Sequence record: OQ243221 | Direction: 5' to 3' (one strand) | Length of the DNA stretch: 46,604 bases | Source of the DNA: Escherichia phage vB_EcoS-UDF157lw | Part shown: one piece after another, positions 1-46,604 of the stretch | Numbering within the stretch: the first letter of the stretch is position 1 | Layout: each line of letters opens with the position of its first letter | Notes under the pieces: generated by a model | The model's database searches: none | Told to the model about the DNA's origin: nothing | Seen by the model: only the letters and a program-made list of their open reading frames with translations | Position numbers and translations under genes: made by a program

Positions 1-44
1 TGGATCAAATAGTTGGTTGGTTTTATCGCTCGCGGAGAGACTTC

Positions 45-235
45 TTTATATACGCGTAGTCCGCTGTCTACCGATTGTCGACCGTATCCACATTTACAAT
101 TTATACGCCTTGATACAATCCATATACACTAAAATATCCTTATATATAAAGTACTTAGACTATTATTATTATTATATATAGTATTATGTATATATAGCGT
201 ATCATCTGTACGCTACTATATAGGTTGGTTTGCTT
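45..235. repeat. AT-rich non-coding block homologous to 27079-27270 (direct repeat, diverged)
   Basis: See partner; contains TATACGC-type repeats at 47-54, 101-108, 198-205 (inverted) and an ATTATTATTATTAT tract. Confidence 0.6.
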
Positions 236-435
236 AAATTTCTATTTTTATTCCTACACTGTAGGAATTGTACTACCTTGTAGGAAAATATAAGGGGATA
301 TAGCTAGAACCCCCTCATCTATATGTAGACGCACGTAGACGCCTGTACACACCCAGCAACGATGCGGCATGCAGGGCAAAAAGCGTATCAATTTTAAAAT
401 AAACAAAAAAATACATTTATAGACACGTAAATCTT

Positions 436-459
436 TGCTATAGTCATTTCATCGAAACG
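436..459 (+). promoter_or_regulatory. Extended -10 promoter-like element (TGcTATAGT, 436-444) followed by conserved leader CATCGAAACGA (449-459) upstream of first early gene
   Basis: Read directly: ttTGcTATAGTcatttCATCGAAACGAGG then RBS aacgagagga and ATG at 494. No recognisable -35. Confidence 0.45.
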
Positions 460-493
460 AGGCAACAAACAACAATCAACGAGAGGAATCATC

Positions 494-1036
494 ATGAGCA
501 AAACGACCTTAGGTGAAGTAATTCGATTCATGGCTAAAAAGGCACTCCAGTCAGAAGATAAGGAGTTTAAGGTTCCAGTTCGAGATATTTACCGACAAAT
601 TAGAGGTCATGATTACCCGGAAATGGAGACTGATGATAAAACCGGGGATATTATCAACCTTGGAGAGCGGAAGTTGAGTGAGTTAAAGAACTCATACATT
701 CATAATACATTGTCACGAATGAGAGAGTTGCGTGAGGCTAAGTATATCGCCCGTTATCAATTCATCTGGATTGATGCGGATGGTGAAGATACCACGCCCC
801 GCCAGTATGATGGCGATGGTGCTGATAAATACCTGCTAATCCATCTCACCGAGGGGGTTAAGGAGCCAAAAGCAAAACAAAGAGAGAAAGAAGAAAAGGA
901 GCGGGCTGTTATTGAGAAGTTCAAATCTCGCTTGCTTAAGTTATCACCTAACGTACTGGATTTTGAAGGTGATGAGCTGACTGGCGCAGTTAAGGCTATC
1001 CGCATGTATCAAGAGATGATCAAGGAGTTTAACTAA
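494..1036 (+). CDS. Hypothetical early protein (180 aa), charged/Lys-Glu-rich C-terminal half
   Basis: ORF with GAGAGGA RBS 7 nt upstream; first gene after the AT-rich leader; no motif recognised. Confidence 0.6.
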   Translation: MSKTTLGEVIRFMAKKALQSEDKEFKVPVRDIYRQIRGHDYPEMETDDKTGDIINLGERKLSELKNSYIHNTLSRMRELREAKYIARYQFIWIDADGEDTTPRQYDGDGADKYLLIHLTEGVKEPKAKQREKEEKERAVIEKFKSRLLKLSPNVLDFEGDELTGAVKAIRMYQEMIKEFN

Positions 1037-1596
1037 TGTTTGATTTCGACGAAGATAAGTTAACTGATGACCAGGTGATGGAAGTCGCCAGGCAAGATAA
1101 CCTGCCGCCACTTCGTGTGGCAATCAATACTAATGGATACCGCCAATCATTCAATTTCTGGCCCAGCGCCGAAGAGATGCTGTGCGTCAAGTTGAGCTAC
1201 AAATACGGCGTCGTAGTGAGCATGATTAGACGCCAGGGCTGGAATGGAGTGGTTGGCATTCGATCTCTATACGAGGCAATCCGAAAGGTCCAGCCATTCG
1301 TCTGGCGCGAAGGGATTATGCATGACCTGACAAATAACATCATCCCAGAACTACAGGAGGCGGGAATTGTTTGCCTCATTGGCGATAAGATTTATGTTCA
1401 TCCGGCCCTGGTTGAGATGGATAAGGACGACGTGCAAAACTGGTGCAGTCAGTGCCGATCCGACGCGCCACGCTCAAACTACGTGCCACCGCAAACAACA
1501 ATCCATGGCTATGATGCCGATGAGGTGGAGAAGGCCATACAGTTCTACCGGAAAGCGAAAGCTCTCCTGAATGGTGAATATAGCACAAATTGCTAA
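1036..1596 (+). CDS. Truncated paralogue of the replication P-loop ATPase (N- and C-terminal domains only, 186 aa)
   Basis: Start overlaps previous stop (TAATG). N-terminus MFDFDEDKLTDDQVMEVARQDNLPPLRVAINTNGYRQS matches N-terminus of the 42577-44160 minus-strand protein; C-terminal GVVGIRSLYEAIRKVQPF...CLIGDKIYVHP matches its C-terminus; the ATPase core is absent. Confidence 0.7.
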   Translation: MFDFDEDKLTDDQVMEVARQDNLPPLRVAINTNGYRQSFNFWPSAEEMLCVKLSYKYGVVVSMIRRQGWNGVVGIRSLYEAIRKVQPFVWREGIMHDLTNNIIPELQEAGIVCLIGDKIYVHPALVEMDKDDVQNWCSQCRSDAPRSNYVPPQTTIHGYDADEVEKAIQFYRKAKALLNGEYSTNC

Positions 1597-1623
1597 ACAA
1601 TAAATTGGGTAGTCAGCTATGAT
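1581..1623 (+). promoter_or_regulatory. Composite promoter-like element: TAGCACaaaTTGCTAAA, 22 nt, TATGAT
   Basis: Palindrome TAGCA-N5-TGCTA overlapping the stop of the upstream gene; -10-like hexamer 22 nt downstream; leader ...AAACGAGAGGA before ATG 1655. Confidence 0.5.
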
Positions 1624-1654
1624 TACCCTATCAACCAAACGAGAGGAATAAAAG

Positions 1655-1888
1655 ATGATCTTAATTAACCTATCTGAAAGGCAAGCCAAAGAGATTAAAG
1701 CAGTACTGATGCATTGCATTAACCGAAAGCTATTTAGCTCGTCAGAATCGCTTACAGAGGTTGTAAATCAGATTCGAAATCAGGAGTTTGAAGATATACT
1801 GCCGTGGGAAGAGGACTTGGCCTGGCTTGAGTACGAGCAGGTTTGCACGGCACTATCAGGCTGCCAACTGGCTAGCCAATACAAGTGA
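1655..1888 (+). CDS. Hypothetical protein (77 aa)
   Basis: ORF with RBS aacgagagga; preceded by composite promoter element. Confidence 0.5.
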   Translation: MILINLSERQAKEIKAVLMHCINRKLFSSSESLTEVVNQIRNQEFEDILPWEEDLAWLEYEQVCTALSGCQLASQYK

Positions 1889-2006
1889 CAATCTACGAAC
1901 ACACGTTCAGCAGCAGGGGTATCGATATGCTCTTGCATTACGTAGACGAGAGATACGCCATGTTAATGCAGAAGACGCATGGCGGCACTATAAAGAGGGT
2001 TGAGAT

Positions 2007-2123
2007 ATGTACTACTATATAATTCCTGTTGAAGATTTGATTCGTGATTACAGTCACGGCTACATTGCTGTATGCGACGCTGATACAATGACTGCATATG
2101 TTGACTTTGATTTTGAGGATTGA
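2007..2123 (+). CDS. Small hypothetical protein (38 aa)
   Basis: Hand-translated ORF MYYYIIPVEDLIRDYSHGYIAVCDADTMTAYVDFDFED; RBS agaggg-ttgagat-ATG nearly identical to the RBS context of the next gene. Confidence 0.3.
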   Translation: MYYYIIPVEDLIRDYSHGYIAVCDADTMTAYVDFDFED

Positions 2124-2126
2124 GAT

Positions 2127-2426
2127 ATGAGTAAGTACGAAAAAGAGATTATTGGCCTGGACGGCACCAAGACTACGGTTGATGTATATCGCGTCATCGC
2201 AGCATTTGGCGTAACGGACCCGGCACTACAGCATGCCATCAAAAAGGTACTGTGCAGCGGCATTCGAACACGACATAAGGATTACCCTACCGACATCAAT
2301 GAGGCCATTGTATCGCTTCAGAAGGCCATAGAATTCCATGATCAAAGGGGCGCACATGTCCAGGAACTTATAGACAAGTATCGCAACGGACCTAAACATT
2401 ATCTTGATAGCTGGAGCAACAAATAG
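2127..2426 (+). CDS. Hypothetical protein (99 aa)
   Basis: ORF with RBS gagga 8 nt upstream; the stop codon is the TAG of the downstream TAGCAC motif. Confidence 0.55.
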   Translation: MSKYEKEIIGLDGTKTTVDVYRVIAAFGVTDPALQHAIKKVLCSGIRTRHKDYPTDINEAIVSLQKAIEFHDQRGAHVQELIDKYRNGPKHYLDSWSNK

Positions 2427-2466
2427 CACAAATTGCTAAACATCCATCGCAAGGATGCGTTACCAT
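2424..2466 (+). promoter_or_regulatory. Composite promoter-like element: TAGCACaaaTTGCTAAA, 22 nt, TACCAT (weak -10)
   Basis: Same architecture; spacer holds inverted repeat CATCC...GGATG; leader TATCGAAATGAGACGAGG. Confidence 0.4.
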
Positions 2467-2498
2467 TACTTTATCGAAATGAGACGAGGAAAGATTAA

Positions 2499-2627
2499 AT
2501 GTGTGGATATGATGAGTTGCCAAGTGAATGGTGTAAAAAGATGATGGATGAGGCTAAAGATGGGGATGAAGTAATGGCGTACTTTGAGTTGATGAACATG
2601 TGGCATGAGCGCGAGGAGAAGAAATGA
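2499..2627 (+). CDS. Small hypothetical protein (42 aa)
   Basis: ORF MCGYDELPSEWCKKMMDEAKDGDEVMAYFELMNMWHEREEKK with RBS cgagga; stop overlaps next start (ATGA). Confidence 0.3.
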   Translation: MCGYDELPSEWCKKMMDEAKDGDEVMAYFELMNMWHEREEKK

Positions 2628-2917
2628 AGATTTACGTATTCACTGGCAACTTATTGGCAGCCAACGATTCTGAAGGTGGTGACGGCAAGCGAGCAATTCA
2701 CATGGGGAGTAAGAAACAAACAATGAGGCGCATATCTATTGATGAAGCAATTAAAATTGGTAGCTTCGTTTGCTTGTGGGTATGTGATGGTGAGCTTCAA
2801 GCGGAACAGGTTAGGAATGGTTACGTATATACTGGATATGATGAATATGACGATGAGAGAGAATTGTTTCAGCCTGCATTTTATCTCGACGCTGAATTTT
2901 ACATCGCTGGAGAATAA
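2624..2917 (+). CDS. Hypothetical protein (97 aa)
   Basis: ORF in track; translationally coupled to the upstream small ORF. Confidence 0.5.
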   Translation: MKIYVFTGNLLAANDSEGGDGKRAIHMGSKKQTMRRISIDEAIKIGSFVCLWVCDGELQAEQVRNGYVYTGYDEYDDERELFQPAFYLDAEFYIAGE

Positions 2918-2920
2918 CCC

Positions 2921-3055
2921 ATGATATGGATTCACACGTACTACACTGGCAAGTTCAATAGCGTAATGCACAAACGAATGTATGACAGCTATGAATCAGC
3001 AAAGGCACAGCAGGCAGTCCTAGGTGGCGATATTCAATCTTACAAGAAGGCTTAA
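2921..3055 (+). CDS. Small hypothetical protein (44 aa)
   Basis: Hand-translated ORF MIWIHTYYTGKFNSVMHKRMYDSYESAKAQQAVLGGDIQSYKKA; ends 2 nt before the next ATG. Confidence 0.3.
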   Translation: MIWIHTYYTGKFNSVMHKRMYDSYESAKAQQAVLGGDIQSYKKA

Positions 3056-3057
3056 TC

Positions 3058-3297
3058 ATGTTCGGACTTACTCAACCACAATTTAATGCAGTTCGCGCCC
3101 AAGCTAAGAAACTTAACGAGGCAGTGGATAAGCTGACAAGCAAGCAGAAGCAGGATAATGACATCATGAAGGCGATTATCTGTGAGTTTCATAGCCCAGT
3201 CAGTACAATCATCGAGAAGATGAAGTTTGTTTGGGTTGCAGGCTATCTTGCTGGTCGCGTAGGTAAGCGTGAAGATGGGGAGCAGATTTATGACTAA
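3058..3297 (+). CDS. Hypothetical protein (79 aa)
   Basis: ORF in track; tightly packed with flanking genes. Confidence 0.5.
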   Translation: MFGLTQPQFNAVRAQAKKLNEAVDKLTSKQKQDNDIMKAIICEFHSPVSTIIEKMKFVWVAGYLAGRVGKREDGEQIYD

Positions 3298-3484
3298 ATC
3301 ACTAGGGAAAGTCAGATGCATTGTGTCTTACAATGATAAGAAGTTCAAAACTGGTAAATCTTACAGCATTTTGTCATCACCCGCATATGGTTGGGTTAAA
3401 TGTGAGTCAGAAGATGGGTGTATAGAGATGGTTAAAGATGGCAATGACATTGAGTTTGGTTACTTTGAGGTATTTTATGACTGA
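3290..3484 (+). CDS. Hypothetical protein (64 aa; start moved to internal ATG)
   Basis: ATG at 3290 overlaps the upstream stop (ATGACTAA); the track start at 3269 would overlap 29 nt. Confidence 0.45.
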   Translation: MTKSLGKVRCIVSYNDKKFKTGKSYSILSSPAYGWVKCESEDGCIEMVKDGNDIEFGYFEVFYD

Positions 3485-3541
3485 GCTATCAATCTGGTTC
3501 CTGGCTGGCATGTTGACGTGGATTTATTTCGTCGTCATGGC

Positions 3542-3570
3542 TTGACGAAAATGTTAAAAGTGGTTAGTAT
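3542..3570 (+). promoter_or_regulatory. Candidate sigma70-type promoter (TTGACG, 17 nt, TAGTAT) upstream of the tRNA region
   Basis: Hexamers and 17-nt spacing read directly; lies in a 286-bp non-coding gap. Confidence 0.3.
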
Positions 3571-3770
3571 TAACCACGTAGACGGCAATGACCGTAACGC
3601 TCATCGCGGAGATGCAAGCCGATAGCCGGGCTGGATAAAGATACGAGGCAAATAAAACCGCAGTTAGACATTGAGTGCTTAGCATAGCGCACGCCTTAAT
3701 GCAGTAAGTCGGACTTGACCTTCCGAGGATTGTGAAACCTCCCCGCATTCGGTAAGCGGGACTCATTCTA

Positions 3771-3846
3771 GTTCTGCTGGCGTAACAGGATAACGCAGAG
3801 ACCTCCTAAGTCTCAGTTACTGGTTCGAGTCCAGTGCGGAACACCA
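3771..3846 (+). tRNA. tRNA-Arg (anticodon CCU, reads AGG)
   Basis: Hand-folded cloverleaf: acceptor GTTCTGC/GCGGAAC (one G-U), D-arm GCGT/ACGC with GG in loop, anticodon stem GAGAC/GTCTC with loop CTCCTAA (U33, CCT, A37), T-arm ACTGG-TTCGAGT-CCAGT, discriminator A, encoded CCA. Confidence 0.85.
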
Positions 3847-3862
3847 AGCATGGAGCATCCTA

Positions 3863-4048
3863 GTGAATAACTACGAAGTCCGTTTAACTTCCCGCCTAAT
3901 GGGTCGGCAATGCAAATCTTGCCAGCAATCCTACGAAGGTAGGTTCATTGCTAAAAGCCCTGAAGAAGCAGTTGCAGCCGCAAAGGCAGCATTTAATATT
4001 GACCTGACAGTTCACAAGGTCAGCGTTGATAAAGTATCCCTCGTTTGA
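3863..4048 (+). CDS. Hypothetical protein (61 aa, GTG start)
   Basis: ORF in track; GGAG 7 nt upstream of GTG; followed by a strong terminator. Confidence 0.35.
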   Translation: MNNYEVRLTSRLMGRQCKSCQQSYEGRFIAKSPEEAVAAAKAAFNIDLTVHKVSVDKVSLV

Positions 4049-4076
4049 GATTGGTCATCTCGCAATGCAGTACTTT

Positions 4077-4100
4077 GCCCTCCTTGTGAGGGCTTTTTTT
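4077..4100 (+). terminator. Rho-independent terminator
   Basis: GCCCTC-cttgt-GAGGGC hairpin followed by TTTTTTT. Confidence 0.7.
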
Positions 4101-4147
4101 CGTCCATAGTCATGGTACAATGACTTTTAAAACAGGAGGAATATCAA

Positions 4148-4663
4148 ATGTCAGAAGAGAAAAAGATTCACCAGAAGATTGGCAACTTCAAGGAGCTATA
4201 CAATAAGAAGTATGGCGACATTGCCAATCTAAAGATTAACCACAGGTACACTCCTGAGCAGGTATTCGACATGGCCGTAAGGTATTTCAGCTGGGCTGAA
4301 GAGCAAGCGATTAAGGCCATTGAAACGGCGAGCTTTCAGGGTGTTGTAACGGAAAACCTTGTTCATAAGCCACGAATATTTACGATAACTGGATTCCAAC
4401 TTTTCTGCGGCGTTGGTCATAATGCCATCAGTAAATGGCGCTCTTCGCCTGGATTTGATGAGGTGATGGAGTTTGTGGATTCGGTAATCTTTGAGCAGAA
4501 GTATCAGCTTGGCGTTAACAACATCATCAACCCTGGACTGATTGGCAAAGACCTTGGCATCGATAAGCCGCAAGAGGTTAACATCAACAACGCTTCTAAT
4601 GCGGCAGTGAACGATGAAGAAGCGATCAAGGCTGCTCTCGAATCAGTAATTGATAAGCTATAG
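4148..4663 (+). CDS. Putative terminase small subunit (171 aa)
   Basis: Position immediately upstream of the terminase large subunit; strong RBS aggagga; own promoter-like region after terminator. Assignment is positional. Confidence 0.5.
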   Translation: MSEEKKIHQKIGNFKELYNKKYGDIANLKINHRYTPEQVFDMAVRYFSWAEEQAIKAIETASFQGVVTENLVHKPRIFTITGFQLFCGVGHNAISKWRSSPGFDEVMEFVDSVIFEQKYQLGVNNIINPGLIGKDLGIDKPQEVNINNASNAAVNDEEAIKAALESVIDKL

Positions 4664-4703
4664 CACTAATTGTCAAAACTCATGGATGAGTTATTGATAT
4701 CAT
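4661..4703 (+). promoter_or_regulatory. Composite promoter-like element: TAGCACtaaTTGTCAAA, 22 nt, TATCAT
   Basis: Motif overlaps terS stop; spacer contains inverted repeat CTCAT..ATGAG; precedes HNH gene. Confidence 0.45.
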
Positions 4704-4728
4704 CATTTAATCAATGTTAGGAGGGTTT

Positions 4729-5217
4729 ATGAATTGGCATGATGAATTTGATTATGATGATGGGCTGCTTTACTGGAAGTGCAGCTTAAAAAATGGCTCA
4801 AGAAAGAAAGGCCACGTTGCTGGTAATATTGACGCAAGCGAAGGTTATGTGAACATAAATTTAAAGACTGGAAAGGTTAAAGCTCACCGTGTTATATGGG
4901 AGATGTTTAACGGTAAAATACCTGACGGAATGGAAATTGACCACATCAACCATGACAGAAGCGACAACAGAATTGATAACTTGAGAATGGTTACTAGGTC
5001 AGAGAACCAAAAGAATAAGAGTAGGTTCAAGAACAACACTTCAGGAATATCAGGTGTAACATGGTGTAGTCGCCATTGCAAATGGAGGGCCAGAATCATG
5101 ATTAACGGAAAGTCAAAGAATCTAGGTAGATTTGACACAATAGAAGCTGCGGCAAAGGCTCGCTCAGACGCTGTAGACGCTCTCGGTTTTCACAAGAATC
5201 ACGGAGATAGAAATTAA
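4729..5217 (+). CDS. HNH homing-type endonuclease with AP2-like DNA-binding domain (162 aa)
   Basis: Motifs EIDHINHDRSDNRIDNLRMVTRSENQ (HNH) and GVTW...KWRARI...LGRF (AP2-like). Start moved to ATG 4729, which follows RBS taggaggg. Confidence 0.8.
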   Translation: MNWHDEFDYDDGLLYWKCSLKNGSRKKGHVAGNIDASEGYVNINLKTGKVKAHRVIWEMFNGKIPDGMEIDHINHDRSDNRIDNLRMVTRSENQKNKSRFKNNTSGISGVTWCSRHCKWRARIMINGKSKNLGRFDTIEAAAKARSDAVDALGFHKNHGDRN

Positions 5218-6779
5218 TGATTATATGGGATGAATTAACCAATCAGGAGAGGCTGGCCATTAAGGCAATTTCAGAGCACAGCTTCGAAGGGTTCTTGCGC
5301 TGCTGGTTCTCAATCACTCAGGGGCAGAAGTTCATTATGAACTGGCATGCGAAATACCTTTGCCGGATTGTTGATGAGATTATTGAGGGCAAAAGGAAGA
5401 ACACGATAATCAACGTTGCTCCTGGCGCCTCTAAAACGGAGCTGTTCAGCATCCACTTTCCTGTATATAGCATGATAAAGCTGGGCAAGGTAAGGAATCT
5501 AAACCTTAGCTTTGCCGACACGCTGGTTAAGAGGAACTCAAAGAGAGTCAGGGATTTGATTAGTTCAAGTGAGTTTCAGAGTTTATGGCCTTGCAAGTTC
5601 GGAACATCAAGGGATGATGAGATACAGGTACTTGATGATTCCGGTAGGGTAAGGTTTGAGTCAATATCCAAGGCTATGGGGTCACAGATTACTGGTAGTC
5701 GTGGTGGTTATATTACCGACTCATATAGCGGGTGTATTATGTTGGATGATTGCGAGAAACCCGCAGATATGTTTAGTAAGGTTAAGCGCGAGTCCGTACA
5801 TACAACTCTAACAAACACAGTTCGCTCTCGTAGGGCTAGCTCAGTAAAAGGTAAGGAAACTCCTGTAATATCTATTCAGCAGCGATTACATGTTAATGAT
5901 GCAACGTGGTTGATGAAAGAGGGCGGCATGGGCATGGAATTTGACGTGATTAAGATTCCAGCTTTAGTTACGGAGGAATACGCCAACGAGCTTCCTGATT
6001 GGATTCGTGATCAGTTTTGTAAGGATGTTCTCTCATCTGAATACATAGAGCGAGATGGTGTTAAATACTATAGCTACTTCCCGCAAAAGGAGTCAGTTCA
6101 TGACATAATGAAGCTATGGGATCAAGATAGCTACACCTTCATGAGTCAGTATCTTCAAGAGCCAGTAGCCTTAGGCGGAAACCTGATTAACGTAGATTGG
6201 TTTGTTCGTCTTGACGAGAACAATAGGCCGCCAGTCAAGTATGACTACCGTTTCATTACGGCTGATACTGCCATGACTACTAAGAGTTATAGTGACTACT
6301 CAGTATTCCAGCTATGGGGGCGCAAAGATAACAGGCTTTATCTTCTGGATATGGTAAGGGGTAAATGGGAAGCACCTGAACTTGAGCAAACTCTTCTGGA
6401 CTTTGAGAGTAAGCATAGAGCAGCTAGTAAGACAGATGGTATATTGCGCAAGGTTATTATCGAGAAGAAAGCGTCTGGAATAGGACTTATCCAGTCGGCG
6501 GGTCGGGTAATGCGAACTCCTATCGAGCCTTTCGTTCCAGATACAGATAAGTTAACCAGGGTGATGAGCGCACTGCCACAGATTAAAGCTGGTAACGTAG
6601 TTCTGCCTGACTCTGCGCCATGGCTTACCTCGCTATTAACCGAGTTCTCGGCGTTCACTGCTGACGATTCTCATCCCCATGATGACATTGTGGATACGAC
6701 AACAATGGCCATCAACTGTGAATTGAACTTGAGTGACGATCCGAGAGCCCGCTTAATGAGGCTAGCTGGAGTTAAGTAA
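5217..6779 (+). CDS. Terminase large subunit (520 aa)
   Basis: Size, position before portal, deviant Walker A (APGASKTE) and acidic nuclease-like C-terminal half; start overlaps HNH stop (TAATG). Confidence 0.8.
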   Translation: MIIWDELTNQERLAIKAISEHSFEGFLRCWFSITQGQKFIMNWHAKYLCRIVDEIIEGKRKNTIINVAPGASKTELFSIHFPVYSMIKLGKVRNLNLSFADTLVKRNSKRVRDLISSSEFQSLWPCKFGTSRDDEIQVLDDSGRVRFESISKAMGSQITGSRGGYITDSYSGCIMLDDCEKPADMFSKVKRESVHTTLTNTVRSRRASSVKGKETPVISIQQRLHVNDATWLMKEGGMGMEFDVIKIPALVTEEYANELPDWIRDQFCKDVLSSEYIERDGVKYYSYFPQKESVHDIMKLWDQDSYTFMSQYLQEPVALGGNLINVDWFVRLDENNRPPVKYDYRFITADTAMTTKSYSDYSVFQLWGRKDNRLYLLDMVRGKWEAPELEQTLLDFESKHRAASKTDGILRKVIIEKKASGIGLIQSAGRVMRTPIEPFVPDTDKLTRVMSALPQIKAGNVVLPDSAPWLTSLLTEFSAFTADDSHPHDDIVDTTTMAINCELNLSDDPRARLMRLAGVK

Positions 6780-6791
6780 TCATGATAAACT

Positions 6792-6817
6792 GCCCCTTAC
6801 TCAGGGGCTTTTTTATT
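6792..6817 (+). terminator. Rho-independent terminator between terL and portal
   Basis: GCCCCT-tactc-AGGGGC hairpin followed by TTTTTTATT. Confidence 0.65.
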
Positions 6818-6828
6818 GGAGAAATTAC

Positions 6829-8103
6829 ATGGTAAAAGCAGACAGCTACGCAAACATCTTTCTTAGCGGGAGTGATGGTAGTGAGGTTTACGGAAAGTTT
6901 GGCAGCCTTGGCCTAACAGCGCCAGCGCAGCTTGAGCAACTTTACGTCAGCAGCGCTCTGGTTCGTCGAATTATTGATATCGTTCCAGAGGTCGCACTTG
7001 GCGCAGGCTTTAGTATTGAAGGTATCGACGACGAAGGTGCTTTCTGGTCGCGATGGGATGATTTAGGCCTTTCAGATAACGTAATCGACGCACTAGCCTG
7101 GGCGAGACTATACGGTGGCGCTGCTGTAGTGGCAATTGTGAAGGATGGAAGGGCGCTAACCAGCCCGGTTCGTGAAGGTGCGGAGCTTGAAACGGTTCGT
7201 GTGTACGACCGGCAGCAAATTAAGGTCCAGACTCGCGAGGAGAATCCACGTAACGCGCGTTTTGGTAAGCCATTAACTTACCGCATCACACCAAACGGGT
7301 CGGCAACGTTCTACGATGTGCACTATACACGCTGTCACATCATTGATGGCGAGCGAGTACCTAACAACCTGCGTCGTAATAACGATGGCTGGGGCGCAAG
7401 CGTACTAACTGGTGACTTAATTGACGCGATTGACGACTATCAGAACTGTGAGCGACTGGCTACTCAGTTACTTCGTCGTAAACAGCAGGCGGTGTGGAAA
7501 GCAAAAGGCCTTGCTGACTTATGTGATGATTCAGATGGATTTGGAGCAGCTCGTTTACGTCTGGCTCAGGTGGATAATAACAGTGGCGTTGGTCAGGCTA
7601 TCGGGATTGACGCGGATAGTGAAGAGTACAACGTTCTCAACTCAGATATTGGCGGTATTGATACATTTCTGAGTCAGAAGTTCGATCGAATCGTTGCTCT
7701 GAGCGGTATTCATGAGATTATCCTTAAGGGTAAGAATGTTGGTGGTGTGTCAGCAAGCCAGAACACTGCTCTAGAGACTTTCTACGGTTATGTTGACCGT
7801 AAGCGCAAGGCTGAATTATTGCCTCTGCTTGAGTTCCTGCTGCCGTTCATCGTAACCGAGCAAGAGTGGTCAGTAGAATTTAACCCTCTATCGCAGGTTA
7901 GTGACAAGGATAAATCTGAGATTCTTGAGAAGAATGTTAACTCAGTTGCTGCATTGATTGCAGCTGGAATCATTGACGCAGACGAAGCAAGAGATACGTT
8001 GCGCGCAATTTCAACTGAGGTTAAGATTGGTGAAGGCTCAATTCAAACGGAGGTTGTAATTAATGAATCAGAAGACCCGCTGGATGTATCCGCAAATAAT
8101 TGA
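6829..8103 (+). CDS. Portal protein (424 aa)
   Basis: Size and position directly downstream of terL and upstream of the minor head protein; no catalytic motif expected. Confidence 0.7.
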   Translation: MVKADSYANIFLSGSDGSEVYGKFGSLGLTAPAQLEQLYVSSALVRRIIDIVPEVALGAGFSIEGIDDEGAFWSRWDDLGLSDNVIDALAWARLYGGAAVVAIVKDGRALTSPVREGAELETVRVYDRQQIKVQTREENPRNARFGKPLTYRITPNGSATFYDVHYTRCHIIDGERVPNNLRRNNDGWGASVLTGDLIDAIDDYQNCERLATQLLRRKQQAVWKAKGLADLCDDSDGFGAARLRLAQVDNNSGVGQAIGIDADSEEYNVLNSDIGGIDTFLSQKFDRIVALSGIHEIILKGKNVGGVSASQNTALETFYGYVDRKRKAELLPLLEFLLPFIVTEQEWSVEFNPLSQVSDKDKSEILEKNVNSVAALIAAGIIDADEARDTLRAISTEVKIGEGSIQTEVVINESEDPLDVSANN

Positions 8104-8827
8104 GAGCCAGATTAATCGCAGCCTTTTGGTTGCGGTATCTGAACTTATTGAGCAAATGAAGTTATCTGCAAAGAGGCTAAAAATTGACACAGCGCAGGAG
8201 ATTGAAGAGGAAGATTCAGACCTTTCAGATGTAATCTCAGCGCTGCTATCTGGTTTTGTTTCCACTCTGCCTGCGCTGGCACTAGCAATATATCGTTATA
8301 ACTCGGCGCAATTCCTTAAGGTGGCCAACAACTCCGGAGGTAAGAATAATCCTGTAGTTCTTGCGCTAGGATTGTATGGTATTAACGCGGATGAACCATG
8401 GTGGCTCGACACCAGGAACTCCTGGATTGTTGGCACGCAGTTAAGTGCATCAAAGCTGCTAAACAACATCAAGGATGATTTCATAAACAACGCCATTACT
8501 GCGCAGGCTGGTAACACTGTTGACCTTGATGATAGATACCGAATCTACAGAAAGAGAACAGCAAATATCGCTGCTGGAATTACAGGGTCTCTAAACTCAA
8601 ACCTTATGCGGAGAAGGCTTGAAGATGCCGGTGTATCTCAGTATGTTTGGCGTGGTAGACTTGACGACAAAGAGCGACCATCTCACGTTTTGCGTGAGGG
8701 GGTTAGCTTTAAATCAGATGGTTCGGACGCTGGAAAACTTGACGGCCTTGCGATATTCCCCGGTCAGCAATACGGGTGTCGTTGCTGGGCTGTTCCTAAA
8801 TGGGAGAATTTAATTAATGAAGAGTAA
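8063..8827 (+). CDS. Minor head protein, Mu F / SPP1 gp7-like (254 aa)
   Basis: C-terminal region with GCRCW motif typical of Mu F-like head morphogenesis proteins; GGAGG RBS; overlaps portal 3-prime end. Confidence 0.7.
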   Translation: MNQKTRWMYPQIIESQINRSLLVAVSELIEQMKLSAKRLKIDTAQEIEEEDSDLSDVISALLSGFVSTLPALALAIYRYNSAQFLKVANNSGGKNNPVVLALGLYGINADEPWWLDTRNSWIVGTQLSASKLLNNIKDDFINNAITAQAGNTVDLDDRYRIYRKRTANIAAGITGSLNSNLMRRRLEDAGVSQYVWRGRLDDKERPSHVLREGVSFKSDGSDAGKLDGLAIFPGQQYGCRCWAVPKWENLINEE

Positions 8828-9938
8828 AATGCGTTATGATAGCGCCAAGGTAAAAGCCCGTTTCGATGAGAACGGTTTTCTCGTGGACACCCCAGTGGTT
8901 GCTCGCGTAGGTGTACAAACCTACTATATGCCAGATGGTTCAGAGCGCCGAGAGTTCCGTCCGGCTTCAGAGGTTTTTAAAGCCGATTCGCTGCAAAGTT
9001 ATCAGGGTAAGCCGCTAACTCTTGGCCACGTGGTTGTCAACTCTGAAAATGCTAAAGAGGTGGTTGTTGGTTCTGTGTCTGGCTCAGCTATGCGTCAGGA
9101 CTCCGCAGTGATTGTTCCTCTTACCGTTTACGACAAGGAAGCAATTGAGAAGGCCAAGTCTGGCGTTGCTGGTGAGCTCTCTGTTGGCTACAACACTGTT
9201 GACATTGAGTCTCCTGGTTGGGGTAGTAATGAAACGGGTGAGTACAAGCTTGATGGAGAGTACGCAAGCCAGGATGAGATTCCTGCTGATTGGGTACGCT
9301 TTGATGCGCTACAGACGAATATCGTTGTTAATCATATCGCACTCGTATATAAAGGTCGCGCAGGTATTGCTAAACTCAATCTGGACGCGGAACAGGAAAA
9401 CCCGTATACTGATACCGTTCAATCAAATAAAGAGGATAAATTGATGATTAAGATTAAACTCGATGGCGAACAGGAGTTCGAAATCGCCCCGGAAGTTGCT
9501 AAGCATATCGAAGCTGTTAAGGCTGATGCAGAGCAGGCTAAAGCTAAAGCTGACACTCTGGAAGCTGAGCGCGATGCGCTTAAAGCTAAAGTTGATGCAA
9601 TGCCAGCAGAGATCGAGAAAGCAGTTGCTAAAGCGAAAGCAGACGCAGACGCGCTCGCAACTCTGGTTGCTGTTGCTGCTGAAGCTGGTGTTAAAGCTGA
9701 TGGTCTGGATGCTAAAGGTATTAAAGTAGCTTACGTTAAAGAAGTTTCCGGCCTGGATGTTTCTGAGAAATCTGACGCGTATATTGACGCAGCGTTCGAC
9801 ATTGCTAAAGAATCTGATAAAATGGCTGAAGTTCGTAAGGCTACCGTAGCCTCCGATAAATCTGACAGCAAAGAAGAGTTGACGCTTATTGATCCGCGCG
9901 CTCGAATTGCTAAATCTAAATCCAAGAAGGAGAAATAA
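8817..9938 (+). CDS. Putative prohead protease / scaffolding protein (373 aa)
   Basis: N-terminal globular domain followed by a long Ala/Lys/Glu-rich predicted coiled coil (AEQAKAKADTLEAERDALKAKVDA...), typical of scaffolds; position before capsid genes. Confidence 0.6.
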   Translation: MKSKMRYDSAKVKARFDENGFLVDTPVVARVGVQTYYMPDGSERREFRPASEVFKADSLQSYQGKPLTLGHVVVNSENAKEVVVGSVSGSAMRQDSAVIVPLTVYDKEAIEKAKSGVAGELSVGYNTVDIESPGWGSNETGEYKLDGEYASQDEIPADWVRFDALQTNIVVNHIALVYKGRAGIAKLNLDAEQENPYTDTVQSNKEDKLMIKIKLDGEQEFEIAPEVAKHIEAVKADAEQAKAKADTLEAERDALKAKVDAMPAEIEKAVAKAKADADALATLVAVAAEAGVKADGLDAKGIKVAYVKEVSGLDVSEKSDAYIDAAFDIAKESDKMAEVRKATVASDKSDSKEELTLIDPRARIAKSKSKKEK

Positions 9939-9940
9939 TA

Positions 9941-10435
9941 ATGGCATTTCGTCAAGCAGCATTAGCGGGTATGGTATCTGATACCTCTCTTTACAATATC
10001 GATGGCGCGTGCGTTCTAGGCGGCACCGCTCAGGTGCAGGTTGGTCAGGCAGTTGGTGTTAGCGAAGTTGAAGTTACTGGAACTAGTTCATCTGGTGCAG
10101 GTCATAAAACTGTAGTTGGTTCTGGCATTACGACCGCTAACGTTTATGGCGTTGCTGTTCGCTCGCATTATGAAGCTGTTGATGGCTTCTATCGACCGCA
10201 AGAGGCAATTAACGTAATGACGGCTGGTAGAATCTGGATGAAAACCACACTGTCAGCAGCACCTGCATTCGGAACTGCAATCACTCTTGATGCGACTGGA
10301 ATTGTTGTTTCTAGCGGCGCTGTTGAGCCAGCTGGTTGGACTTTCGCAGGTGGCTTCATTGCTGGCACTGCGGTGCAGGGTCAGTCAGCACCTTATGATG
10401 GTGCACTGATTGAAGTTCAGGTTAAGCAGAAATAA
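9941..10435 (+). CDS. Putative capsid-associated (decoration-like) protein (164 aa)
   Basis: Gly/Ala/Val/Thr-rich beta-type composition; position between scaffold and capsid; followed by terminator. Function is positional inference. Confidence 0.4.
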   Translation: MAFRQAALAGMVSDTSLYNIDGACVLGGTAQVQVGQAVGVSEVEVTGTSSSGAGHKTVVGSGITTANVYGVAVRSHYEAVDGFYRPQEAINVMTAGRIWMKTTLSAAPAFGTAITLDATGIVVSSGAVEPAGWTFAGGFIAGTAVQGQSAPYDGALIEVQVKQK

Positions 10436-10452
10436 TTGACCGTGTAAATATA

Positions 10453-10475
10453 ACCCGCTTCGGCGGGTTTTTTAT
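10453..10475 (+). terminator. Rho-independent terminator
   Basis: ACCCGC-ttcg-GCGGGT hairpin followed by TTTTTTATT. Confidence 0.7.
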
Positions 10476-10529
10476 TGCCAAAATTCTGTTACAATCATTA
10501 AGACTATTAACCGATATGGAGTAAATGAA

Positions 10530-12074
10530 ATGGCTTTAGAGTTTATGGAAGTTGTAGCTAAGACTTATGGCGACCTGGAGAGGCTAGTAAAGGCAAAAAT
10601 GCTAGAAGGATGGATGCCATTTGATAGCTTAATTGACAATAGATTTACTATCGCAATTGTTATGGTTAAGGGTAGTGATGCGCAGCTTACCGACTTTAGG
10701 ATTCTCGGTGATAGCACTAGAGTTAAATTAATAAGCAAGGCTAACAAATTAATTGCTGATGACCCTGAGTGGGAGGTTTTCGGTCACCCTCAAATATTTG
10801 GCGCTGACGATTACATAGTTTCATTATCAAAAGGCTTTAAGGGAACTACTGGTAGGGATGGCATGGCTGGCCCGCAAGGACCGCAAGGACCGCGCGGCGA
10901 AGTTGGCCCAGAAGGTCCGCAGGGTCCAAGGGGTGACGATGGCGCTGATGGGGAAAAGGGTGAGCGTGGAGCAGTAGGCCCGCAAGGACCAATTGGCCCA
11001 CAGGGTATTCAGGGTCCACAGGGAGTTCAAGGGCCAGCTGGATTAAAGGGCGATAAAGGTGATAAGGGTGATGTTGGCCCACAGGGACCACAAGGATTAA
11101 AAGGTGATACTGGAGAGAAAGGCGACCCTGGAGAAGTTGGCCCTGCTGGTTTAACATTCCGTGGTCAGTGGGTTCCTGGCACTGGTTATACAAAAGACGA
11201 TACCGTAGTTTATAACGGATCAACTTACTTTGCGGTTAATGATATTGCAGCTGATGAGGAGCCAGGTGTATCACCTTTGTGGGTGGTTCTTGCCGCTCAA
11301 GGCACGAAAGGTGACAAGGGTGATAAAGGCGACCCTGGAGATATCGGACCTCAAGGGGAGAAGGGTGATACTGGACCTCAAGGTCCGAGAGGTATTCAGG
11401 GTCCGCAAGGTATTCAGGGGTTAACAGGTGAGCAAGGTCCGCAAGGTGAGCAGGGGCCGCAAGGGATTGTTGGGCCGACTGGACCGCAAGGGCCAAAAGG
11501 TGACACCGGACCTCAAGGTATTCAAGGGCCGCAAGGCATCAGGGGACTTACTGGGCCGATAGGACCACAGGGACCGCAGGGAGAGAAGGGCGAAAAGGGA
11601 GATAAAGGGGAAAAAGGCGAAACTGGTGCAACCGGACCACAGGGTCCAGCGGGTCAAAATAATACAAATAATCCAGTTTATACAACTCAACTTACCGTAT
11701 CTACAAGCTACTCAGCTATAGCCATACCAAATAACCCTGGTGTATCTTTTACAATCAGGAGGGTTGGTAATAACATTGAGTACTCTTTTACAGGCAACTC
11801 AATTCCAGGAAGGTATTTTGATGTTGAGGTTGTAAACTTTCCATCAGCTGACGTAGTTAAAAGATACCAGTCAAATCAGACAATTTCAGGTACAAATAGG
11901 TATGTTGTAGGTGATCCTGCTGGTTATACTGGCGGTGGATACAAAAGGATTCAATTCTCAGCTAGAGATTGGGGGGATAAAAACATTATAATGATTGATG
12001 TTTTTCACCTTCAGCGCCCAACTGATACTAGTTTTAGCATCGCAATTAGGATTGAGACATTCAAGCTGCCATAA
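10530..12074 (+). CDS. Collagen-like repeat protein with embedded carbohydrate-binding-like motif (514 aa); putative fibre/decoration
   Basis: Two blocks of uninterrupted Gly-X-Y triplets (about residues 110-205 and 265-385) separated by [26 protein letters not shown]...PLWVV, which resembles CBM5/12 chitin-binding-type motifs; distinct N- and C-terminal globular domains. Confidence 0.85.
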
Positions 12075-12089
12075 GATTAAAGGTCGCCA

Positions 12090-12117
12090 TTGCGCGGTCT
12101 TAAAACTCGTGTATAAT
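12090..12117 (+). promoter_or_regulatory. Candidate sigma70 promoter upstream of major capsid gene (TTGCGC, 16 nt, TATAAT)
   Basis: Perfect TATAAT at 12112-12117 with TG immediately upstream; TTGCGC at 12090-12095. Confidence 0.45.
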
Positions 12118-12153
12118 GTCAACGTACACTGTTAACCAAAAGGATAAATAGGA

Positions 12154-13098
12154 ATGACTATTAAGCTAGATGCTTTCGAGCAGAACAAAATCACCGAACA
12201 CCTGCGTAACATGGGTGTTGAAAAAGCTGATGCAGCTGGCATTTGGACCATCAAACAGCTGACTCAGACGCTTAACCGTAACTACGATCGCGAATATTCT
12301 GAAACATCTGTAGTTAACCTGTTCCCGGTCACTAACGAAATTGGCGCTTACGCTAAATACTTCGAATACGGCGAAATGGATGGTGTTGGCTTAGCTCAGA
12401 TTGTAGCTGATTATTCAGATGATTTGCCGCTGGTTGATGCACTGATGCAAGAGAAGCAAGGTAAGGTGTTCCGTTTTGGTAATGCATTCCTGGTTTCCAT
12501 CGATGAGATTGCGGCTGGCGCAGCTACTGGTCAATCACTGTCTTCTCGCAAGCAGGCTCTTGCATTCGAAGCTCATGACAACCTGCTTGATAAGCTGGTT
12601 TGGAAAGGCTCCGCACCTCACGGCATTAAGTCTGTATTCGATTACGACAACGTAAACCAGGTAGTTCCAAGCGGCGCATGGACTACAGCACAGACTGCTT
12701 ACGCTGACGTTAATAGCCTGCTGGATATTATCGAAACAGCAACCCAAGGCATCCATCGAGCTAACAGGCTGCTTCTTCCGGCATCCGCTCGTCGAGTAAT
12801 GCAAACTCTGGTCCCGAATACTGGTATTAGCTACTTTGAGTTCTTTGCCCGTAACAACAATGGCGTACAGGTGGAGTTCCTGCAACTCCTTGACAACTAC
12901 GATGGCGCAAACGGCAAGGCTGCAATTGCTTATGAGTACGACCCATTGAACATGAGCATTGAGATTCCAGAAGCTACTCACGTCCTTCCAGCTCAACCGA
13001 AGGATTTGCACTTCAAGTTTCCTGTAACCTCCAAGTCTACTGGCCTGATTATCTACCGACCTCTGACCGTTGCAGTAATGAAAGGTATCACCTTCTAA
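12154..13098 (+). CDS. Major capsid protein (314 aa)
   Basis: Size, position after scaffold, dedicated promoter and strong downstream terminator (high-expression signature). Confidence 0.7.
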   Translation: MTIKLDAFEQNKITEHLRNMGVEKADAAGIWTIKQLTQTLNRNYDREYSETSVVNLFPVTNEIGAYAKYFEYGEMDGVGLAQIVADYSDDLPLVDALMQEKQGKVFRFGNAFLVSIDEIAAGAATGQSLSSRKQALAFEAHDNLLDKLVWKGSAPHGIKSVFDYDNVNQVVPSGAWTTAQTAYADVNSLLDIIETATQGIHRANRLLLPASARRVMQTLVPNTGISYFEFFARNNNGVQVEFLQLLDNYDGANGKAAIAYEYDPLNMSIEIPEATHVLPAQPKDLHFKFPVTSKSTGLIIYRPLTVAVMKGITF

Positions 13099-13104
13099 TA
13101 AATA

Positions 13105-13126
13105 GCCCTCTTCGGAGGGCTTTTTT
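13105..13126 (+). terminator. Rho-independent terminator after major capsid gene
   Basis: GCCCTC-ttcg-GAGGGC hairpin followed by TTTTTT. Confidence 0.75.
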
Positions 13127-13188
13127 ACGTCTGTACTAAATGAATCATAAAGTATATAATTCATTTATAGACTAAACAGGAGGAAAGA

Positions 13189-13437
13189 ATGATTAAGTTA
13201 GAACACGTTGGTGCTTGCCTTATTCGATTTGCTGGAAATGATTACCTGCCAGGACAAATCATTGAAGTAGAAGAGTTGAATGACGGTTTTAAGCGATTGA
13301 TTGCTGAGGGTCGACTTGAGGTAATGGAAGACCGCAAGGCAACCAAGAAAGTAATTGAAGAAATTGAAAGCAAGAAGGTTAAAAAGAAAGAACCAAAGAC
13401 TGTAGACGAAGCTGAAAACGGCGGCGAGTACAAGTAA
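13189..13437 (+). CDS. Hypothetical protein (82 aa), Lys-rich C-terminus; isolated transcription unit
   Basis: RBS aggagga; flanked by terminators on both sides; upstream inverted repeat AAATGAAT...ATTCATTT spanning a TATAAT. Confidence 0.5.
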   Translation: MIKLEHVGACLIRFAGNDYLPGQIIEVEELNDGFKRLIAEGRLEVMEDRKATKKVIEEIESKKVKKKEPKTVDEAENGGEYK

Positions 13438-13444
13438 CCAACAC

Positions 13445-13468
13445 GGACGCTTTAGAGCGTCCTTTTTT
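13445..13468 (+). terminator. Rho-independent terminator
   Basis: GGACGCT-ttag-AGCGTCC hairpin followed by TTTTTT. Confidence 0.7.
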
Positions 13469-13483
13469 GTATGGAGATATAAA

Positions 13484-13885
13484 ATGAATGAAGAAGTAAT
13501 CGCATATATAAGGCAGCTGTACCCCCCACTTAACAACCAGCCGGATGATGTTCTTAACGCATGGATTGAGGTGGCGAAGCTTTTTATCTGCTTAGGCAAG
13601 TTTGGTGACAAGCAGGTTCAGGCACTGGCATTCTACACTCTTCACTTGCTTAGCCAGGATATTGCACTCAAGACTGAGAATGATTCAAGCCAGACATCAT
13701 CTGAGCGGGTTAAGTCCTACTCACTTTCAGGCGAGTACACGATTAGCTACGATACAAGCACTGCCGCAGCTAGCTCATCAAACCTTGAGGAATCCTCATG
13801 GGGTAAGCTTTACATTGATTTGATGCGTCGCAAGGTTGGCCGCTGGGGCTTGATTACCTCTGGTGGGTCGAGGTGCTGCCGATGA
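13484..13885 (+). CDS. Putative head-tail connector / head completion protein (133 aa)
   Basis: Position between capsid and tail genes; overlaps next gene. Positional inference. Confidence 0.45.
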   Translation: MNEEVIAYIRQLYPPLNNQPDDVLNAWIEVAKLFICLGKFGDKQVQALAFYTLHLLSQDIALKTENDSSQTSSERVKSYSLSGEYTISYDTSTAAASSSNLEESSWGKLYIDLMRRKVGRWGLITSGGSRCCR

Positions 13886-14250
13886 ATCATGCACTTTTGC
13901 AGCAGCAAATTAAGGCTGGTATTAATCTCCTGTCAGATGGTGATGGAGTTTTCGAAGCTACGACACAGCCAGCCATCTCTATCGTTAATGGCTATGAAGT
14001 GCGCACACCAGGCACTTCCTACACTGTGCGGGGTGTTATTCGTGAATTCAAAGCAAGAGACATTGACGGTGACATCATCAAGTTCGGTGACCGTCGCGGA
14101 ATTTTTACTGCTGATTCAGTTGTATCGGAAGGCGACCGCATCTACATTGACCAGGAAGCCTACACAGTCATTGACCCTAGACCAGTGAAGCCGACCGGAA
14201 CGGTAATCGCCTACAGGCCAGTACTGCGGAGGGCTGCAACATATGGCTAA
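13873..14250 (+). CDS. Putative head-tail joining protein (125 aa)
   Basis: Overlapping ORFs in a connector gene cluster; positional. Confidence 0.45.
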   Translation: MLPMNHALLQQQIKAGINLLSDGDGVFEATTQPAISIVNGYEVRTPGTSYTVRGVIREFKARDIDGDIIKFGDRRGIFTADSVVSEGDRIYIDQEAYTVIDPRPVKPTGTVIAYRPVLRRAATYG

Positions 14251-14671
14251 TGATAACCTGCTATTCAAGCTAAAGATTAATGATTGGGCCGATTCAGTAA
14301 TGGAGGCGATTCCTGAGATTATTGATGATGCCCTTGATAACGCAGCTAGGGATATCGTTAAGTTGTCTCCTGTTGATACTGGAAGGTTTAGAGGTAACTG
14401 GCAAGCTACAGGAAACAGGCCATCACTGATTGGTTTGAACAACTATGACAAGGATGGGGCTGATACAATTAAGTCACTAAGAAGGCAAATCCACGCTCTA
14501 GCTAGAGATAAGGCTACGCATACAATCTATATCACCAATGCGCTAACGTATGCGGTACCATTGGAGTTCGGTTATTCTGGTCAGGCACCAAACGGGGTAC
14601 TTGGTATCGTCACTAAGAGGCTTGGTTTTTACTTTAATGACGCTATAAGGAAAAAGTCCAATGCACTATGA
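14243..14671 (+). CDS. Putative tail completion / neck protein (142 aa)
   Basis: Positional; overlapping starts and stops typical of neck genes. Confidence 0.45.
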   Translation: MANDNLLFKLKINDWADSVMEAIPEIIDDALDNAARDIVKLSPVDTGRFRGNWQATGNRPSLIGLNNYDKDGADTIKSLRRQIHALARDKATHTIYITNALTYAVPLEFGYSGQAPNGVLGIVTKRLGFYFNDAIRKKSNAL

Positions 14672-15059
14672 AATGATGGTTTCAGCAAGAAAGCTGGTTA
14701 GCGATGCGGCAGTTGATATTGCCGGCGGAGTTCCAGTGGCTTATGAGAACTGCGGATTCACCCCACCCAAAAACGGAAGTTTATGGTTGAAGTTTGATTA
14801 CACGGAGGTTGATAGTGTGACATGGGGATTGCAGCGAACATGCAGGTATTACGTAGGCATGGTTCAGGTCTCTATATTCTTTTCACCAGGTGAGGGGACT
14901 GATAGACCTCGCCAATTGGCTGGGCGATTGTCAGAAGCTTTCGCCGATGGTACAATGCTTGACAGCGGATACATTTATGAAGGCGGATCCGTATTTCCTC
15001 CAGTGAAATCGCAATCCGGCTGGTTCATTCCTGTCCGATTCTACGTACGTATGGATTAA
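14661..15059 (+). CDS. Putative tail terminator protein (132 aa)
   Basis: Positional, immediately upstream of major tail protein. Confidence 0.4.
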   Translation: MHYEMMVSARKLVSDAAVDIAGGVPVAYENCGFTPPKNGSLWLKFDYTEVDSVTWGLQRTCRYYVGMVQVSIFFSPGEGTDRPRQLAGRLSEAFADGTMLDSGYIYEGGSVFPPVKSQSGWFIPVRFYVRMD

Positions 15060-15073
15060 TTAAGGAGATTTAC

Positions 15074-15724
15074 ATGGCCCATCTCAGCAATGGCACACAA
15101 ATTTTTTTGCAAGGCTCTAAATCTGAATCGGTAGCCGTAACGGCTATCACTAACGCAGCTCAGCCAGTTATGACGGTAGCTGACGCTTCAATTTTCGCAG
15201 CTGGTGACTTCATTGTTGTTGAGTCATCTTCATGGTCTAAACTTTCAGAGAAACAGTTGCGAGTAGTTACATCAACGGCTACAACAATTACCGTTGAAGG
15301 CATTGACACTACTGACCCGCTTCAGTTCCCAGCTGGCGGAACGGCATCGATCTACAAGGTTCTTACCTGGTATGAAATGCCTTGTGTTCAAGACGTTTCA
15401 ACTGATGGCGGAGAGCAGCAGTTCGTTACTTATCAGTGCCTGGCTGATGACCGTGAGCAGCAGATTCCAACCTATAAGTCAGCGGTAAACACGACCTATA
15501 CGTTTGCTCACGAGTTCACCAACCCGATCTACCCGGTACTCCGTAACTACGACGAGTCTGGAGCGCTGATTGCGATTCGTGCATACGTTCCTAAAGCTGG
15601 CGAAGTTCGACTTTGGACTGGCACTATCGCGTTTAACGAAACTCCAAACGTTTCCGTTAACGAGATCGAAACTGTATCCGTAGCAATTACGGTGCGTGGA
15701 CGCTATAGCTTCCTGGCTGCATAA
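15074..15724 (+). CDS. Major tail protein (216 aa)
   Basis: Position upstream of chaperones and tape measure; followed by strong terminator. Confidence 0.55.
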   Translation: MAHLSNGTQIFLQGSKSESVAVTAITNAAQPVMTVADASIFAAGDFIVVESSSWSKLSEKQLRVVTSTATTITVEGIDTTDPLQFPAGGTASIYKVLTWYEMPCVQDVSTDGGEQQFVTYQCLADDREQQIPTYKSAVNTTYTFAHEFTNPIYPVLRNYDESGALIAIRAYVPKAGEVRLWTGTIAFNETPNVSVNEIETVSVAITVRGRYSFLAA

Positions 15725-15730
15725 CAATCA

Positions 15731-15754
15731 AGCCCCTTCACAGGGGCTTTTTTT
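15731..15754 (+). terminator. Rho-independent terminator after major tail gene
   Basis: AGCCCCT-tcac-AGGGGCT hairpin followed by TTTTTTT; TTATAAT -10-like element directly after. Confidence 0.7.
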
Positions 15755-15797
15755 ATGTTATAATTTCAACTCAAACAAACATGAGAGGATTATTTAA

Positions 15798-16112
15798 ATG
15801 GCGAAATTCAAATTAAAATTAGGCGCGCTCCCTGATTTCAAGCTTCCGGTTAAGTTCCAGATGATCAACGGCGAGGAAGCTGAGGTTATCTTCAATGCCA
15901 AGCACCGTAAGGCTAAGGAGATTCAGGAAGTATTCCAGACCGAAGGCCTTAAGGATTTTGACTTTGTTAAAGAGATTTGCAGCGGCTGGAACCTTGAAGA
16001 AGAATTTAACGACGAGAACATCGAAGAGCTGGTATCTCTGTTCCCATCATCCGTTCTGGCACTGACTAATGCTTACATGCAAGCTCTGGCGGGCCAGCGC
16101 GCAAAGGTCTAA
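15798..16112 (+). CDS. Tail assembly chaperone (G-like, 104 aa)
   Basis: Acidic small protein between major tail and tape-measure genes. Confidence 0.5.
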   Translation: MAKFKLKLGALPDFKLPVKFQMINGEEAEVIFNAKHRKAKEIQEVFQTEGLKDFDFVKEICSGWNLEEEFNDENIEELVSLFPSSVLALTNAYMQALAGQRAKV

Positions 16113-16174
16113 AGCGCGCTGTATACCTACAATACCAAAGAGAGCCAACGGACTCCGAACTTGAAGCTATTGGA

Positions 16175-16429
16175 ATGCGGCGTTCCGATTACGAAGATGA
16201 GGATCCAGAGGAGTTACACTTCGATGATGACATGATGCTGGCATGGACTATTTATCAGGCGACCTCAACTCAATGGCGTGTAGGTATGAACGGCGCTACC
16301 GGAATAGATTATTCAGTACTCCCTTTCCTCTTTGATGTGTATAATGTCAAGGACAAAGAGATGACTTTAAATGACTTGCGAATACTAGAGTGCAAAGCAC
16401 TTGAGATGATGCAAGTAAGGCAAAAATAA
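16175..16429 (+). CDS. Tail assembly chaperone second ORF (T-like), possibly expressed by -1 frameshift
   Basis: This frame is open from 16070, overlapping the last 43 nt of the G-like ORF in the -1 frame; no canonical slippery heptamer seen. Confidence 0.35.
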   Translation: MRRSDYEDEDPEELHFDDDMMLAWTIYQATSTQWRVGMNGATGIDYSVLPFLFDVYNVKDKEMTLNDLRILECKALEMMQVRQK

Positions 16430-16452
16430 CCTCCCTTTGTGGAGGTTTTTTT
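16430..16452 (+). terminator. Hairpin plus T-run immediately upstream of tape measure gene (attenuator-like)
   Basis: CCTCC-ctttgt-GGAGG followed by TTTTTTT; the downstream GGAGG serves as the tape-measure RBS. Confidence 0.5.
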
Positions 16453-16463
16453 ATGGAGGTTAC

Positions 16464-19400
16464 ATGGCAGAATTTGCAGGTATCACACTTGGCGTTGACG
16501 TTCGCCAGGTTGACCAGGGCACAAAGTCCCTGCAAGAATTTAAACGTGCCAATGAACAGGCGGCAGCTGGAGTTAGCGAGTTCGTTAATGCTGAGCTGGT
16601 TGCGAAGAATCAGGCTCGCGACACTGCAAGGTATCTTTCTGAGCAGAGAAGTGCTTTTCAGTCGCTTCAGTCTGCAATTGATCCAACAGCTTCAAAATTG
16701 CGAAAACTTCAAGATGCAGCAAGTTCTCTTGATAAGGCCTTCTCCGCAGGGGTTGTTCCAGAGGCTGAGTTTTACAGGCTTGGTGAAGCATTAGAAACGC
16801 AAACAAATAGGTTAATAAGGTCTAGGTCAGCATTAACTGAGGAGGGTAGGGCGGCTATAGAAGCTGCAAAAAATAAAGAGTCCGCTGAGAGGCAAGCGCA
16901 ATCATTTATTAGGTCGCTTCAAGCGCAGGCTGATGCAGCGACATTAAGTAGGGATGAGTTCTTAAAGTTAAGGGCGGCACGGCTTGGAGTTAGCGATCAG
17001 GCAGCACCAATAATAGATAGAATAACACAGGCATCAAGTAACAATACTAACGCTATAGCAAATCAAAGTAGGGCGTTTCAGGCGGCTGGGATATCGGCAG
17101 GTCAGTACAATCAGGCCTTAAGGTTCCTTCCTGTACAGATCAATGATATCACTAGCTCGATTGCTAACGGTATGCCTTTATTTATGGTGCTTACCCAGCA
17201 AATACCGCAGATTACAGATTCATTTGGTGGATTTTCAAATACATTATCAGCTGCGCAAGGTGCAGTTATAGATTATGTATCATCAATAGGAGAGCTGAGA
17301 AGTTCATTTGCTGATGTTAGGACTCTTGGTGATGAGGCTATCTTAAGGTTTGGTCGTGCTGCAACTATATTTGGTGGCGCGATAATTGCTTCATTAGCTG
17401 TTCTTGGTAAAGCCGCTTACGACTCATTTATTGAGGTTAGGCAACTTAATAACGCAATAATTGAAACTGGAAGGTCGTCGACTTTATCAGTTGCCGCTAT
17501 CAAGGATTACGCTGATCAGCTAAATGAAACATCAAGGGCAACAAAAGGTTCTATTGGTGACATTTACCAGTCGCTAGTATCAAACGGAAGGCTTACTGTT
17601 AGTCAGATTAACTTAATCGCTAAGTCTGTTGCTAACCTTTCAGCTGTTAGTTCAAGGTCTGCGGAATCAATAATATCTGACTTTGATAAGATAGCAAAAG
17701 ATCCAGTTAAGGGGCTGATAGAGTTAGATAAGCAATTTAACTTTCTTAGCGAAGGGCAGTTGACCCTAGTTAACAACCTAAAAGAAACGGAAGGGCAAAC
17801 AGCAGCAGTAACAGCAGCTTTAGAAATATTTGCAGCTAGAAATGAGTCAGTTACAAAGCAGATTGAAGGCTCGCTTACACCTCTTGAATTGGCTTGGGGC
17901 GATTTCCGTAAGTTCGTTTCAGACACATGGGATGCTATAGGTGACAGGACTATAGGAGCTCTAAACCTATTTACTGACGTTATAGCTGCGACTATTGAGC
18001 AAATAAGACTGATAATTGGCACTGGCGACAAGCTAATAAATGATTTCGTAATACGCGGAATAGAGGCTTTACAAAAGATACCAGGAGCATCTGGCGTTGG
18101 TAATGGAATAGCCGAACAACTAAGGAAGGATAATGACGCAATAGAAAAGGAAAACATAAGGCTAGCTAAATCTATCGCTGATAGGGATGCAAGGGTTCGC
18201 AGGGGCGAGACTGGTTACTTGAGTGTTGGAGAGGGTTCAGAAAGTCAAACTGGAACTTCTGATAGAGATTCAGAATCAAGAAGAAAGGCTTTGGCCGATG
18301 AGATTAAAGCAATTGAGGAGAGAAGTAAAAAGACAAAATCTGGAGCAAAAGAAGAGAGGGATTTGACTATAAGTTATGAGTCTGGCGTTCTAGCTCTTCA
18401 GGCTCAGCTTAAGGTTCTTCAGGAGCACCGCCAGATTAGTGATGTTATCAGTAACGAACGCAAGCAGCTTTTTGCGGAGGAAGCTAAGTTTGCAATCCTT
18501 AATGAAAGGCTTGCAGACGGAACCATCACAAAGCAACAGCGATCATTACTGTTGCAGCAGGATAAAATCTTAGGACTTGCTCGCGAGAAGGCTGAGATTG
18601 GCGACCAGATTGTGCTGCAAGAAAGGGCCAATAAACTTCTTGATGACAACATCAAGAAGAATCGGCAGATTAACGCTGAAGCGGCATCAATTAGTGTTGG
18701 AGCAGGATTATCTCAGCGCGAAGCGGAAAGGCGGCGTGAGTTGGCGGCGCTAGAAGCCCAGCAAATTTCTAAAGGTGGCTCCGTAGATGACACTGACTTC
18801 CAGGCTTTACTTCAGGCTCGTCAGAATTTCTACAATCAGGAAGATGCATTACGTGGTAACTGGCTGGCTGGCGTTAAATCTGCGTTTGCTGAGACGGCTG
18901 ATGAATTGGCAAACTTTAATCAGATTGGTTCCGAGCTAGCCATGAGTGCCTTTAACGGATTGACTGACCAGATAACAAACCTGGTAACTACTGGAGAAGC
19001 TAGCTTCCGTGAGTTTACCGCATCGATTCTGAAGCAGATTGCACGCATTGCAACGCAGCTACTTTTAATTAAGGCGATTGAATCAACCATCTCCAGTTTT
19101 GGCGGTAGTGGTGGTGCAATTGGCTCTATTGGTAGCGCATTTGGTTTCGCTTCTGGCGGTTATACTGGAAACGGTGGTAAGTACGAGCCAGCTGGCACGG
19201 TGCATAAAGGTGAATTCGTCTTTACGAAGGAGGCAACCTCAAGGATTGGCGTTGATAACCTTTATAAGTTAATGCGCGGATACGCAAATGGTGGAGTGGT
19301 TGGTGCTGGTCCTGGCTATGCGACTGGCGGGCTTGTTGGTGGAAGTAACGTTAATGTTGGTGGAGTGAATGTTACCGTTCAGACAGGTCTTGGCGGTGGT

Positions 19401-19517
19401 GGCGGTAATGACGCTAAACAGTTAGAATCTGGTATCAGGGTTATCATCGCGGAAGAGATTACTCAGTCCTTCCAGCAGGGCGGAACGGCTTACCAGTTCT
19501 TGCGAGGTTATAGTTAA
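16464..19517 (+). CDS. Tail tape measure protein (1017 aa from ATG 16464)
   Basis: Length, alpha-helical Ala/Gln/Glu-rich composition, Gly-rich C-terminal region; position after chaperones. The track start 16437 is TTG; ATG 16464 follows GGAGG. Confidence 0.85.
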   Translation: MAEFAGITLGVDVRQVDQGTKSLQEFKRANEQAAAGVSEFVNAELVAKNQARDTARYLSEQRSAFQSLQSAIDPTASKLRKLQDAASSLDKAFSAGVVPEAEFYRLGEALETQTNRLIRSRSALTEEGRAAIEAAKNKESAERQAQSFIRSLQAQADAATLSRDEFLKLRAARLGVSDQAAPIIDRITQASSNNTNAIANQSRAFQAAGISAGQYNQALRFLPVQINDITSSIANGMPLFMVLTQQIPQITDSFGGFSNTLSAAQGAVIDYVSSIGELRSSFADVRTLGDEAILRFGRAATIFGGAIIASLAVLGKAAYDSFIEVRQLNNAIIETGRSSTLSVAAIKDYADQLNETSRATKGSIGDIYQSLVSNGRLTVSQINLIAKSVANLSAVSSRSAESIISDFDKIAKDPVKGLIELDKQFNFLSEGQLTLVNNLKETEGQTAAVTAALEIFAARNESVTKQIEGSLTPLELAWGDFRKFVSDTWDAIGDRTIGALNLFTDVIAATIEQIRLIIGTGDKLINDFVIRGIEALQKIPGASGVGNGIAEQLRKDNDAIEKENIRLAKSIADRDARVRRGETGYLSVGEGSESQTGTSDRDSESRRKALADEIKAIEERSKKTKSGAKEERDLTISYESGVLALQAQLKVLQEHRQISDVISNERKQLFAEEAKFAILNERLADGTITKQQRSLLLQQDKILGLAREKAEIGDQIVLQERANKLLDDNIKKNRQINAEAASISVGAGLSQREAERRRELAALEAQQISKGGSVDDTDFQALLQARQNFYNQEDALRGNWLAGVKSAFAETADELANFNQIGSELAMSAFNGLTDQITNLVTTGEASFREFTASILKQIARIATQLLLIKAIESTISSFGGSGGAIGSIGSAFGFASGGYTGNGGKYEPAGTVHKGEFVFTKEATSRIGVDNLYKLMRGYANGGVVGAGPGYATGGLVGGSNVNVGGVNVTVQTGLGGGGGNDAKQLESGIRVIIAEEITQSFQQGGTAYQFLRGYS

Positions 19518-19548
19518 TAAATGGGGCTTCGGCCCCTAAGGATTTTAA

Positions 19549-19899
19549 ATGGCATTAGATACTTTTACATGGTGTACCCAAATTCAAGGTGGATCAGCAA
19601 ACTTTACTAACGCGAATAACGTTAGGGTTGTCAGCTTTGGTAATGGCTACGAGCAAAGAGGTACTGGAGGATACAGGGCCAACAAGCGAACGTACAACAT
19701 GACATACACCAACAATGACTGGAGAGATGTTCTTGAATTCTGCTTCGCGCACATCATTACACCTTTCGCATGGACCACACCGCAGGGTGAGCTTAAGCTG
19801 TTTGTTGTAGCTCAAGATAGCATTAGCGTCACGCCAAATACCAAGGAAGTTCAGACCGTATCAATGCAATTTACTGAGGTTTTCACATCTATGCAGTAA
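19549..19899 (+). CDS. Minor tail protein (lambda M-like, 116 aa)
   Basis: First gene after tape measure in a lambda-like M-L-K-I-J order. Confidence 0.55.
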   Translation: MALDTFTWCTQIQGGSANFTNANNVRVVSFGNGYEQRGTGGYRANKRTYNMTYTNNDWRDVLEFCFAHIITPFAWTTPQGELKLFVVAQDSISVTPNTKEVQTVSMQFTEVFTSMQ

Positions 19900-19900
19900 A

Positions 19901-19943
19901 TAGCACTAATTGCTAAACAGAAATACCAAGGAAGGTTTACAAT
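19901..19943 (+). promoter_or_regulatory. Composite promoter-like element: TAGCACtaaTTGCTAAA, 22 nt, TACAAT
   Basis: Motif begins at the stop codon of the M-like gene; precedes the inserted 71-aa ORF. Confidence 0.5.
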
Positions 19944-19971
19944 TAAAAAACTTAAACAAGAGGTGATTGAT

Positions 19972-20187
19972 ATGAAAATTAATTTGCTTTGCACAAATGC
20001 TGAAGTTGGTGTCTTTGATTTAAATGTTGGTCAAACTTATGTGGCATACTTCAATGATGATTATGGTCATTATGAACTTTCTGATGAAGGTTTTTCTTAT
20101 GAGTTAAGCGAGGTTAGAGGTGCTCCTTTGACTTTCTACTGTAAATCTTTTAGTGGTGGATTGGTGACATTCATTAAAGTAAACTAA
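19972..20187 (+). CDS. Hypothetical protein (71 aa) in a moron-like insertion
   Basis: Own promoter element upstream and own terminator downstream, inserted between M-like and L-like tail genes; RBS agaggtg. Confidence 0.5.
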   Translation: MKINLLCTNAEVGVFDLNVGQTYVAYFNDDYGHYELSDEGFSYELSEVRGAPLTFYCKSFSGGLVTFIKVN

Positions 20188-20207
20188 GACCCTACGGGGT
20201 CTTTTTA
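20188..20207 (+). terminator. Rho-independent terminator
   Basis: GACCC-tac-GGGGTC hairpin followed by TTTTTATT. Confidence 0.65.
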
Positions 20208-20220
20208 TTGGAGAAATATT

Positions 20221-20985
20221 ATGGCTACGCCATTGAGCACTAAGTTTGAGAATCAATTACAAAGCTTGTTCCCTGGTGAGGTTGTCACGTTGATTGAGGT
20301 TGACGGAGGAAAGTTTGGTGCACCAGTTTACCGATTTCATGGGGAGAATATCAGCTATACCCCAGAAGAAATCATGATGGCACAATCAACAGGCCAGCCA
20401 CTACCAGCAAAGACAATTACCTTCCGTGGGCAAGAGTACGGAGCAAGGCCTTTCGGTATTCAGGGGATCAATATGACCTCTGATGGCAAGGCAAATAAGG
20501 TGACTCTAGTCGTATCCAACGTAGACCAGAATATATCTGCGCTTATCCGCACTTACAATGGACTTGTTCAGGCCAAAGTTACTATCTGGATCACCCTCCG
20601 CGAGAATATTAACGAAGATGGCACCATTGCTGATGGGGATTACCGCAAGCTGGTTTACTTCATTGAGCGACCTAAGCAGGTTGATTACAATACAGCCTCA
20701 TTTGAAATAACTAGCCCAATGGATATGGATGGTATTTACATTCCAGCGCGACTTGTTCAGTCTGTTTGTTATTGGGCACAGCGAGGGCTTTACCGATCAG
20801 GCAATGGATGTAACTACATGGGTACTCGATATTTCGATAAGGACAACGCGCCTGTGACTGACCCATCGCAAGACTTCTGTGCCGGAACGGTTCGTGCGTG
20901 CAAGCTAAGGTTCGGAGAAAATAATCAGTTAGACTTTGGTGGTTGCGCTGCTGCAAGCCTGCAAGCTAAAGCCAACCAAAACTAA
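20221..20985 (+). CDS. Minor tail protein (lambda L-like, 254 aa)
   Basis: Position plus C-terminal conserved cysteines (CYWAQ...GNGCNYMG...CAGTVRACK...GGCAA), consistent with the Fe-S-binding region of L-like proteins. Confidence 0.65.
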   Translation: MATPLSTKFENQLQSLFPGEVVTLIEVDGGKFGAPVYRFHGENISYTPEEIMMAQSTGQPLPAKTITFRGQEYGARPFGIQGINMTSDGKANKVTLVVSNVDQNISALIRTYNGLVQAKVTIWITLRENINEDGTIADGDYRKLVYFIERPKQVDYNTASFEITSPMDMDGIYIPARLVQSVCYWAQRGLYRSGNGCNYMGTRYFDKDNAPVTDPSQDFCAGTVRACKLRFGENNQLDFGGCAAASLQAKANQN

Positions 20986-20994
20986 GGAGAGGTA

Positions 20995-21741
20995 ATGTTA
21001 ACGCCTAAAGTTAAGATCGAAATATTTCGCCACGCCAACGAGGTTTACCCGCAAGAATCTTGCGGGGTTGTAACTCAGAAGGGGATGGCGCAGAAGTATC
21101 ACAGGATTACCAACGTATCCAAAACACCAGAGCAATCATTCATTCTCGACCCAATGGAATTCATGGAGATTTCGGACAATGAAAGCGTTGTTTATGTTGT
21201 ACATTCACATACTGGTGATGGCGCTACTACTAGGCCAAGCGCAGCTGATATTTGCAGCTGCAATGAGTGCGAGCTGCCTTATGTTATTGTTTCTATACCT
21301 GAAGGGGACTTGCGGATTATTCAGCCAGAAAAGATGCCGCTTGCTGGTCGCCCATGGGGTCTTGGCAGCTTCGACTGCTGGGGTTTGGTTATGGAATTTC
21401 ACAAGCTACACGGTGTTAAGCTTAACGATTATCGCGTAGATTATCAGTGGTGGACCAATGAATACCCTGACAATATCTACGATGATAATTGGGAGTTAGA
21501 AGGGTTCGAATTAGTCAGAAGCAATGATATTCCAATTGGCTCAATGGTTATGATGCAGATTCAGAGCGAGAAGACCAACCACGCCGCCATATACATTGGT
21601 GAAAATAAAATCCTACACCATTTATATGGTAAGATGAGTAAGGTTGATTTGTACGGCGATTACTATCGTGAGCGGACTGTACGAATCGTAAGGCATAAAG
21701 ATTTACCGGAGGATGCTGGTTATGACCCAGAACGTGATTGA
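20995..21741 (+). CDS. Tail assembly protein (lambda K-like; MPN/JAMM plus NlpC/P60 domains, 248 aa)
   Basis: JAMM-like motif VVHSHTGDGATTRPSAAD and Cys/His hydrolase signature (GSFDCWGLV ... H); lambda-like position. Confidence 0.8.
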   Translation: MLTPKVKIEIFRHANEVYPQESCGVVTQKGMAQKYHRITNVSKTPEQSFILDPMEFMEISDNESVVYVVHSHTGDGATTRPSAADICSCNECELPYVIVSIPEGDLRIIQPEKMPLAGRPWGLGSFDCWGLVMEFHKLHGVKLNDYRVDYQWWTNEYPDNIYDDNWELEGFELVRSNDIPIGSMVMMQIQSEKTNHAAIYIGENKILHHLYGKMSKVDLYGDYYRERTVRIVRHKDLPEDAGYDPERD

Positions 21742-22288
21742 TGTTAAGCTGGGATTAGGCTTAGGCAGGAAGTTTGGAAAGCTACATAAACTGTGCGTTA
21801 AGACAGTTCCAGAGGCAATGCGAGCTCTCTCTGTAAACATCCCTGAATTTAAGGAATTCATGCGTAGCCATGTGGGCCAGAACACAAGGTTTGCTGTATT
21901 CGTTGACGGTAAGAATGTTAACGAGCACAAGATTAATGACCTTAAGACTGTACGTGAAATTAGGATTATGCCAATCCCGCAAGGTCGAAAATCTGGCGGC
22001 TTATTCCAGACCATCCTTGGAGGTGTACTTTTGGTGGCATCATACTTCTTTCCTGTTCTTTTGCCAGTGGCTGTAGGCCTTCTTGCTGGTGGTGTAGCTC
22101 AGTTATTGGCACCACAAGCGACAGGATTGAATGACCAGGCATCACAAACAAGCAACCGAGCATCATACGCATTCGGCTCAGCAGTAAACACCATTGCTGC
22201 TGGCAACCCCGTTTGCTTACCTTATGGATATCGAACTGTTGGTGGTGCTGTGTTTAGTGCAGGCTCGTATGCAGAAGACATTAGTTAA
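21722..22288 (+). CDS. Tail assembly protein (lambda I-like, 188 aa)
   Basis: Position between K-like and J-like; hydrophobic Gly/Ala/Leu-rich C-terminal segment; start moved to ATG 21722 after GGAGG. Confidence 0.6.
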   Translation: MTQNVIDVKLGLGLGRKFGKLHKLCVKTVPEAMRALSVNIPEFKEFMRSHVGQNTRFAVFVDGKNVNEHKINDLKTVREIRIMPIPQGRKSGGLFQTILGGVLLVASYFFPVLLPVAVGLLAGGVAQLLAPQATGLNDQASQTSNRASYAFGSAVNTIAAGNPVCLPYGYRTVGGAVFSAGSYAEDIS

Positions 22289-22295
22289 AATCACA

Positions 22296-22318
22296 ACCCG
22301 CCTAGTGCGGGTTTTTTA
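22296..22318 (+). terminator. Hairpin plus T-run upstream of J-like gene
   Basis: ACCCGC-ctagt-GCGGGT followed by TTTTTTATT. Confidence 0.6.
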
Positions 22319-22368
22319 TTTAGTGTAGAATGGCACAAATGGTTAAACAAACAACGAGGTTATATGAT

Positions 22369-25300
22369 ATGGCCGATTTGCCAAAGATTTATGGAAGCAA
22401 GGGTGGTAGCAAGAAGCCGCACACGCCTGTAGAGCAAGAAGATAACCTGATTTCACTAAACAAGATTAAGGTGCTACTGGCTGTAGCTGATGGAGAGGTT
22501 GATTCTAGTTTCTCGCTCAAGGATGTTTACCTTGCTGACGTTCCGGTGCAAAACCAGGATAACTCATTCAACTATGAAGGTGTGACAGCTGAGTTTCGCG
22601 CCGGCACTCAATCCCAAGATTACATCGCAGGACTAGATGGCGCGGCATCAGAGATTCAGGTTAGTCGTGAAATTAACAACGACACACCTTACATCATCGC
22701 AGTTAACAACAGTCAGCTATCAGCAATCCGCGTTAAACTGTTCTGGCCTCGGCTCGTTAAGCAAGAAGAGAATGGAGATTTAAATGGAACAACATGTGAA
22801 TATGCAATCGATTTATCAGTTAATGGCGCAGCGTACACGGAATATACCAGAGGCGTGGCTAACGGTAAAACTACAACAGGTTACGACCGCAGCATCAGGG
22901 TTAACCTACCAGCCGAGTTTAGCAGCGCTCTTGTTCGTATTAGGAAGTTAACGCCAGACTCAACAAGTAGCACTCTGGTTAACGGAATGCAGATTACAAC
23001 CTATCAGGAAGTAATCGACGCTAAGTTCCGCTACCCTCTTACGGCACTTGTTTATGTGGAGTTCAGTTCTGACCTGTTCCCTAATGGCATCCCAACGATA
23101 GCCATTAAGAAAAAGTGGAAGCTTATCCGTGTGCCGACAAACTACAATCCAGAGACAAGAACTTATAGCGGAGCATGGGATGGAACCTTTAAAATGGCAT
23201 GGTCTGACAACCCGGCCTGGGTTTTATATGACCTGGTGGTTAGCCAGCGTTACGGTTTAGATCAGCGAGAACTTGGTGTTGAGATTGATAAATGGGGTCT
23301 GTATGAAGCAGCGCAATTCTGCGACCAGATGGTTCCTGATGGTAAGGGTGGAATGGAGCCGCGATATACTTGTAACGTTGTCATTCAGCAGAAAGTGGAA
23401 GCGTATCAGCTTATTCGTGACATCTGTTCTATCTTCCGCGGTTTAACCTTCTATGATGGTGAGCAAATCGGGATTGTTGTAGACAGGCCGCGCCAGCCAA
23501 GCTATGTGTTCACTAATGATAACGTTGTTGATGGATTGTTTAACAGGACATTCTCTAGCGACAAGAGCCTTTACACGACAGCCAACGTTCAGTTTGATGA
23601 CGAGCAGAACAACTACCAGCAGGACGTCGAGCCAGTATTCGACTTAGAAGCAACACGCCGATTTGGTTACAACCCTGTAGACTTGACTGCAATTGGCTGC
23701 GTAAGGCGAAGCGAGGCTAACCGCCGTGGTCGCTGGTTGCTGAAAACAAACCTTCGCAGTGAAACGGTAACGTTCACAACTGGCCTCGAAGGCATGATTC
23801 CTATGATTGGTGATGTAATTGCTGTTAATGACCAGGCATGGTCAAGCAACTACACATTAAACCTTTCTGGTCGAATTGTTGAAGCTACAGGTTTGCAGGT
23901 CTTCGTACCATTCGCTATTGATGCTGACCCTGGTGACAGGATTTTAATCAACAAGCCAGATGGGAGCCCAGAGTACAGGACTATCGCTTCAGTATCTGCC
24001 GATAAGTTGACGCTTGAACTGAATACAGCATTCAGCTTCACACCTCAGCCGGATACGGTATTTGCAATCGACAAGCAGAATCTGGCGTTGCAGCAATACG
24101 TTGTGACAGGAATTCAAAAAGCAAACACGGACGGCGAGGATTCATTCCAGTACAGCATCACTGCGGTGCAGTATGACCCGAACAAGTATGACGAGATTGA
24201 CTATGGTGTGAATATTGACGACAGGCCAACAAGTATCGTTGACCCTGACAGGATTTTACCACCTGAAAATATCACCGTTACTAGTTACAGCAAGGTAGTT
24301 CAGGGTTTAAGCGTTGAGACGATGGTTATTGGTTACGACAAGGTGCAGTATGCGAAAACATACAACGTACAATGGCGTAAGAACAATGGTAACTGGATTA
24401 ACGTACCAGAGACGGCTAACACCGAGGTTGATATTGAAGGAATTTACGCTGGCATCTACGACGTAAGGGTTCGTGCCGTAACTGACCAGAAATCAGTATC
24501 TGCCTGGTCTGATATAACGACAGTTAGCCTGACCGGCAAGATTGGGGAACCTTCGGCGCCGCCTGTAATTACCGCATCTGATGATGAGGTTTTCGGGATT
24601 AGGGTTAAGTGGGGTTTTCCTACTGATTCAGCTGACACTGCGTACACTGAGCTTCATCAGGTTCCTGATAATGGTGACGGTACATACAATCCAGAGAGCG
24701 CATCGCTGCTTACACTGGTTCCGTATCCTCAGTACGAATACTGGCACACCACTTTACCAGCAGGTAACGTGAGGTGGTACAGAGCGAGGATTATTGACAG
24801 GATAGGTAACGTATCGCCATGGACTGATTTTGTAAGGGGCATGGCATCTGACGACGTAAGTGCAATAATTGGTGATATCAAGGTTGATATCGAAAACTCT
24901 GATGGTTACAAGTACCTACTTCAGAACGCCATTGATGCAAACACGGATATCCAGAATCAGGCTGAGGCAATTATAGAGAACGCCCTGGCAAACGATACTG
25001 ACGTTCGCGTTATGAAGCGCGAGAATGGCGCAAGGAAGGCTGAATATCGTCAGGCTGTAAGTTTGATTGCTGATGAAACTCAGGCCCGTGTGGACGCTCT
25101 CACGCAGCTTAAAGCGCAGATTGATGATGAGATTGTTGGTCAGATTACGACAATTGAAACCGCGCTTGCTACGGAGACCGAAGCCAGGGCTACAGCTGAT
25201 ACTCAATTAAGCGCAAGGCTTGGTGATAACGAGGCGGCTTTGAATCAGAAGCTTGACTCTTATGCCACTGTCGAAGGGGTTGGTGTTCAGTACGGCGTCA

Positions 25301-25755
25301 AGCTAGGCCTTAAGTACAATGGGGTTGAGTATGGCGCTGGTATGAGCATGGAGTTAACAGGTAGCGGCGGTAATGTTCGCAGTCAGTTCATTTTCGATGC
25401 TAACAGGTTCGCAATCAGCAACGGCATTAGCTCTGGTTCAGGTCAGTGGTCGCTGCCTTTCGTTGTGGAGAATAACCAGGTGTTCATTCAGAGCGCGGTG
25501 ATTCAGGATGGTTCAATTACTAACGCGAAGATTGGTAACAGGATTCAATCAAACAACTATGTTGCTGGTAGTGCTGGTTGGGCAATTGATAAATCTGGTT
25601 TTGCTGAGTTAAGTAACGCTACCGTTCGCGGTAGTTTGTACGCTAACAATGGTAACTTCGCGTTTAACGGAACCAACAATACTGTCGTAATAAACAATAA
25701 CGGCATAACTGTTAATTTACCAAATGGAGGTAGGGTAGTGGTTGGAGTATGGTAA
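22369..25755 (+). CDS. Central tail fibre / host specificity protein (lambda J-like, about 1128 aa)
   Basis: Length and position; N-terminus ...KGGSKKPHTPVEQEDNL resembles J-type N-termini; start moved to ATG 22369 with GAGG RBS. Confidence 0.85.
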   Translation: MADLPKIYGSKGGSKKPHTPVEQEDNLISLNKIKVLLAVADGEVDSSFSLKDVYLADVPVQNQDNSFNYEGVTAEFRAGTQSQDYIAGLDGAASEIQVSREINNDTPYIIAVNNSQLSAIRVKLFWPRLVKQEENGDLNGTTCEYAIDLSVNGAAYTEYTRGVANGKTTTGYDRSIRVNLPAEFSSALVRIRKLTPDSTSSTLVNGMQITTYQEVIDAKFRYPLTALVYVEFSSDLFPNGIPTIAIKKKWKLIRVPTNYNPETRTYSGAWDGTFKMAWSDNPAWVLYDLVVSQRYGLDQRELGVEIDKWGLYEAAQFCDQMVPDGKGGMEPRYTCNVVIQQKVEAYQLIRDICSIFRGLTFYDGEQIGIVVDRPRQPSYVFTNDNVVDGLFNRTFSSDKSLYTTANVQFDDEQNNYQQDVEPVFDLEATRRFGYNPVDLTAIGCVRRSEANRRGRWLLKTNLRSETVTFTTGLEGMIPMIGDVIAVNDQAWSSNYTLNLSGRIVEATGLQVFVPFAIDADPGDRILINKPDGSPEYRTIASVSADKLTLELNTAFSFTPQPDTVFAIDKQNLALQQYVVTGIQKANTDGEDSFQYSITAVQYDPNKYDEIDYGVNIDDRPTSIVDPDRILPPENITVTSYSKVVQGLSVETMVIGYDKVQYAKTYNVQWRKNNGNWINVPETANTEVDIEGIYAGIYDVRVRAVTDQKSVSAWSDITTVSLTGKIGEPSAPPVITASDDEVFGIRVKWGFPTDSADTAYTELHQVPDNGDGTYNPESASLLTLVPYPQYEYWHTTLPAGNVRWYRARIIDRIGNVSPWTDFVRGMASDDVSAIIGDIKVDIENSDGYKYLLQNAIDANTDIQNQAEAIIENALANDTDVRVMKRENGARKAEYRQAVSLIADETQARVDALTQLKAQIDDEIVGQITTIETALATETEARATADTQLSARLGDNEAALNQKLDSYATVEGVGVQYGVKLGLKYNGVEYGAGMSMELTGSGGNVRSQFIFDANRFAISNGISSGSGQWSLPFVVENNQVFIQSAVIQDGSITNAKIGNRIQSNNYVAGSAGWAIDKSGFAELSNATVRGSLYANNGNFAFNGTNNTVVINNNGITVNLPNGGRVVVGVW

Positions 25756-25762
25756 ATGATTA

Positions 25763-25787
25763 AGCCCCTTTCGGGGCTTTTTCTTTT
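25763..25787. terminator. Bidirectional terminator between J and the convergent leftward pair
   Basis: AGCCCC-tttc-GGGGCT hairpin followed by TTTTTCTTTT on the plus strand. Confidence 0.65.
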
Positions 25788-26748
25788 AGTAGAAGTTGGG
25801 AATAAATGGAAGTGCCATTGATATGTTTGTATCAAATGGGAATTGCGCGCCAGTTTGAGTTGAATAGTTACCTATAACAGTTCCTGGGACGGCTCTAACT
25901 GAACCTCCAGACATGCAAACACCCTTGTATCGTAAGTTATTATATCCACCAGTGACTCTAGTTGTCGCTCCGCATCTAAGTATTGGGAAGAACCCACCAT
26001 TCACCGACTGGTAACCATTATTAATCTGCATAAATCCACTTAGAACAAATGGCCTCCTGATGCTAGAGAAAACTATCTGCCCAGCGCTGTTTGATATCGT
26101 TAAACCCGGACCAGCTACTGGAGGTGTATTATTGAAAATAACTAACTGAACGTAAGTACTTGCAGCAACATCATCAATCCCATTGTATGTTATATCCCTA
26201 CACCATATCGTACTACCATCACTTTCAAGGGATACGTTTGGGTTATCCCATTTACCAAAAGGAATGCCGCCAACTGGCAATGATGCAGAGCCATTAACCT
26301 GGATGCCACCAACCCAAGCAGCAGTCATTAATCTGGAATTGCTTGATATCGCTGTAAAGTCAGTCGAGTTCTCAACAAGGACACCGGGGCTTGATTGTGA
26401 TGATGCTGGTAAAATCTCAAAGCACTGACCGCCAAACTGCAATATGCGACCATTAGCGCCGTTAAAGTTACTTAATGTAATCCTTCCAACCCCATCATTA
26501 ACCTTCGAGAACCCATTCATGTAATAAACTTCTGGTATAACATCATATGCATCAACATAAACAGCCTGAGTTGGCAGGCAGAATGCTGTTGAGCCAGGAG
26601 TCATAGTCAGACCGAAATCCCATGATGATGCTGGTGAGCTTAACCCGCTAGTGTTTATTGAACCAGTCACGGCTGGAACTCTCAAGCCAGCTGTGATTTC
26701 CATTGCTGGCCTTCCGTCATTCAAATCTATCAAGATACCTTGAGGCAT
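25786..26748 (-). CDS. Hypothetical beta-rich protein (320 aa), co-transcribed with Cor-like lipoprotein
   Basis: ATG overlaps the upstream stop (TAATG) with AAGGAG RBS; Gly/Ser/Asn/Thr-rich, no signal peptide. Confidence 0.55.
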   Translation of the reverse strand: MPQGILIDLNDGRPAMEITAGLRVPAVTGSINTSGLSSPASSWDFGLTMTPGSTAFCLPTQAVYVDAYDVIPEVYYMNGFSKVNDGVGRITLSNFNGANGRILQFGGQCFEILPASSQSSPGVLVENSTDFTAISSNSRLMTAAWVGGIQVNGSASLPVGGIPFGKWDNPNVSLESDGSTIWCRDITYNGIDDVAASTYVQLVIFNNTPPVAGPGLTISNSAGQIVFSSIRRPFVLSGFMQINNGYQSVNGGFFPILRCGATTRVTGGYNNLRYKGVCMSGGSVRAVPGTVIGNYSTQTGAQFPFDTNISMALPFIPNFY

Positions 26749-26993
26749 TATTTCCACTCCTTTGAGCCGTGATCTGCAACTGAGCCGCCGTAGCCTCCAC
26801 CAACCTTTGACTCAATGCCAGCATAACGAATATCAACCTCTCCAGCTGCAACAATAACACCACCCTTCCATTTAGCTACGCATACACCAGAGGCCTGAGT
26901 TGCACACCATCCGTCAGGTCGCGGGCCAGAAGAACAACCTACTGTCATGATTACTGCTGCTGCGATGATTGCTGATTTGATGAAGTTAGTCAT
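26748..26993 (-). CDS. Small lipoprotein, Cor-like superinfection-exclusion candidate (81 aa)
   Basis: N-terminal signal peptide with lipobox-like TVGC ([22 protein letters not shown]); location downstream of tail fibre genes as for cor in T1/phi80-type phages. Confidence 0.5.
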
Positions 26994-27017
26994 TTTGTAT
27001 TCCTTAGTAAGTATGTT

Positions 27018-27077
27018 TCGTTTCGATGGAGTAACTATAGCAAAGGCTTCTGCTGGAGTCTTTAGCAAATCGTGCTA
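27018..27077 (-). promoter_or_regulatory. Composite promoter-like element on minus strand: TAGCACgatTTGCTAAA, 23 nt, TGcTATAGT, leader CATCGAAACGA
   Basis: Reverse complement of 27018-27077 read directly; drives the lipoprotein operon. Confidence 0.5.
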
Positions 27078-27078
27078 T

Positions 27079-27270
27079 TTGATATACGCGTAACCGATGT
27101 AACTCGATGTATACAATCTCATACGCGGAAAATTGTATACGCTTTTTACGCGAAGATACGCATTAGTTACACTATAGAATCCTTATATAATAAGGGTTTA
27201 GAGTAATTATTATTATTACTATATTTGTTTGTATATAGTGTAACTACTCTCTATGGTTATGTTGGTGTGT
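27079..27270. repeat. AT-rich non-coding block homologous to 45-235, with GATACGC-type iterons and a (TTA)n tract
   Basis: Shared blocks such as atatacgcgta, atccttatata, ttattattattat, gtatatag, ggtt..gtttg with window positions 45-235, same orientation. Confidence 0.6.
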
Positions 27271-27435
27271 TTTTCTAAAAGACTATGTTTGACTTCCTGT
27301 TAAGGAGGAGATGCATATAGATATAGATAGGGTGCAATTGTGGTGGATACATTGGTTACAAGAGTTACAGCCAGTGCTGGTGCGGTTTAGAAGGTAGCGA
27401 ACCGTATTTATGTGCTTTTTACACCGATATACAGA

Positions 27436-27478
27436 TAGCACGAATAATCAAAACTGATTCTTCCTGATTGGTTATAGT
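27436..27478 (+). promoter_or_regulatory. Degenerate composite promoter-like element: TAGCACgaaTAATCAAAA, 22 nt, TATAGT, upstream of Rha-like gene
   Basis: Half-motif conserved (TAGCAC); TATAGT at 27473-27478. Confidence 0.4.
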
Positions 27479-27488
27479 GCACTCACCG

Positions 27489-27512
27489 GCAGCAGTGGTG
27501 CTGCTTTTGATG
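27489..27512 (+). promoter_or_regulatory. Leader hairpin plus U-run (attenuator-like) upstream of Rha-like gene
   Basis: GCAGCA-gtgg-TGCTGC followed by TTTTGATG, between the putative promoter and the start codon. Confidence 0.35.
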
Positions 27513-27578
27513 CAAAAAAATGCACCACAAAATCCGGGAGTGAAAATAATTCAACCCCAAAAACGAGAGATGATAGGT

Positions 27579-28289
27579 ATGAATCTGATTAATATTGATG
27601 AAAACGTAACCATGAGCAGCCTTGAGATTGCTGAATTGACCGGGAAGCGTCACGATAACGTAGTAAGGGATATTAGAGAAATGCTGAATGATAATGAGAT
27701 ATGCTCAGGATTTAGCCAATCTCACTCCTCAAATTTGAGGAGTGAAATTCAAAATGAATCTCGCGGCTCAAATGTGGACCGCCAGATTAAACACCCATTT
27801 GAATCTGAGTACAAAAACTCAAGAGGCCAAACTCAGCCATGCTTCAACTTACCATATCGTGAAACCATGATTTTGATGGTTGGTTACAACAGAAAGGTAG
27901 CCGCAAAGATTGTTGACCGCTGGCTACACCTTGAGCGGGAAAACAAGCTCCTTAAAGAGCACATGAAGAAGATGGTTTCACTTGATGAGGTTAAGGTTTA
28001 CAAAGTTGAGGCGGCATCAGCAAAGGCTGCACAGCACAGAGCTGAGGATAACTATTACGCAATTGAGAAGTTCATGTTTAAGAACATGGATAAGTGCGAA
28101 AATCCTGCAGAACTTGATGAGCAATACTTCGATGTTAAATTCGAGTCAAATCGTTACCATGACTCTCAAGAGTTGGTTTACAAGTACCAGGCTCAGCTTG
28201 AGGTTGCTTGCGAGAAGTTAAAGGCTAAAGATGATCTGATTGCCAATCTGGTGCATAAAGGCGAACCGCTTAAGCTTGGTAAAAAGTAA
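27579..28289 (+). CDS. Rha-family phage regulatory protein (237 aa from ATG 27579)
   Basis: N-terminal motif SSLEIAELTGKRHDNVVRDIREML typical of Rha/antirepressor-type proteins; coiled-coil C-terminus. Track start 27468 spans the leader hairpin and is rejected. Confidence 0.65.
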   Translation: MNLINIDENVTMSSLEIAELTGKRHDNVVRDIREMLNDNEICSGFSQSHSSNLRSEIQNESRGSNVDRQIKHPFESEYKNSRGQTQPCFNLPYRETMILMVGYNRKVAAKIVDRWLHLERENKLLKEHMKKMVSLDEVKVYKVEAASAKAAQHRAEDNYYAIEKFMFKNMDKCENPAELDEQYFDVKFESNRYHDSQELVYKYQAQLEVACEKLKAKDDLIANLVHKGEPLKLGKK

Positions 28290-28322
28290 TCAGTAAACAA
28301 AAACGCTTCCAGTACAGGAAAC

Positions 28323-28364
28323 AAAAATGTTGACTGTACGGTCAATAAAAATGTTGACCGTTAA
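28323..28364 (+). promoter_or_regulatory. Tandem AAAAATGTTGAC repeats with near-palindrome TTGACTGTACGGTCAA (operator-like)
   Basis: Read directly in the 150-bp intergenic region upstream of the 28442 gene. Confidence 0.35.
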
Positions 28365-28441
28365 CTAATAGGCAAAACCAATTGGATAAACTTAGCTACG
28401 GATGTCATAGTTAAACCACATAAACAGAGAGAGATAGAAAA

Positions 28442-28636
28442 ATGGCATACTTCATTATTCAAGAGCGAAATAACCCTATTTTCGGAACATGTTACTACTG
28501 TGTAGATGGCTCAGGTTACACAAGCAATAAATCAGAGGCAGCAAGATTTGAGACAAAGCAGGAAGCTATTGAATACGCCCACGTGACAGATGAGGAGCTT
28601 GGTTCAGTAATGAAGATTATTAAGGTGAAGGAATAA
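28442..28636 (+). CDS. Hypothetical protein (64 aa)
   Basis: ORF with RBS agagagag; upstream of the exonuclease. Confidence 0.5.
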   Translation: MAYFIIQERNNPIFGTCYYCVDGSGYTSNKSEAARFETKQEAIEYAHVTDEELGSVMKIIKVKE

Positions 28637-28639
28637 ATC

Positions 28640-29608
28640 ATGAGCTTCAAGGTTTACACTAGCGACGAGTTAACCAACGAAGCCTACCACAAGGAGTCAG
28701 ACCATGTGTCTGGCTCTGGTCTGGCTCACATCTTCTCAACTTGCCCCGCTGCTTATAAGTTTGCAGAGCATGATGATAGCAATAAGGCGTTAAAGTTCGG
28801 TACATTAGCCCACACGGTTATTCTTGAAAACTATGTATTCGATGCGACTTACTATCGCCAGCCAGCGCAAGAAGAGTTTGAGGATCTGATTACTAGCAAG
28901 ACTGCTTTGGCAACTCGATTGAAGTCGATGGGTATTGCTGGAACATCTGGTAAGGATTATCCAGAATTAATGGAGATTCTGGCGCTGAGCGGTGAATCAC
29001 TTAACGTATGGTGGGATATTCAGCGCTCTAGCGAGGTTAAAGCGAACGGTCGCGAGATTGTATCAGCTAAAGACTTTGACACAGTACATGCGATGCGAGA
29101 GGTGCTGTGCGGCATTCCTGCATACAATGCGATAGTGAACAGTAAAACCGCTCAGCGAGAGTTATCAATCTTCGGTGAGATTAACGAGTGCGGCGTTAAG
29201 GTTCGTCTTGACCATGTCGATGTCGTTGATGATGTAGTTTATATCCGTGACTACAAGACGACTAGCGACGCATCTCCATCTGGATTTGGGAGATTGGCCT
29301 TCAAGCATGGTTACTTGCTAAAAATGGCGCTTCAGCATGATTTGTTTGTTCGCGCCTTTAATGAGAAGCGTCGAGTTGTTGTTCAGCTTCTTTGCCAGGA
29401 AAAGAAAAGCCCATTCCTTCCAATGTGCTACACGATAACAAAAGAGCACTTAAAGGTTGGTAGATTGCAATACATGAGCGCCCTATCCACATACAAGCAA
29501 TGCAAGAAACTTGATATTTGGCCTGGTTACGGATTTGGCGAAACAGAGATGGAACTGCAAGTTCCTGAGTATGAGATGAAGAAGTACGAAGATAGCACGA
29601 ATAGCTAA
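28640..29608 (+). CDS. Recombination exonuclease, PD-(D/E)XK family (RecE/YqaJ/lambda-Exo-like, 322 aa)
   Basis: Motif LDHVDVVDDVVYIRDYKTT (D..D..K-type nuclease core); adjacent to an Erf-family annealase. Confidence 0.65.
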   Translation: MSFKVYTSDELTNEAYHKESDHVSGSGLAHIFSTCPAAYKFAEHDDSNKALKFGTLAHTVILENYVFDATYYRQPAQEEFEDLITSKTALATRLKSMGIAGTSGKDYPELMEILALSGESLNVWWDIQRSSEVKANGREIVSAKDFDTVHAMREVLCGIPAYNAIVNSKTAQRELSIFGEINECGVKVRLDHVDVVDDVVYIRDYKTTSDASPSGFGRLAFKHGYLLKMALQHDLFVRAFNEKRRVVVQLLCQEKKSPFLPMCYTITKEHLKVGRLQYMSALSTYKQCKKLDIWPGYGFGETEMELQVPEYEMKKYEDSTNS

Positions 29609-29635
29609 AACGGTATTAAATCGATGGGGTATAGT
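29593..29635 (+). promoter_or_regulatory. Composite promoter-like element variant: TAGCACgaaTAGCTAAA, 20-22 nt, TATAGT, leader CATCGACAACAAAGAGAG
   Basis: Overlaps the exonuclease stop; hairpin CGATGGGGTA-TAG-TTACCTCATCG spans the -10. Confidence 0.45.
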
Positions 29636-29664
29636 TACCTCATCGACAACAAAGAGAGATAGAA

Positions 29665-30312
29665 ATGAAGACTTCAGAGAGTAACAAAACAGTTTTACAG
29701 GCACTATTTAAAGCTCGCACAGGATTTGCGAAGGCAGCAAGAGACAAGCAGAACAGTCACCTAAAGAATAGATACGCAACACTTGATTCCATGCTGGAGG
29801 CTGTAATCCCAGCACTTGATGATAACGACTTAATGATTATGCAGAGCATGTTAGAAACATCAACTGCTGACAATCTTAACGTAGAGACGACTCTCTATCA
29901 CGTTTCTGGCGAGTGGGTTAGCTTCTTCATGATTATGCCAATCGTTAAGAAAGACCCGCAAGGAGTAGGATCTGCATTTACATACGCTCGGCGTTACTCA
30001 CTAGCGGCGGCTTTGGGAATTAGTCAGTCTGACGATGATGCGCAGATGGCAGTTAAGAGCGTCAAGGACTGGAAGCGCGATATTGAGAAGGCAGAAACTC
30101 GAGAAGAGCTTATCGAAATCTACAAATCATGCAAATCACAAGCTGACACGGCAACGTGGGGTATAGTAGAGAAAGCGATAATAGATAAACAAGCAGAGAT
30201 CAAAATGGCTTCCGCAAGTGGCTTCAACCCAGCTAAGCCAAAGGAAGTTGCTAAAAAAGTTGCAAACGCAACTAATGAAGTAGTAGAATCACAATCAATC
30301 GAGCAGTTCTAA
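29665..30312 (+). CDS. erf: Erf-family single-strand annealing protein (215 aa)
   Basis: Conserved Erf-like stretch LYHVSGEW...FTYARRYSLAAALGISQSDDD; paired with the exonuclease. Confidence 0.8.
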   Translation: MKTSESNKTVLQALFKARTGFAKAARDKQNSHLKNRYATLDSMLEAVIPALDDNDLMIMQSMLETSTADNLNVETTLYHVSGEWVSFFMIMPIVKKDPQGVGSAFTYARRYSLAAALGISQSDDDAQMAVKSVKDWKRDIEKAETREELIEIYKSCKSQADTATWGIVEKAIIDKQAEIKMASASGFNPAKPKEVAKKVANATNEVVESQSIEQF

Positions 30313-30359
30313 ACTAAACGGGGCTTCGGCCCCAAAATCAAACGAGAAGAGAATATAAA

Positions 30360-30782
30360 ATGCATACTTTAACAGGCGTAATTCGTAAGGCTCCTTTCAC
30401 TAAAGATGGTCAGAACGCCAAGGGTAACTGGAAGATGTACGCTATCGAAATGAGCGAATCTTATAAAACACGAGATGGAGAGCGTAAGTATAGTAATTAT
30501 CGAGCTACCTTCTTTGCTAGCGAGGCGCAAATTAGCTGGTATGACGAAGCATTTCAGGAAGGAAAAGTTATCTCTGTGAGCGGCGATTCATTAGCGGTTA
30601 ATGAGCGCGAACATAATGGCAAGACATATATTACGCTTGAGTTGCAGAATCCTCGATTGATGTTTAGTCAGCGAGGAGGTGAATCAGAACAGCAGCAGCA
30701 GCGACAACAAGCTCAACAGCAACAGAGACAGCAGCCGCAGCAACAAAGCCGATTTAGTGATGAAGATGATATTCCGTTTTAA
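30360..30782 (+). CDS. ssb: Single-stranded DNA-binding protein (140 aa)
   Basis: OB-fold-like N-terminal region, Gln-rich linker, acidic tail ending DEDDIPF. Confidence 0.85.
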   Translation: MHTLTGVIRKAPFTKDGQNAKGNWKMYAIEMSESYKTRDGERKYSNYRATFFASEAQISWYDEAFQEGKVISVSGDSLAVNEREHNGKTYITLELQNPRLMFSQRGGESEQQQQRQQAQQQQRQQPQQQSRFSDEDDIPF

Positions 30783-30788
30783 CTCAAA

Positions 30789-30816
30789 AGAAAAAGCCCC
30801 TTTCGGGGCTTTTTTA
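30789..30816. terminator. Bidirectional rho-independent terminator
   Basis: AGCCCC-tttc-GGGGCT flanked by an A-run upstream and a T-run downstream. Confidence 0.7.
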
Positions 30817-31842
30817 TTGTGACGTTACATCACCATTCAAACTCAAAAATACTGATTGTTTTGTCAAATCAACACCACCTTTAAGCGAATAGTATCTTGA
30901 AGCGCAATAATCAGACTCATCTGAATAGCTGCCAACGTAAACACCAAAGCCATATCCAGAGCAAGCTACATCACCAGCGCCTTGACCTGAATACATGGTT
31001 ACATAGTTACCGGCTGTTGTTAGTATAGGTCTGACATCAATATCTATATACTGAGAATCAAATGACCTTCTAACTCTAAATCCAGTATTCAGGTTTAAGA
31101 TGCTCCACCAAACCTTACCAGATACATCAAAACCAAGAGCAATATTGTAAGTACCACCGTTGACCATTCTTGATGAGACTGGCAACACACCTGATAAAAC
31201 TCTTGTTTCACCTGATGCTGATATTAACAATGAGACACTGTGTTCTCCTGATGCCATCACGTTATACTGCAAGTAAAGAGCATTACTACTAACTCCAAAA
31301 CCAGTCCCTATAGCCATAAGGTTAAAGTCTTCAGCAACAGTTATGGTCGGCGATATATTGCATGTAGCGGTGAAACCTAGTGACGGGTCAAATCCAGTGC
31401 ATATAATCTTATCTTTATTTGCCTGTGAAAGCCTTAGCCAATATTGCTGCCCAACTGATGATGCCGCTGCGGCGAATACTGGTGTATTAGAGACCCCATC
31501 AAAAGCTGAAGTGTCGTTTGCTGGCTTAATTCTTGTCTTCCTTTTGTCTATCAGTCCGTTTATCTTCAGGTTTCCTGAATACTCAGCAACATAGTTAGTG
31601 TCCCCTGAGAAATTTGGGCCAAAGTAACCAGATTCAACAACCCCATCGATCACAACATCAGATCTTGAGTCAAGGAATCTGAAGTTGCCAGCGGAAGTTG
31701 GCCTTCCATCGCCATTGTTAGATACATAGTTAAGCCCAACAAAACCATAGATTCTTACAGAGCTATTTGAAAACGAAACGTTATAATCTCTGTAGTTTGA
31801 GTTTATGCTGTTCCTGTTACTATTTAATCCATTAAATACCAC
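30814..31842 (-). CDS. Tailspike/tail fibre C-terminal portion (342 aa ORF; probably the continuation of 31854-33530)
   Basis: No ATG or RBS (GTG in track); reading frame is open 26 codons further upstream and overlaps the end of the 558-aa ORF in another frame; Ser/Gly/Asn-rich beta composition. Confidence 0.5.
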   Translation of the reverse strand: MVFNGLNSNRNSINSNYRDYNVSFSNSSVRIYGFVGLNYVSNNGDGRPTSAGNFRFLDSRSDVVIDGVVESGYFGPNFSGDTNYVAEYSGNLKINGLIDKRKTRIKPANDTSAFDGVSNTPVFAAAASSVGQQYWLRLSQANKDKIICTGFDPSLGFTATCNISPTITVAEDFNLMAIGTGFGVSSNALYLQYNVMASGEHSVSLLISASGETRVLSGVLPVSSRMVNGGTYNIALGFDVSGKVWWSILNLNTGFRVRRSFDSQYIDIDVRPILTTAGNYVTMYSGQGAGDVACSGYGFGVYVGSYSDESDYCASRYYSLKGGVDLTKQSVFLSLNGDVTSQ

Positions 31843-31853
31843 ATTTCTGGAGT

Positions 31854-33530
31854 TTACAATTCTAACACCGTCACCACCGCAATCCTGCGCCCTATAGCTG
31901 ACATGGTGATGTTTTGGCAGTTATCAATCAGGATGCCATAAGCATCATCAAGCTCATTATAAGCCGACCAACCCGACCAAATAAACTTACCGCCAACAAT
32001 CCTACAGTTTCCGGCATTCCTAAGTATTAGACAATTTCTTCCACAGGTGTTTACCTGTATGTTATTCCATGTGAAGTCTGTTGTTTCGTTAATCAATCCG
32101 TCTTTTTTTATGTGCTGAATAAGAACATCATCAAGAACAGGAGAGTAGTTACCAGCAGCAACGAAAATTCCGTAAACATCAAACCCAGCAATGTGAGTGT
32201 TTCTTATCGTTAAGTCCCTTCTAGGGTCAGCACCAGCGTTGAATGGGTAATTGGTTGATAACCCAGTCGGCGTAGGGATGTAAATCCCAGCAGTACCATC
32301 AGTAAACGCCGTGTCTTGCTGGGCTCCAGTGCCGTAAAGAGCAATGCCTTCAATATGAATGAGCGAGCAAGAATCAGATACCTCAATTAAAGAGCCAATT
32401 GATGAACTAAGCTGAGTTATTCTTGATTTGTGCTTGCCAAAACCAATTATAGAGCAAGATTTATTTCTCATTACCAGGTTTGATGCCATGTAGTCGCTAT
32501 CAAGCTTTAATGCCAGCCCAGAGTCTAGGATTTGCTGTATCTGTGTCGTTGAGTCTGATGTCGATGACTTAATAGCTCCAAGTTCGCAAGGCGACAGCTC
32601 CCCGCTACAGATTCTTTCCCAGTAATAACCGGTACTTGATTCAAAAACCAATCCTGAAGATAATCCATATGATAACGATGACTCCGGCTTACAAACAAAG
32701 AACCCACCACCATAACCAAGACCACCAATGTAAGAATCACAATAGACAACCTCTAAGTCATAAATTCTGGCAGAGTTTGTCATTGCTGATACTGATTCAA
32801 ACCTTCTTGTGTAATCCTGTTGAATCCAAAAACCAACTCCAATACCACCTGTAGACTGTGGTGATGAGTTTTGTGGTATGGATTTTGGAACGCTACCAGA
32901 CCAGTAATAAACCGAAACATGATTGTCATTAAAGTAAATTGCAGGCTGAGTTCTTGAGTTTATTTCTCCACCATTTGAGAAATCAACTACAAGAGCAGAT
33001 GACACAGAAGCCGCAGCAGAGCTTGCTATTGTAGCTGAAGAGGAAGCTGAGTTAGCGCTACTTTCAGCTAACTGCCTATCAGAAGATACCTGATCTTTGT
33101 CAGAAGAAACTTGAGCAGCATCAACAGCAACTTGCTGAGATTGCATGTTGACATTATTTACGCTTTGCTGGAAAGAATCAGAATCAAATTGATTAAAAGC
33201 ATCAACTGCCGCTGCAACCTCTGTTTCACGGGACTGATAATAACGAAGTGTCTCAGCAACGTCCTGAGCAAGACCTTGGACAGTAATTCCGTCATGAGCA
33301 AGGATTGAGTACTGAGTCCCAGCTGGCGCAGTAAAACCTTTATCATTGAATACACGAATCTCTGTATCGCTTAAAATCTCAGCGATAGTAACAATGCTTG
33401 TCGGGGTGGTGTTAAAAATCATTGTTGCGCCAACTCGGATTAGCGTTAGTGGTTGCCTCCACGTGGTGCCAACACCAGTTACAGTTCCGTCAGCTGCAAG
33501 CGATGCAGTTCCAGCGTCATAAATTGCCAT
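31854..33530 (-). CDS. Tailspike / side tail fibre N-terminal portion with beta-helix-like repeats (558 aa)
   Basis: GGAGA RBS; N-terminus MAIYDAGTASLAADGTVTGVGTTW; Ser-rich linker; repetitive N/G/I-rich segments consistent with a parallel beta-helix. Confidence 0.6.
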   Translation of the reverse strand: MAIYDAGTASLAADGTVTGVGTTWRQPLTLIRVGATMIFNTTPTSIVTIAEILSDTEIRVFNDKGFTAPAGTQYSILAHDGITVQGLAQDVAETLRYYQSRETEVAAAVDAFNQFDSDSFQQSVNNVNMQSQQVAVDAAQVSSDKDQVSSDRQLAESSANSASSSATIASSAAASVSSALVVDFSNGGEINSRTQPAIYFNDNHVSVYYWSGSVPKSIPQNSSPQSTGGIGVGFWIQQDYTRRFESVSAMTNSARIYDLEVVYCDSYIGGLGYGGGFFVCKPESSLSYGLSSGLVFESSTGYYWERICSGELSPCELGAIKSSTSDSTTQIQQILDSGLALKLDSDYMASNLVMRNKSCSIIGFGKHKSRITQLSSSIGSLIEVSDSCSLIHIEGIALYGTGAQQDTAFTDGTAGIYIPTPTGLSTNYPFNAGADPRRDLTIRNTHIAGFDVYGIFVAAGNYSPVLDDVLIQHIKKDGLINETTDFTWNNIQVNTCGRNCLILRNAGNCRIVGGKFIWSGWSAYNELDDAYGILIDNCQNITMSAIGRRIAVVTVLEL

Positions 33531-33582
33531 GTTATTTCTCCTATTTGATAGATGAAACCTATTGTATCAGATTAAATGCAAT

Positions 33583-33602
33583 AAAAAACCCTCCGAAGAG
33601 GG
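33583..33602 (-). terminator. Rho-independent terminator (minus strand) after primase
   Basis: On the minus strand: CCCTC-ttcg-GAGGG followed by TTTTTT. Confidence 0.6.
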
Positions 33603-33608
33603 TGATTG

Positions 33609-34532
33609 CTATGAATGCTTATCTATCAGATCTTGCGGGTTATATAACCTTCTTTCAAGCCCCATCTTGAAATTGCCACCTTTAGGTATTACGACTTTTA
33701 GACCTCTATCATCAGCAACATAAAGCGACTCCTTTTCATCAGCTAAGCAAGCTATCCTGCACTCTTTATTCCTGAGTTCATAAGCAACCATTTCTAAGTT
33801 GTGGTGAGTTAGGCAGTCGTAAGTTGTCCTTTTTGTGCATGCCGATACATGTAGTGCGTTAATCCAGCCAACAGTGAGGTAGATAGCGCCATCACTACAT
33901 TTACTTACCGGAACAACCGAGCCGCGAGTGTAGTCTTTTGCGAGATATGACTCATTACCCTCTTCATCTATAAACTTTACGTTACAAGGCTCATCTGATA
34001 AACCATCCTCGTAAACCATAAAGCATTGCTCGGCTATAATTTCTTCTCCAGACCCCTTTATTCCTATTTTGTATTCCCGTTCAGTAATAATTGCTTCAAA
34101 TCTCGTAAGCTGTGTCATTTCTACAGACTTGGTGCGAGATATTACCTTCTCGATTGATTCAATGGATGCCTGAGCGCCAAAGTTATATCTCTGAACTCGG
34201 CTCGCTGCTTTGTTTGCCTTCACTATGATTTCGACGGGAGTCAAATTAAGCCAGTCGCCAAGTAAATTTATAGCTTCCGCAAATCTAAGGCCGGAACATT
34301 TCATAACCCATCCTATTCCTGAGTCACTGCCGCACTTAGAGCAAACTGCGGCCCCATTACCTTTTTCGCTTCCTATTTCGTCTGTAAACCTGAATCTGTC
34401 AGTACCAAAGCAATAAGGGCACGGCCCGTGCTTCTTGCTAAGGTGTCTATCATTCCAACCAAGCTCCTTTGCATAAAATGATTTCCACAATCCAGCCATT
34501 TTAGGTATTACTTCATTCTTGTCGTAATTCAT
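33609..34532 (-). CDS. Putative DNA primase (zinc-ribbon type, 307 aa)
   Basis: CPYCFG...CSKCG zinc-binding motif near the N-terminus; acidic motif YVADDRG; located in the replication module. Confidence 0.5.
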   Translation of the reverse strand: MNYDKNEVIPKMAGLWKSFYAKELGWNDRHLSKKHGPCPYCFGTDRFRFTDEIGSEKGNGAAVCSKCGSDSGIGWVMKCSGLRFAEAINLLGDWLNLTPVEIIVKANKAASRVQRYNFGAQASIESIEKVISRTKSVEMTQLTRFEAIITEREYKIGIKGSGEEIIAEQCFMVYEDGLSDEPCNVKFIDEEGNESYLAKDYTRGSVVPVSKCSDGAIYLTVGWINALHVSACTKRTTYDCLTHHNLEMVAYELRNKECRIACLADEKESLYVADDRGLKVVIPKGGNFKMGLERRLYNPQDLIDKHS

Positions 34533-34545
34533 TTTTATTTAATCC

Positions 34546-34578
34546 AATAAAAAGGTTGTACCGATTATGGCACAACCT
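34546..34578 (-). terminator. Rho-independent terminator (minus strand) between HTH gene and primase
   Basis: 8-bp stem AAGGTTGT/ACAACCTT followed by a U-run on the minus strand. Confidence 0.55.
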
Positions 34579-34584
34579 TAATTT

Positions 34585-35058
34585 TTACTCTTTAGCTTTT
34601 CGTGCTTCTTCTCTTTCTTTCTTAACCTTTCGCCATGATTTACGCTGCGGCTTGGTTGCTAACTCAGCTTCTGTAACAACTCGAAGCATCTGACGCTTCT
34701 TGCATCGCAGTGTTAGAGGCTTGCCGTTACCGTCGAACTGTAAATCAGGTCGGCAGAATGTAGCCCTGAACCCCTCTCCAGTTCGCTTATATCGATTATG
34801 CGCAAGCTGTGCGCCGCGAGCTGAAATCATTCCCCGCTTACACCATTCTTCTACAGCCTGGCGCGTAACCTTTAGCTGCTTAGCTAGATTGGCCTTGCTG
34901 CCGTAGAAGTCCAATACAATCTCAAGGCGCGCCCTTAATCCCGCTCTCACTTCATCCTTTAGTACATAGTAACCTGATGGACGCTTACGCGGCTTCTTGT
35001 CTTCTGTGCGAATTGTTCCGTTGTTACCATTAAGAGTACGCTTGTCAATTGAATCCAT
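34585..35058 (-). CDS. Helix-turn-helix DNA-binding protein (Cro/YdaS-like, 157 aa)
   Basis: Motif GSKANLAKQLKVTRQAVEEWCKRGMIS; basic Lys/Arg-rich C-terminus; divergent from the helicase operon. Confidence 0.55.
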   Translation of the reverse strand: MDSIDKRTLNGNNGTIRTEDKKPRKRPSGYYVLKDEVRAGLRARLEIVLDFYGSKANLAKQLKVTRQAVEEWCKRGMISARGAQLAHNRYKRTGEGFRATFCRPDLQFDGNGKPLTLRCKKRQMLRVVTEAELATKPQRKSWRKVKKEREEARKAKE

Positions 35059-35072
35059 TTTCTCACCTCAAT

Positions 35073-35113
35073 AGCACTTTTTGTTAAACATTGGTTTAGA
35101 TGGATGTTATTAT
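35073..35113 (+). promoter_or_regulatory. Composite promoter-like element: TAGCACtttttGTTAAA, 21 nt, TATTAT
   Basis: Lies in the divergent intergenic region; the -10 sits inside the track ORF start, which argues for the downstream ATG 35151. Confidence 0.45.
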
Positions 35114-35150
35114 ATCGCCAATCGAACGAACATTAAAGGCATTTGATATT

Positions 35151-37094
35151 ATGGAAAACCGATTGAAAACAATACAAAAACAGATTGAAGAATTGGGCGA
35201 AGATAAGATTAAAGAGATTCAAACTAAATTCACCTCTTCTAACGGTATGGTTCCGTATAGCTATCAGTGTGTTATGTACAATGAGATTGCAAAGCGCATT
35301 AGTCGCTATGAGCATCCATTTATCGCAATGGCTTCAGTTTCTGCTGGTAAGACTCTGGTTTTTGGTATGGTTGCTAAGCGTTGCTCTGAGCTTGGCTTGC
35401 CTATGCTTGTTCTTGCTCGTCAGGCAGAGCTGGTTAGCCAGAATGCTTCTGAGATTTCTGATTACGGGGTTCCTAACTCCATTTATTGCTCTGGGCTTGG
35501 AATAAAATCATCTTATTTCCCTGTGGTGGTTGGCTCTGAGGGCACAGTAGTTGGCGGGCTTAAGAAGTCACTTGGCGATTTCTGTCCTGCGGTAGTTGCT
35601 ATTGATGAGTGTCACCATATTGATGACCAGGACATAGCGGAGGCAATTGATAACAATGAGACTGCGCAACAGGCATTAGATAAGGGGCGTAGCCAGTATA
35701 CGGTCATCATCCTGACTTTAATGGAGCGCTGCCGTGCTAAGTATGGCAAGAATCTCCGTATCTTTGGACTGACTGGTTCTCCTTTCCGTGGAACTACGCC
35801 AATAGTTGTTGAAAACAAAAAGGAGTTGGGATTTTGGCGTGAGACGGTCACAAATATCGATACAAACTACCTGGTCGAGTTCGGTTCCGTGGTTCCGACA
35901 AACTTTGGTGCTACTGATGGCGTTGGTTACGACCTGTCAGAGTTTGATGCATCATCTGAAGATGGTGTTCAGGATTACACTAAAGCCCAGCTTGAAGCCA
36001 TGGATAAAAAGATTCAGGCATCTGGAACAATGACAGCGGAGATAATGAAGAAAGTATGGCTTGCCGCGAAAAACAGGAATGGAGTTCTGGTAACATGCGC
36101 AGGTGAGCGCCATTGCCACGAAGCCGCAAGTTACCTTCCTGAAGGTGAAAAGTTCTGCATTATAACTGGAAAGACTGGCGAGAAGCAGCGCAAGGAGTTG
36201 CTTGATAAGTGCTTTAGCGGGGAGATTAAATATTGCTTTCAGGTTCAGGCGCTAACCACTGGCGTAAATGTGCCTACATGGGATACAAGCGTTATTCTGC
36301 GTAAGATTGGTAGCCTTACACTCCTGGTTCAGCTACTTGGTCGAGGAATGCGTAAGCTTAAGAAGCTCCATGAAGATAAAGGAATGGTCAAGAATGACCA
36401 TTTGGTACTGGACTTCGCAGGAACGATGGACTCTATGGCATCATTGTACTTCAATCCAATTCTTGAGCAGGCTCAATATCAGCTACGAAAGAGTAATGGC
36501 AAGGAGACTAAGCAGTGTCCAGTATGCGGAACAGAGAACAGCTTCTTTGCTCGACGTTGCATGCATATTGATGAGAATAATAATCGCTGCGAATATTTCT
36601 GGGTTAGTCGCACATGTGAAGACCAGAAAGACCCACGAACCGGAAAGGTTATCGTTAAAGGCTGCGGAGTTCAGAATGACGTTGCAGCTAAGATTTGTAG
36701 GGGTTGCGATTGCACTTTGCTTGATCCAAATCTCAACTTAAGCGGCAAACATTACCGCAAGAACGACTGGTTTGATGTTGTTGACTTTAAGGTTGGGCTA
36801 ACAAAGAACCAATCAGGAATCATCTACAACTACATCCTTGATGATGGCATGGGTGGGACATTCAAAGCTCATGAGGTTTTCTTTGTAGAGTCTGACCATC
36901 GAGTATGTAAAACGCTCTGGTTGAACAATGGAATTAAAGGTCACGTAGTCGACATGAACGCTAAGCGATATATGGCTGCATATCGCAATGCTCGCAAGAT
37001 TATGGAGTATGCGCAGTACATCCATGCCCCTAAGAGGGTAACTCACCGCAAGACCGCTAAAGGTGGCGATAATATTGCTAATAAGGAGTTCTAA
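35151..37094 (+). CDS. SF2 DEAH-type DNA helicase with C-terminal Cys-rich zinc-ribbon region (647 aa)
   Basis: Walker A SAGKT, motif II DECHH, further helicase motifs; C-terminal CPVCG...CRGCDC cluster. Confidence 0.85.
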   Translation: MENRLKTIQKQIEELGEDKIKEIQTKFTSSNGMVPYSYQCVMYNEIAKRISRYEHPFIAMASVSAGKTLVFGMVAKRCSELGLPMLVLARQAELVSQNASEISDYGVPNSIYCSGLGIKSSYFPVVVGSEGTVVGGLKKSLGDFCPAVVAIDECHHIDDQDIAEAIDNNETAQQALDKGRSQYTVIILTLMERCRAKYGKNLRIFGLTGSPFRGTTPIVVENKKELGFWRETVTNIDTNYLVEFGSVVPTNFGATDGVGYDLSEFDASSEDGVQDYTKAQLEAMDKKIQASGTMTAEIMKKVWLAAKNRNGVLVTCAGERHCHEAASYLPEGEKFCIITGKTGEKQRKELLDKCFSGEIKYCFQVQALTTGVNVPTWDTSVILRKIGSLTLLVQLLGRGMRKLKKLHEDKGMVKNDHLVLDFAGTMDSMASLYFNPILEQAQYQLRKSNGKETKQCPVCGTENSFFARRCMHIDENNNRCEYFWVSRTCEDQKDPRTGKVIVKGCGVQNDVAAKICRGCDCTLLDPNLNLSGKHYRKNDWFDVVDFKVGLTKNQSGIIYNYILDDGMGGTFKAHEVFFVESDHRVCKTLWLNNGIKGHVVDMNAKRYMAAYRNARKIMEYAQYIHAPKRVTHRKTAKGGDNIANKEF

Positions 37095-37483
37095 TGGTTA
37101 AGGTTTTTCACGACAAAACAAGCACGGACAAGGCTAAAGAGGTTGTTCACCAAATAAATTCAATAGCTTGGGTTCGCCACAACCATCCAGAGATATTTGC
37201 TTTTCACGTGAAGAATGAAGGTCTCAAGTCTATCGGCACAGCAATGAAGGACAAGCAGGAGGGAGTAATTAAGGGTGTATCAGATATTCTACTGATTGGA
37301 CCAAATGGCTTTGCCGCAATAGAGCTTAAGCGAGCAATAAAATCAGATAGCAAGGTTTCAAAGGAGCAAAAGGAGTTCCTGGAAAAGGTATCAGAAACAG
37401 GAGGTTACGCGGCAATCTGTTATGGGTTTGAAATGTTTAAGTTGGCAATTACAGATTATCTATCAAATAGCACGAATTGCTAA
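37094..37483 (+). CDS. VRR-NUC-type nuclease (129 aa)
   Basis: Motif GVSDILLIGPNGFAAIELKRA (PD-(D/E)XK-like D...E.K); start overlaps the helicase stop (TAATG). Confidence 0.6.
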   Translation: MVKVFHDKTSTDKAKEVVHQINSIAWVRHNHPEIFAFHVKNEGLKSIGTAMKDKQEGVIKGVSDILLIGPNGFAAIELKRAIKSDSKVSKEQKEFLEKVSETGGYAAICYGFEMFKLAITDYLSNSTNC

Positions 37484-37510
37484 AGAGATTTCGCAAGGAT
37501 GCGATATAGT
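37468..37510 (+). promoter_or_regulatory. Composite promoter-like element: TAGCACgaaTTGCTAAA, 22 nt, TATAGT, leader CATCGAAACGAAGAGAG
   Basis: Canonical copy; spacer holds CGCAAGGATGCG. Confidence 0.55.
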
Positions 37511-37541
37511 TACTTCATCGAAACGAAGAGAGAGAAACAAA

Positions 37542-37736
37542 ATGACTACTATCTACACTGAAAAGCTGTACAAGTCACGCAAAACTGGTTATGAATATGA
37601 ATTAGCAATCACCCCTGAGGGTTATATTCTTGATGATGGAGACGGTTACTCATTCGAAGTTAGCCCAACATACAAAGATAATTTAGAGACTGTTAAAAAC
37701 GCATTCGGCGAAAAATTTGATGAGGTGTCAGAATAA
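37542..37736 (+). CDS. Hypothetical protein (64 aa)
   Basis: ATG after the conserved leader and RBS; the track ORF start lies upstream of the promoter element. Confidence 0.45.
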   Translation: MTTIYTEKLYKSRKTGYEYELAITPEGYILDDGDGYSFEVSPTYKDNLETVKNAFGEKFDEVSE

Positions 37737-37954
37737 TGAAATTAACCTTTGATAAGCAATGGGAACTATTTCAGGCAATGGTGGCGCAGGAGTTGAGTAA
37801 AGCTGGATATAAAAATGATGTTTGGGATTTAGCTTGGTGTCTTGATTATAGTTTCGAAGAGGATTATCTGAACACTGACATCGAAACATGGCGCGACAGA
37901 ATGATTGCTGATATCGAAGAAATGAAGAAAGATTGCCCGGAGGATTTTTCATGA
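37736..37954 (+). CDS. Hypothetical acidic protein (72 aa)
   Basis: Start overlaps upstream stop (TAATG). Confidence 0.45.
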   Translation: MKLTFDKQWELFQAMVAQELSKAGYKNDVWDLAWCLDYSFEEDYLNTDIETWRDRMIADIEEMKKDCPEDFS

Positions 37955-38151
37955 TTACTGCGACTTGCGTAATGACGAACGGCTCATTCACCCTGCTCAA
38001 TGAGTATGAATTCAAACTTGACCCGATTAATGACCAGGTTGAAATAGTTAGCGATGACGGATTTGCATGGAAGTTACATAATGAATTTGATGGGTACTAC
38101 GGGTGTAATGATGCGAAAGGTAAGCATGTAAGTTTTCTTGTTTATGAGTAA
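37951..38151 (+). CDS. Hypothetical protein (66 aa)
   Basis: ATG 37951 preceded by GGAGGA and overlapping the upstream stop (ATGA). Confidence 0.45.
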   Translation: MITATCVMTNGSFTLLNEYEFKLDPINDQVEIVSDDGFAWKLHNEFDGYYGCNDAKGKHVSFLVYE

Positions 38152-38153
38152 AT

Positions 38154-38195
38154 AGCACTTTTTGTTAAAACTAAAATACAAGGATGGATTATATT
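38154..38195 (+). promoter_or_regulatory. Composite promoter-like element: TAGCACtttttGTTAAA, 21 nt, TATATT
   Basis: Follows the stop of the previous gene. Confidence 0.45.
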
Positions 38196-38225
38196 AATTA
38201 CATTAGCAAATGAGAGGGTTAAGAG

Positions 38226-38351
38226 ATGAAAATTGTAGACAAAGAGATGTTCGAGATTGCGCAGTCTTTCGCAAATGACGCAGTTAAGACTGGATCTAAA
38301 TATTGCTGGATGTGCGCTCTAGAATCTTTAAAAATGGCTTACGGCCTATGA
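38226..38351 (+). CDS. Small hypothetical protein (41 aa)
   Basis: Hand-translated MKIVDKEMFEIAQSFANDAVKTGSKYCWMCALESLKMAYGL; stop overlaps next ATG (ATGA). Confidence 0.3.
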   Translation: MKIVDKEMFEIAQSFANDAVKTGSKYCWMCALESLKMAYGL

Positions 38352-38587
38352 TAGTTGAAACCGGACGCGCCGCTGTATGGGCGCATTGTGGAGATGCGGG
38401 ATTGCAGGATGACATCAAGATGATAGGTAAATACTTTGATATTGATGACATATCTGTAGTTTTCAATGGGAAGTTTAGTTATATGAACCAGCGGCCACGC
38501 AAGTATGTAAGAGTTCCAGCAACGCCTAGCCTCGCAATGTATCGTGAGGAAGGTAAGAAGATATTTAAGAAAGGTGCGAAGAAATGA
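38348..38587 (+). CDS. Hypothetical protein (79 aa)
   Basis: Translationally coupled chain of small ORFs. Confidence 0.4.
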   Translation: MIVETGRAAVWAHCGDAGLQDDIKMIGKYFDIDDISVVFNGKFSYMNQRPRKYVRVPATPSLAMYREEGKKIFKKGAKK

Positions 38588-38841
38588 ATTTACCTGGTCT
38601 GGATTTTGATGAGAGTAAGTATCAGGTTGTGTTTTTTGGTGAGAAGCCTTATCGGAAGATTCCTTTCTCTGAGTGGATTCCTCCGGACTACCTCGATGTA
38701 CTGGTGCAAATTGAGATTGGTAAAGCTGAGTTGATGTACTATTCGCCAGGTTGCAATATGATGATGCCTAGTGAGTATTCACCAGCAATTTCTGCTTTAG
38801 AAACTGAGTTTCTTGATTACTGGCTAAAAGAAGTAAAATAG
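38584..38841 (+). CDS. Hypothetical protein (85 aa)
   Basis: ATGA overlap with the previous gene. Confidence 0.45.
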   Translation: MNLPGLDFDESKYQVVFFGEKPYRKIPFSEWIPPDYLDVLVQIEIGKAELMYYSPGCNMMMPSEYSPAISALETEFLDYWLKEVK

Positions 38842-38881
38842 CACTTTTTGTTAAAACACATCGCCATGGATGGCGTATAGT
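38839..38881 (+). promoter_or_regulatory. Composite promoter-like element: TAGCACtttttGTTAAA, 22 nt, TATAGT, leader CATCGAAACGAGAG
   Basis: Spacer holds hairpin CGCCAT-gg-ATGGCG. Confidence 0.5.
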
Positions 38882-38908
38882 GTGTTCATCGAAACGAGAG
38901 ACGATTCA

Positions 38909-38977
38909 GATGAAAACATTACTACCGTTGATGGCTATGCCATTAACCTTTATAATCATGTACTTCATAATCTGCTA
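38909..38977 (+). CDS. Putative 22-aa hydrophobic peptide (MKTLLPLMAMPLTFIIMYFIIC)
   Basis: Immediately follows the conserved leader and RBS GAGAGACGA; entirely hydrophobic; too short for the ORF track. Confidence 0.25.
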
Positions 38978-38992
38978 ACAGGAAATTAAATA

Positions 38993-40126
38993 ATGGCTAT
39001 AGCTAAAATCACCAACGAAGAGTTAAAGCAAGAACTGGCTAACGGTATGACTAACAAGGCAATCGCAGAGAAGTACGGTATGAATATTCGTAACGTAGAG
39101 CTGCGTCGCAGCAAGTTGGCTAAGGCTGGGGATGGTCACGGTCGCGATGTGAGTAACCTAATTCCTCAGGGCTACATGGTTAAAGGTGTATCTAGCCTTG
39201 TTGATAATGATGGCAATGTGAAGTTGCAATGGGTTAAGTCCTCTATTGATGCAGAGAAGCTTGAGGAGATGATGAATCAAGCGCGAGAGGCATTCTCTAG
39301 CGAGCTACCAAAAGAAAAAGCAGTTAAATCTGAAGGTCTGAATTTTGATGAAGATACTTTAGCTATGTATCCAGTATTTGACCTTCACATTGGCGCAATG
39401 GCCCACAAGCATGAGTGCGGAGAAAACTACGACACAGCAACGGCAGAGAAAGTAATGAACGATTATTTTGACTACGCCGTACAGAAATCTCCAAATTCAA
39501 AGAATGCTGTACTAGTGCTAGGAGGTGATCTGCTTCATTATGATTCTTTGGAAGCCAAAACTCCAGCCAGTGGTCACATCCTGGACAGTGACAGTCGCTA
39601 CGCCAAGATTGTTTATGTTTGCATTCGAGCGGTTCGCCGCGCAATTCGAAACATGCTTAGCAAACATGAAAACGTAGAGGTTAAAGTTATATCTGGTAAT
39701 CATGATGAAAGTGGTATGGTTTGGTTGCGGGCTGCGCTTGCTGCATTTTATGAGGAAGAGCCACGCGTTAGTATTGATGTTAGTCCCGCGGCAATGATGG
39801 TAACTAAGTTTGGTTCTACAATGCTTGGTTTCACTCACGGGCATCAAATGCGTAAAGCTGATACTCGCCTTTCGGTTATGGCTACTGACTGGCGACGTGA
39901 CTTTGGTTTAAGTGATTATGTATACACCCACTCAGGCCACTGGCATTCACAGAAGATTACAGAGACAAATCTTGGTATTGATGAGGTTCATGGTCAGCTT
40001 GGTTCACCAGATGCATATAGTGCGAATGGTGGATGGCGCTCACAAAGGCAGGCCGCGGTAATCATCTATCATAAAGAGTTTGGTGAGGTTGGTCGCTTTA
40101 TCTGCCGTCCAGAAATGTTCAAATAA
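38993..40126 (+). CDS. Calcineurin-like metallophosphoesterase with N-terminal HTH-like domain (377 aa)
   Basis: Phosphoesterase motifs D-L-H (FDLHIG), GGDLLH, GNHDE, GH.H (HSGHWH); N-terminal about 110 aa with HTH-like TNKAIAEKYGMNIRNVELRRSKL. Confidence 0.8.
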   Translation: MAIAKITNEELKQELANGMTNKAIAEKYGMNIRNVELRRSKLAKAGDGHGRDVSNLIPQGYMVKGVSSLVDNDGNVKLQWVKSSIDAEKLEEMMNQAREAFSSELPKEKAVKSEGLNFDEDTLAMYPVFDLHIGAMAHKHECGENYDTATAEKVMNDYFDYAVQKSPNSKNAVLVLGGDLLHYDSLEAKTPASGHILDSDSRYAKIVYVCIRAVRRAIRNMLSKHENVEVKVISGNHDESGMVWLRAALAAFYEEEPRVSIDVSPAAMMVTKFGSTMLGFTHGHQMRKADTRLSVMATDWRRDFGLSDYVYTHSGHWHSQKITETNLGIDEVHGQLGSPDAYSANGGWRSQRQAAVIIYHKEFGEVGRFICRPEMFK

Positions 40127-40145
40127 TATCACTTTTTGTTAAAGC
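40127..40145 (+). promoter_or_regulatory. Motif variant TATCACtttttGTTAAA without clear -10
   Basis: Upstream half degenerate (TATCAC); no TATAGT-like hexamer at the expected spacing. Confidence 0.25.
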
Positions 40146-40191
40146 CCTTCGAGGCTTTTGAGATGCGTCAGCTACAGATATAGGAATCAAA

Positions 40192-40389
40192 ATGATTACA
40201 GAGATGATTTTAGTTGCAAGCCTTTCATCTCCATTGGTATCTCAACAGTATTGTGAACTTGGAAAAGAGATTTACCATGAAGGAGTGGAATTAAGAACGG
40301 TTGTTGATTGGCTTAATCACAGCACGATGAATATTGATGATAAAAAGATTGTCCTTGAGTGCTATATAGTGGAGTCAAATAAAGTCTAA
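40192..40389 (+). CDS. Hypothetical protein (65 aa)
   Basis: ORF in track; the stop is followed by TAGCAC motif. Confidence 0.45.
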   Translation: MITEMILVASLSSPLVSQQYCELGKEIYHEGVELRTVVDWLNHSTMNIDDKKIVLECYIVESNKV

Positions 40390-40432
40390 ATAGCACGAAT
40401 TGCTAAAACGAAAATCAAAAGATGGGGTATAG
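40390..40432 (+). promoter_or_regulatory. Composite promoter-like element: TAGCACgaaTTGCTAAA, 22 nt, TATAGT, leader ...AAACGAGAGGA
   Basis: Hairpin GATGGGGTA-TAG-TTACCCCATC spans the -10. Confidence 0.55.
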
Positions 40433-40465
40433 TTACCCCATCTAAACAAACGAGAGGATACAAAG

Positions 40466-40651
40466 ATGGCTAAATTCACACAATCAGATGCACAAATCGA
40501 AGTTAAAGATGTTGGTTTTGGTAAGACCTTTAAGATTGCGCAGGCATACGGCTCTAGCGAAGAAGATGTAAAAGTTGACACTATCAATCTTACTGCTAAG
40601 AATGCTCGTGAAATTGCCTACGCAATCCTAGATGCACTTGGAGAGCGATAA
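40466..40651 (+). CDS. Hypothetical protein (61 aa)
   Basis: RBS gagagga; canonical promoter element upstream. Confidence 0.45.
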   Translation: MAKFTQSDAQIEVKDVGFGKTFKIAQAYGSSEEDVKVDTINLTAKNAREIAYAILDALGER

Positions 40652-40839
40652 TGCTTCAAACAATTAAAGCCGACATGGTTAAGGTGGGTGATGAAGTTTT
40701 GTTCTTAAACTGCCCACCGCAGGTAGTTAAGGCTACAAGCCTTGAGTATTACCCTGGCTGTATTTTCGTAATGATTAAGACCATTGGTGGTAACTGCTTC
40801 CCAATTAATGTAAACACACTTATTTGCGTAAACCGTTAA
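40651..40839 (+). CDS. Hypothetical protein (62 aa)
   Basis: Start overlaps previous stop (TAATG). Confidence 0.45.
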   Translation: MLQTIKADMVKVGDEVLFLNCPPQVVKATSLEYYPGCIFVMIKTIGGNCFPINVNTLICVNR

Positions 40840-40851
40840 GAGATTATCAAA

Positions 40852-41025
40852 ATGACTAAATTATTCTGCGTTAGCAACAAATCAAAATCACTGCCTTTCA
40901 CTGTAAACAACCCTTACAGTGGTGAGTACCAGGGGGATGGTAATTATAAGATTTATGGCGATGACATGACTTGGATCTTCGCTCCCATTGATGGAGAGCT
41001 GGTGGAATTCATTATAGCAGACTAA
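40852..41025 (+). CDS. Hypothetical protein (57 aa)
   Basis: Hand-translated ORF MTKLFCVSNKSKSLPFTVNNPYSGEYQGDGNYKIYGDDMTWIFAPIDGELVEFIIAD; followed by terminator. Confidence 0.4.
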   Translation: MTKLFCVSNKSKSLPFTVNNPYSGEYQGDGNYKIYGDDMTWIFAPIDGELVEFIIAD

Positions 41026-41051
41026 CTTATAAGAAACATCAACTTGCAAAC

Positions 41052-41080
41052 AGGCGGCCTTTATGGCTGCCTTTTTTCTT
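41052..41080 (+). terminator. Rho-independent terminator upstream of lysis cassette
   Basis: GGCGGCC-ttta-GGCTGCC hairpin (one G-U) followed by TTTTTTCTTTT. Confidence 0.65.
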
Positions 41081-41139
41081 TTATGTCAAAGTTTAATATC
41101 TGGTATTATTTAATCAAATCAACTTAAAGAGGCCGCAAC

Positions 41140-41355
41140 ATGAAGCATTTCTATGACGCAGCCGCCTTGTCCGGTAGCGGAGTAGCTATGGGTGGCGGTT
41201 TATCTGACAACACAATCATCGGCATTATTGGCTTAGTTATCGCCGTATGCTTTGGTATTTTTGGCGCATGGCTGCGCTGGCGTGACAGTAAGGCGCTCCA
41301 TAAAGCACTTGAAGATGGGGATATTCGAGAGGCAATGAGAATCAGGAGTAAATAA
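41140..41355 (+). CDS. Holin (71 aa; pinholin-like)
   Basis: Small protein with Gly-rich segment and hydrophobic TMD IIGIIGLVIAVCFGIFGAWL, charged C-terminus; directly upstream of a SAR endolysin. Confidence 0.65.
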   Translation: MKHFYDAAALSGSGVAMGGGLSDNTIIGIIGLVIAVCFGIFGAWLRWRDSKALHKALEDGDIREAMRIRSK

Positions 41356-41837
41356 TGAGCATTAAAAATAAGGTAATTGGTTCTGCTGTGGCTGGTGCCA
41401 TGGCTCTGGCGGTTCCGTTCCTTAATGAGCATGAAGGCGTTGAGTACAAGCCTTACAAGGATGTTGCTGGGGTATGGACTATTTGCGCAGGAATCACTGG
41501 TCCTGACGTTATTCTGGGCAAGGTTTACACACAGCGAGAGTGTGATGCACTACTTATGAAGCACTTGTCAATTCATCGTGCCGCTGTTGATAAAGCGTTA
41601 AAGGTTGATGTTCCAGTTAGCACCAGGGCTGCCTTGTATAGTTTCTCATTCAACGTGGGAACTAATGCGATGCGCAAATCAACGGCAATGAGGAAGATTA
41701 ATTCCGGAGATATCTATGGCGGTTGCAATGCCTTAAGGCTATTTAACAAGATTACAATTAATGGTAAAAAGGTTGTATCTAAGGGTTTGGATAATAGACG
41801 TGACGCGGAGGTGAAGATATGCGTTTCGGAGTTGTAG
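41355..41837 (+). CDS. SAR endolysin (lysozyme, P21 R-like, 160 aa)
   Basis: N-terminal Gly/Ala-rich signal-anchor (VIGSAVAGAMALAVPF) followed by EGVEYKPYKDVAGVWTICAGITG...YSFSFNVG lysozyme core closely resembling phage P21 R. Confidence 0.9.
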   Translation: MSIKNKVIGSAVAGAMALAVPFLNEHEGVEYKPYKDVAGVWTICAGITGPDVILGKVYTQRECDALLMKHLSIHRAAVDKALKVDVPVSTRAALYSFSFNVGTNAMRKSTAMRKINSGDIYGGCNALRLFNKITINGKKVVSKGLDNRRDAEVKICVSEL

Positions 41838-42223
41838 TTCTGGCAATTATCTTGCTGACAGGGTGCTCTGCTATGTCAGCCATTTCTGATTTCTTACCAG
41901 TAAAGGATGGCGTAGAGGCAACCGCGCAGGTTGGTGAGTCCAACCAGAAAACAGGAGTTGGATTGTCAAATCAAACAGACAAATCTAGCTCAACAGAAAG
42001 CGACATGCGCAACTCAACTAACAGAGACGTAGATTCATCAAGCCAGAAAAAGACAGCCGCTACAGGACTATCAGCCAACACAATAACAGCTGAAAAGATT
42101 GAAATTCATAGCACTGAAAATTCTGGCTTTGACTCTTTAGTCTGGGGTATTCTGGCTGGATTAGTTTCAGGTTTGCTAACTTACTTCGCTTTAAGATTCG
42201 CAGGAAACAAAAAAGGAGCCTAA
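41819..42223 (+). CDS. Unimolecular spanin (u-spanin, T1 gp11-like, 134 aa)
   Basis: N-terminal lipoprotein signal with lipobox LTGC and C-terminal TMD LVWGILAGLVSGLLTYFAL, the defining u-spanin topology. Confidence 0.75.
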   Translation: MRFGVVVLAIILLTGCSAMSAISDFLPVKDGVEATAQVGESNQKTGVGLSNQTDKSSSTESDMRNSTNRDVDSSSQKKTAATGLSANTITAEKIEIHSTENSGFDSLVWGILAGLVSGLLTYFALRFAGNKKGA

Positions 42224-42238
42224 TGGCTCCTTTATTTT
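42208..42238. terminator. Bidirectional terminator between convergent rightward and leftward operons
   Basis: GGAGCC-taat-GGCTCC flanked by AAAAAA upstream and TTTATTTT downstream. Confidence 0.65.
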
Positions 42239-42572
42239 ACGCGAACAGTTGGTCGTCTGTCATTTCTTTTATGGTCATCATCTCATTGGTGTACTTATCA
42301 CTCTCACCTCCGAGGCACCTAAAGCTAAAACCGAATGGTCGCTTCGTGCTTCCTTTGCTCCAGTAACTGCCATTAACTCCATCGATGTAACCTTCAGTCA
42401 TGCATCTTGCCAGAAACTCCTTTGACGCAGATGATGCAAAGTAACGCGCATTAACTCCAGCTGCCTTAGCCATTCTTTCACATTCTTTGTGGCGGTAAAT
42501 GAATACCGCCAGGTGCTGCCTGTTAAACTTTTCGTAGCTCTCGCAGAACTTGAACACATCAAGGATGAACAT
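42237..42572 (-). CDS. Hypothetical protein (111 aa)
   Basis: ORF in track, last gene of the leftward operon. Confidence 0.5.
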   Translation of the reverse strand: MFILDVFKFCESYEKFNRQHLAVFIYRHKECERMAKAAGVNARYFASSASKEFLARCMTEGYIDGVNGSYWSKGSTKRPFGFSFRCLGGESDKYTNEMMTIKEMTDDQLFA

Positions 42573-42576
42573 TTAA

Positions 42577-44160
42577 TTACCCCAGCAGCCGTGGATTGAT
42601 ATATACCTTGTCACCAATCAGGCAGGTATAGTTTTTATCATCAAGCATCGGGAGTAAGTGGTCTTTAATTTTAGCCATAACACCAGCCTGTGACTCGAAA
42701 GGTCGAACCTTACGCGCAGCTTCATAAAGTGAACGCAAACCCACAACTCCTTTACTGTTCTTGCCTTGCTTGATAAGGATATCAATTAACTTGTTCATCT
42801 CAGCGTTATCGCCAGCATGACCAGCTGCGTTAGCAGAAGATAAGTAAGTCTTGCTAAGTTCTTCAAACATCAATAAAGCCTCCTGCATCGTTTCCAGTCC
42901 AATCTCCCTGGACTTCTGCGGACTACCGCCATTTGGATTAAACCAGTTACGTATGGTGTGAAGAACGGCAGCAAGGCGAATAACCTGTTTATCCATTTTA
43001 CCTAGTGCGCCACGGAGCATTGTGTGTGAATACTTGCCGCCATCCGCAAGGTGTGGCTCCATTTCCTGTCGAGCACGGTTAAGGTGCTTCATTGCTGAGT
43101 TACTAATAGTCAACTTCACATCTTGCTCACTCATAATTTCATGAACAAGACGGAAGTAATCAGCCTTCAACGCTCCGTCAATCGGCTCATATGTTGACTC
43201 GCCATTATCATCGACGAAAACACGCTCACCAAGGAATGACTTTTCACGCACAAGCAAGAAACGTTCGGATACACCAATACCGCGAGCACCAGCATTCATG
43301 ATTGCGACTATTGTTTCATCCTGCGCAATTACAGAAATACACCCCATAGCAATAAAGCTCATGTTGTTCTCTGCGTTCGCACGCGCGATAGATACGTTAC
43401 CAGCATCCCAGGCCTTAAGTACCAGTTCGCTGTTTGTTTTCTTTGTTCCATCACCATAGGTCATGCCCAGCAGTGAGTTGACGCTCGTCGCCTCATCCGA
43501 GATGACAGCGAAGCTACCCTGACGATGGTTAATGCGTGCCAGACCTTCAGGAGTAGTATCAGATACAGGGAATACGATGTCGCAAAGTTTCTCGAGCTTA
43601 TCTTCCAGCTCCTCCTTCTCCTCAAACAAACCAGCCATCTCAGAAGGCGACTTCTCCTGCTTCATTTCTTTAGCCAGAGCCGACAGCTTGGCCATAATCT
43701 TTTTACGGTCACGCTTACGCAGATCGTTTAGTCGCTCAGTCTCTGCAATCATTGGAGCAAGAGACAGCGAGTTAATGGCAGATTTACCAGTTGATGGAGG
43801 CTGGCTGGTCACTACATACAGTGATGTTGGTTGTTGAGTTCCGTGATACTCAACCGTAAAGCGACCTAACATAGCTGCCGAGATGCAACCAAGGAAGTGC
43901 ATATAAGCAGATGATTCAGGAAACTGAACAGAACGAGCAATGTTGCTTGATAGTTTGCCAACTACATCATAGTCGTTACCAAGCGAGATAACAGGATACT
44001 TGTCGCCAGTAGAATCAATCTCAACCGGAGCTTTCCAGAATGATGCGCTCTGGCGATAACCGTTCGCATTAATAGCAACACGTAAAGGAGGTAATCCATC
44101 CTGAGCGGCAACAGCCATTACTTGTTCAACAGTCAATTTGTCATCATTAAAATCAAACAT
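42577..44160 (-). CDS. Putative replication-associated P-loop NTPase (helicase/primase-associated, 527 aa)
   Basis: Deviant Walker A PPSTGKS and Walker B-like FAVISDEATS; RBS GAGAGAG before ATG 44160; N- and C-termini are paralogous to the 1036-1596 protein. Confidence 0.6.
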   Translation of the reverse strand: MFDFNDDKLTVEQVMAVAAQDGLPPLRVAINANGYRQSASFWKAPVEIDSTGDKYPVISLGNDYDVVGKLSSNIARSVQFPESSAYMHFLGCISAAMLGRFTVEYHGTQQPTSLYVVTSQPPSTGKSAINSLSLAPMIAETERLNDLRKRDRKKIMAKLSALAKEMKQEKSPSEMAGLFEEKEELEDKLEKLCDIVFPVSDTTPEGLARINHRQGSFAVISDEATSVNSLLGMTYGDGTKKTNSELVLKAWDAGNVSIARANAENNMSFIAMGCISVIAQDETIVAIMNAGARGIGVSERFLLVREKSFLGERVFVDDNGESTYEPIDGALKADYFRLVHEIMSEQDVKLTISNSAMKHLNRARQEMEPHLADGGKYSHTMLRGALGKMDKQVIRLAAVLHTIRNWFNPNGGSPQKSREIGLETMQEALLMFEELSKTYLSSANAAGHAGDNAEMNKLIDILIKQGKNSKGVVGLRSLYEAARKVRPFESQAGVMAKIKDHLLPMLDDKNYTCLIGDKVYINPRLLG

Positions 44161-44203
44161 TATTATCATCTCTCTCTAAATGCCCCCGAAGGGGCTTGAC
44201 TAT

Positions 44204-44383
44204 TTACTTGATACGAACTTCAATCATCTGGCCTTTATGAGGAAGATACAGCTTTGCGCGACCTCTAATCATTACGGTGATGATATTCTCCTTAAGGTCA
44301 ACGTGAAGTACTTTGCGGAACAGTGGCCCCATTTTTACCATCATGCCAGGTTTGATGTTTTCGATAGTAGTCATGATATCCAT
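44204..44383 (-). CDS. Hypothetical protein (59 aa)
   Basis: Hand-translated MDIMTTIENIKPGMMVKMGPLFRKVLHVDLKENIITVMIRGRAKLYLPHKGQMIEVRIK; preceded by promoter element and CATCGAAACGA leader. Confidence 0.4.
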   Translation of the reverse strand: MDIMTTIENIKPGMMVKMGPLFRKVLHVDLKENIITVMIRGRAKLYLPHKGQMIEVRIK

Positions 44384-44421
44384 TTTTTAGCCCTTTTAAT
44401 GTATTTCGTTTCGATGAAGAG

Positions 44422-44465
44422 AATATATCAATTTTTGTTGTTAAGTCCTTTAGCAAAAAGTGCTA
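44422..44465 (-). promoter_or_regulatory. Composite promoter-like element (minus): TAGCACtttttGCTAAA, 23 nt, TGaTATATT, leader CATCGAAACGA
   Basis: Reverse complement read directly. Confidence 0.5.
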
Positions 44466-44582
44466 TTAAAGACCAACCAGACATTTGCCAACTACAACAG
44501 CGATTGCGCCCATGAAGCCAAAGAAACCAAACTTAATTACTTGTTCCATTACCGCATCAACTGCTTTAGAGATGTTTTTCAT
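44466..44582 (-). CDS. Small hydrophobic protein (38 aa, MKNISKAVDAVMEQVIKFGFFGFMGAIAVVVGKCLVGL)
   Basis: Strong RBS AAGGTGA; C-terminal TM-like segment; the track N-terminal extension translates through a terminator hairpin and is rejected. Confidence 0.35.
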   Translation of the reverse strand: MKNISKAVDAVMEQVIKFGFFGFMGAIAVVVGKCLVGL

Positions 44583-44612
44583 TTTGTTCACCTTAGTTTT
44601 TGTCTTCTTGAT

Positions 44613-44663
44613 GGAAACAAATATACCCGCCGAAGCGGGTACTGTCATTAGCAAAAAGTGCTA
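44613..44663 (-). promoter_or_regulatory. Overlapping terminator and promoter-like element (minus): TAGCACtttttGCTAA, hairpin ACCCGC-ttcg-GCGGGT, TATATT
   Basis: The hairpin and U-rich tract sit inside the spacer between the palindrome and the -10-like hexamer. Confidence 0.45.
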
Positions 44664-44870
44664 TTTTTTTAAGTGCCCTGGCGCATAGCATTTTCCATCC
44701 TTCTTATGCAAAACCCACCCAGCATATTTAAGTTGCCTTGCACAATCAGAAAAGTTCTCGCCCGCAGCGTCCGTATAGTGTGGCATAAAATAAGAACCAT
44801 CATCATTTGACTCAGTTGAGCACTTCTTACAGTCGCAATAAACAGCGATGGAATAACCTGAAACAATCAT
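44661..44870 (-). CDS. Hypothetical Cys-rich small protein (69 aa)
   Basis: CDCKKC ... C ... C pattern suggests a zinc-binding protein. Confidence 0.45.
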   Translation of the reverse strand: MIVSGYSIAVYCDCKKCSTESNDDGSYFMPHYTDAAGENFSDCARQLKYAGWVLHKKDGKCYAPGHLKK

Positions 44871-45220
44871 TTGTAAGCCGCCTCAAACTTATACATCCCA
44901 TAACCCACATCAAAGCCAACTTCTTCATCACGCGTCAACTGCCAGCCCTCGCCGTCTTCATCATAAATATACCCAGCGTTACGACCAAGTGATGCAGTCA
45001 TTGATACCTGGTAACGCTTACCCTTACTGAAACTCTTCTTGAGTGGTGACTTGTGGTTCACGAAAGTGCAAAGCAAAGTCTTGGTCTTGACGTAACGACC
45101 CCGGCCAGTGAGATTTTGCCATTTACCATGAATCTTGATTTGCTCAATACCATCTTTAACGCGAGCTTTAAACAGATTGTTATCTGAGCTGATCCAGTTT
45201 TTAGTGATAGTGGTAGCCAT
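44867..45220 (-). CDS. Hypothetical protein (117 aa)
   Basis: ORF in track; overlapping stop/start with the downstream gene. Confidence 0.5.
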   Translation of the reverse strand: MATTITKNWISSDNNLFKARVKDGIEQIKIHGKWQNLTGRGRYVKTKTLLCTFVNHKSPLKKSFSKGKRYQVSMTASLGRNAGYIYDEDGEGWQLTRDEEVGFDVGYGMYKFEAAYK

Positions 45221-45245
45221 TACTATTTTCCTTTTTGGTTTGTTA

Positions 45246-45548
45246 TTAGTTAGCGTTATGACGTTCGATATAGTCGCGGATTGTTTCGCCTACGCTTTTA
45301 GCGGCACCAAAAGTGCCCTTTGCGTGGCGTGAATCGCGGTACGTCTGGAAGAATTTACGAGCGATGTTTGCGAACATTGAACCAGTCACGCGAGCATCAC
45401 CGAAATTTGTTTCGATAGCGTTGCTAATGCCATCCTTGAACTCATTTTCAGTCATGAACATCTCTGCCATGCCAGCAGTCTCGAAAAGGTTAGCTAATTC
45501 ATTCATGTTGTTATGGTCTTCGGCTGTAAACAGGTTCATGTTAATCAT
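45246..45548 (-). CDS. Hypothetical acidic protein (100 aa)
   Basis: ORF in track; preceded on the minus strand by promoter element and CATCGAAACGAAAC leader. Confidence 0.5.
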   Translation of the reverse strand: MINMNLFTAEDHNNMNELANLFETAGMAEMFMTENEFKDGISNAIETNFGDARVTGSMFANIARKFFQTYRDSRHAKGTFGAAKSVGETIRDYIERHNAN

Positions 45549-45581
45549 CTTCGTGATTCCTTAGTTTCGTTTCGATGAGAT

Positions 45582-45625
45582 GAATATACAATAAAAGCCC
45601 CGAAGGGCTTTAGCAATTCGTGCTA
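45582..45625 (-). promoter_or_regulatory. Composite promoter-like element (minus): TAGCACgaaTTGCTAAA, hairpin AGCCC-ttc-GGGGCT, TGTATATT
   Basis: Reverse complement read directly; the TAG of the motif is the stop codon of the upstream 50-aa ORF. Confidence 0.5.
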
Positions 45626-45775
45626 TTTCTTTGCTGCTTTTGCAATTGCCTTCTGGACGATGTTGAAGCTCTCAATCAAATCTTCTTTGAAGTAGTCACC
45701 AACAGGCCAACCCTTACCGCTGTACTTTGCTATAGTTTCTAGATCGTAATAGTTCAAATCAGATGGTTTAAGCAT
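45623..45775 (-). CDS. Small hypothetical protein (50 aa)
   Basis: Hand-translated MLKPSDLNYYDLETIAKYSGKGWPVGDYFKEDLIESFNIVQKAIAKAAKK; start abuts the upstream stop (TAAATG). Confidence 0.35.
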   Translation of the reverse strand: MLKPSDLNYYDLETIAKYSGKGWPVGDYFKEDLIESFNIVQKAIAKAAKK

Positions 45776-46015
45776 TTACCTCACCTCATCAAAAGTTGCG
45801 ACACCAGGGATAAACATTCCGACCTTCCAACCTGCGATAGCAATCCATCCAGAATCGTGCTTGTGCGGTCGCTCGGCGCCATTAATCACCCACTCGTTCG
45901 GGATTGTCTTGCCGTTAATGATTAGCAGCTCAGCTTCGTATACAGAGCCTTTTACAAATGGCGTCAAAACCTTTTTGTCTGTACTGTTAATAACGTTTGT
46001 GCAGCGAATTTTCAT
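45776..46015 (-). CDS. Hypothetical protein (79 aa)
   Basis: ORF in track. Confidence 0.5.
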   Translation of the reverse strand: MKIRCTNVINSTDKKVLTPFVKGSVYEAELLIINGKTIPNEWVINGAERPHKHDSGWIAIAGWKVGMFIPGVATFDEVR

Positions 46016-46025
46016 ATCTCAATCC

Positions 46026-46205
46026 TCAAATAAATGGTAAACATTCGACGCAGCCAAGTCCATCGCAGCACAGAAATTCATCTTCTGACTGGAATTGCTT
46101 AGCCAAATCAATGTCCAGCTTTCCGCGCAGCACAAGGTTGGTGTAAACTTCGTTAAGTCCAATCAGTGCGCATTCGTGGCGCAAATCGTCTTTATCAATC
46201 TTCAT
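46026..46205 (-). CDS. Small Cys-rich hypothetical protein (59 aa)
   Basis: Hand-translated; C-terminal CCDGLGCVEC; start overlaps the upstream stop. Confidence 0.4.
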   Translation of the reverse strand: MKIDKDDLRHECALIGLNEVYTNLVLRGKLDIDLAKQFQSEDEFLCCDGLGCVECLPFI

Positions 46206-46389
46206 ACCGCTCTACCTCGAAGTTGTATACCATTACGTTTCTATCATGCTTGTTCTTTATCACCATTGACTCAAGCTCTTCGTATACAGCCACTACATTG
46301 TAAACACCACCAGGCTCAAGGCCGTAGAATTCGTATTCTTCATCGTCAAAACCATCCGTTTTACTTAGTGCTGTTATTTTTACCTTCAT
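46195..46389 (-). CDS. Hypothetical acidic protein (64 aa), first gene of the leftward operon
   Basis: RBS GAGGAG; promoter element immediately upstream. Confidence 0.5.
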   Translation of the reverse strand: MKVKITALSKTDGFDDEEYEFYGLEPGGVYNVVAVYEELESMVIKNKHDRNVMVYNFEVERYED

Positions 46390-46417
46390 ATCTATCTCCT
46401 CGTTGTTGATGAGTTTA

Positions 46418-46460
46418 CTATAGCCTTGCCATCCCCATTTTTCTTTAGCAAAAAGTGCTA
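46418..46460 (-). promoter_or_regulatory. Composite promoter-like element (minus): TAGCACtttttGCTAAA, 21 nt, TATAGT, leader CATCAACAACGAGGAG
   Basis: Reverse complement read directly; drives the leftward small-gene operon. Confidence 0.5.
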
Positions 46461-46604
46461 TTCGTCAGATTTATGGATTGTTGCAGGCATTGCGATGATT
46501 AGCATGACTATTACACATAAAGCAATATTTCATCGAGTGCAACAGGTTTATTGATTGTTGCCAGTTTGGCAATGATGGATGGATGGATTGAATGAAAGGA
46601 GGTT

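What the first reader, a model, noticed from the sequence alone, without database searches (positions are those of the whole stretch)
27079..27578. Divergent control region: leftward Cor-operon promoter, iteron block, then a rightward Rha promoter with leader hairpin
Within 510 bp there is a minus-strand composite promoter (27018-27077, extended -10 TGcTATAGT) for the lipoprotein operon, the iteron block, a degenerate plus-strand composite promoter (27436-27478) and a leader hairpin GCAGCA-gtgg-TGCTGC plus U-run (27489-27512) before the Rha-like gene. This layout suggests a regulated switch region, with attenuation or regulator binding in the leader, controlling entry into the replication/lysis operon.
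Basis: partly seen in the sequence, partly recalled or inferred. Interest (0 to 1): 0.5.

Follow-up and report, generated by a model that had tools for sequence, protein, structure and literature searches.

The report
Back-to-back phage promoters with marbox-like sites
This is the control region between two oppositely transcribed operons of a T1-like coliphage; its two promoters belong to a 15-copy family whose upstream box looks like the binding site of the host stress regulators MarA/SoxS/Rob, which may explain a repeat whose function has been unknown.

Summary
The window is a complete Rogunavirus (T1-like) genome, about 98% identical to phages BECP10 and AKS96. Region 26994-27578 separates the leftward lipoprotein/DUF6453 operon from the rightward Rha/PDDEXK-nuclease/ERF/SSB operon.

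Both "composite promoters" belong to a 15-copy family: ATAGCACnnWTTGYTAAA, then 17-19 nt (18 or 19 in 14 of 15), then TATAGT. The published TLS paper describes this 21-nt repeat but assigns no function. The 20-mer matches the marbox consensus. Its orientation and 18-nt spacing to the -10 are the same as at E. coli micF, the class II Rob/MarA/SoxS promoter. I infer activator-dependent host-RNAP promoters; binding was not tested.

The "iteron block" is a real cluster of 6-bp WTACRC cores in roughly 10-bp phase. It sits beside an AT-rich block, is conserved in a second subfamily, and is duplicated at the genome's other divergent region. Its role is unresolved: regulator array or replication origin.

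The hairpin sits at +4 of the Rha mRNA. The stem recurs in relatives, but the U-run is present in only 9 of 28 records. It is more likely a 5' stem-loop than a regulated attenuator. The downstream operon encodes recombination functions, not replication or lysis.

The parts
26994..27027 (-). Predicted 5' UTR of the lipoprotein/DUF6453 mRNA. Predicted start is about 27027. It contains the family's conserved transcribed motif CATCGAAACGAAAC and the Shine-Dalgarno AAGGA before ATG 26993.
   Evidence: Mean pairwise identity is 0.97 in 7 phages. The start site is inferred as 7 nt after the -10, as at micF.
27034..27042 (-). Extended -10 element TGcTATAGT of the leftward promoter PL. The hexamer occupies 27039->27034.
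27059..27078 (-). Marbox-like 20-mer ATAGCACGATTTGCTAAAGA, forward orientation, 19 nt upstream of the -10. Its centre is at about -42.
   Evidence: It is 15/20 identical to the mar marbox of PDB 1BL0 (sequence in PMC8279559). Identity is 0.97 in 7 phages.
27082..27176 (.). Array A of WTACRC/GTWAC hexamers in roughly 10-bp phase. Plus-strand cores start at 27084, 27121, 27137, 27146, 27156 and 27167. Inverted copies lie at 27088-27103. It includes the 9-bp inverted repeat GTATACAAT/ATTGTATAC (27109-27117 / 27132-27140).
   Evidence: It is conserved in Rogunavirinae and Braunvirinae, including IME542, which has no Rha homologue.
27164..27246 (.). AT-rich (ATT)4 block bracketed by a perfect 13-bp inverted repeat, TAGTTACACTATA / TATAGTGTAACTA. 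It carries sigma-70-like hexamers on both strands: + TTTAGA-17-TATATT at 27197-27225 and - TATACA-18-AATAAT at 27235-27206.
   Evidence: A paralogous copy lies at window 125-194. The promoter matches are not above the shuffle expectation.
27303..27397 (+). Strong Shine-Dalgarno AAGGAGG followed by a short ORF of 28 aa here. Probably not a conserved protein. The DNA carries hexamer cluster B (GATACAT, GGTTACAA, AGTTACAG at 27344-27370).
   Evidence: The ORF is 14, 28, 34, 34, 34, 42, 45, 48 or 57 aa in nine relatives, and the Shine-Dalgarno is broken in AHS24. No Pfam hit.
27409..27434 (+). Hexamer cluster C (TTTACAC, ATATACA). It is a 75%-identical direct repeat of 27136-27159 and abuts the rightward box.
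27435..27454 (+). Marbox-like 20-mer ATAGCACGAATAATCAAAAC of the rightward promoter PR2.
   Evidence: 1 mismatch to AYNGCACNNWNNRYYAAAYN. Identity is 0.96 in 5 phages. It has 12 of 19 comparable positions identical to the micF box, including the B-box TCAAA.
27473..27478 (+). -10 hexamer TATAGT of PR2, 18 nt after the box. Predicted start is about 27485.
   Evidence: The geometry is identical to micF.
27488..27508 (+). Stem-loop GGCAGCA-GUGG-UGCUGCU at +4 to +21 of the PR2 transcript, followed by a U4 run (27505-27508).
   Evidence: The stem recurs in Sd1, AHS24, phiEB49, Sf12, L019, IME253, AugustePiccard and L035. The U-run is lineage-specific.
27509..27578 (+). Lineage-specific leader segment before the Rha start codon (ATG 27579). 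It makes this the longest box-to-ATG distance in the family: 144 nt against 69-85 nt for 13 of the other 14.
   Evidence: (identity 0.45).

Best explanation
Region 26994-27578 is the divergent promoter region between two short operons of a virulent T1-like phage. Each operon is bounded by a terminator. Leftward is the superinfection-exclusion-type lipoprotein plus a DUF6453 protein, ending at the terminator at 25762-25779. Rightward are Rha, a 64-aa ORF, a PDDEXK nuclease, ERF and SSB, ending at the terminator at 30791-30814.

Shown: both operons are headed by members of a 15-copy promoter cassette. Each cassette has an invariant ATAGCAC, then nnW, then TTGYTAAA, then 17-19 nt (18 or 19 in 14 of 15 copies), then a -10 of the TATAGT type. 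None has a -35 hexamer. For 13 of the 15 copies, a Shine-Dalgarno and ATG follow about 70-85 nt after the start of the box.

Inferred: the 20-mer is a marbox. A monomeric AraC-family activator of the host (Rob, MarA or SoxS; RamA in Klebsiella and Enterobacter) binds it in the class II position, overlapping -35 in forward orientation. It recruits sigma-70 RNA polymerase, exactly as at micF. The constitutively made Rob is the most likely default activator.

Shown: between the two promoters lies a 170-bp core (27082-27254) of phased WTACRC hexamers plus an AT-rich block. It is conserved in a second subfamily and is present again at the genome's other divergent region.

Inferred: this core binds a further, unidentified protein. 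It also contains an older sigma-70-type rightward promoter, PR1, which in Braunvirinae is the only available promoter for the nuclease operon.

Inferred: the GC stem-loop at +4 to +21 of the Rha mRNA is a cassette-linked 5' stem-loop that protects the mRNA 5' end. In this lineage the U4 run that follows it may add weak, unregulated termination of PR1 and PR2 transcripts.
For: Identity and context. Terminators.

Family. There are 15 copies. The box is invariant at positions 1-7, 11 and 16-18, and conservation stops at the edges of the 20-mer. The -10 lies 18-19 nt downstream in 14 of 15 copies. All copies are co-directional with the next gene.

Published description of the same repeat with function unknown: PMC11447400.

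Marbox definition gcannwwntgnnaaa and the class II definition (forward orientation, centred -36 to -55, overlapping -35): PMC12052159. Exact matches in the window number 14 against 0.98 expected. Crystal-structure DNAs for mar and micF are in PMC8279559. PL is 15/20 identical to mar, and copy 4660 is 17/20 identical to the micF box in MG1655. The two E. coli sites share only 9 of 19 positions with each other.

Direct geometry test: in MG1655, micF reads ACAGCACTGAATGTCAAAAC, 18 nt, TAGAAT, 7 nt, then +1.

The A-box is more constrained than the B-box. This agrees with A-box-driven binding of Rob and MarA (PMC8279559).

The phage encodes no MarA-like protein. The same cassette sits upstream of unrelated genes in Klebsiella Weberviruses and in 175-179-kb Pseudotevenviruses. 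That points to a host factor rather than a phage factor.

Promoter-type conservation: boxes 0.96-0.97 identical, spacers 0.83-0.88.

Core block. Braunvirinae have no plus-strand box upstream of the nuclease operon.

Hairpin.
Against: No binding or transcript data exist for any of this. The box is much less degenerate than E. coli marboxes, and its position 3 is invariant where the consensus has N. This could mean a more specific, unknown binder. Position 19 (Y) is not kept. Under non-inducing conditions MarA and SoxS are scarce and Rob is largely sequestered (PMC2787020), so dependence of a whole lytic programme on them is not obviously efficient. For PR1, the promoter-like matches in the AT-rich block are no more frequent than in shuffles and occur on both strands. 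For the hairpin, covariation is weak: one compensatory pair, and 85 of 500 shuffles score as high. Its fold energy is unexceptional.
Confidence: 0.6

Rival explanations
1. The hairpin plus U-run is a regulated attenuator, or a regulator-binding leader, that gates entry of transcription into the downstream operon and makes the region a temporal switch.
For: The hairpin is followed by UUUU. It is called terminator-like by the scan and by two terminator predictors in the AKS96 record. It lies downstream of both candidate rightward promoters. An alternative pairing exists between 27495-27508 and 27515-27528. This is the longest leader in the family.
Against: The U-run is absent in 19 of 28 related records that keep the stem. 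In phiEB49, Sf12 and many other cassettes the ribosome-binding site follows the stem directly. The alternative pairing uses sequence downstream of the terminator, so it cannot pre-empt termination. Rfam finds nothing. The leader ORF is not conserved. The stem is only 7 bp with 4 U, against 7-10 bp GC-rich stems with long T-runs at the phage's real terminators.
Confidence: 0.15
2. The ATAGCAC...TAAA box is not a Mar/Sox/Rob site. It is recognised either by an unidentified phage-encoded or other host protein, or directly by RNA polymerase as an UP-like or enhancer element or a 'stoperator', as the TLS authors suggested.
For: The box is far more uniform than E. coli marboxes, including consensus 'N' positions 3 and 11. 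The TLS paper lists stoperator, enhancer and UP-element options. No experiment links Rob to T1-like phages in the searched literature.
Against: All but one of the specified marbox positions are kept. The extent of conservation equals the 20-bp marbox. Orientation and the 18-19-nt spacing equal micF. The promoters have no -35, so they need some activator. The box is not A/T-rich like an UP element. The cassette works in unrelated phage families. No AraC-type protein is encoded.
Confidence: 0.3
3. The central core (hexamer array plus AT-rich block, 27082-27254) is an origin of replication. Phased repeats bind an initiator or helicase loader, the (ATT)4 block is the unwinding element, and the flanking divergent promoters provide transcriptional activation. 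This does not exclude the promoter reading of the flanks.
For: The layout is repeats followed by a roughly 70-bp block of about 20% G+C, bracketed by inverted hexamers. It sits in both divergent regions of the circular genome. The cumulative GC-skew minimum falls at about 480, in the paralogous copy, and a local sign change falls at 27003-27037. The core sits next to the recombination and SSB genes. No origin is known for T1-like phages (TLS paper).
Against: The repeats are 6-bp cores, not 17-22-bp iterons. There are no DnaA, IHF or GATC sites. No initiator gene is identified. There are two or three copies per genome. GC skew here simply follows gene orientation.
Confidence: 0.25
4. As annotated in AKS96, the interval holds an independent small gene: a sigma-70 promoter at about 27157-27191, a small protein-coding gene (27311 onward), and its own terminator (the hairpin).
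For: The AKS96 record. A strong Shine-Dalgarno AAGGAGG is conserved in 8 of 9 phages, and the first roughly 20 codons are conserved.
Against: ORF length varies from 14 to 57 aa with different C-termini and a truncated copy. The conserved nucleotides coincide with hexamer cluster B. The annotated promoter has a 23-nt spacer. The 'terminator' lies downstream of PR2's start site and lacks its U-run in most relatives.
Confidence: 0.1

Closest known systems
21-nt intergenic direct repeat of T1-like phages (aaATAGCACnnnTTGnTAAAA; phage TLS, German et al. 2024, PMC11447400)
   Same: Same sequence, same co-orientation with the downstream gene, and about the same distance to the start codon (69-85 nt here against about 76 nt in TLS). 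The authors say it is also present in T1, Rtp and Rogue1.
   Different: The paper leaves the function open (stoperator, enhancer or UP element). It does not describe the fixed 18-19-nt link to a -10 hexamer or the marbox match. PR2 is a variant (TAATCAAAA instead of TTGnTAAAA) with a 144-nt leader.
Class II marbox promoters of the E. coli mar/sox/rob regulon (micF as the type example; Rob-micF PDB 1D5Y, MarA-mar PDB 1BL0)
   Same: An asymmetric 20-bp box with A-box GCAC and B-box TG..AAA. Forward orientation overlapping the -35 position. 18 nt to the -10. No -35 hexamer.
   Different: Here the box is in a virulent phage, in 15 nearly identical copies that head most non-structural transcription units. 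Binding by Rob, MarA or SoxS is untested. E. coli sites are much more degenerate.
PeSL cassettes (promoter-early stem-loop) of T4-type phages (Arbiol et al. 2010, PMC2839356; Comeau et al. 2014, PMC4122927)
   Same: Short, conserved promoter-plus-stem-loop modules repeated through the genome. They sit in front of small accessory genes and at mosaic breakpoints. Here homology breaks at 27254, 27439 and 27505. The same cassette occurs in Pseudotevenvirus genomes.
   Different: PeSL promoters are sigma-70-type with a recognisable -35 hexamer (near-consensus in RB49/phi1, variant forms in other T4-likes), and their stem-loops were shown to terminate upstream transcription. Here there is no -35, there is a marbox-like box, and the stem-loop lies inside the transcript's 5' end.
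5'-terminal stem-loop mRNA stabilisers (ompA type; from general knowledge)
   Same: A GC-rich hairpin within about 3 nt of the predicted 5' end.
   Different: Neither the start site nor the half-life is measured here. The assignment is by position only.

Membership tests
T1-like 21-nt direct-repeat family (TLS paper) | Consensus aaATAGCACnnnTTGnTAAAA | tested here: met
   PL reads caATAGCACgatTTGcTAAAg. PR2 keeps ATAGCAC and AAAA but has TAATC in place of TTGnT, so PR2 is a variant member.
T1-like 21-nt direct-repeat family (TLS paper) | Intergenic, in the direction of transcription, about 76 nt upstream of a start codon | tested here: met
   PL is 85 nt from its start codon. 13 of 15 copies are 69-85 nt away. 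PR2 is the exception at 144 nt.
Class II marbox (MarA/SoxS/Rob) promoter | 20-bp asymmetric marbox: AYnGCACnnWnnRYYAAAYn (recalled from Martin et al. 1999) or gcannwwntgnnaaa (PMC12052159) | tested here: met
   PL has 0 mismatches to the 15-mer and 1 to the 20-mer. PR2 has 2 and 1 respectively. The family profile is conserved exactly over positions 1-18.
Class II marbox (MarA/SoxS/Rob) promoter | Forward orientation, overlapping -35, centred between -36 and -55; spacing to the -10 as in a proven example | tested here: met
   The box ends 18 nt (PR2) or 19 nt (PL) before the -10, so its centre is about -41/-42. micF in MG1655 has an 18-nt spacer and 7 nt from the -10 to +1.
Class II marbox (MarA/SoxS/Rob) promoter | Bound and activated by MarA, SoxS or Rob | not testable with these tools
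   Needs EMSA or footprinting, in vitro transcription, and rob/marA/soxS mutants.
Intrinsic (rho-independent) terminator | GC-rich stem followed immediately by a U-run | tested here: inconclusive
   A 7-bp stem of -10.8 kcal/mol followed by UUUUGAUG. The scan flags it, but it is much weaker than the phage's terminators at 25762-25779 and 30791-30814.
Intrinsic (rho-independent) terminator | The terminator features (stem plus U-run) are conserved in relatives | tested here: not met
   The stem is kept but the U-run is present in only 9 of 28 records.
Regulated transcription attenuator or riboswitch leader | A mutually exclusive antiterminator formed from upstream sequence, a regulatory leader peptide, or a known leader RNA family | tested here: not met
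   The only alternative pairing uses downstream sequence. The ORF is not conserved. Rfam finds no match at E <= 1.
Iteron-type replication origin | At least 3 direct repeats of about 17-22 bp next to an AT-rich unwinding region | tested here: inconclusive
   The AT-rich block is present. The repeats are 6-bp cores at 9-11-bp phase, in both orientations.
Iteron-type replication origin | A cognate initiator gene and host-factor sites (DnaA, IHF, GATC clusters) | tested here: not met
   No DnaA, IHF or GATC sites in 26990-27600. No initiator was identified. The element persists in IME542, which lacks Rha.
PeSL cassette (T4-type phages) | Near-consensus sigma-70 promoter (-35 and -10) plus an adjacent stem-loop that terminates upstream transcription | tested here: not met
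   There is no -35 hexamer, and the generic scan misses both promoters. The stem-loop is inside the transcript. The resemblance is functional (a mobile promoter cassette at mosaic joints) and not membership.

The most novel reading that the evidence does not exclude
T1-like phages (Drexlerviridae) run essentially their whole non-structural transcription programme from class II marbox promoters. That would make early and accessory gene expression depend on, and respond to, the host's Mar/Sox/Rob (RamA) stress and antibiotic-response activators. The 'mystery' 21-nt repeat would then be a hijacked host-regulon site, which also travels as a mobile promoter cassette into Klebsiella Weberviruses and T4-like Pseudotevenviruses. 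Under this reading, the divergent region studied here would be two Rob-type sites flanking a second, still unknown protein-binding or origin element.
Probability: 0.4. Interest if true: 0.8.

Novelty: new variant of a known kind. Interest (0 to 1): 0.55.

Why it matters
T1-like phages are common laboratory contaminants and candidates for phage therapy, yet annotators find very few sigma-70 promoters in them. The TLS paper found only three, and it left the conserved 21-nt repeat unexplained.

If the repeat is a marbox in class II position, the promoter problem is solved. It also yields a directly testable prediction. Phage gene expression, burst size and superinfection-exclusion lipoprotein levels should change in rob/marA/soxS mutants. 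They should also change with salicylate, paraquat, bile salts or dipyridyl, the same signals that switch on antibiotic tolerance.

The conserved hexamer-plus-AT-rich core is present at both divergent regions of the genome. It is also a concrete candidate for the unknown replication origin or for a master regulatory site.

Tried and rejected
- Rfam at E <= 1 over 26500-28100 found nothing.
- The generic sigma-70 scan misses both family promoters and gives no enrichment in the AT-rich block.
- Small ORF as a gene: rejected because its length and C-terminus are not conserved and it has no Pfam hit.
- Hairpin significance by folding energy is not exceptional. Covariation tests are inconclusive.
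- The whole PR1-to-hairpin transcript as a structured RNA gives z = -1.45, which is not notable.
- Rha as the binder of the hexamer array is unlikely as a general explanation, because IME542 keeps two arrays and has no Rha.
- Known host sites (IHF, DnaA, CRP, LexA, GATC) are absent.
- GC skew as origin evidence is confounded by gene orientation.
- An inverted repeat bracketing the -10 across the family is only weakly above shuffles: 4.6 against 4.0 +/- 0.25.
- TTGCTA as a -35 hexamer is rejected because it lies 22-23 nt from the -10.
- A T4 MotA-box reading is rejected on spacing and because the phage has no MotA.
- The search for related loci with Rha gave only 3 loci.
- Literature searches for any Rob/MarA/SoxS link to T1-like phages found nothing.
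- The Rtp genome paper could not be read.
Full report
**Context**

The window is a Rogunavirus (Drexlerviridae, T1-like). It is 98-99% identical over 26000-29000 to phages BECP10, AKS96 and AHP42. Its two ends are contiguous in BECP10, so the 46,604 bases are one complete, circularly permuted genome.

The finding lies in the 585-bp gap between two genes:
- a leftward 81-aa lipoprotein gene (ATG 26993; Pfam 'Phage lipoprotein' PF24052), followed by a DUF6453 protein;
- a rightward Rha-family gene (ATG 27579; PF09669).

Downstream of Rha come a 64-aa ORF, a PDDEXK nuclease, an ERF annealase and SSB. Strong bidirectional terminators close the two units at 25762-25779 and 30791-30814. Both units therefore need promoters inside the gap. 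The rightward unit is a recombination module, not a replication/lysis operon.

**The observation**

Leftward promoter:
- ATAGCACGATTTGCTAAAGA at 27078->27059
- 19-nt spacer
- TGcTATAGT at 27042->27034
- then the motif CATCGAAACGAAAC, a Shine-Dalgarno and the ATG.

Rightward promoter:
- ATAGCACGAATAATCAAAAC at 27435-27454
- 18-nt spacer
- TATAGT at 27473-27478.

The hairpin GGCAGCA-GUGG-UGCUGCU (27488-27505) has a free energy of -10.8 kcal/mol and is followed by UUUUGAUG. Its energy is not unusual against shuffles (z = -1.15).

The 'iteron block' is a genuine enrichment. There are nine WTACRC hexamers against 0.6 expected from the rest of the genome and 1.5 +/- 1.2 in shuffles. It is the densest such window in the genome. 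These are 6-bp cores at 9-11-bp spacing, in both orientations, and not classical iterons.

**What the 'composite promoter' is**

The box is one of 15 copies in this genome:
- Fourteen are followed at 18 or 19 nt, and one at 17 nt, by a -10 hexamer that matches TATAAT at 4-5 of 6 positions.
- None has a -35 hexamer.
- All point at the next gene.
- Thirteen lie 69-85 nt from its start codon.

This is the 21-nt repeat aaATAGCACnnnTTGnTAAAA reported for phage TLS, and said to occur also in T1, Rtp and Rogue1. There it lies 'approximately 76 bases upstream' of start codons. Its function was left open (stoperator, enhancer or UP element), and only three sigma-70 promoters could be found in that genome (PMC11447400).

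**The marbox match**

The 20-mer fits the binding site of the MarA/SoxS/Rob activators.
- The published search pattern gcannwwntgnnaaa (PMC12052159) has 14 exact matches in the window against 0.98 expected.
- The 20-mer consensus AYnGCACnnWnnRYYAAAYn (recalled from Martin et al. 1999) is met with at most 1 mismatch by all 15 copies.
- Information content is maximal at positions 1-7 (A-box), 11-13 and 16-18 (B-box). Positions 9-10 are strictly A/T. Conservation stops at the edges of the 20-mer.
- PL is 15/20 identical to the mar site crystallised with MarA. Copy 4660 is 17/20 identical to the micF box in the MG1655 genome (19 of its 20 positions are in the DNA crystallised with Rob). Those two E. 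coli sites share only 9 of 19 positions with each other (sequences from PMC8279559).

Class II marbox promoters are defined as forward-oriented boxes overlapping the -35 region and centred between -36 and -55. I checked the geometry directly at micF in MG1655. It reads ACAGCACTGAATGTCAAAAC, 18 nt, TAGAAT, 7 nt, then +1. The phage cassettes have the same orientation and the same 18-19-nt spacing.

Three further points bear on who binds the box:
- The same cassette, about 80% identical over 75-85 nt, sits in front of unrelated small genes in Klebsiella Weberviruses and in 175-179-kb T4-like Pseudotevenviruses of Enterobacter, Cronobacter and E. coli. This argues for a factor supplied by enterobacterial hosts.
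- In nine related phages the boxes are the best-conserved parts of the gap (0.96-0.97 identity), and the spacers vary (0.83-0.88).

Binding itself is inference. The main reservations are the box's unusual uniformity and the low free activity of MarA, SoxS and Rob in unstressed cells. I found no paper linking these regulators to T1-like phages.

**The middle of the gap**

Alignments of nine Rogunavirinae and Braunvirinae show a conserved core at 27082-27254 made of:
- the hexamer array;
- a 9-bp inverted repeat (GTATACAAT/ATTGTATAC);
- a roughly 70-bp AT-rich block containing (ATT)4, bracketed by inverted hexamers (a perfect 13-bp inverted repeat here).

Homology with Braunvirinae stops at 27254. 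In those phages the core again lies in a divergent gap directly upstream of the nuclease operon, and no plus-strand box is present there. The rightward promoter there must therefore lie within the core. TTTAGA/TTTACT, 17-18 nt, TATATT is the candidate. Such matches in AT-rich DNA are no more frequent than in shuffles and also occur on the other strand.

A paralogous copy of the array plus the AT-rich block lies at window 1-195. That is the genome's other divergent region, across the circular junction, between the leftward box at 46461 and a rightward extended -10 promoter at 436-444. IME542 also has two copies and has no Rha homologue, so Rha is not the general binder.

No IHF, DnaA, CRP, LexA or GATC sites are present. 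The core is therefore either a binding array for an unidentified regulator or a replication origin. The GC-skew minimum at about 480 falls in the paralogue but follows gene orientation. I cannot separate these readings with the tools available.

**The small ORF**

The strong Shine-Dalgarno and ATG at 27311 open an ORF of 28 aa here. In relatives it is 14-57 aa, with different ends, and AHS24 has a broken Shine-Dalgarno. The conserved nucleotides coincide with a second hexamer cluster (27344-27370). I do not regard it as a conserved protein gene, contrary to the AKS96 annotation.

**The hairpin**

With the start site 7 nt after the -10, as at micF, the stem occupies +4 to +21 of the PR2 transcript.

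The stem recurs in Sd1, AHS24, phiEB49, Sf12 and the divergent contig L019. It also follows the leftward boxes that head the Rha-like genes of IME253, AugustePiccard and L035. One pair varies as A-U, G-C, U-G and G-U. Formal covariation is weak.

The U-run is present in only 9 of 28 records. Homology with the others ends exactly at 27504/27505, and in phiEB49, Sf12 and several other cassettes the ribosome-binding site follows at once. The conserved feature is therefore a 5'-proximal stem-loop, not a terminator.

In this lineage an inserted roughly 70-nt leader begins with U4. That may give weak, constitutive termination of both PR1 and PR2 transcripts. Nothing indicates regulated attenuation: there is no upstream alternative structure, no Rfam family and no conserved leader peptide.

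**Comparison with known systems**

- The region works like a pair of class II marbox promoters. The sequence and geometry features were tested and met. Activation could not be tested.
- It is a member of the published T1-like repeat family. PL is a full member and PR2 is a variant.
- It resembles T4-type PeSL cassettes only in behaviour, as a mobile promoter-plus-stem-loop module at mosaic joints. Here the joints are at 27254, 27439 and 27505. The defining consensus -35 is absent.

**Verdict**

The region itself is ordinary in kind: a divergent promoter region in an already sequenced phage lineage. Two things raise its interest:
- a specific, testable identification of the family's unexplained repeat as a host Mar/Sox/Rob-type activator site;
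- a deeply conserved, duplicated hexamer/AT-rich core of unknown function.

Noticed in passing
window 46440-46604 joined to 1-495: A paralogous divergent control region lies across the circular junction. It comprises a leftward marbox-like cassette (box at 46461), a TACRC-rich array (about 45-130), an (ATT)4 AT-rich block (131-195, 79% identical to 27168-27237), a roughly 240-nt leader with further TAGACGC repeats (327-352), an extended -10 promoter TGCTATAGT (436-444) without a box, and an ATG at 495. The cumulative GC-skew minimum of the genome falls here, at about 480.
   Followed up: partly
window 1580, 2423, 4660, 19900, 29592, 35071, 37467, 38152, 38838, 40390 (+); 44466, 45626, 46461 (-): These are the thirteen further copies of the box/-10 cassette. 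All are co-directional with the next gene. None lies in front of the long structural-gene run, except one before a small gene at 19900.
   Followed up: partly
window 29592-29665: An internal cassette (ATAGCACGAATAGCTAAAAC, 18 nt, TATAGT) lies inside the 3' end of the PDDEXK nuclease gene and heads the ERF gene. The recombination operon therefore has a second promoter.
   Followed up: no
L003 2501-2583 (Enterobacter phage EC-F2), L004 1897-1970 (Klebsiella phage Sushi): The whole PL-type cassette (box, spacer, TATAGT, CATCGAAACGAAAC) is about 80% identical in a T4-like Pseudotevenvirus and in Weberviruses. In each it sits in an intergenic gap before an unrelated small gene. It appears to be a horizontally mobile promoter cassette.
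   Followed up: partly
window 27254/27255, 27439/27440, 27504/27505: Homology with different relatives stops at element boundaries: IME542 and other Braunvirinae at 27254, e4/1c at 27439, and phiEB49, Sd1, AHS24, Rogue1, JK06 and Sf12 at 27505. This suggests recombination at cassette edges.
   Followed up: partly
window 40408-40446 and other cassettes; L003, L004, L019: In some cassettes an inverted repeat brackets the -10 hexamer. Examples are AGATGGGGTA/TACCCCATCT at 40390, GGGATA/TATCCC in EC-F2, GGGGTAA/TTACCCC in Sushi and GGGACT/AGTCCC in L019. Across all 15 copies the signal is only weakly above shuffles. A GGATGG motif at about -20 to -14 is common.
   Followed up: partly
L007 2400-2500 (Sd1), L008 (AHS24): The Sd1/AHS24-type Rha leader replaces the U-run segment with two further hairpins. 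The last is GCGCUCCU...AGGAGCG. The leader folds unusually well (z = -3.45), unlike the leader in this window (z = -1.87).
   Followed up: no
window 27495-27581: BECP10 annotates the Rha gene from a GTG at 27495, inside the hairpin loop. AKS96 uses ATG 27579, which has the GAGAG Shine-Dalgarno and aligns with relatives. The BECP10 start is probably too far upstream.
   Followed up: no
window 27090-27117 and 27344-27370: The phased units GTAACCGAT/GTAACTCGAT/GTATACAAT and GATACATTG/GTTACAAGA/GTTACAG resemble, from memory, the tandem half-sites of winged-helix response regulators (CpxR GTAAA-N5-GTAAA; OmpR GTTACA/TTTACA). This is an untested lead for the array's binder.
   Followed up: no

What the first reader, a model, noticed from the sequence alone, without database searches (positions are those of the whole stretch)
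28323..28364. Tandem AAAAATGTTGAC repeats with a near-palindromic TTGACTGTACGGTCAA site
The 150-bp gap after the Rha-like gene contains two direct repeats of AAAAATGTTGAC(T/C)GT, and the first copy forms a 16-bp near-palindrome, which looks like an operator. A related AAAATGTTAA string occurs at 3548-3557 in the candidate tRNA promoter. This may be a binding site for a phage or host repressor, distinct from the TAGCAC palindrome.
Basis: seen in the sequence. Interest (0 to 1): 0.4.

Follow-up and report, generated by a model that had tools for sequence, protein, structure and literature searches.

The report
Orphaned promoter-half tandem repeat
The repeats are real: three 24-base tandem copies between two genes of a virulent T1-like coliphage, most likely the stranded front half of a promoter that a related phage still uses for a different gene cassette, and not a working repressor site.

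Summary
The sequence is as described, but it is larger: a 24-bp unit repeated about three times (28290-28362). It fills the space between the rha stop codon and a near-invariant promoter/leader block (28363-41) in front of the 64-aa gene and the exonuclease gene. The window is a virulent T1-like phage (Rogunavirus, 99% identical to AKS96/AHP42). The array occurs once per genome. It is absent from most close relatives, where rha or other cassettes abut the conserved block directly. It has no relative in E. coli genomes or Rfam. Thirty-eight bases (28323-28360) are identical to a two-unit array in phage e4/1c. There the proximal TTGACC lies 17 bp upstream of TAAATT, in front of a two-gene cassette that replaces rha. 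A metagenomic relative has a diverged two-unit array with TTGACC-N17-TATCTT at the same place. In the window no -10 follows. Best reading (about 0.45): an orphaned upstream half (A-tract, -35 and possible regulator sites) of that cassette promoter, left by cassette exchange and probably inert. Rivals: a live regulatory site for the downstream promoter, or hairpins in the rha 3' UTR. The 3548 string is a chance match. Interest is low.

The parts
27579..28289 (+). rha (Phage_pRha family, 236 aa). Its last ~10 codons (…LKLGKK*) plus the trailer form one mosaic piece shared only with the AKS96 group and, in diverged form, Sd1.
   Evidence: Pfam PF09669 E=2.6e-19; PHROG 8235; AKS96 annotation gp27; allele alignment.
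28290..28313 (+). Unit 1 of the 24-bp array, TCAGTAAACAAAAACGCTTCCAGT. This is the diverged, Sd1-type trailer unit.
   Evidence: (family D4). 97% identical to Sd1 over 28280-28319, while the adjacent rha coding sequence is 55-70% identical.
28314..28337 (+). Unit 2, ACAGGAAACAAAAATGTTGACTGT. It is a chimera: the left arm is Sd1-type and the right part (from 28323) is e4/1c-type. It contains the -35-like TTGACT (28330-28335).
28338..28361 (+). Unit 3, ACGGTCAA-TAAAAATG-TTGACCGT. It is a perfect 8/8 palindrome and contains the -35-like TTGACC (28354-28359). No -10 lies 15-19 bp downstream.
   Evidence: No promoter-like site in the gap.
28323..28360 (+). 38 bp that are 100% identical to the e4/1c array (NC_024210 23769-23806), with unrelated flanks on both sides.
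   Evidence: blastn-short 38/38.
28330..28345 (.). It is the junction between units 2 and 3.
28363..28441 (+). Near-invariant promoter/leader block ('P28') in front of the 64-aa gene. It has the -35-like TGGATA (28383-28388), TG (28403-4), the -10-like CATAGT (28406-28411), a leader and a GAGAGAGA ribosome-binding site. It is the fixed right-hand boundary of a cassette-exchange hot spot.
   Evidence: Invariant columns in A1. The same block follows six other upstream contexts. It is related to the DR-promoter/leader family (A2). The Rogue1 version, TTGATA-N17-(TG)CATAGT, is flagged by the scan.
28442..28636 (+). 64-aa gene of unknown function (PHROG 5247), the first gene downstream.
28640..29608 (+). 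Exonuclease VIII-like gene (DUF3799), followed by erf and ssb.

Best explanation
The array is the orphaned upstream half of a host-RNA-polymerase (sigma-70-type) promoter module, left at a cassette-exchange junction.

In phage e4/1c and in a metagenomic T1-like phage, two tandem 24-bp units sit in front of a two-gene cassette (e29-e30) that occupies the place of rha. In both, the TTGACC of the promoter-proximal unit is the -35 hexamer. The A5 (or T5) tract just upstream of it lies where an UP-like contact would be. A -10 hexamer follows 17 bp downstream, and then comes the leader typical of this phage's genes.

The distal unit is kept in both phages, and the units look homogenised within each phage. 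The units may therefore also be binding sites for a regulator, possibly one encoded by the cassette. This step is inference.

In the window, 1.6 of these units are fused to an Sd1-type rha trailer, apparently within the shared AAAAATGTT. The homology stops right after TTGACCG, so the -10, the leader and the cassette are all missing.

Here the array is therefore most likely transcriptionally silent. It is simply read through as the rha 3' untranslated region. It is dispensable for the conserved promoter block immediately downstream. Shown: the homology, the positions, and the absence of a -10. Inferred: promoter activity in the relatives, and inertness here.
For: (1) The 38/38 identity to e4/1c has unrelated flanks.

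(2) e4/1c has TTGACC-N17-TAAATT followed by the leader TAGCTCATCGATACGAG. The unit occupies exactly the 38 nt upstream of the -10, the position taken by the DR element in this phage's other promoter-like regions.

(3) There is independent, diverged confirmation. A contig from run SRR11852057 (e29 homolog 74% aa, DNA about 72%) carries two 24-bp units, CGGTCGTTGTTTTTGTTGGTTGTA and CGGTCGTTGTTTTTGTTGACCAAC. These are followed by TTGACC-N17-(TG)TATCTT and the leader CTCATCGAAACGAG.

(4) The window has no -10 at 15-19 bp after either TTGAC hexamer, and the scan finds no promoter-like site in the gap.

(5) The array is dispensable. Rogue1, AHS24, C119, Opt-719, phiEB49, Sf12 and five further contigs carry the same downstream block and genes without it.

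(6) At least seven different upstream contexts end at the same boundary, (A)ATAGGCAAAACC. This marks the site as a recombination hot spot.

(7) The motif occurs once per genome, has no co-occurring gene, and has no host or Rfam counterpart.
Against: No transcription start site has been mapped in any of these phages, so the promoter assignment rests on consensus matches and positional homology.

Unit 1 and the start of unit 2 are 97% identical between the window and Sd1, while the neighbouring rha coding sequence is 55-70% identical. This could mean constraint, and hence function, rather than a relic, though a recent recombination tract explains it equally well.

The perfect 8/8 palindrome of unit 3 is more than a -35/UP module needs.

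The direction of transfer is not resolved: either the window lost a cassette, or e4/1c borrowed the array.

Only four or five independent sequences exist.
Confidence: 0.45

Rival explanations
1. A live regulator-binding site. A dimeric phage or host DNA-binding protein would bind the dyad-symmetric units: either TTGAC-N6-GTCAA, whose half-site centres are about 11 bp apart, or ACGGTCAA-N8-TTGACCGT. From about -57 to -130 it would modulate the conserved promoter block in front of gp28-exo-erf-ssb, or act as a roadblock to readthrough from rha.
For: The geometry fits: dyad symmetry, and 24-bp spacing like the lambda OR sites (my own knowledge). In e4/1c and L038 a two-unit array is kept across about 28% DNA divergence, with units more alike within a phage than between phages. 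This fits co-evolution with a binding protein. The trailer is 97% conserved between the window and Sd1. The array abuts a conserved promoter-like block.
Against: There is one locus per genome. No gene co-occurs with the motif. Rha is not the partner: C119 has a 79%-identical Rha and no array, and e4/1c has the array and no Rha. The candidate partners e29 and e30 are absent from the window, and they have no recognisable DNA-binding domain (the structure model is unusable, pLDDT 40). Palindromy is lost in L038, where the arms shrink to GGTC/GACC. Most relatives run the same downstream block without the array. There is no match in E. coli genomes. The phage is virulent.
Confidence: 0.18
2. An RNA element. 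Transcribed as the 3' end of the rha message, the array would fold into two adjacent hairpins with AAAA loops. These would protect the mRNA from 3' exonucleases, or weakly pause or insulate transcription before the next promoter.
For: The predicted + strand fold has two hairpins, at about 28312-28339 and 28340-28361, with dG -22.3 kcal/mol and z = -4.55 against shuffles. e4/1c gives z = -5.5. The position, directly after a stop codon, is typical for such elements.
Against: No U-tract follows on the + strand, so this is not a canonical intrinsic terminator. Neither AKS96's annotators nor the scan call a terminator there. Low z-scores are expected for any palindromic DNA. The Sd1 version folds weakly (-8.9 kcal/mol, z -2.0), and the L038 units are not hairpins, so the structure is not conserved. 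In e4/1c the hairpins lie upstream of the predicted start site. There is no Rfam match.
Confidence: 0.17
3. A neutral local duplication. The array would have arisen in place by replication slippage of a 24-bp trailer unit with no promoter ancestry, and e4/1c would have acquired its copy from an AKS96-like phage.
For: Copy number varies: 0, 2 or 3 units among relatives. The Sd1 units lack TTGAC. The array is dispensable.
Against: The diverged L038 array sits at the same promoter position as in e4/1c, with TTGACC again exactly 17 bp from a -10. This argues that the promoter context is old, not a recent loan. Unit 2 of the window is a chimera of two unit types, which slippage alone does not produce.
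Confidence: 0.12
4. A translated mini-ORF. AGGA-N7-ATG (28327) would encode MLTVRSIKMLTVN*, with its stop at 28366-28368, and act as a leader peptide.
For: There is a good Shine-Dalgarno sequence and spacing in the window. Sd1 has an even better one, AGGAGG-N5-ATG, in front of MFPVKQ*.
Against: The peptides are unrelated in sequence and length. e4/1c and L038 have no ribosome-binding site there. The stop lies 73 nt before the next start codon, so there is no coupling. The SD-like string is simply a repeat arm.
Confidence: 0.03

Closest known systems
Sigma-70 promoter upstream half: -35 hexamer plus an A/T-tract UP-like element (for example rrnB P1 and T5 early promoters; my own knowledge, also cited in PMC11447400)
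   Same: Each unit carries TTGAC(C/T), which matches 5 of 6 of TTGACA, directly preceded by AAAAATG. In e4/1c and L038 the proximal TTGACC lies 17 bp from a -10-like hexamer.
   Different: The window has no -10. The module is tandemly duplicated and palindromic, which promoters do not need. UP function is only a resemblance: L038 has T5 where e4/1c has A5.
Tandem dyad-symmetric phage operators overlapping a promoter (lambda OR1-OR3, centre-to-centre 23-24 bp; my own knowledge)
   Same: The units are dyad-symmetric with a 24-bp period. In e4/1c the proximal unit overlaps the -35.
   Different: There is no repressor gene, no lysogeny module and no promoter overlap in this window. Symmetry is not conserved in L038.
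The 21-nt intergenic direct repeat of T1-like phages, aaATAGCACnnnTTGnTAAAA (TLS paper, PMC11447400; function still unknown)
   Same: It is also an intergenic element placed about 38 nt upstream of a -10-like hexamer. The e4/1c unit occupies the same slot in the common promoter/leader architecture.
   Different: The sequence is different. The DR has 17-18 dispersed copies in the window, whereas the 24-bp array has one locus and is tandem.
Module-boundary ('linker') sequences at mosaic junctions of lambdoid phages (my own knowledge)
   Same: The array lies exactly at a junction where at least seven alternative upstream cassettes meet one conserved block. The window's unit 2 looks like a crossover product.
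   Different: The conserved boundary is the block at 28363-28441, not the array. Nothing shows that the array itself promotes recombination.

Membership tests
Sigma-70 promoter | -35-like hexamer (TTGACA) | tested here: met
   TTGACT at 28330 and TTGACC at 28354.
Sigma-70 promoter | -10-like hexamer (TAnnnT) 16-18 bp downstream of the -35 | tested here: not met
   No promoter-like site in 28290-28441 from these hexamers. The hexamers at spacers of 15-19 are ATGTTG…TGACCG and AAACCA…CAATTG. The feature is met in e4/1c (TAAATT) and L038 (TATCTT).
Sigma-70 promoter | Mapped transcription start | not testable with these tools
   The searches run for start-site or transcriptome data on T1-like phages returned nothing relevant.
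Phage repressor operator | Dyad symmetry with half-sites about one helical turn apart, in two or more copies | tested here: met
   TTGAC-N6-GTCAA at 28330-28345; ACGGTCAA-N8-TTGACCGT at 28338-28361.
Phage repressor operator | Overlaps the core of the promoter it controls | tested here: not met
   The array ends 20 bp upstream of the -35-like hexamer of the conserved block and has no promoter of its own.
Phage repressor operator | A cognate DNA-binding protein encoded by the phage that co-occurs with the site | tested here: not met
   No window ORF is shared with e4/1c and AKS96 but absent from Rogue1. Rha and the array occur independently.
Phage repressor operator | Protein binding | not testable with these tools
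   Needs a gel shift or footprint.
Intrinsic (rho-independent) terminator | Stable stem-loop | tested here: met
   An 8-9 bp stem at 28339-28362 and a second hairpin at 28312-28339.
Intrinsic (rho-independent) terminator | U-tract directly 3' of the stem on the transcribed strand | tested here: not met
   The stem is followed by UUAACUAAUAGG. The scan finds none on the + strand, only a weak one on the - strand at 28323-28304.
T1-like 21-nt DR element (ATAGCACnnnTTGnTAAAA) | Match to the consensus | tested here: not met
   There are 18 matches in the window and none in 28290-28362.
Replication-origin iterons | Three or more direct repeats of about 20 bp | tested here: met
   24 bp x 2.8 copies.
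Replication-origin iterons | Conserved in all close relatives, as an essential cis site must be | tested here: not met
   Absent from Rogue1, AHS24, C119, Opt-719, phiEB49, Sf12 and others.
Known RNA family (Rfam 15) | Covariance-model match | tested here: not met
   No match at E<=1 in 27000-29000.

The most novel reading that the evidence does not exclude
The 24-bp units would be operators of a so-far unrecognised regulator encoded by the e29-e30 cassette. These proteins have no Pfam, PHROG or PDB relatives and only two known members. The orphan copy kept by AKS96-type phages would be functional in trans. It could act as a decoy or cross-talk site during mixed infection with cassette-carrying relatives. 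Alternatively it could be the homology patch that lets the cassette be recaptured by the phage's own exo/Erf recombination system, which is encoded immediately downstream.
Probability: 0.07. Interest if true: 0.5.

Novelty: new member of a known kind. Interest (0 to 1): 0.2.

Why it matters
By itself it matters little. It is a strain-variable, dispensable 73-bp spacer in a well-sampled group of T1-like phages.

Its value is as a marker. It pins down a cassette-exchange hot spot between the lipoprotein/cor gene and the gp28-exo-erf-ssb operon. It shows that a promoter module can be split by such an exchange. It also points to a small autonomous cassette, with its own promoter and the genes e29-e30, whose regulation could be tested.

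It sets the array apart from the dispersed ATAGCAC repeat. The function of that repeat is still an open question for T1-like phages (PMC11447400).

Tried and rejected
- Dispersed regulon site: rejected. The motif and its variants occur once per genome in the window, AKS96, e4/1c and Sd1.
- Host origin or host operator: no hit for the 80-bp segment in 5,426 E. coli genomes. The 19-mer GGTCAATAAAAATGTTGAC gives only 8 and 6 scattered hits in unrelated MAGs and metagenomes (my estimate is about 4 by chance in genome contigs) and only e4/1c in IMG/VR.
- Fishing metagenomes with the conserved block found nothing. IMG/VR gave only known phages.
- Cognate protein by presence/absence profile: none.
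- e29 and e30 as regulators: no Pfam, PHROG or PDB hit. The AlphaFold model has pLDDT 40.5 and is unusable, so no fold search was run. e30 against Rha shows no similarity.
- Relic of a longer Rha C-terminus: considered because the frame stays open after the stop codon in both the window and Sd1. Rejected because the Rha proteins end at homologous positions in all alleles.
- Replication origin, intrinsic terminator, known RNA family, and the T1-like DR element: each fails a defining feature (see the membership table).
- Link to 3548-3557: chance. A5-NN-TTGAC is not a recurrent promoter feature in this phage.
- Literature: the AKS96/AHP42 paper (PMC4070988) and the record annotations do not mention the array. 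The searches run for start-site data on T1-like phages returned nothing relevant.

Full report
**What the window is**

The region 27000-30400 is 99% identical to Escherichia phages vB_EcoS_AKS96 and AHP42. It is 80-95% identical to other Rogunavirus members of the Drexlerviridae, the T1-like phages. These are virulent phages. The fully annotated AKS96 record lists no integrase or immunity module (PMC4070988).

The finding lies in the 152-bp gap between two genes. Upstream is rha (27579-28289, Pfam Phage_pRha). Downstream is a 64-aa gene (28442-28636), followed by exonuclease VIII-like, erf and ssb genes.

**The observation**

The object is larger, though. Tandem Repeats Finder reports a 24-bp period with 2.8 copies at 28291-28358 and score 73, the best in the window. 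A third, diverged copy, AAAAACGCTTCCAGT, sits at 28299.

Read in the register 8+8+8, the units are:

| Unit | Sequence |
|---|---|
| 1 | TCAGTAAA-CAAAAACG-CTTCCAGT |
| 2 | ACAGGAAA-CAAAAATG-TTGACTGT |
| 3 | ACGGTCAA-TAAAAATG-TTGACCGT |

Unit 3 is a perfect palindrome and unit 2 matches 6 of 8.

- Exact direct repeats of at least 12 nt at short range are rare: 4 in the window, 3 of them in a coding collagen-like repeat, against 0.2 in shuffles.
- A single 8-bp inverted repeat is not rare: 29 observed against 9 in shuffles.
- The 'related' string at 3548 is a chance match. It lies in the spacer of another promoter-like site.

**Distribution**

The motif occurs once per genome. The identical array is present only in AKS96, AHP42 and BECP10.

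Rogue1, AHS24, C119 and Opt-719 lack all ~75 bp. In them the rha stop codon abuts TAGGCAAAACC, and the gap is 73 bp. Sd1 has two units with GTTTCCAGT in place of GTTGACYGT.

Nothing similar exists in 5,426 E. coli genomes or in Rfam. The 19-mer gives only scattered hits in unrelated MAGs and metagenomes, about what I estimate chance would give.

**What lies downstream**

The 78 bp at 28363-28441 are almost invariant in every relative, whatever lies upstream. The upstream contexts seen are:

- several rha alleles;
- the e4/1c two-gene cassette;
- phiEB49 gp30;
- a different gene in Sf12;
- other two-gene cassettes;
- rha plus a 71-aa gene;
- no cassette at all.

This block aligns with the phage's common promoter-like/leader architecture. 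That architecture has 17-18 copies of the known T1-like repeat ATAGCACnnnTTGnTAAAA (PMC11447400), each followed by TATAGT and a TCATCGAAACGA leader. In the block, TGGATA (TTGATA in Rogue1) lies 17 bp from TG-n-CATAGT. The scan flags the Rogue1 version.

The gap therefore already holds a conserved promoter candidate. The array sits just upstream of it, at about -57 to -130, and is clearly dispensable for it.

**The key relative**

Thirty-eight bases (28323-28360) are 100% identical to e4/1c, with unrelated flanks. There, two full units (GCGGTCAATAAAAATGTTGACTGT and ACGGTCAATAAAAATGTTGACCGA) lie about 57 bp upstream of e41c_0029. That gene is the first of two genes that replace rha.

The proximal TTGACC is 17 bp from TAAATT, which is followed by a family-type leader. 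The unit occupies exactly the 38-nt slot that the ATAGCAC repeat fills elsewhere.

The only other homolog of e29 (74% aa) lies on a T1-like contig from run SRR11852057. Upstream of it are again two 24-bp units, CGGTCGTTGTTTTTGTTGGTTGTA and CGGTCGTTGTTTTTGTTGACCAAC. These are followed by TTGACC-N17-(TG)TATCTT and CTCATCGAAACGAG.

Across about 28% DNA divergence, these features are kept:

- the tandem pair of units;
- the 24-bp period;
- CGGTC at the start of each unit;
- TGTACGGTC at the unit junction;
- a homopolymer tract, A5 or T5;
- a proximal TTGACC at -35.

The palindromy is not kept. Units are more alike within a phage than between phages.

**Interpretation**

In its intact form the array is the upstream half of a cassette promoter, and possibly also holds sites for a regulator.

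In the window the homology ends one base after TTGACCG. No -10 follows either TTGAC hexamer, and the cassette is absent.

Unit 1 and the left arm of unit 2 match the Sd1 trailer (97% over 28280-28319). The rest matches e4/1c. The switch falls in AAAAATGTT, which both share.

The simplest reading is a crossover or deletion at this hot spot that stranded the promoter's front half. I rate this at about 0.45.

**Rivals**

- *A live regulator site (0.18).* It is favoured by the geometry and by the high window-Sd1 identity of the trailer. It is weakened by the lack of any partner protein, the single locus, the absence from relatives and the lack of promoter overlap. Rha is not the partner.
- *An RNA hairpin element of the rha 3' UTR (0.17).* It folds well. 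However, it lacks a U-tract, and the structure is not conserved in Sd1 or in the SRR11852057 contig.
- *Pure slippage (0.12) and a mini-ORF (0.03).* Both are less likely.

**What failed**

e29 and e30 have no detectable family, and the structure model was unusable. The idea that they bind the units therefore stays speculative.

**Verdict**

This is a real but ordinary feature: a new example of a promoter/operator-like tandem repeat. Here it is probably a recombination relic. Interest is low.

Noticed in passing
window 1580, 2423, 4660, 19900, 27060(-), 27435, 29592, 35071, 37467, 38152, 38838, 40126, 40390, 44448(-), 44646(-), 45608(-), 46443(-): There are 17-18 copies of the T1-like 21-nt repeat ATAGCACnnnTTGnTAAAA (chance expectation 2.3), all pointing in the direction of the next gene. 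Each is followed about 19 nt later by TATAGT/TATATT and a TCATCGAAACGA-type leader. TTGCTA therefore lies about 22 bp from the -10, too far for a normal -35. This is the element whose function the TLS paper (PMC11447400) calls an open question.
   Followed up: partly
window 27080-28441 and loci L003, L004, L007, L018, L019, L038, L040, L042, L047, L049: This is a cassette-exchange hot spot between the lipoprotein/cor gene and the 64-aa gene. At least seven alternative contents occur: several rha alleles, three different two-gene cassettes, rha plus a 71-aa gene, single unrelated genes, or nothing. All end at the same boundary, (A)ATAGGCAAAACC.
   Followed up: partly
window 28316-28368; L005 2616-2648: An SD-like AGGA-N7-ATG opens a 13-codon ORF (MLTVRSIKMLTVN*) inside the array. 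Sd1 has AGGAGG-N5-ATG with a 6-codon ORF at the same place. The peptides are unrelated, so this is probably a by-product of the repeat arms.
   Followed up: partly
window 28323-28304 (- strand): A terminator-like hairpin, TGTTTCC-TGTACT-GGAAGCG followed by TTTTTGTTTA, on the strand opposite to all neighbouring genes. It is made by the unit 1/unit 2 junction.
   Followed up: no
window 27680-27780: The window's Rha carries a hypervariable insertion of about 20-26 aa within the pRha domain, relative to Sd1 and Rogue1. The insertion contains a 32-bp near-perfect palindrome: arms 27718-27733 and 27734-27749, 94% complementary, no spacer.
   Followed up: no
window 10872-11622: A run of 9- and 18-bp tandem repeats inside a coding region. 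I read it as collagen-like Gly-X-Y triplets by eye and did not test this. The segment is shared with e4/1c but has no tblastn match in Rogue1.
   Followed up: no
window 45548-45626(-) and 44590-44664(-): In some DR promoter-like regions the spacer between the ATAGCAC repeat and the -10 holds a GC-rich hairpin with a T-run, for example GCCCTTCGGGGCTTTT. A terminator and the next promoter therefore overlap.
   Followed up: no
window 3542-3570: TTGACG-N17-TAGTAT is a good sigma-70-like site.
   Followed up: partly

What the first reader, a model, noticed from the sequence alone, without database searches (positions are those of the whole stretch)
30814..33530. Leftward tailspike-like gene embedded in the replication module and split into two frames
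A 558-aa ORF with beta-helix-like composition is followed 12 nt later by a 342-aa ORF that has no ATG or RBS; the second frame is open 26 codons upstream and overlaps the end of the first in the -1 frame. Together they would give an approximately 900-aa tailspike or fibre. The split may be a genuine frameshift mutation (pseudogenised receptor-binding protein), a sequencing error near the AAAA run at about 31911, or programmed frameshifting.
Basis: seen in the sequence. Interest (0 to 1): 0.55.

Follow-up and report, generated by a model that had tools for sequence, protein, structure and literature searches.

The report
Tailspike gene split by one-base deletion
The two leftward ORFs are the halves of one ordinary O157-specific phage tailspike gene, split in this published genome (phage UDF157lw) by a single missing base. 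The phage's published behaviour suggests the gene really works, so this is a sequence or annotation problem to re-check, not new biology.

Summary
ORFs 31854..33530 (558 aa) and 30814..31842 (342 aa), both on the minus strand, are collinear halves of one 905-aa tailspike.

The window is Escherichia phage vB_EcoS-UDF157lw (Rogunavirus, Drexlerviridae). All 13 close relatives have a single 2718-nt gene. The window alone lacks one A, the middle base of the GAG codon for Glu547, between 31892 and 31891. The lesion is not at the AAAA run.

Residues 241-896 are about 54% identical to the solved O157-specific tailspike TSP2 of phage CBA120. Glu547 corresponds to its catalytic Glu568, on the eighth of eleven beta-helix rungs. 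The position between the recombination genes and the primase is the normal lateral-fibre locus of this family.

Programmed frameshifting is not supported. There is no slippery heptamer, no stimulatory structure, no RBS for the second ORF, and no conservation of the split.

The phage was sequenced at very high Illumina depth, which favours a real deletion. But it was isolated and grown on smooth O157:H7, is O157-specific, and makes haloed plaques like its intact-gene relative BECP10. That implies a working tailspike.

I favour an unrepresentative or erroneous deposited base (about 0.5) over true pseudogenisation (about 0.3). Interest is low to moderate.

The parts
30814..33530 (-). Whole tailspike gene (2717 nt here, 2718 nt in relatives). 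It is an O157-specific TSP2-like lateral tailspike interrupted by a 1-nt deletion.
   Evidence: 99.1-99.5% nucleotide identity to single 'tail fiber/tail spike' CDSs in 10 GenBank relatives (97.6% to e4/1c). phrog_4818 matches collinearly across both ORFs.
31854..33530 (-). ORF1 (annotated UDF157lw_00044, 'tail fiber protein', 558 aa). It has native residues 1-546, then Gly and 11 out-of-frame residues (RRIAVVTVLEL), then TAA.
   Evidence: Supplementary Table S2 of PMC10838988.
30814..31920 (-). Open stretch of the -1 frame (annotated UDF157lw_00043, 'tail fiber protein'). It encodes native residues 548-905 from 31890 downwards (G31891 is the surviving third base of the Glu547 codon). It has no credible start: CTG at 31920, and a GTG at 31842 without an SD.
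31891..31892 (-). Site of the lesion. Gene strand is ...GCTATAG^GGCGCAGG...; relatives read ...GCTATAGAGGCGCAGG.... The missing A is the middle base of GAG (Glu547, equivalent to TSP2 Glu568).
   Evidence: Alignments (13 relatives all carry the A). Residue mapping.
33006..33530 (-). N-terminal virion-anchor domain (aa 1-175), shared with other Drexlerviridae lateral fibres and depolymerases.
   Evidence: PDB 'Depolymerase' chains 7VYV, 7VZ3 and 7LZJ match residues 1-175 at E about 1e-35. Many tail-fibre PHROGs match only residues 1-170/190. The 5' end alone is 84.6% identical to other genera (H21-H24).
32820..32987 (-). Head domain D1 (Pfam Tail_spike_N, aa 182-237).
   Evidence: E 1.5e-13.
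30844..32810 (-). Body homologous to CBA120 TSP2 (aa 241-896): D3', the 11-rung beta-helix D3 and the D4 beta-sandwich. The frameshift falls at the 8th rung.
   Evidence: E 1e-173; 54% identity without gaps over a 260-aa stretch. Domain description from PMC7506556.
32076..32078 (-). Codon of Asp485 (equivalent to TSP2 catalytic Asp506). It is retained in ORF1.
   Evidence: codon position read from the translation.
31882..31884 (-). Codon of Asp550 (equivalent to TSP2 catalytic Asp571). It now lies in the -1 frame, downstream of the lesion and upstream of the GTG, so neither ORF as called encodes it.
33588..33603 (-). Terminator-like hairpin after the primase gene. It marks the upstream boundary of the tailspike transcription unit.
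   Evidence: annotated as a terminator in AKS96.
30791..30814 (-). Terminator-like hairpin immediately after the tailspike stop codon (bidirectional with ssb).
   Evidence: annotated as terminators in AKS96, AHP24 and AHS24.

Best explanation
The two ORFs are one gene. It is the lateral tailspike of a Rogunavirus (phage UDF157lw), a trimeric beta-helix O-antigen glycosidase of the CBA120 TSP2 type. This enzyme binds and cleaves the E. coli O157 O-antigen so that the siphovirus can reach its terminal receptor.

In this record the gene is broken by loss of a single A inside the codon for the catalytic Glu547. As written, it would give a 558-aa truncated protein that keeps the virion anchor, the head and eight beta-helix rungs. 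That protein loses two of the three catalytic carboxylates, the last three rungs, the capping helix and the D4 domain. The distal piece is untranslatable. The split is not programmed.

I think the missing base most likely does not represent the infectious phage. It could be an error introduced during assembly or manual curation, or a variant that dominated only the sequenced DNA preparation. The reason is that the published phage behaves exactly as if it had an intact tailspike.

Shown: gene identity, the lesion, its uniqueness, and the absence of recoding signals. Inferred: that the lesion is unrepresentative.
For: Identity of the window:
- The length of 46,604 bp and every ORF coordinate match Supplementary Table S2 of PMC10838988, which gives the accession as OQ243221.

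One gene:
- The phrog_4818 hits are collinear across both ORFs.
- All 11 GenBank relatives and 2 Logan assemblies carry the extra A, and apart from JK06 (split further downstream) each encodes a single frame of 905-920 aa.
- The repaired protein differs by 2-4 aa from most relatives.

Function:
- E 1e-173 to PDB 5W6P/6W4Q, with D506/E568/D571/R594/Y623 conserved as D485/E547/D550/R573/Y602 (PMC7506556).
- BECP10, whose tailspike differs by 2 aa, requires the O157 O-antigen and makes large haloed plaques (PMC8402813).

Not programmed:
- No slippery heptamer, no run longer than AAAA, and no SD.
- RNA fold z = +0.35.

Unrepresentative:
- UDF157lw was isolated and propagated on smooth O157:H7 ATCC 35150.
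- It plates at EOP 0.25-1.6 on five smooth O157 strains, and not on non-O157 STEC, two other generic E. coli strains or Salmonella.
- It forms haloed plaques only on O157 strains and reduces biofilm.
- No other depolymerase candidate was recognised among the five tail and structural proteins scanned. The 'depolymerase' ORF_26 is an ordinary tail tube protein that differs by 1-2 aa from relatives.
- The deposited sequence is 212 bp longer than the reported contig and was 'manually curated', so it was edited after assembly.
- The gene shows no other decay: 2 synonymous changes and 1 non-synonymous change unique to the window.
Against: - The genome was sequenced on Illumina MiSeq (2x250, about 5 million reads) and assembled with Unicycler. 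A consensus deletion at a non-homopolymer site (GAGG to GGG) is rare for that chemistry.
- The rest of the assembly looks clean. In 18 kb that is 99.4% identical to Rogue1, this is the only internal indel.
- UDF157lw differs from BECP10 in two host-range details that a defective tailspike might explain. It plates on E. coli ATCC 13706 at EOP 0.06 without halos, and at <0.001 on O157:H7 ATCC 43888, the strain BECP10's Tn5 mutant library was built in and screened on.
- Halos are only indirect evidence of a depolymerase.
- No reads or independent assembly of this phage could be found.
Confidence: 0.5

Rival explanations
1. Genuine loss-of-function mutation. The deletion is real and fixed in the stock, so UDF157lw is a natural tailspike-null (or tailspike-truncated) Rogunavirus. 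This would be analogous to the side-tail-fibre frameshift of laboratory lambda PaPa. The phage would then infect through its central fibre (gpJ) and the downstream receptor-binding protein alone.
For: - High-depth Illumina data and an otherwise indel-free assembly.
- The site is not a homopolymer.
- Lateral fibres of Drexlerviridae are proposed (by analogy with T5-like phages) to be dispensable when no O-antigen barrier is present (PMC8594841).
- Low-efficiency, halo-less plating on ATCC 13706, which I recall is rough E. coli C (papers co-mention the two names).
- Poor plating on ATCC 43888, unlike BECP10.
Against: - The phage was isolated and always propagated on smooth O157:H7. There the near-identical BECP10 needs polymerised O-antigen (wzy and rfaJ mutants are resistant), so a null allele should be strongly counter-selected.
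- Host range remains O157-specific with high EOP, and K-12-type or generic strains are resistant.
- O157-specific halos and an anti-biofilm effect are seen, with no other depolymerase candidate among the tail and structural proteins scanned.
- There are no secondary lesions in the gene.
Confidence: 0.32
2. The deletion is real but is compensated by recoding. A non-canonical -1 ribosomal shift, or polymerase slippage at or near ATA-GGG, would yield enough full-length tailspike (for example with E547G) to arm the virion.
For: - It would reconcile the Illumina-supported sequence with the tailspike-like phenotype.
- Only a few trimers are needed per virion.
- A shift with Gly-tRNA on GGG moving to AGG would give ...SAIGAQDCGG..., which keeps D550. 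In TSP2, Glu568 is only an auxiliary catalytic residue.
- Rare codons (ATA, AGG) flank the site (read directly from the sequence).
Against: - There is no X XXY YYZ heptamer and no homopolymer longer than 4 in the 67-nt overlap.
- There is no significant downstream structure (z = +0.35).
- Re-pairing after a -1 slip on A-GGG is poor.
- The flanking sequence is identical in 12 of 13 relatives (e4/1c has substitutions near the site) that need no recoding, so no signal can have evolved.
Confidence: 0.05
3. Two separate functional proteins. The 558-aa N-terminal piece would act as a shortened fibre, and the 342-aa piece would be made by termination-reinitiation at the GTG 12 nt after the stop. The two might re-associate.
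For: - The stop and the GTG are close.
- Some lateral fibres in small siphoviruses are naturally built from two or more polypeptides (PMC8594841).
Against: - The break lies inside a beta-helix rung, not at a domain boundary.
- Residues 547-562, including E547 and D550, would be absent from both products.
- ORF2 has no SD.
- Apart from JK06, every relative makes one polypeptide from a 97.6-99.5% identical gene.
- The distal piece has no virion anchor.
Confidence: 0.03

Closest known systems
CBA120 TSP2 (ORF211; PDB 5W6P, 5W6S, 6W4Q), the O157-specific tailspike of a Kuttervirus
   Same: Residues 241-896 align at E 1e-173, with 54% identity and no gaps across the catalytic region. The catalytic and neighbouring residues D506/E568/D571/R594/Y623 are all conserved. 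The domain order is the same: D1 head, neck, D3', beta-helix D3, D4.
   Different: The N-terminal 175 aa are a Drexlerviridae-type anchor (similar to PDB 7LZJ/7VYV depolymerases) rather than the TSP2 assembly region. The carrier is a T1-like siphovirus. In this record the reading frame is broken at the Glu568-equivalent codon.
Intact tailspike / 'tail fiber' genes of Rogunavirus relatives (BECP10 ORF34, Rogue1 gp46, AKS96_32, AHP24_34, C119_29 and others)
   Same: Same locus between ssb and primase, same flanking terminators, 99.1-99.5% nucleotide identity, and 2-4 amino-acid differences after repair.
   Different: They have 2718 nt and one 905-aa frame. The window has 2717 nt and two frames.
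Lambda PaPa stf frameshift (side tail fibre gene split into two ORFs in the laboratory strain)
   Same: A single-base lesion splits a non-central fibre gene into two ORFs, and the phage is still viable. PMC8594841 notes the absence of lateral fibres in lambda PaPa. The orf401/orf314 details are from my memory of Hendrix and Duda 1992.
   Different: Lambda PaPa is grown on rough K-12, where the fibre is dispensable, and the lesion was verified experimentally. UDF157lw is grown on smooth O157:H7 and shows the phenotype expected of an intact spike.
JK06 JK_75/JK_76 (the same gene annotated as two 'tail fiber proteins')
   Same: The orthologous gene is split into two CDSs in a database record.
   Different: The JK06 split lies elsewhere. 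It is caused by five single-base gaps within about 60 nt, at positions equivalent to window 31334-31274. JK06 carries the A that is missing here.
Programmed -1 frameshifting of phage tail genes (e.g. lambda G/GT tail assembly chaperone)
   Same: Two overlapping frames in a tail-related gene, with the second in the -1 frame.
   Different: There is no conserved slippery heptamer, no stimulatory structure, and no conservation of the two-frame arrangement in any relative.

Membership tests
TSP2-type O157 O-antigen tailspike glycosidase (beta-helix depolymerase) | Sequence homology across D3', the beta-helix D3 and D4 to the solved TSP2 structure | tested here: met
   E 1.2e-173 to 5W6P and 2.5e-173 to 6W4Q over residues 241-896. 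54% identity and no gaps over 260 aa.
TSP2-type O157 O-antigen tailspike glycosidase (beta-helix depolymerase) | Catalytic carboxylates (TSP2 Asp506, Glu568, Asp571) present in one polypeptide | tested here: not met
   All three are conserved in the relatives' protein (D485, E547, D550). In the window, ORF1 keeps only D485. The E547 codon is destroyed, and D550 lies in the other frame upstream of any start. The feature is met only after restoring the missing base.
TSP2-type O157 O-antigen tailspike glycosidase (beta-helix depolymerase) | O157-specific polysaccharide-degrading activity | not testable with these tools
   The evidence is indirect and from the literature only: O157-restricted halos for UDF157lw (PMC10838988) and for BECP10 (PMC8402813).
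Drexlerviridae lateral tail fibre / tailspike locus | Position between the recombination genes (exo, erf, ssb) and the primase/helicase genes | tested here: met
   Window order is exoVIII 28640-29608, erf 29665-30312, ssb 30360-30782, tailspike 30814-33530, primase 33609-34532. This matches the description in PMC8594841 S1C Fig.
Drexlerviridae lateral tail fibre / tailspike locus | Only the far N-terminus is conserved across genera, and the rest is swapped | tested here: met
   The 5' 530 nt are 84.6% identical to Opt-79, Opt-719, Sadiya and Phleasolo while the rest does not match. Nine tail-fibre PHROGs match only residues 1 to about 170-190.
Programmed -1 ribosomal frameshift | Slippery heptamer X XXY YYZ in the zero frame within the overlap | tested here: not met
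   None is present in the 67-nt overlap 31920-31854.
Programmed -1 ribosomal frameshift | Downstream stimulatory RNA structure | tested here: not met
   MFE -21.3 kcal/mol against a shuffle mean of -22.5; z = +0.35.
Programmed -1 ribosomal frameshift | Two-frame arrangement conserved among relatives | tested here: not met
   All 13 relatives are continuous at this site.
Genuine pseudogene (mutational inactivation) | Frame disruption relative to intact orthologues | tested here: met
   A 1-nt deletion unique to the window.
Genuine pseudogene (mutational inactivation) | Lesion confirmed in the molecules themselves (reads, Sanger) and loss of the encoded function | not testable with these tools
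   No reads or independent assembly are on record. The published phenotype points the other way.
Genuine pseudogene (mutational inactivation) | Further decay (extra stops, indels, excess non-synonymous change) | tested here: not met
   Only 2 synonymous changes and 1 non-synonymous change are unique to the window, and there are no other indels. This is compatible only with a very recent event or an artefact.

The most novel reading that the evidence does not exclude
The deletion is real in the infectious phage, yet UDF157lw still shows efficient, O157-specific, halo-forming infection of smooth O157:H7. That would mean one of two things. Either a full-length tailspike is made by recoding at a site with no recognisable frameshift signal, or rogunaviruses carry a second, unrecognised O157-specific adhesin or depolymerase that makes the TSP2-like spike dispensable.
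Probability: 0.12. Interest if true: 0.6.

Novelty: new member of a known kind. Interest (0 to 1): 0.27.

Why it matters
The main value is as a correction to the record. The paper describing this phage states that it lacks a tail spike protein, and it credits the halo and anti-biofilm activity to the major tail (tube) protein. The sequence shows otherwise. The phage carries the same TSP2-like O157 tailspike as its relatives, broken by one base, and the tube protein is ordinary.

If the base is simply missing from the record, the tailspike is the obvious source of the depolymerase activity and the O157 specificity that make the phage attractive for biocontrol and detection. If the deletion is real, the phage is a ready-made natural mutant. 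It could be used to test whether the lateral tailspike is needed for a T1-like phage to infect smooth O157:H7.

Tried and rejected
- I searched for the deleted allele elsewhere with an exact pattern that allows either allele. IMG/VR returned only intact alleles (phiKP26 and AHS24). JGI metagenomes and GTDB genomes returned nothing.
- I looked for an independent assembly of the same phage by exact product. ORF1, ORF2, the collagen-like ORF_19 and ORF_38 are not on record. The ssb and erf look-ups found only relatives, all with an intact 905-aa gene or an intact junction.
- I tested whether the assembly is generally prone to indels. It is not: this is the only internal indel in 18 kb at 99.4% identity to Rogue1. 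The T-run difference at 20207 is a natural polymorphism shared with C119, phiKP26, AHP24 and AHS24. The one-base-shorter T-run at about 45-48 is unique to the window but non-coding.
- I rejected the AAAA run (31915-31912) as the error site. It is identical in all relatives.
- I rejected programmed frameshifting, transcriptional slippage and independent translation of ORF2.
- I rejected ORF_26 (tail tube), ORF_19, ORF_31, ORF_35 and ORF_36 as alternative depolymerases on domain content.
- I did not run structure prediction, fold search or the large protein-database searches. A solved structure at about 54% identity over the aligned catalytic region, matching residues 241-896, made them unnecessary.
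Full report
**1. The observation**

The ORF list shows two minus-strand ORFs, 31854..33530 (558 aa, ATG) and 30814..31842 (342 aa). The GTG start of the second is purely mechanical.
- ORF1 ends at TAA 31856-31854.
- The next in-frame GTG of the other frame is 12 nt further on.
- That frame is open 26 codons upstream (to 31920) and is the -1 frame.
- No ATG or Shine-Dalgarno-like motif precedes it.

The pairing is not chance. Against PHROGs, ORF1 residues 1-546 match positions 1-540, and ORF2 residues 2-339 match positions 559-896, of the same 896-position family phrog_4818, 'tail fiber protein'.

**2. What the window is**

Megablast places the window in Rogunavirus (Drexlerviridae, T1-like). 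It is 97-99% identical to BECP10, Rogue1, AKS96, AHP42 and others, but identical to none of them. The literature search then identified it. Phage vB_EcoS-UDF157lw is described with a genome of 46,604 bp, the window's exact length, and with BECP10 and AKS96 as closest relatives. Every ORF coordinate in that paper's Supplementary Table S2 coincides with the window. This includes 'tail fiber protein' 31854-33530 (ORF_44) and 'tail fiber protein' 30814-31920 (ORF_43) (PMC10838988). So the split is present in, and annotated in, a published record, which the paper gives as GenBank OQ243221.

**3. The lesion**

In AKS96, Rogue1, BECP10, phiJLA23, C119, AHP24, AHP42 and AHS24 the orthologue is one CDS of 2718 nt (905 aa). 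e4/1c and phiKP26 also have one CDS. The window's gene is 2717 nt.

A multiple alignment shows exactly one window-specific indel. The gene strand reads ...GCTATAG-GGCGCAGG... where all 11 GenBank relatives and two Logan assemblies read ...GCTATAGAGGCGCAGG..., or GAAGCA in e4/1c. The missing A lies between window positions 31892 and 31891 and is the middle base of a GAG codon.

Restoring the A gives a 905-aa protein only 2-4 residues different from most relatives. Apart from the deletion, the window-unique changes in the gene are two synonymous substitutions and one non-synonymous substitution. There is therefore no sign of long-standing decay.

**4. What the gene is**

Pfam finds Tail_spike_N (aa 182-237) and a right-handed beta-helix (aa 438-591).

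A search of solved structures gives E 1e-173 to CBA120 tailspike protein 2 (5W6P, 5W6S and the full-length 6W4Q) over residues 241-896. It also gives E about 1e-35 to the N-termini of three 'Depolymerase' chains (7VYV, 7VZ3, 7LZJ) over residues 1-175.

TSP2 is the determinant of CBA120's specificity for E. coli O157:H7. Its active site lies between trimer subunits and uses Asp506, Glu568 and Asp571, with Arg594 and Tyr623 nearby (PMC7506556). The alignment is gap-free here with an offset of 21 residues. These correspond to D485, E547, D550, R573 and Y602, and all are conserved.

The deleted base therefore sits in the codon of the Glu568 equivalent, on about the eighth of eleven beta-helix rungs. 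As written, ORF1 keeps D485 but loses E547, D550, the last rungs, the buried capping helix and the D4 sandwich. D550 is encoded in the -1 frame upstream of the GTG, so neither ORF would contain it.

**5. Context**

The gene lies between ssb and primase and is flanked by terminator-like hairpins (annotated as terminators in AKS96). This is the standard lateral-fibre locus of Drexlerviridae. The flanking recombination and primase/helicase genes are syntenic, and only the 5' end of the fibre gene is conserved between genera (PMC8594841). I see the same pattern here: the first 530 nt are 84.6% identical to other genera, and many PHROGs match only residues 1 to about 180. 'Embedded in the replication module' is therefore normal for this family.

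**6. Programmed frameshifting?**

The evidence is against it:
- The 67-nt overlap has no X XXY YYZ heptamer and no homopolymer longer than AAAA.
- The surrounding 116 nt fold no better than shuffles (z = +0.35).
- The flanking sequence is identical in 12 of the 13 relatives, which read straight through (e4/1c differs by a few substitutions). No signal can have evolved for a lesion that a single isolate carries.

Independent translation of ORF2 is also unlikely. It has no SD, and the break lies within a beta-helix rung.

**7. Real mutation or artefact?**

The evidence pulls both ways.

*For a real deletion.* The genome was sequenced by MiSeq 2x250 with about 5 million reads and assembled with Unicycler. 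The site is not a homopolymer. The assembly is otherwise clean: in 18 kb at 99.4% identity to Rogue1, this is the only internal indel.

*Against a real, inactivating deletion.*
- The phage was isolated and always propagated on smooth O157:H7 ATCC 35150.
- It plates at EOP 0.25-1.6 on five O157 strains.
- It fails on non-O157 STEC, two other generic E. coli strains and Salmonella.
- It gives large haloed plaques on O157 strains only, and it reduces biofilm.
- BECP10, whose tailspike differs by two residues, shows the same large haloed plaques, infects only O157, and cannot plaque on wzy or rfaJ mutants that lack O-antigen.
- I recognised no other depolymerase candidate among the tail and structural proteins I scanned. 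The paper's candidate, ORF_26, is an ordinary tail tube protein (PF08813) that differs from Rogue1 and BECP10 by one or two residues.
- The deposited sequence is 212 bp longer than the reported contig and was manually curated. It is therefore not the raw assembly.

*Possible hints of a defect.* The phage plates on ATCC 13706 at EOP 0.06 without halos. I recall this strain is the rough phiX174 host E. coli C, and papers co-mention the two names. The phage also plates very poorly on O157:H7 ATCC 43888, the strain in which BECP10's resistant mutants were isolated. Neither comparison is controlled.

*My weighting.*

| Explanation | Probability |
|---|---|
| Unrepresentative or erroneous base | about 0.5 |
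| Genuine loss-of-function mutation | about 0.3 |
| Real deletion rescued by recoding | about 0.05 |
| Two functional pieces | about 0.03 |
| Other | remainder |

That the two ORFs are one tailspike gene broken by one missing base, and that the break is not programmed, I hold at about 0.95.

**8. Comparison with known cases and novelty**

The protein belongs with TSP2-type O157 tailspikes in sequence and catalytic residues, fused to a Drexlerviridae anchor. As written in this record, it fails the requirement of having the catalytic residues in one polypeptide.

The situation resembles the lambda PaPa side-tail-fibre frameshift. It also resembles the JK06 record, where the same gene is split elsewhere by five single-base gaps.

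This is a further example of a known kind of event. The useful new points are three. The paper's statement that UDF157lw lacks a tail spike is not what the sequence shows. The halo is better explained by this gene than by the tube protein. And one PCR would settle the matter.

Noticed in passing
window 15074-15724 (+), ORF_26: The published description credits this 'unique major tail protein' with depolymerase activity. It is an ordinary tail tube protein (Pfam PF08813, E 6e-72) that differs by 1 aa from Rogue1 and 2 aa from BECP10. It is an unlikely source of the halos.
   Followed up: yes
whole window (46,604 bp) compared with PMC10838988 methods: The paper reports a Unicycler contig of 46,392 bp but a final genome of 46,604 bp. 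The extra 212 bp are unexplained. I found no terminal or internal repeat in the window that would account for them.
   Followed up: partly
L002 (JK06, NC_007291.1) 1621-4333; equivalent to window 31334-31274: JK06 annotates the same gene as two 'tail fiber proteins' (JK_75/JK_76). The cause is five single-base gaps within about 60 nt. JK06 also has split erf, helicase and exonuclease genes, which suggests a low-quality 2005 sequence.
   Followed up: partly
window ~45-48 (+): A T-run is one base shorter than in JK06, AHP42, BECP10 and Rogue1 (and shorter than in e4/1c). This is the only other window-unique single-base deletion I saw. It lies in a non-coding region that is annotated as a promoter in AHP42.
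   Followed up: partly
window ~20202-20207 (+): The T-tract of the terminator after ORF_31 is T5 here and in C119, phiKP26, AHP24 and AHS24, but T6 in Rogue1, BECP10, AKS96 and others. This is natural length polymorphism, not an error signature.
   Followed up: yes
window 30814-31920 (-), ORF_43 as annotated: The published annotation starts ORF_43 at 31920. That is the first codon (CTG) after the upstream stop of that frame, so it is not a start codon. The annotated CDS is simply the open frame.
   Followed up: yes
window 10530-12074 (+), ORF_19: A 514-aa collagen-repeat protein sits in the head module, with a weak carbohydrate-binding CBM_5_12 match (E 3e-4, below the Pfam cutoff). It is longer than BECP10's 'collagen-like protein' and is annotated 'tail fiber protein' in Rogue1. 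It could be a decoration or fibre protein that varies between isolates.
   Followed up: no
L009 (phiKP26, KC579452.1) 221-2998: The phiKP26 tail fibre CDS is annotated as longer (2778 nt; I read 920 aa to the first stop) and overlaps ssb. This suggests a change at or near its stop codon.
   Followed up: no
window 19972-20187 (+), ORF_31: A 71-aa ORF is annotated 'tailspike sialidase' here and in BECP10, C119 and phiKP26. It has no Pfam match, so the name looks like a propagated mis-annotation.
   Followed up: partly

What the first reader, a model, noticed from the sequence alone, without database searches (positions are those of the whole stretch)
35151..37483. Translationally coupled SF2 helicase (with zinc-ribbon C-terminus) and VRR-NUC nuclease
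The helicase stop overlaps the nuclease start (TAATG), implying stoichiometric co-expression. The pairing suggests a replication-fork or recombination-intermediate processing unit; the Cys-rich C-terminal extension of the helicase is unusual.
Basis: partly seen in the sequence, partly recalled or inferred. Interest (0 to 1): 0.35.

Follow-up and report, generated by a model that had tools for sequence, protein, structure and literature searches.

The report
Phage RadD-like helicase plus junction nuclease
This is the already-annotated helicase and VRR-NUC nuclease gene pair of a published T1-like E. coli phage; the helicase's "unusual" cysteine-rich part is the double zinc finger typical of the bacterial repair protein RadD, so the finding is real but ordinary.

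Summary
An SF2 helicase ORF (35151 or 35100 to 37094, +) ends in TAA, which shares one base with the ATG of a 129-aa VRR-NUC ORF (37094..37483).

The window is a Rogunavirus (Drexlerviridae, T1-like), 99.6% identical to phage AHP42. Public records already call these genes "ATP-dependent helicase" and "VRR-NUC domain-containing protein". A few records name the helicase yejH or radD.

The helicase is a full-length homologue of E. coli RadD (PDB 6JDE E=7e-38; Foldseek 4e-32). Its Cys-rich segment is not C-terminal. It sits between the second motor domain and a C-terminal domain, and its eight invariant cysteines match RadD's two zinc fingers.

The nuclease has the E/D/ExK/Q active site. Its closest solved relative is psNUC (family-profile E=2e-18), a dimeric Holliday-junction resolvase.

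The pair is adjacent in 81 of 81 informative related loci, and in Skatevirus, Brucella and Vibrio phages at 27-45% helicase identity.

The overlap proves little. The nuclease has its own AAGGAG ribosome-binding site, 13 of 69 same-strand junctions in AHP42 (99.6% identical to the window over the 5-kb region compared) overlap by 1 or 4 nt, and two relatives carry an HNH gene between the pair.

Most likely role: remodelling and resolving branched recombination or replication intermediates. Interest is low.

The parts
35085..35113 (+). Promoter-like site (TAAACA-17-TATTAT with a TG before the -10) in the divergent intergenic region upstream of the helicase
   Evidence: Consensus scan. Promoter-like sites are not enriched over shuffles in this region, so this is only suggestive. 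It would place the transcript start after the 35100 ATG.
35151..37094 (+). RadD-like SF2 ATPase/helicase gene (647 aa; the alternative upstream ATG at 35100 gives 664 aa)
   Evidence: ORF. Pfam Helicase_C and ResIII. phrog_16 DNA helicase, E=5.8e-92. PDB RadD 6JDE, E=7.1e-38 over residues 61-547. NCBIfam heli_RadD_YejH, 189 bits, profile positions 11-561 of 573. Foldseek top 8 hits are all RadD, E=4e-32 to 1e-26. 100% identical to the Rogue1 helicase.
35340..35354 (+). Walker A / motif I (SAGKT; K84 corresponds to RadD K37)
   Evidence: Read from the sequence. K is invariant in 33 of 33 family members and aligns with RadD K37.
35604..35615 (+). Motif II, DECH (D169-H172, corresponding to RadD D117-H120)
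   Evidence: Read from the sequence. Invariant in 33 of 33 and aligned with RadD DECH.
36516..36713 (+). Double zinc-finger module (residues 473-538). Eight family-invariant Cys: 473, 476, 487, 497, 506, 522, 533, 536
   Evidence: Invariant columns. Aligned with the RadD ZF1/ZF2 region. RadD zinc ligands C384/387/411/425 and C434/437/448/451 are from PMC9049331.
36756..37091 (+). C-terminal domain of the helicase (residues ~553-664, beta-rich plus helices), collinear with the RadD C-terminal domain
   Evidence: The NCBIfam RadD profile is matched to position 561 of 573. AF2 model pLDDT is mostly 80-92 here.
37083..37088 (+). Shine-Dalgarno sequence AAGGAG for the nuclease, lying inside the last helicase codons (K-E-F), 5 nt before the ATG
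   Evidence: Read from the sequence. A GGAG in the same position recurs at many of the relatives' junctions.
37092..37096 (+). TAATG stop/start overlap (helicase TAA, nuclease ATG, one shared base)
   Evidence: The same compact junction is seen in relatives, with varying forms.
37094..37483 (+). Stand-alone VRR-NUC nuclease gene (129 aa), psNUC-type putative Holliday-junction resolvase. Catalytic residues: E16, D64 (37283-37285), E77-x-K79 (37322-37330), Q92
   Evidence: Pfam VRR_NUC, 29.2 bits against a 23.8-bit cut-off. phrog_824, E=1e-51. Invariant residues. AF2 pLDDT 91. Foldseek top hits 4QBL/4QBN/4QBO, then Hjc and RecU. Family profile against 4QBL, E=1.8e-18.

Best explanation
These are two co-transcribed DNA-metabolism genes of a T1-like (Rogunavirus) phage.

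The first encodes a RadD-family SF2 ATPase. It has two RecA-like motor domains, then a module with two zinc sites, then a C-terminal domain. The second encodes a small stand-alone VRR-NUC nuclease of the type that forms homodimers and resolves Holliday junctions.

Proposed mechanism (inferred, not shown). The phage has no DNA polymerase gene. It carries its own exonuclease VIII-like nuclease, Erf-type annealing protein and SSB. Recombination and recombination-primed replication therefore generate branched concatemers. The RadD-like motor remodels or branch-migrates these joint molecules, possibly recruited or stimulated by the phage SSB, whose tail ends in DEDDIPF. The VRR-NUC dimer then cuts the four-way or fork junctions, so that linear concatemers can be packaged.

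The compact junction with an embedded Shine-Dalgarno sequence ensures co-expression from one mRNA. It does not imply fixed stoichiometry.
For: Shown here:
- Phage identity: the 5-kb region is 99.6% identical to Rogunavirus AHP42.
- RadD homology by sequence, profile and fold, including the motor motifs and eight cysteines.
- The nuclease has an invariant E/D/ExK/Q site.
[quoted passage not shown] Its best fold and profile matches are to psNUC 4QBL.
- The nuclease gene lies directly after the helicase gene in 81 of 81 informative loci (IMG/VR loci plus two GenBank records). In 79 the junction is tight; in 2 an HNH gene sits between them.
- The pair is also kept in T1, Skatevirus KFS-SE2, Brucella phage Tb and two Vibrio phage lineages, down to about 27% helicase identity, while the other neighbouring genes differ.
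- An exonuclease VIII-like gene, a recombination protein and an SSB ending in DEDDIPF lie in the same window.

From the literature:
- RadD has two zinc fingers (PMC9049331).
- RadD binds the SSB C-terminus through a pocket framed by R21, R49 and R145 (PMC10238739).
- RadD accelerates RecA strand exchange (PMC8887467).
- Stand-alone VRR-NUC proteins are dimers that cut four-way junctions symmetrically (PMC4103454).
- T1 and TLS lack a polymerase gene (PMC11447400).
Against: - No experiment exists on this pair. The cooperation of the two proteins rests on conserved adjacency only.
- E. coli RadD shows no autonomous helicase or branch-migration activity and works with RecA, which the phage does not encode (PMC8887467).
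- The helicase scores 189 bits against an equivalog cut-off of 720, so it is a diverged homologue and may act differently.
- Two of the three SSB-pocket arginines are Ser in this phage.
- HNH insertions between the genes in two relatives show that tight coupling is dispensable.
- The TLS authors suggest instead a role in replication initiation together with the primase.
Confidence: 0.6

Rival explanations
1. The helicase is chiefly a replication protein. It would unwind the origin or drive forks together with the divergently encoded primase and the host polymerase. The VRR-NUC would be an unrelated neighbour that merely shares the early/middle operon.
For: - The primase gene (33609..34532, -) lies just upstream, on the other side of a regulator gene.
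- The phage has no DnaB-like helicase among the annotated genes.
- The TLS paper proposes that the primase and helicase might initiate replication (PMC11447400).
Against: - The protein is a monomer-type SF2 RadD homologue, not a ring helicase. E. coli RadD has no independent helicase activity.
- The helicase-nuclease adjacency persists where the primase is elsewhere or of a different type. Examples are Vibrio phage 1.286.O, Brucella phage Tb and KFS-SE2. That argues the nuclease is the helicase's constant partner.
Confidence: 0.25
2. The pair is a weapon or counter-defence module. A helicase-nuclease would degrade host DNA or attack competing elements, in the way of restriction-like or defence-type helicase-nuclease systems.
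For: - In Brucella phage Tb the downstream gene is annotated 'putative type III restriction endonuclease'.
- VRR-NUC domains also occur as toxic T6SS effectors (PMC9635880, title and abstract).
- There are weak PADLOC hits of the helicase to PbeA and type IV restriction enzymes.
Against: - The PADLOC hits cover only the generic Helicase_C region (E=1e-6 to 1e-8), and the nuclease hits nothing.
- The nuclease is closest to the junction-specific psNUC.
- There is no immunity gene or targeting domain.
- The genes sit among recombination and replication genes and are part of the conserved core of strictly lytic phages.
Confidence: 0.05
3. The two proteins form an obligate 1:1 complex whose stoichiometry is set by translational coupling.
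For: - The stop and start codons overlap.
- The junction is 5 nt or less in 79 of 81 loci.
- There is a known precedent for an SF2 helicase bound to an adjacent-gene nuclease: archaeal XPB-Bax1 appears among the helicase's fold hits.
Against: - The nuclease has its own strong Shine-Dalgarno sequence.
- The form of the junction varies between relatives.
- An HNH gene splits the pair in L006 and L078.
- Overlaps are generic in this genome.
- Resolvase-type VRR-NUC proteins act as homodimers, which already departs from 1:1.
Confidence: 0.1

Closest known systems
E. coli RadD (YejH), PDB 6JDE / 7R7J / 8H5Y
   Same: - SF2 core with GKT/S and DECH motifs.
- Eight cysteines between RecA-like domain 2 and the C-terminal domain, matching the two zinc fingers.
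- Collinear over nearly the full length.
- The R145 equivalent (R220) and the hydrophobic residues of the SSB pocket are conserved.

   Different: - About 23% identity (Foldseek), and below NCBIfam's equivalog cut-off (189 against 720 bits).
- An extra N-terminal helical segment of about 45 residues, and an insertion of about 18 residues in domain 1.
- Cys spacing differs: one zinc knuckle appears expanded or re-wired.
- R21 and R49 are Ser here.
- It is phage-encoded, next to a resolvase-type nuclease, and the genome has an Erf-type recombinase rather than RecA. To my knowledge, E. coli radD has no such neighbour; this was not checked here.
psNUC / stNUC / saNUC, stand-alone VRR-NUC Holliday-junction resolvases (PDB 4QBL, 4QBO, 4QBN; PMC4103454)
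   Same: - Single-domain protein of about 130 residues.
- E/D/ExK active site plus the VRR-specific Gln.
- Core fold with the short helix between beta1 and beta2, as in psNUC.
- Family-profile E=1.8e-18 to 4QBL.

   Different: Only about 22% identity to psNUC. Dimerisation and junction cleavage have not been tested for the phage protein.
T1 / TLS helicase (TLS Gp58) and 'Holiday junction recombinase' (TLS Gp59), and the same pair in other Drexlerviridae
   Same: Orthologous gene pair in the same order and orientation, next to the divergent primase and regulator genes.
   Different: 50-62% identity for the helicase. The stop/start arrangement at the junction differs from genus to genus.
RuvAB-RuvC, RecG/RusA and T4 UvsW/endonuclease VII (a branch-migration motor plus a resolvase)
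   Same: Same proposed division of labour: an ATP-driven motor on branched DNA plus a dimeric junction-cutting nuclease. In phages this is needed to debranch DNA before packaging (established knowledge).
   Different: Unrelated motor and nuclease families. Cooperation is not demonstrated here.
Archaeal XPB-Bax1, and SNF2 helicase + VRR-NUC pairs in other (pro)phages (e.g. Streptococcus Phi1207.3 orf24/orf25)
   Same: An SF2 helicase encoded next to a small nuclease. XPB is the next-best fold class after RadD. A VRR-NUC gene adjacent to an SF2 helicase gene recurs in phages.
   Different: XPB and Bax1 form a characterised complex, which is not known here. The Phi1207.3 helicase is of the SNF2 type, not the RadD type.

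Membership tests
RadD/YejH family of SF2 ATPases | SF2 motor with Walker A lysine (RadD K37) and DECH motif II (D117-H120) | tested here: met
   K84 and D169-E170-C171-H172 align with the RadD residues and are invariant in 33 of 33 family members.
RadD/YejH family of SF2 ATPases | Two Cys4 zinc sites (ZF1: C384/387/411/425; ZF2: C434/437/448/451) between RecA-like domain 2 and the C-terminal domain | tested here: met
   Eight invariant Cys (473, 476, 487, 497, 506, 522, 533, 536) lie in the homologous segment. phmmer places five of them directly on RadD zinc ligands (C473/C476/C497/C522/C533/C536 region; C506 lies 4 residues from C425). A MAFFT alignment suggests a one-to-one 8:8 mapping, but that run dropped RadD residues (--keeplength), so it is only indicative. 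Zinc content was not measured.
RadD/YejH family of SF2 ATPases | Full-length collinearity including the C-terminal domain, with RadD as the best structural match | tested here: met
   The NCBIfam RadD profile is matched over positions 11-561 of 573. The top eight Foldseek hits are RadD chains, E=4e-32 to 1e-26; the next class is XPB at 3e-13.
RadD/YejH family of SF2 ATPases | Score above NCBIfam's equivalog cut-off (orthologue with the same function) | tested here: not met
   189 bits against a 720-bit cut-off. This makes it a homologue of the family, not an equivalog of E. coli RadD.
RadD/YejH family of SF2 ATPases | SSB C-terminus binding pocket: R21, R49 and R145 plus a hydrophobic floor (T16, L17, F20, L44, L113, L147) | tested here: inconclusive
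   R145 corresponds to R220 (invariant). L113 corresponds to V165, L147 to F222, L44 to V91, and F20 to I67, all conserved and hydrophobic. R21 corresponds to S68 and R49 to S96 in this phage; position 96 is R or K in 19 of 33 relatives. Basic residues K65, R66, R69, K93 and R94 lie nearby. The phage SSB ends in DEDDIPF.
RadD/YejH family of SF2 ATPases | RecA-dependent acceleration of strand exchange; no autonomous helicase activity | not testable with these tools
   This is a biochemical property (PMC8887467).
VRR-NUC (PF08774), stand-alone resolvase type | Pfam gathering threshold passed | tested here: met
   29.2 bits against a 23.8-bit cut-off, E=1.1e-6. All close relatives carry PF08774.
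VRR-NUC (PF08774), stand-alone resolvase type | PD-(D/E)xK active site (Glu on helix 1, Asp, Glu-x-Lys) plus the VRR-specific Gln that bonds the Lys | tested here: met
   E16, D64, E77, K79 and Q92 are invariant in 22 of 22 sequences. They align with the E/PD/IEIK/QK positions of psNUC.
VRR-NUC (PF08774), stand-alone resolvase type | [quoted passage not shown] | tested here: met
   The AF2 model (pLDDT 91) has H16-30, E35-38, a short helix H47-55, E65-69, E72-79, H90-101, E105-110 and H112-124. This is the psNUC-like subtype described in PMC4103454. Best fold hits are 4QBL, 4QBN and 4QBO.
VRR-NUC (PF08774), stand-alone resolvase type | Homodimer that cuts four-way junctions symmetrically | not testable with these tools
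   Needs protein biochemistry. It has been shown only for psNUC, stNUC and saNUC.
Translationally coupled gene pair | Stop codon of the upstream gene overlaps or abuts the start codon of the downstream gene | tested here: met
   TAATG at 37092-37096. The junction is tight in 79 of 81 related loci.
Translationally coupled gene pair | Downstream gene depends on upstream translation (no independent ribosome-binding site, or the site is occluded) | tested here: not met
   AAGGAG lies 5 nt before the ATG. HNH genes split the pair in L006 and L078. Actual dependence needs a reporter experiment.
Anti-phage defence helicase-nuclease systems (PADLOC) | Significant full-length match of both proteins to a defence-system model | tested here: not met
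   Only Helicase_C-level hits for the helicase (E=7.5e-8 and weaker). No hit for the nuclease.

The most novel reading that the evidence does not exclude
The RadD-type motor and the psNUC-type VRR-NUC resolvase form a dedicated two-protein 'resolvasome', conserved from Drexlerviridae to Brucella and Vibrio phages. The phage RadD would act on four-way junctions without RecA, perhaps through the phage SSB tail. If so, the phage pair would be a simple system for finding out what the still enigmatic RadD family does to DNA.
Probability: 0.25. Interest if true: 0.45.

Novelty: already known. Interest (0 to 1): 0.15.

Why it matters
For the scan this matters little. It is a correctly read but already annotated gene pair of a published phage.

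The one useful point concerns E. coli RadD, whose mechanism is still debated. RadD has abundant phage homologues: 1657 phage records match at E<=1e-10. In every lineage sampled here, these homologues are locked next to a junction-resolving nuclease.

That conserved neighbourhood is circumstantial support for RadD-family motors acting on branched recombination intermediates. It also offers a small, genetically tractable system (T1-like phages) in which to test the idea.

Tried and rejected
- A single-sequence phmmer search of the nuclease against PDB found nothing meaningful. The family profile was needed.
- Pfam alone missed the VRR-NUC neighbour in the Brucella, Skatevirus and one Vibrio phage. 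A profile built from alignment A1 found them at 45-110 bits. Those E-values refer to a six-sequence search only.
- A genome-contig scan with the nuclease alignment returned no confirmed relative. I therefore could not ask whether bacterial chromosomes keep the pair.
- The PADLOC scan argues against a defence-system reading.
- Literature searches for RadD together with VRR-NUC, for T1 genetics of these genes, and for defence-escape mutations in the Drexlerviridae helicase gave nothing specific.
- I wanted Cys-Cys distances from the AF2 model to assign the zinc ligands, but model coordinates are not exposed to the script sandbox.
- My first MAFFT run used --keeplength, which dropped RadD residues. 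Its residue numbers for the zinc columns are therefore wrong. Only the printed alignment block and the SSB-pocket and ATPase columns were used.
- The split helicase in the JK06 and phiJLA23 records looks like frameshifts in old sequence. I did not pursue it.
Full report
**What is there**

The + strand carries a long ORF at 35100..37094 (664 aa). A 129-aa ORF follows at 37094..37483.

The sequence at the junction reads AAT AAG GAG TTC TAATG GTT. The helicase TAA (37092-37094) and the nuclease ATG (37094-37096) share one base. An AAGGAG Shine-Dalgarno sequence (37083-37088) lies 5 nt before the ATG. The coordinates and the overlap are therefore confirmed.

The 35151 start is more likely than 35100, for three reasons:
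- Residues 1-20 of the long form are modelled at pLDDT of about 32.
- Most relatives align only from residue 22-25 onward.
- A promoter-like site at 35085-35113 would put the transcript start beyond 35100. This is weak evidence.

**Where the window comes from**

The 5-kb region is 99.2-99.6% identical to Escherichia phages AHP42, AKS96, BECP10, Rogue1, C119, phiKP26 and phiJLA23, and 98.6% to JK06. These are genus Rogunavirus, family Drexlerviridae, that is, T1-like phages.

Public records already annotate both genes:
- BECP10 calls them "ATP-dependent helicase" and "VRR-NUC domain-containing protein".
- JK06 names the helicase yejH.
- KFS-SE2 and PWKp20 name it radD.
- The re-annotation of phage TLS lists helicase Gp58 and "Holiday junction recombinase" Gp59 (PMC11447400).
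- Phage KMI8 has ORF31 helicase followed by ORF32 VRR-NUC (PMC8423285).

**The helicase**

General family hits:
- Pfam finds Helicase_C and ResIII.
- PHROGs places it in phrog_16, DNA helicase, at E=5.8e-92.

The informative result is homology to E. coli RadD (YejH):
- phmmer against PDB gives E=7.1e-38 over residues 61-547.
- The NCBIfam RadD model is matched over profile positions 11-561 of 573, at 189 bits. That is far below the 720-bit equivalog cut-off.
- An AF2 model (pLDDT 80.6) has RadD chains as its eight best Foldseek hits, with E from 4e-32 to 1e-26. The next class, archaeal XPB, is at about 3e-13.
- The Walker A lysine and the DECH motif align with RadD K37 and D117-H120. Both are invariant in the phage family.

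The Cys-rich stretch (residues 473-538, DNA 36516..36713) is not a C-terminal extension. About 125 residues of a structured C-terminal domain follow it.

The family has eight invariant cysteines: 473, 476, 487, 497, 506, 522, 533 and 536. The high-resolution RadD structure has two Cys4 zinc fingers in exactly this place. ZF1 uses C384, C387, C411 and C425. ZF2 uses C434, C437, C448 and C451 (PMC9049331).

The phmmer alignment puts most phage cysteines directly on RadD ligands. A MAFFT alignment suggests a one-to-one mapping of all eight, with different loop lengths, but that run dropped RadD residues and is only indicative. The "unusual" feature is thus the family hallmark of RadD.

**A possible SSB link**

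RadD binds the SSB C-terminal tip in a hydrophobic pocket framed by R21, R49 and R145 (PMC10238739). In the phage protein:
- The R145 equivalent (R220) is invariant.
- The hydrophobic floor is conserved.
- R21 and R49 correspond to Ser, with other basic residues nearby.

The phage's own SSB (30360..30782) ends in DEDDIPF, like the DDDIPF tip of E. coli SSB. An SSB link is therefore plausible but unproven.

**The nuclease**

- Pfam VRR_NUC is passed at 29.2 bits, against a 23.8-bit cut-off.
- In an alignment of 22 relatives, E16, D64, E77, K79 and Q92 are invariant. These are the PD-(D/E)xK site plus the Gln typical of VRR-NUC.
- Its best structural matches are 4QBL (psNUC), 4QBN and 4QBO, followed by the Hjc and RecU resolvases.
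- The family profile hits psNUC at E=1.8e-18, with the catalytic residues aligned.

Pennell et al. showed that these stand-alone VRR-NUC proteins are dimers that cut four-way junctions symmetrically. psNUC behaves as a canonical resolvase. FAN1 is monomeric because of a two-helix insertion (PMC4103454), and that insertion is absent here.

**Is the pairing meaningful?**

Yes, as a conserved neighbourhood.
- In 81 of 81 informative loci (79 IMG/VR loci plus two GenBank records), the VRR-NUC gene is the next gene after the helicase. In 79 the junction is tight. In two (L006, L078) an HNH homing-endonuclease gene sits between them.
- tblastn finds the helicase in 1657 phage records, including Klebsiella, Salmonella, Vibrio and Brucella phages.
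- I sampled five distant lineages: T1, Skatevirus KFS-SE2, Brucella phage Tb, Vibrio phage 1253 and Vibrio phage 1.286.O. Helicase identity runs from 57% down to 27%.
- In all five, the next or next-but-one gene matches the VRR-NUC family profile at 45-140 bits, although the surrounding genes differ.

**Is the overlap meaningful?**

Hardly.
- In AHP42, 20 of 69 same-strand junctions overlap: 6 by 1 nt and 7 by 4 nt (hand count).
- Among relatives the junction is TAATG, ATGA, TAGTG or a 2-4 nt gap. A GGAG embedded in the helicase's final K-E/D-F codons recurs at many of these junctions.

This guarantees co-transcription and permits re-initiation. However, the nuclease has its own strong ribosome-binding site, and the HNH insertions show that the arrangement can be broken. 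"Stoichiometric co-expression" is not implied. A resolvase dimer would not be 1:1 with a monomeric motor in any case.

**Most likely function**

The window also encodes an exonuclease VIII-like protein, a recombination protein, SSB, a primase and a phrog_704 "DNA repair exonuclease". T1-type phages have no polymerase gene.

My best reading is that the RadD-like motor remodels joint molecules formed during recombination and recombination-primed replication. The VRR-NUC dimer then resolves the junctions before packaging. This would be analogous in logic to RuvAB-RuvC or to T4 UvsW with endonuclease VII.

The identities of the two proteins are well supported. Their cooperation and the substrates are inferred from adjacency and from the properties of homologues. 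I put 0.6 on this explanation.

Rivals:
- A replication-initiation or fork role with the primase, with the nuclease an independent neighbour: 0.25.
- An obligate 1:1 complex set by translational coupling: 0.1.
- An offensive or defence-type helicase-nuclease: 0.05. PADLOC gives only generic helicase hits.

**Verdict**

The feature is already known and annotated.

The one point of modest interest is that RadD, whose mechanism in E. coli is still unclear (PMC8887467), has a very large phage branch that is always paired with a junction resolvase. My literature searches found no paper discussing this link. Interest: 0.15.

Noticed in passing
window 30814..33530 (- strand), around 31891: The tail fibre/tailspike gene is split into a 558-aa ORF and a 342-aa ORF. 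AHP42 has one 905-aa CDS here. The alignment shows a single-base deletion in the window just after 31891, which causes a frameshift. It could be a sequencing error, a pseudogene or a real variant.
   Followed up: partly
L006 5964..6494 and L078 5991..6464: In two related phages an HNH homing-endonuclease gene (motif DHINHIRDDNRIENLRL) is inserted exactly between the helicase and VRR-NUC genes. This junction is therefore a homing site.
   Followed up: partly
window 30360..30782 (+): The phage SSB ends in ...SRFSDEDDIPF. This mimics the E. coli SSB C-terminal tip that recruits RadD and many other host proteins.
   Followed up: partly
window 37422..37736 (+): An ORF overlaps the 3' end of the VRR-NUC gene by 62 nt in another frame. 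BECP10 annotates the long form (104 aa). AHP42 annotates only a 64-aa version starting further downstream. The true start is unclear.
   Followed up: no
L089 (phage JK06) 1801..3794: The JK06 record splits the helicase into two overlapping CDSs (JK_72 'yejH' and JK_70 'helicase-related') and has a shortened nuclease CDS. It also carries about 190 extra bases relative to the window somewhere in the 5-kb region. These are probably old-sequence frameshifts; I did not examine them.
   Followed up: no
window 38993..40126 (+): A 377-aa protein in phrog_704 ('DNA repair exonuclease', E=1.7e-155), with a weak Metallophos match, lies at the end of the same rightward gene block. It is annotated only as hypothetical in AHP42 and BECP10. 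It may belong to the same DNA-processing set.
   Followed up: no

Follow-up and report, generated by a model that had tools for sequence, protein, structure and literature searches.

A conserved 22-codon open reading frame upstream of a metallophosphoesterase gene in Rogue1- and T1-like phages, predicted to encode a single-helix membrane peptide

Escherichia phage vB_EcoS-UDF157lw (sequence record OQ243221; the complete stretch of 46,604 nucleotides that we analyzed is referred to here as the window) carries a micro-ORF of 22 codons that encodes the peptide MKTLLPLMAMPLTFIIMYFIIC, situated between an 85-aa gene and a gene for a 377-aa protein with a helix-turn-helix and a metallophosphoesterase part (Table 1). 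The frame reads ATG(38910) AAA ACA ... TGC TAA(38976-38978). An initial annotation of this DNA had recognized the 22-codon ORF, whose existence we confirm, but had placed it at 38909-38977, one base too low. Across positions 37500-40500, the window matches Enterobacteria phage vB_EcoS_Rogue1 at 99.5% identity and both AHP24 and AHS24 at 99.4%; judged from its sequence, the phage is a Rogue1-like member of the Drexlerviridae (Rogunavirinae), T1-like virulent siphoviruses. The T1-like phages are classical model and nuisance phages, and hundreds of their genomes have been sequenced. The 377-aa protein matches the phrog_704 profile with an E-value of 1.7e-155, and its match to the Pfam Metallophos profile is weak and sub-threshold.

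Table 1. Coordinates of the micro-ORF, the 38-aa ORF and the associated features in the window.
Feature	Position	Strand	Remarks
T1-type repeat copies	1580, 2423, 4660, 19900, 35071, 37467, 38152, 38838, 40126, 40390	+	
T1-type repeat copies	27078, 44466, 44664, 45626, 46461	-	
Upstream 85-aa gene	38584-38841	+	phrog_4596 (function unassigned); TAG stop inside the promoter repeat
T1-type repeat before the micro-ORF	38838-38855	+	ATAGCACTTTTTGTTAAA; inverted repeat TAGCA-N5-TGTTA; exact match to consensus aaATAGCACnnnTTGnTAAAA
Short inverted repeat	38862-38875	+	CGCCATGGATGGCG; spacer between repeat and -10
Overlapping 39-aa ORF	38870-38989	+	other frame (AHP24_45, SADIYA_48); judged spurious
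-10-like hexamer	38876-38881	+	TATAGT; inferred transcription start predicted at ~38888
Conserved leader	38887-38900	+	CATCGAAACGAGAG, exact; includes Shine-Dalgarno-like GAGAG at 38896-38900
Micro-ORF	38910-38978	+	22 codons and TAA; ATG 38910-38912, TAA 38976-38978
Sigma-70-like match in the micro-ORF	38928-38956	+	TTGATG-17-TATAAT; overlaps the AHP42 promoter feature (about 38918-38955)
Shine-Dalgarno of the phosphoesterase gene	38980-38985	+	AGGAAA, 2 nt past the micro-ORF stop; other types read TAAGGA
Downstream 377-aa gene	38993-40126	+	N-terminal helix-turn-helix and metallophosphoesterase; phrog_704 'DNA repair exonuclease'
59-aa gene	44383-44204	-	phrog_8121
38-aa ORF	44466-44582	-	MKNISKAVDAVMEQVIKFGFFGFMGAIAVVVGKCLVGL; phrog_11986 (function unassigned); ATG 44582, TAA 44468-44466
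Cassette of the 38-aa ORF	44620-44664	-	repeat 44664-44647; ATGACA-17-TATATT 44648-44620; spacer hairpin GTACCCGCTTCGGCGGGTAT

A promoter cassette precedes the micro-ORF, and its copies in the window align as ATAGCAC-N3-TTG-N-TAAA, about 20 nt that often form a hairpin, TATAGT or TATATT, 5-6 bases, CATCGAAACGA, GAGAGG, 8 nt and ATG. With up to two mismatches allowed, the leader CATCGAAACGAGAG is found six times in the window, as opposed to 0.22 copies expected. The first start codon follows the repeat at a distance of 66-85 nt at 15 oriented copies, the micro-ORF having a value of 72 nt and the 38-aa ORF one of 82 nt. Since the distance of the micro-ORF falls within this range and the GAGAG(G)-8 nt-ATG geometry is shared with the other copies, its ATG sits where the cassette predicts a start codon, as the initial annotation had proposed from the leader and the ribosome-binding site. 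Its description of the promoter as canonical was too strong, because the hexamers TTGTTA and TATAGT are spaced by 22 bp and no -35 hexamer is found at 17 bp, where the sequence reads AAAACA; a consensus scan returned no match there.

Both small ORFs are preceded by the 21-nt direct repeat published for phage TLS, in the same orientation and at distances of 72 and 82 nt compared to the ~76 nt described there (PMC11447400). The TLS genome paper lists 21 copies of aaATAGCACnnnTTGnTAAAA upstream of start codons, mentions comparable repeats for T1, Rtp and Rogue1, and does not decide between a stoperator, an enhancer site and an UP element as their function (PMC11447400). The micro-ORF, the -10 hexamer and the CATCGAAACGA leader are absent from that account (PMC11447400).

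In its general form, the T1-type repeat is an inverted repeat, TAGCA-N5-TGCTA, whose TAG is often the stop codon of the preceding gene. If TATAGT is taken as the -10 element, the center of the repeat lies ~42 bp upstream of the predicted start, and a -35 hexamer is absent. A position ~42 bp upstream of the start is where class II activators bind. These features suggest that the cassette promoters might depend on a phage-encoded dimeric DNA-binding protein. A terminator-like hairpin is often present in the spacer between repeat and -10 element (copies 40126, 44664, and 45626). The N-terminus of the 377-aa phosphoesterase (38993-39150) is helix-turn-helix-like, and two PHROG families, 'transcriptional regulator, D5-like' and 'late transcriptional activator', match it faintly (E 0.05-0.14); this part of the protein is a possible candidate for binding the T1-type repeat. 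Further cassettes are followed by very short hydrophilic ORFs at 2499-2627 (+; 42 aa, distance 76 nt) and at 38226-38351 (+; 41 aa, distance 74 nt), the latter being annotated as Rogue1_0054, and small first cistrons seem to be common behind the T1-type cassette. Another hydrophobic mini-ORF (35 aa, MAMTLSLVTLRYFMTELSIWFLAGMLTWIYFVVMA) is located at 3438-3545 (+), just upstream of a tRNA gene at 3771-3843.

The 38-aa ORF had been presented as a similar hydrophobic peptide gene that carries the full conserved leader. Its coordinates are correct, but it lies on the minus strand, and its leader CATCAAGAAGA is a degenerate version rather than a full copy. The two peptides are unrelated in sequence, and only the C-terminal half of the 38-aa peptide is hydrophobic (GRAVY 1.18 vs 1.86 for the 22-aa peptide). 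The 38-aa ORF possesses a strong AAGGTGA ribosome-binding site and a TATATT -10 element, and it takes up the interval between two promoter cassettes. Its product matches PHROG 11986 over profile positions 23-60 of 60 (E=1.3e-26), and is present in 20 Rogunavirus records only, in all of which the protein is 100% identical. A search of 1.8 billion representatives recovered its own 60-aa annotation as the sole relative. Its DNA does not vary among the 20 records either, with zero differences in e4/1c, JK06 and Rogue1, so that it offers no measure of coding constraint; beyond the repeat, e4/1c and JK06 carry unrelated upstream sequence. A plausible view of this ORF is that of a promoter-borne accessory gene, an invariant, genus-restricted orphan.

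In order to trace relatives of the micro-ORF, IMG/VR loci were fetched around homologues of the downstream 377-aa gene (n=80). Of these 80 loci, 32 have an intact hydrophobic ATG ORF of 22-26 codons immediately 5' of the phosphoesterase gene, and two more have one that an HNH gene separates from the phosphoesterase. Searches with tblastn using the individual peptide types returned 28, 91, 70, 39 and 3 INPHARED records (about 230 phage records). The phages in question infect Escherichia, Shigella, Citrobacter, Salmonella, Enterobacter and Klebsiella, and they belong to four subfamilies, the Tunavirinae, Braunvirinae, Rogunavirinae and Tempevirinae (the T1, Rtp, Rogue1 and TLS groups). Besides the peptide of the window, we distinguish the types of e4/1c (MKTLLPLLAVPVTFIIMYFITC), of the Rtp group (MKSLILVALVPLFSFTILYFIVMN), of T1 (MKLYFAVVLTPLISFSVMYFIIM) and of the TLS relatives (MRYISVILLPPVIAWVIMYSVVMN), and three further ones (MFGYFGVVFTPVIAFTLIYLIVM; MRYALIPLATLIAVVALFQTIMIYN; MWRLFALPFPVIIATAIMYKIIMLGA). 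DNA identity between types amounts to 54-68%, with the two Rogue-type variants (window and e4/1c) at 91%, and all eight types keep the ATG, the open frame, a length of 22-26 codons and the TAA stop. The likeness of the peptides goes beyond their composition for the pairs of the window type with the T1 and Rtp types (shuffle p<=0.0005), and is less certain for the two most divergent types. The columns P11, F/W15 and Y19 are near-invariant, and M1, P11, F/W15, Y19 and M/C23 form the most conserved set. The conserved positions are spaced by four and thus form a stripe on one side of a helix, a pattern noticed post hoc; a global test for helical periodicity was not significant (p=0.27).

The genomic slot is constant as well: the micro-ORF is flanked by the phrog_4596 gene and the helix-turn-helix/metallophosphoesterase gene, unless an HNH insertion intervenes. 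In T1, Rtp and most others, its first codon shares bases with the stop of the preceding phrog_4596 gene (ATGA or TAATG). In every case, its TAA stands at the Shine-Dalgarno sequence of the downstream gene (TAAGGA; TAACAGGA and TAACAGGAAA in the window), 7-14 nt before the next ATG. Such junctions are typical of genes packed into phage operons with tight translational coupling. The Rogunavirus genomes have the promoter cassette (38838-38909) inserted at the first of these junctions, between the phrog_4596 stop and the micro-ORF ATG. Sf12 (L012) and phiEB49 (L014) are without the cassette, and their tract of 96-100% identity to window positions 38910-39160 begins exactly at the ATG and ends ~250 nt further on, inside the helix-turn-helix part of the phosphoesterase, with flanks of ~30% (unaligned) and 60-70%; the ATG therefore marks the boundary of a mosaic module.

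The slot also records losses and rearrangements. In TLS and FSL SP-126, an HNH endonuclease gene lies between the phosphoesterase gene and a micro-ORF that is intact (MRYIYVIIFPPVIAWVIVYFLVMGLS). Two loci look like natural knockouts: L037 (about 1413-1487) has a TAA at codon 3 (MR*ISVILLPPVIAWVIMYAVVMN), and in L011 (about 1380-1485) a repeat/promoter cassette replaces the N-terminal half, so that the start is lost and a remnant, ...GIMYELIMNN, is left. The micro-ORF is missing from more distant lineages and from loci L025, L036 and L041, which keep the phosphoesterase with a ribosome-binding site of its own. In view of these losses, the micro-ORF is therefore accessory. A fusion or frameshift with the phosphoesterase was considered and discarded: the distance between the two ATG codons varies from 82 to 97 nt and takes all three residues modulo 3, so that there is no consistent frame relation. 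In the group of locus L076 (also L077-L086), whose phosphoesterase is ~48% identical, a 68-aa two-helix protein of the Imm_superinfect family (PF14373, E=3e-12) is encoded directly upstream (1256-1462 in L076), and a small membrane protein thus occupies the slot there too.

Whether the frame is coding was assessed by counting substitutions along minimum spanning trees within each type, 67 in total for the 22-codon frame. Thirty-one of these are synonymous and 36 non-synonymous in the micro-ORF frame (47% synonymous), whereas the same substitutions are synonymous to only 25% and 21% in the other two frames, with ~25% being expected (binomial p=1.3e-4). The implied dN/dS of ~0.4 is only moderate. 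Individual changes illustrate the trend: the conserved C-terminus of OzMSK has three silent changes, TAC->TAT, GTA->GTG and AAT->AAC, and relative to the window, AHP42 and AKS96 show M8L, M10V and L12V. The 22-codon ORF thus behaves as a protein-coding gene under purifying selection, a view supported by these counts.

The real gene at this position might instead be the overlapping 39-aa frame, which is open in the Rogue-type phages and has been called by gene finders. We hold this to be highly improbable. The ATG of this frame lies between the repeat and the -10 hexamer, that is upstream of the predicted transcription start; the frame is startless in Sf12 and phiEB49 and nonexistent in e4/1c, T1, Rtp and TLS. 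The AHP42/AKS96 substitutions are radical when read in the 39-aa frame (D-to-A, Y-to-G, A-to-T, I-to-S), and no more than 21% of the substitutions are synonymous in it.

A further possibility is that the segment is untranslated and conserved as DNA or RNA (a sigma-70-like promoter, a hairpin, a spacer), its open frame being a by-product of T-rich sequence. The match TTGATG-17-TATAAT within the micro-ORF indeed fits 10 of 12 consensus positions, and a promoter is annotated there in AHP42. Moreover, the +2 frame is also mostly stop-free, and hydrophobic mini-ORFs (counted as ATG ORFs of 18-50 codons with a GRAVY of at least 1.4) occur by chance, with seven observed in the window vs 3.9 on average after shuffling. 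Taken alone, a hydrophobic mini-ORF is consequently within chance; the position of the micro-ORF and its conservation across phages exceed chance. We nevertheless consider an untranslated segment quite improbable. The promoter match is a feature of the Rogue type alone that T1 and Rtp lack, no frame but that of the micro-ORF shows the synonymous excess, and ATG, stop and length have been kept at 54-68% identity, whereas in a neutral simulation with 35% of sites changed the ATG, the open frame and the stop were retained in only ~3% of trials per lineage. An Rfam scan gave no match to the micro-ORF; it reported only a tRNA elsewhere in the window and a sub-threshold chance match.

The peptide types are strongly hydrophobic, with GRAVY values of 1.5-2.1 (1.86 for the 22-aa peptide of the window) and 0-2 charged residues. 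The 22-aa peptide is predicted to form one hydrophobic helix of the single-pass membrane type. Membrane-insertion energies summed over 19 residues range from -2.1 to +3.6 kcal/mol among the types, several being near zero or positive; the sums are borderline in some types because of prolines. Scans of the eight peptide types against Pfam, NCBIfam and PHROG returned no match. Our literature search found no ribosome-profiling study of T1, and neither the 22-codon nor the 38-aa ORF is mentioned in the genome papers of Rogue1, AHP24 and TLS.

These data lend themselves to a model that we regard as probable, in which the micro-ORF specifies a translated one-helix inner-membrane micro-protein that is co-expressed with the phosphoesterase gene, probably binds a membrane partner and acts in trans. 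In most relatives, the overlap of the ATG with the upstream stop codon (ATGA) would have the micro-ORF translated by coupling. The 70-nt T1-type cassette of Rogunavirus, with its repeat, -10 hexamer and CATCGAAACGA leader, is placed directly before the micro-ORF, which would make it the first cistron of a transcript running into the phosphoesterase gene. The peptide would then enter the inner membrane with its N-terminus inside, an orientation that we infer from the N-terminal Lys/Arg. Its action in trans would be exerted through the stripe in the C-terminal half, Pro11, Phe/Trp15, Tyr19 and Met/Cys23, which probably packs against another membrane protein in the manner of small bacterial membrane regulators. 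The coupling to the phosphoesterase would be a by-product of operon packing.

A different role, which we deem unlikely, would be one in cis. Here, the micro-ORF would be a leader cistron from which the phosphoesterase gene receives its ribosomes, through termination-reinitiation or unmasking of its start, or the mRNA would be drawn to the membrane by the hydrophobic nascent chain, and the released peptide would be functionless. The micro-ORF is found immediately upstream of the phosphoesterase wherever no HNH gene is inserted, with its TAA placed directly at the downstream Shine-Dalgarno sequence, and an RNA structure prediction for the window pairs codons 8-12 (38932-38945) with the phosphoesterase start (38988-39005; MFE -24.8 kcal/mol, z=-3.07). 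This pairing is not kept in the family, however, with z-scores of +0.35 in T1, +1.73 in Rtp and -0.01 in e4/1c, and an RNA structure masking the phosphoesterase start was therefore rejected as a family feature. Also arguing against a role in cis, the micro-ORF is intact in TLS and FSL SP-126 though uncoupled from the phosphoesterase; conversely, a phosphoesterase gene with its own ribosome-binding site is kept both where the micro-ORF was lost (L011, L037) and where it never existed (L025, L036, L041). Simple coupling would, in addition, need no conserved P11, F/W15 and Y19. If the micro-ORF served only the translation of the phosphoesterase, its interest would be confined to annotation. A regulatory leader or attenuator was likewise dismissed, as the structure is seen only in the window and the linkage is broken in TLS, L011 and L037.

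A known system of this kind is SecM-SecA, where a hydrophobic upstream cistron localizes or couples the synthesis of the next gene. In both cases, a short ORF lies immediately 5' of a larger gene to which it is translationally linked. Unlike the SecM-SecA pair, the micro-ORF and the phosphoesterase gene are separable in nature in both directions, and the micro-peptide is without a known arrest motif.

The peptide might also be a membrane-perturbing toxin of the Ibs/ShoB/TisB kind that depolarizes or permeabilizes the inner membrane early in infection and thereby causes host shut-off or exclusion of superinfecting phage, a proposal that we find rather improbable. The Ibs/ShoB/TisB type I toxins of E. 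coli consist of 18-30 residues and are almost entirely hydrophobic. The micro-peptide fits this class by its size and hydrophobicity, and the slot is held in distant lineages by the Imm_superinfect protein. On the other hand, comparison with IbsC from the MG1655 record gave shuffle p-values of 0.03-0.88 for seven types, only T1 being below 0.05 and this without correction, and the Pfam, NCBIfam and PHROG scans offered no toxin match. Homology to Ibs through the resemblance 'LISFS.Y' was accordingly discarded, the comparison with IbsC being not significant. Type I toxin genes are overlapped by an antisense RNA gene; a consensus scan of 38900-38990 revealed no antisense promoter, and the micro-ORF resides inside a co-directional phage operon with translational coupling. 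The position-specific conservation of Pro, Phe and Tyr, in turn, suggests a specific contact over generic membrane damage. As for the Imm_superinfect protein, it resembles the micro-peptide as a small phage membrane protein in the same slot, but it comprises 68 aa and two helices, and no micro-peptide matches the PF14373 profile; the shared slot is thus a positional hint only.

Returning to a micro-protein that binds a membrane partner in trans, the partner might be one of the host. As a tentative extension, the peptide could be a conserved host-directed effector of T1-like phages whose Pro-Phe/Trp-Tyr face docks on a protein of the host inner membrane, for instance a transporter, a component of injection or uptake, or a defence sensor bound to the membrane, and thereby blocks superinfection or disarms a host function. 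If true, it would rank with the smallest known phage effectors, carried by the classical phage T1, and targeting of a host membrane protein would offer a minimal, easily synthesised probe or inhibitor. The initial annotation had named exclusion, holin modulation and transporter inhibition as possible activities of such peptides. A role as a holin modulator finds no counterpart in the gene order, as the lysis cassette (holin, endolysin, spanin; 41140-42223) is situated 2.2 kb downstream of the micro-ORF, beyond a terminator and in another transcription unit, and the 38-aa ORF lies on the opposite strand.

Enterobacteria possess a number of tiny single-helix membrane regulators, among them KdpF (29 aa), MgtS (31 aa) and CydX (37 aa). 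Like the predicted micro-peptide, these regulators are tiny, have one transmembrane helix and are often unannotated, and they pack on a larger membrane protein. The pairs of AcrZ (49 aa) with AcrB and of MgrB (47 aa) with PhoQ are described examples (PMC7267776, 10.1101/2022.12.22.521624). The micro-peptide differs from the AcrZ/MgrB group in being shorter (22-26 aa), phage-encoded and without Pfam or NCBIfam similarity. The family is new and widely conserved, and the kind to which it belongs, small phage membrane peptides, is already known.

The expectation that such small genes are routinely missed by annotation holds true for the 22-codon ORF. It is unannotated in all eight inspected records in which no other annotated gene overlaps it (Rogue1, T1, phiEB49, AugustePiccard, Chapo, OzMSK, TLS and Motto), and an exact look-up of five peptides (window, Rtp type, T1, L038 type and L016 type) in a collection of ~15 billion proteins found them absent. 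In AHP24, AHS24, Sadiya and AKS96, the annotated gene is instead an overlapping frame of 39-46 aa that is not conserved. This gene is conserved across four subfamilies and yet present in no annotation checked, which illustrates that genes of less than 30 codons can completely escape phage annotation. The same expectation does not generally hold for the 38-aa ORF, which is listed with 38 aa in AKS96 and AHP42, with 41 aa in AHS24 and with 60 aa in e4/1c; in other records, an ORF on the opposite strand is annotated in its place.

Several records thus carry a wrong frame or strand in these regions: AHP24_45 and SADIYA_48, the over-extended endY of TLS, JK_51 and Rogue1_0067. In TLS (L097, AY308796 39965-40636), the start of endY, the HNH endonuclease gene, is annotated 190 nt upstream, overlapping the previous gene and, out of frame, the micro-ORF; the true endY start is likely the ATG that overlaps the micro-ORF stop (MNYNDLFSYENG...). 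The opposite-strand ORFs JK_51 (L096, JK06) and Rogue1_0067 (L094), which like 44180-44515 (+) in the window lie across the 38-aa ORF, a promoter cassette and the 59-aa phrog_8121 gene, are probably spurious.
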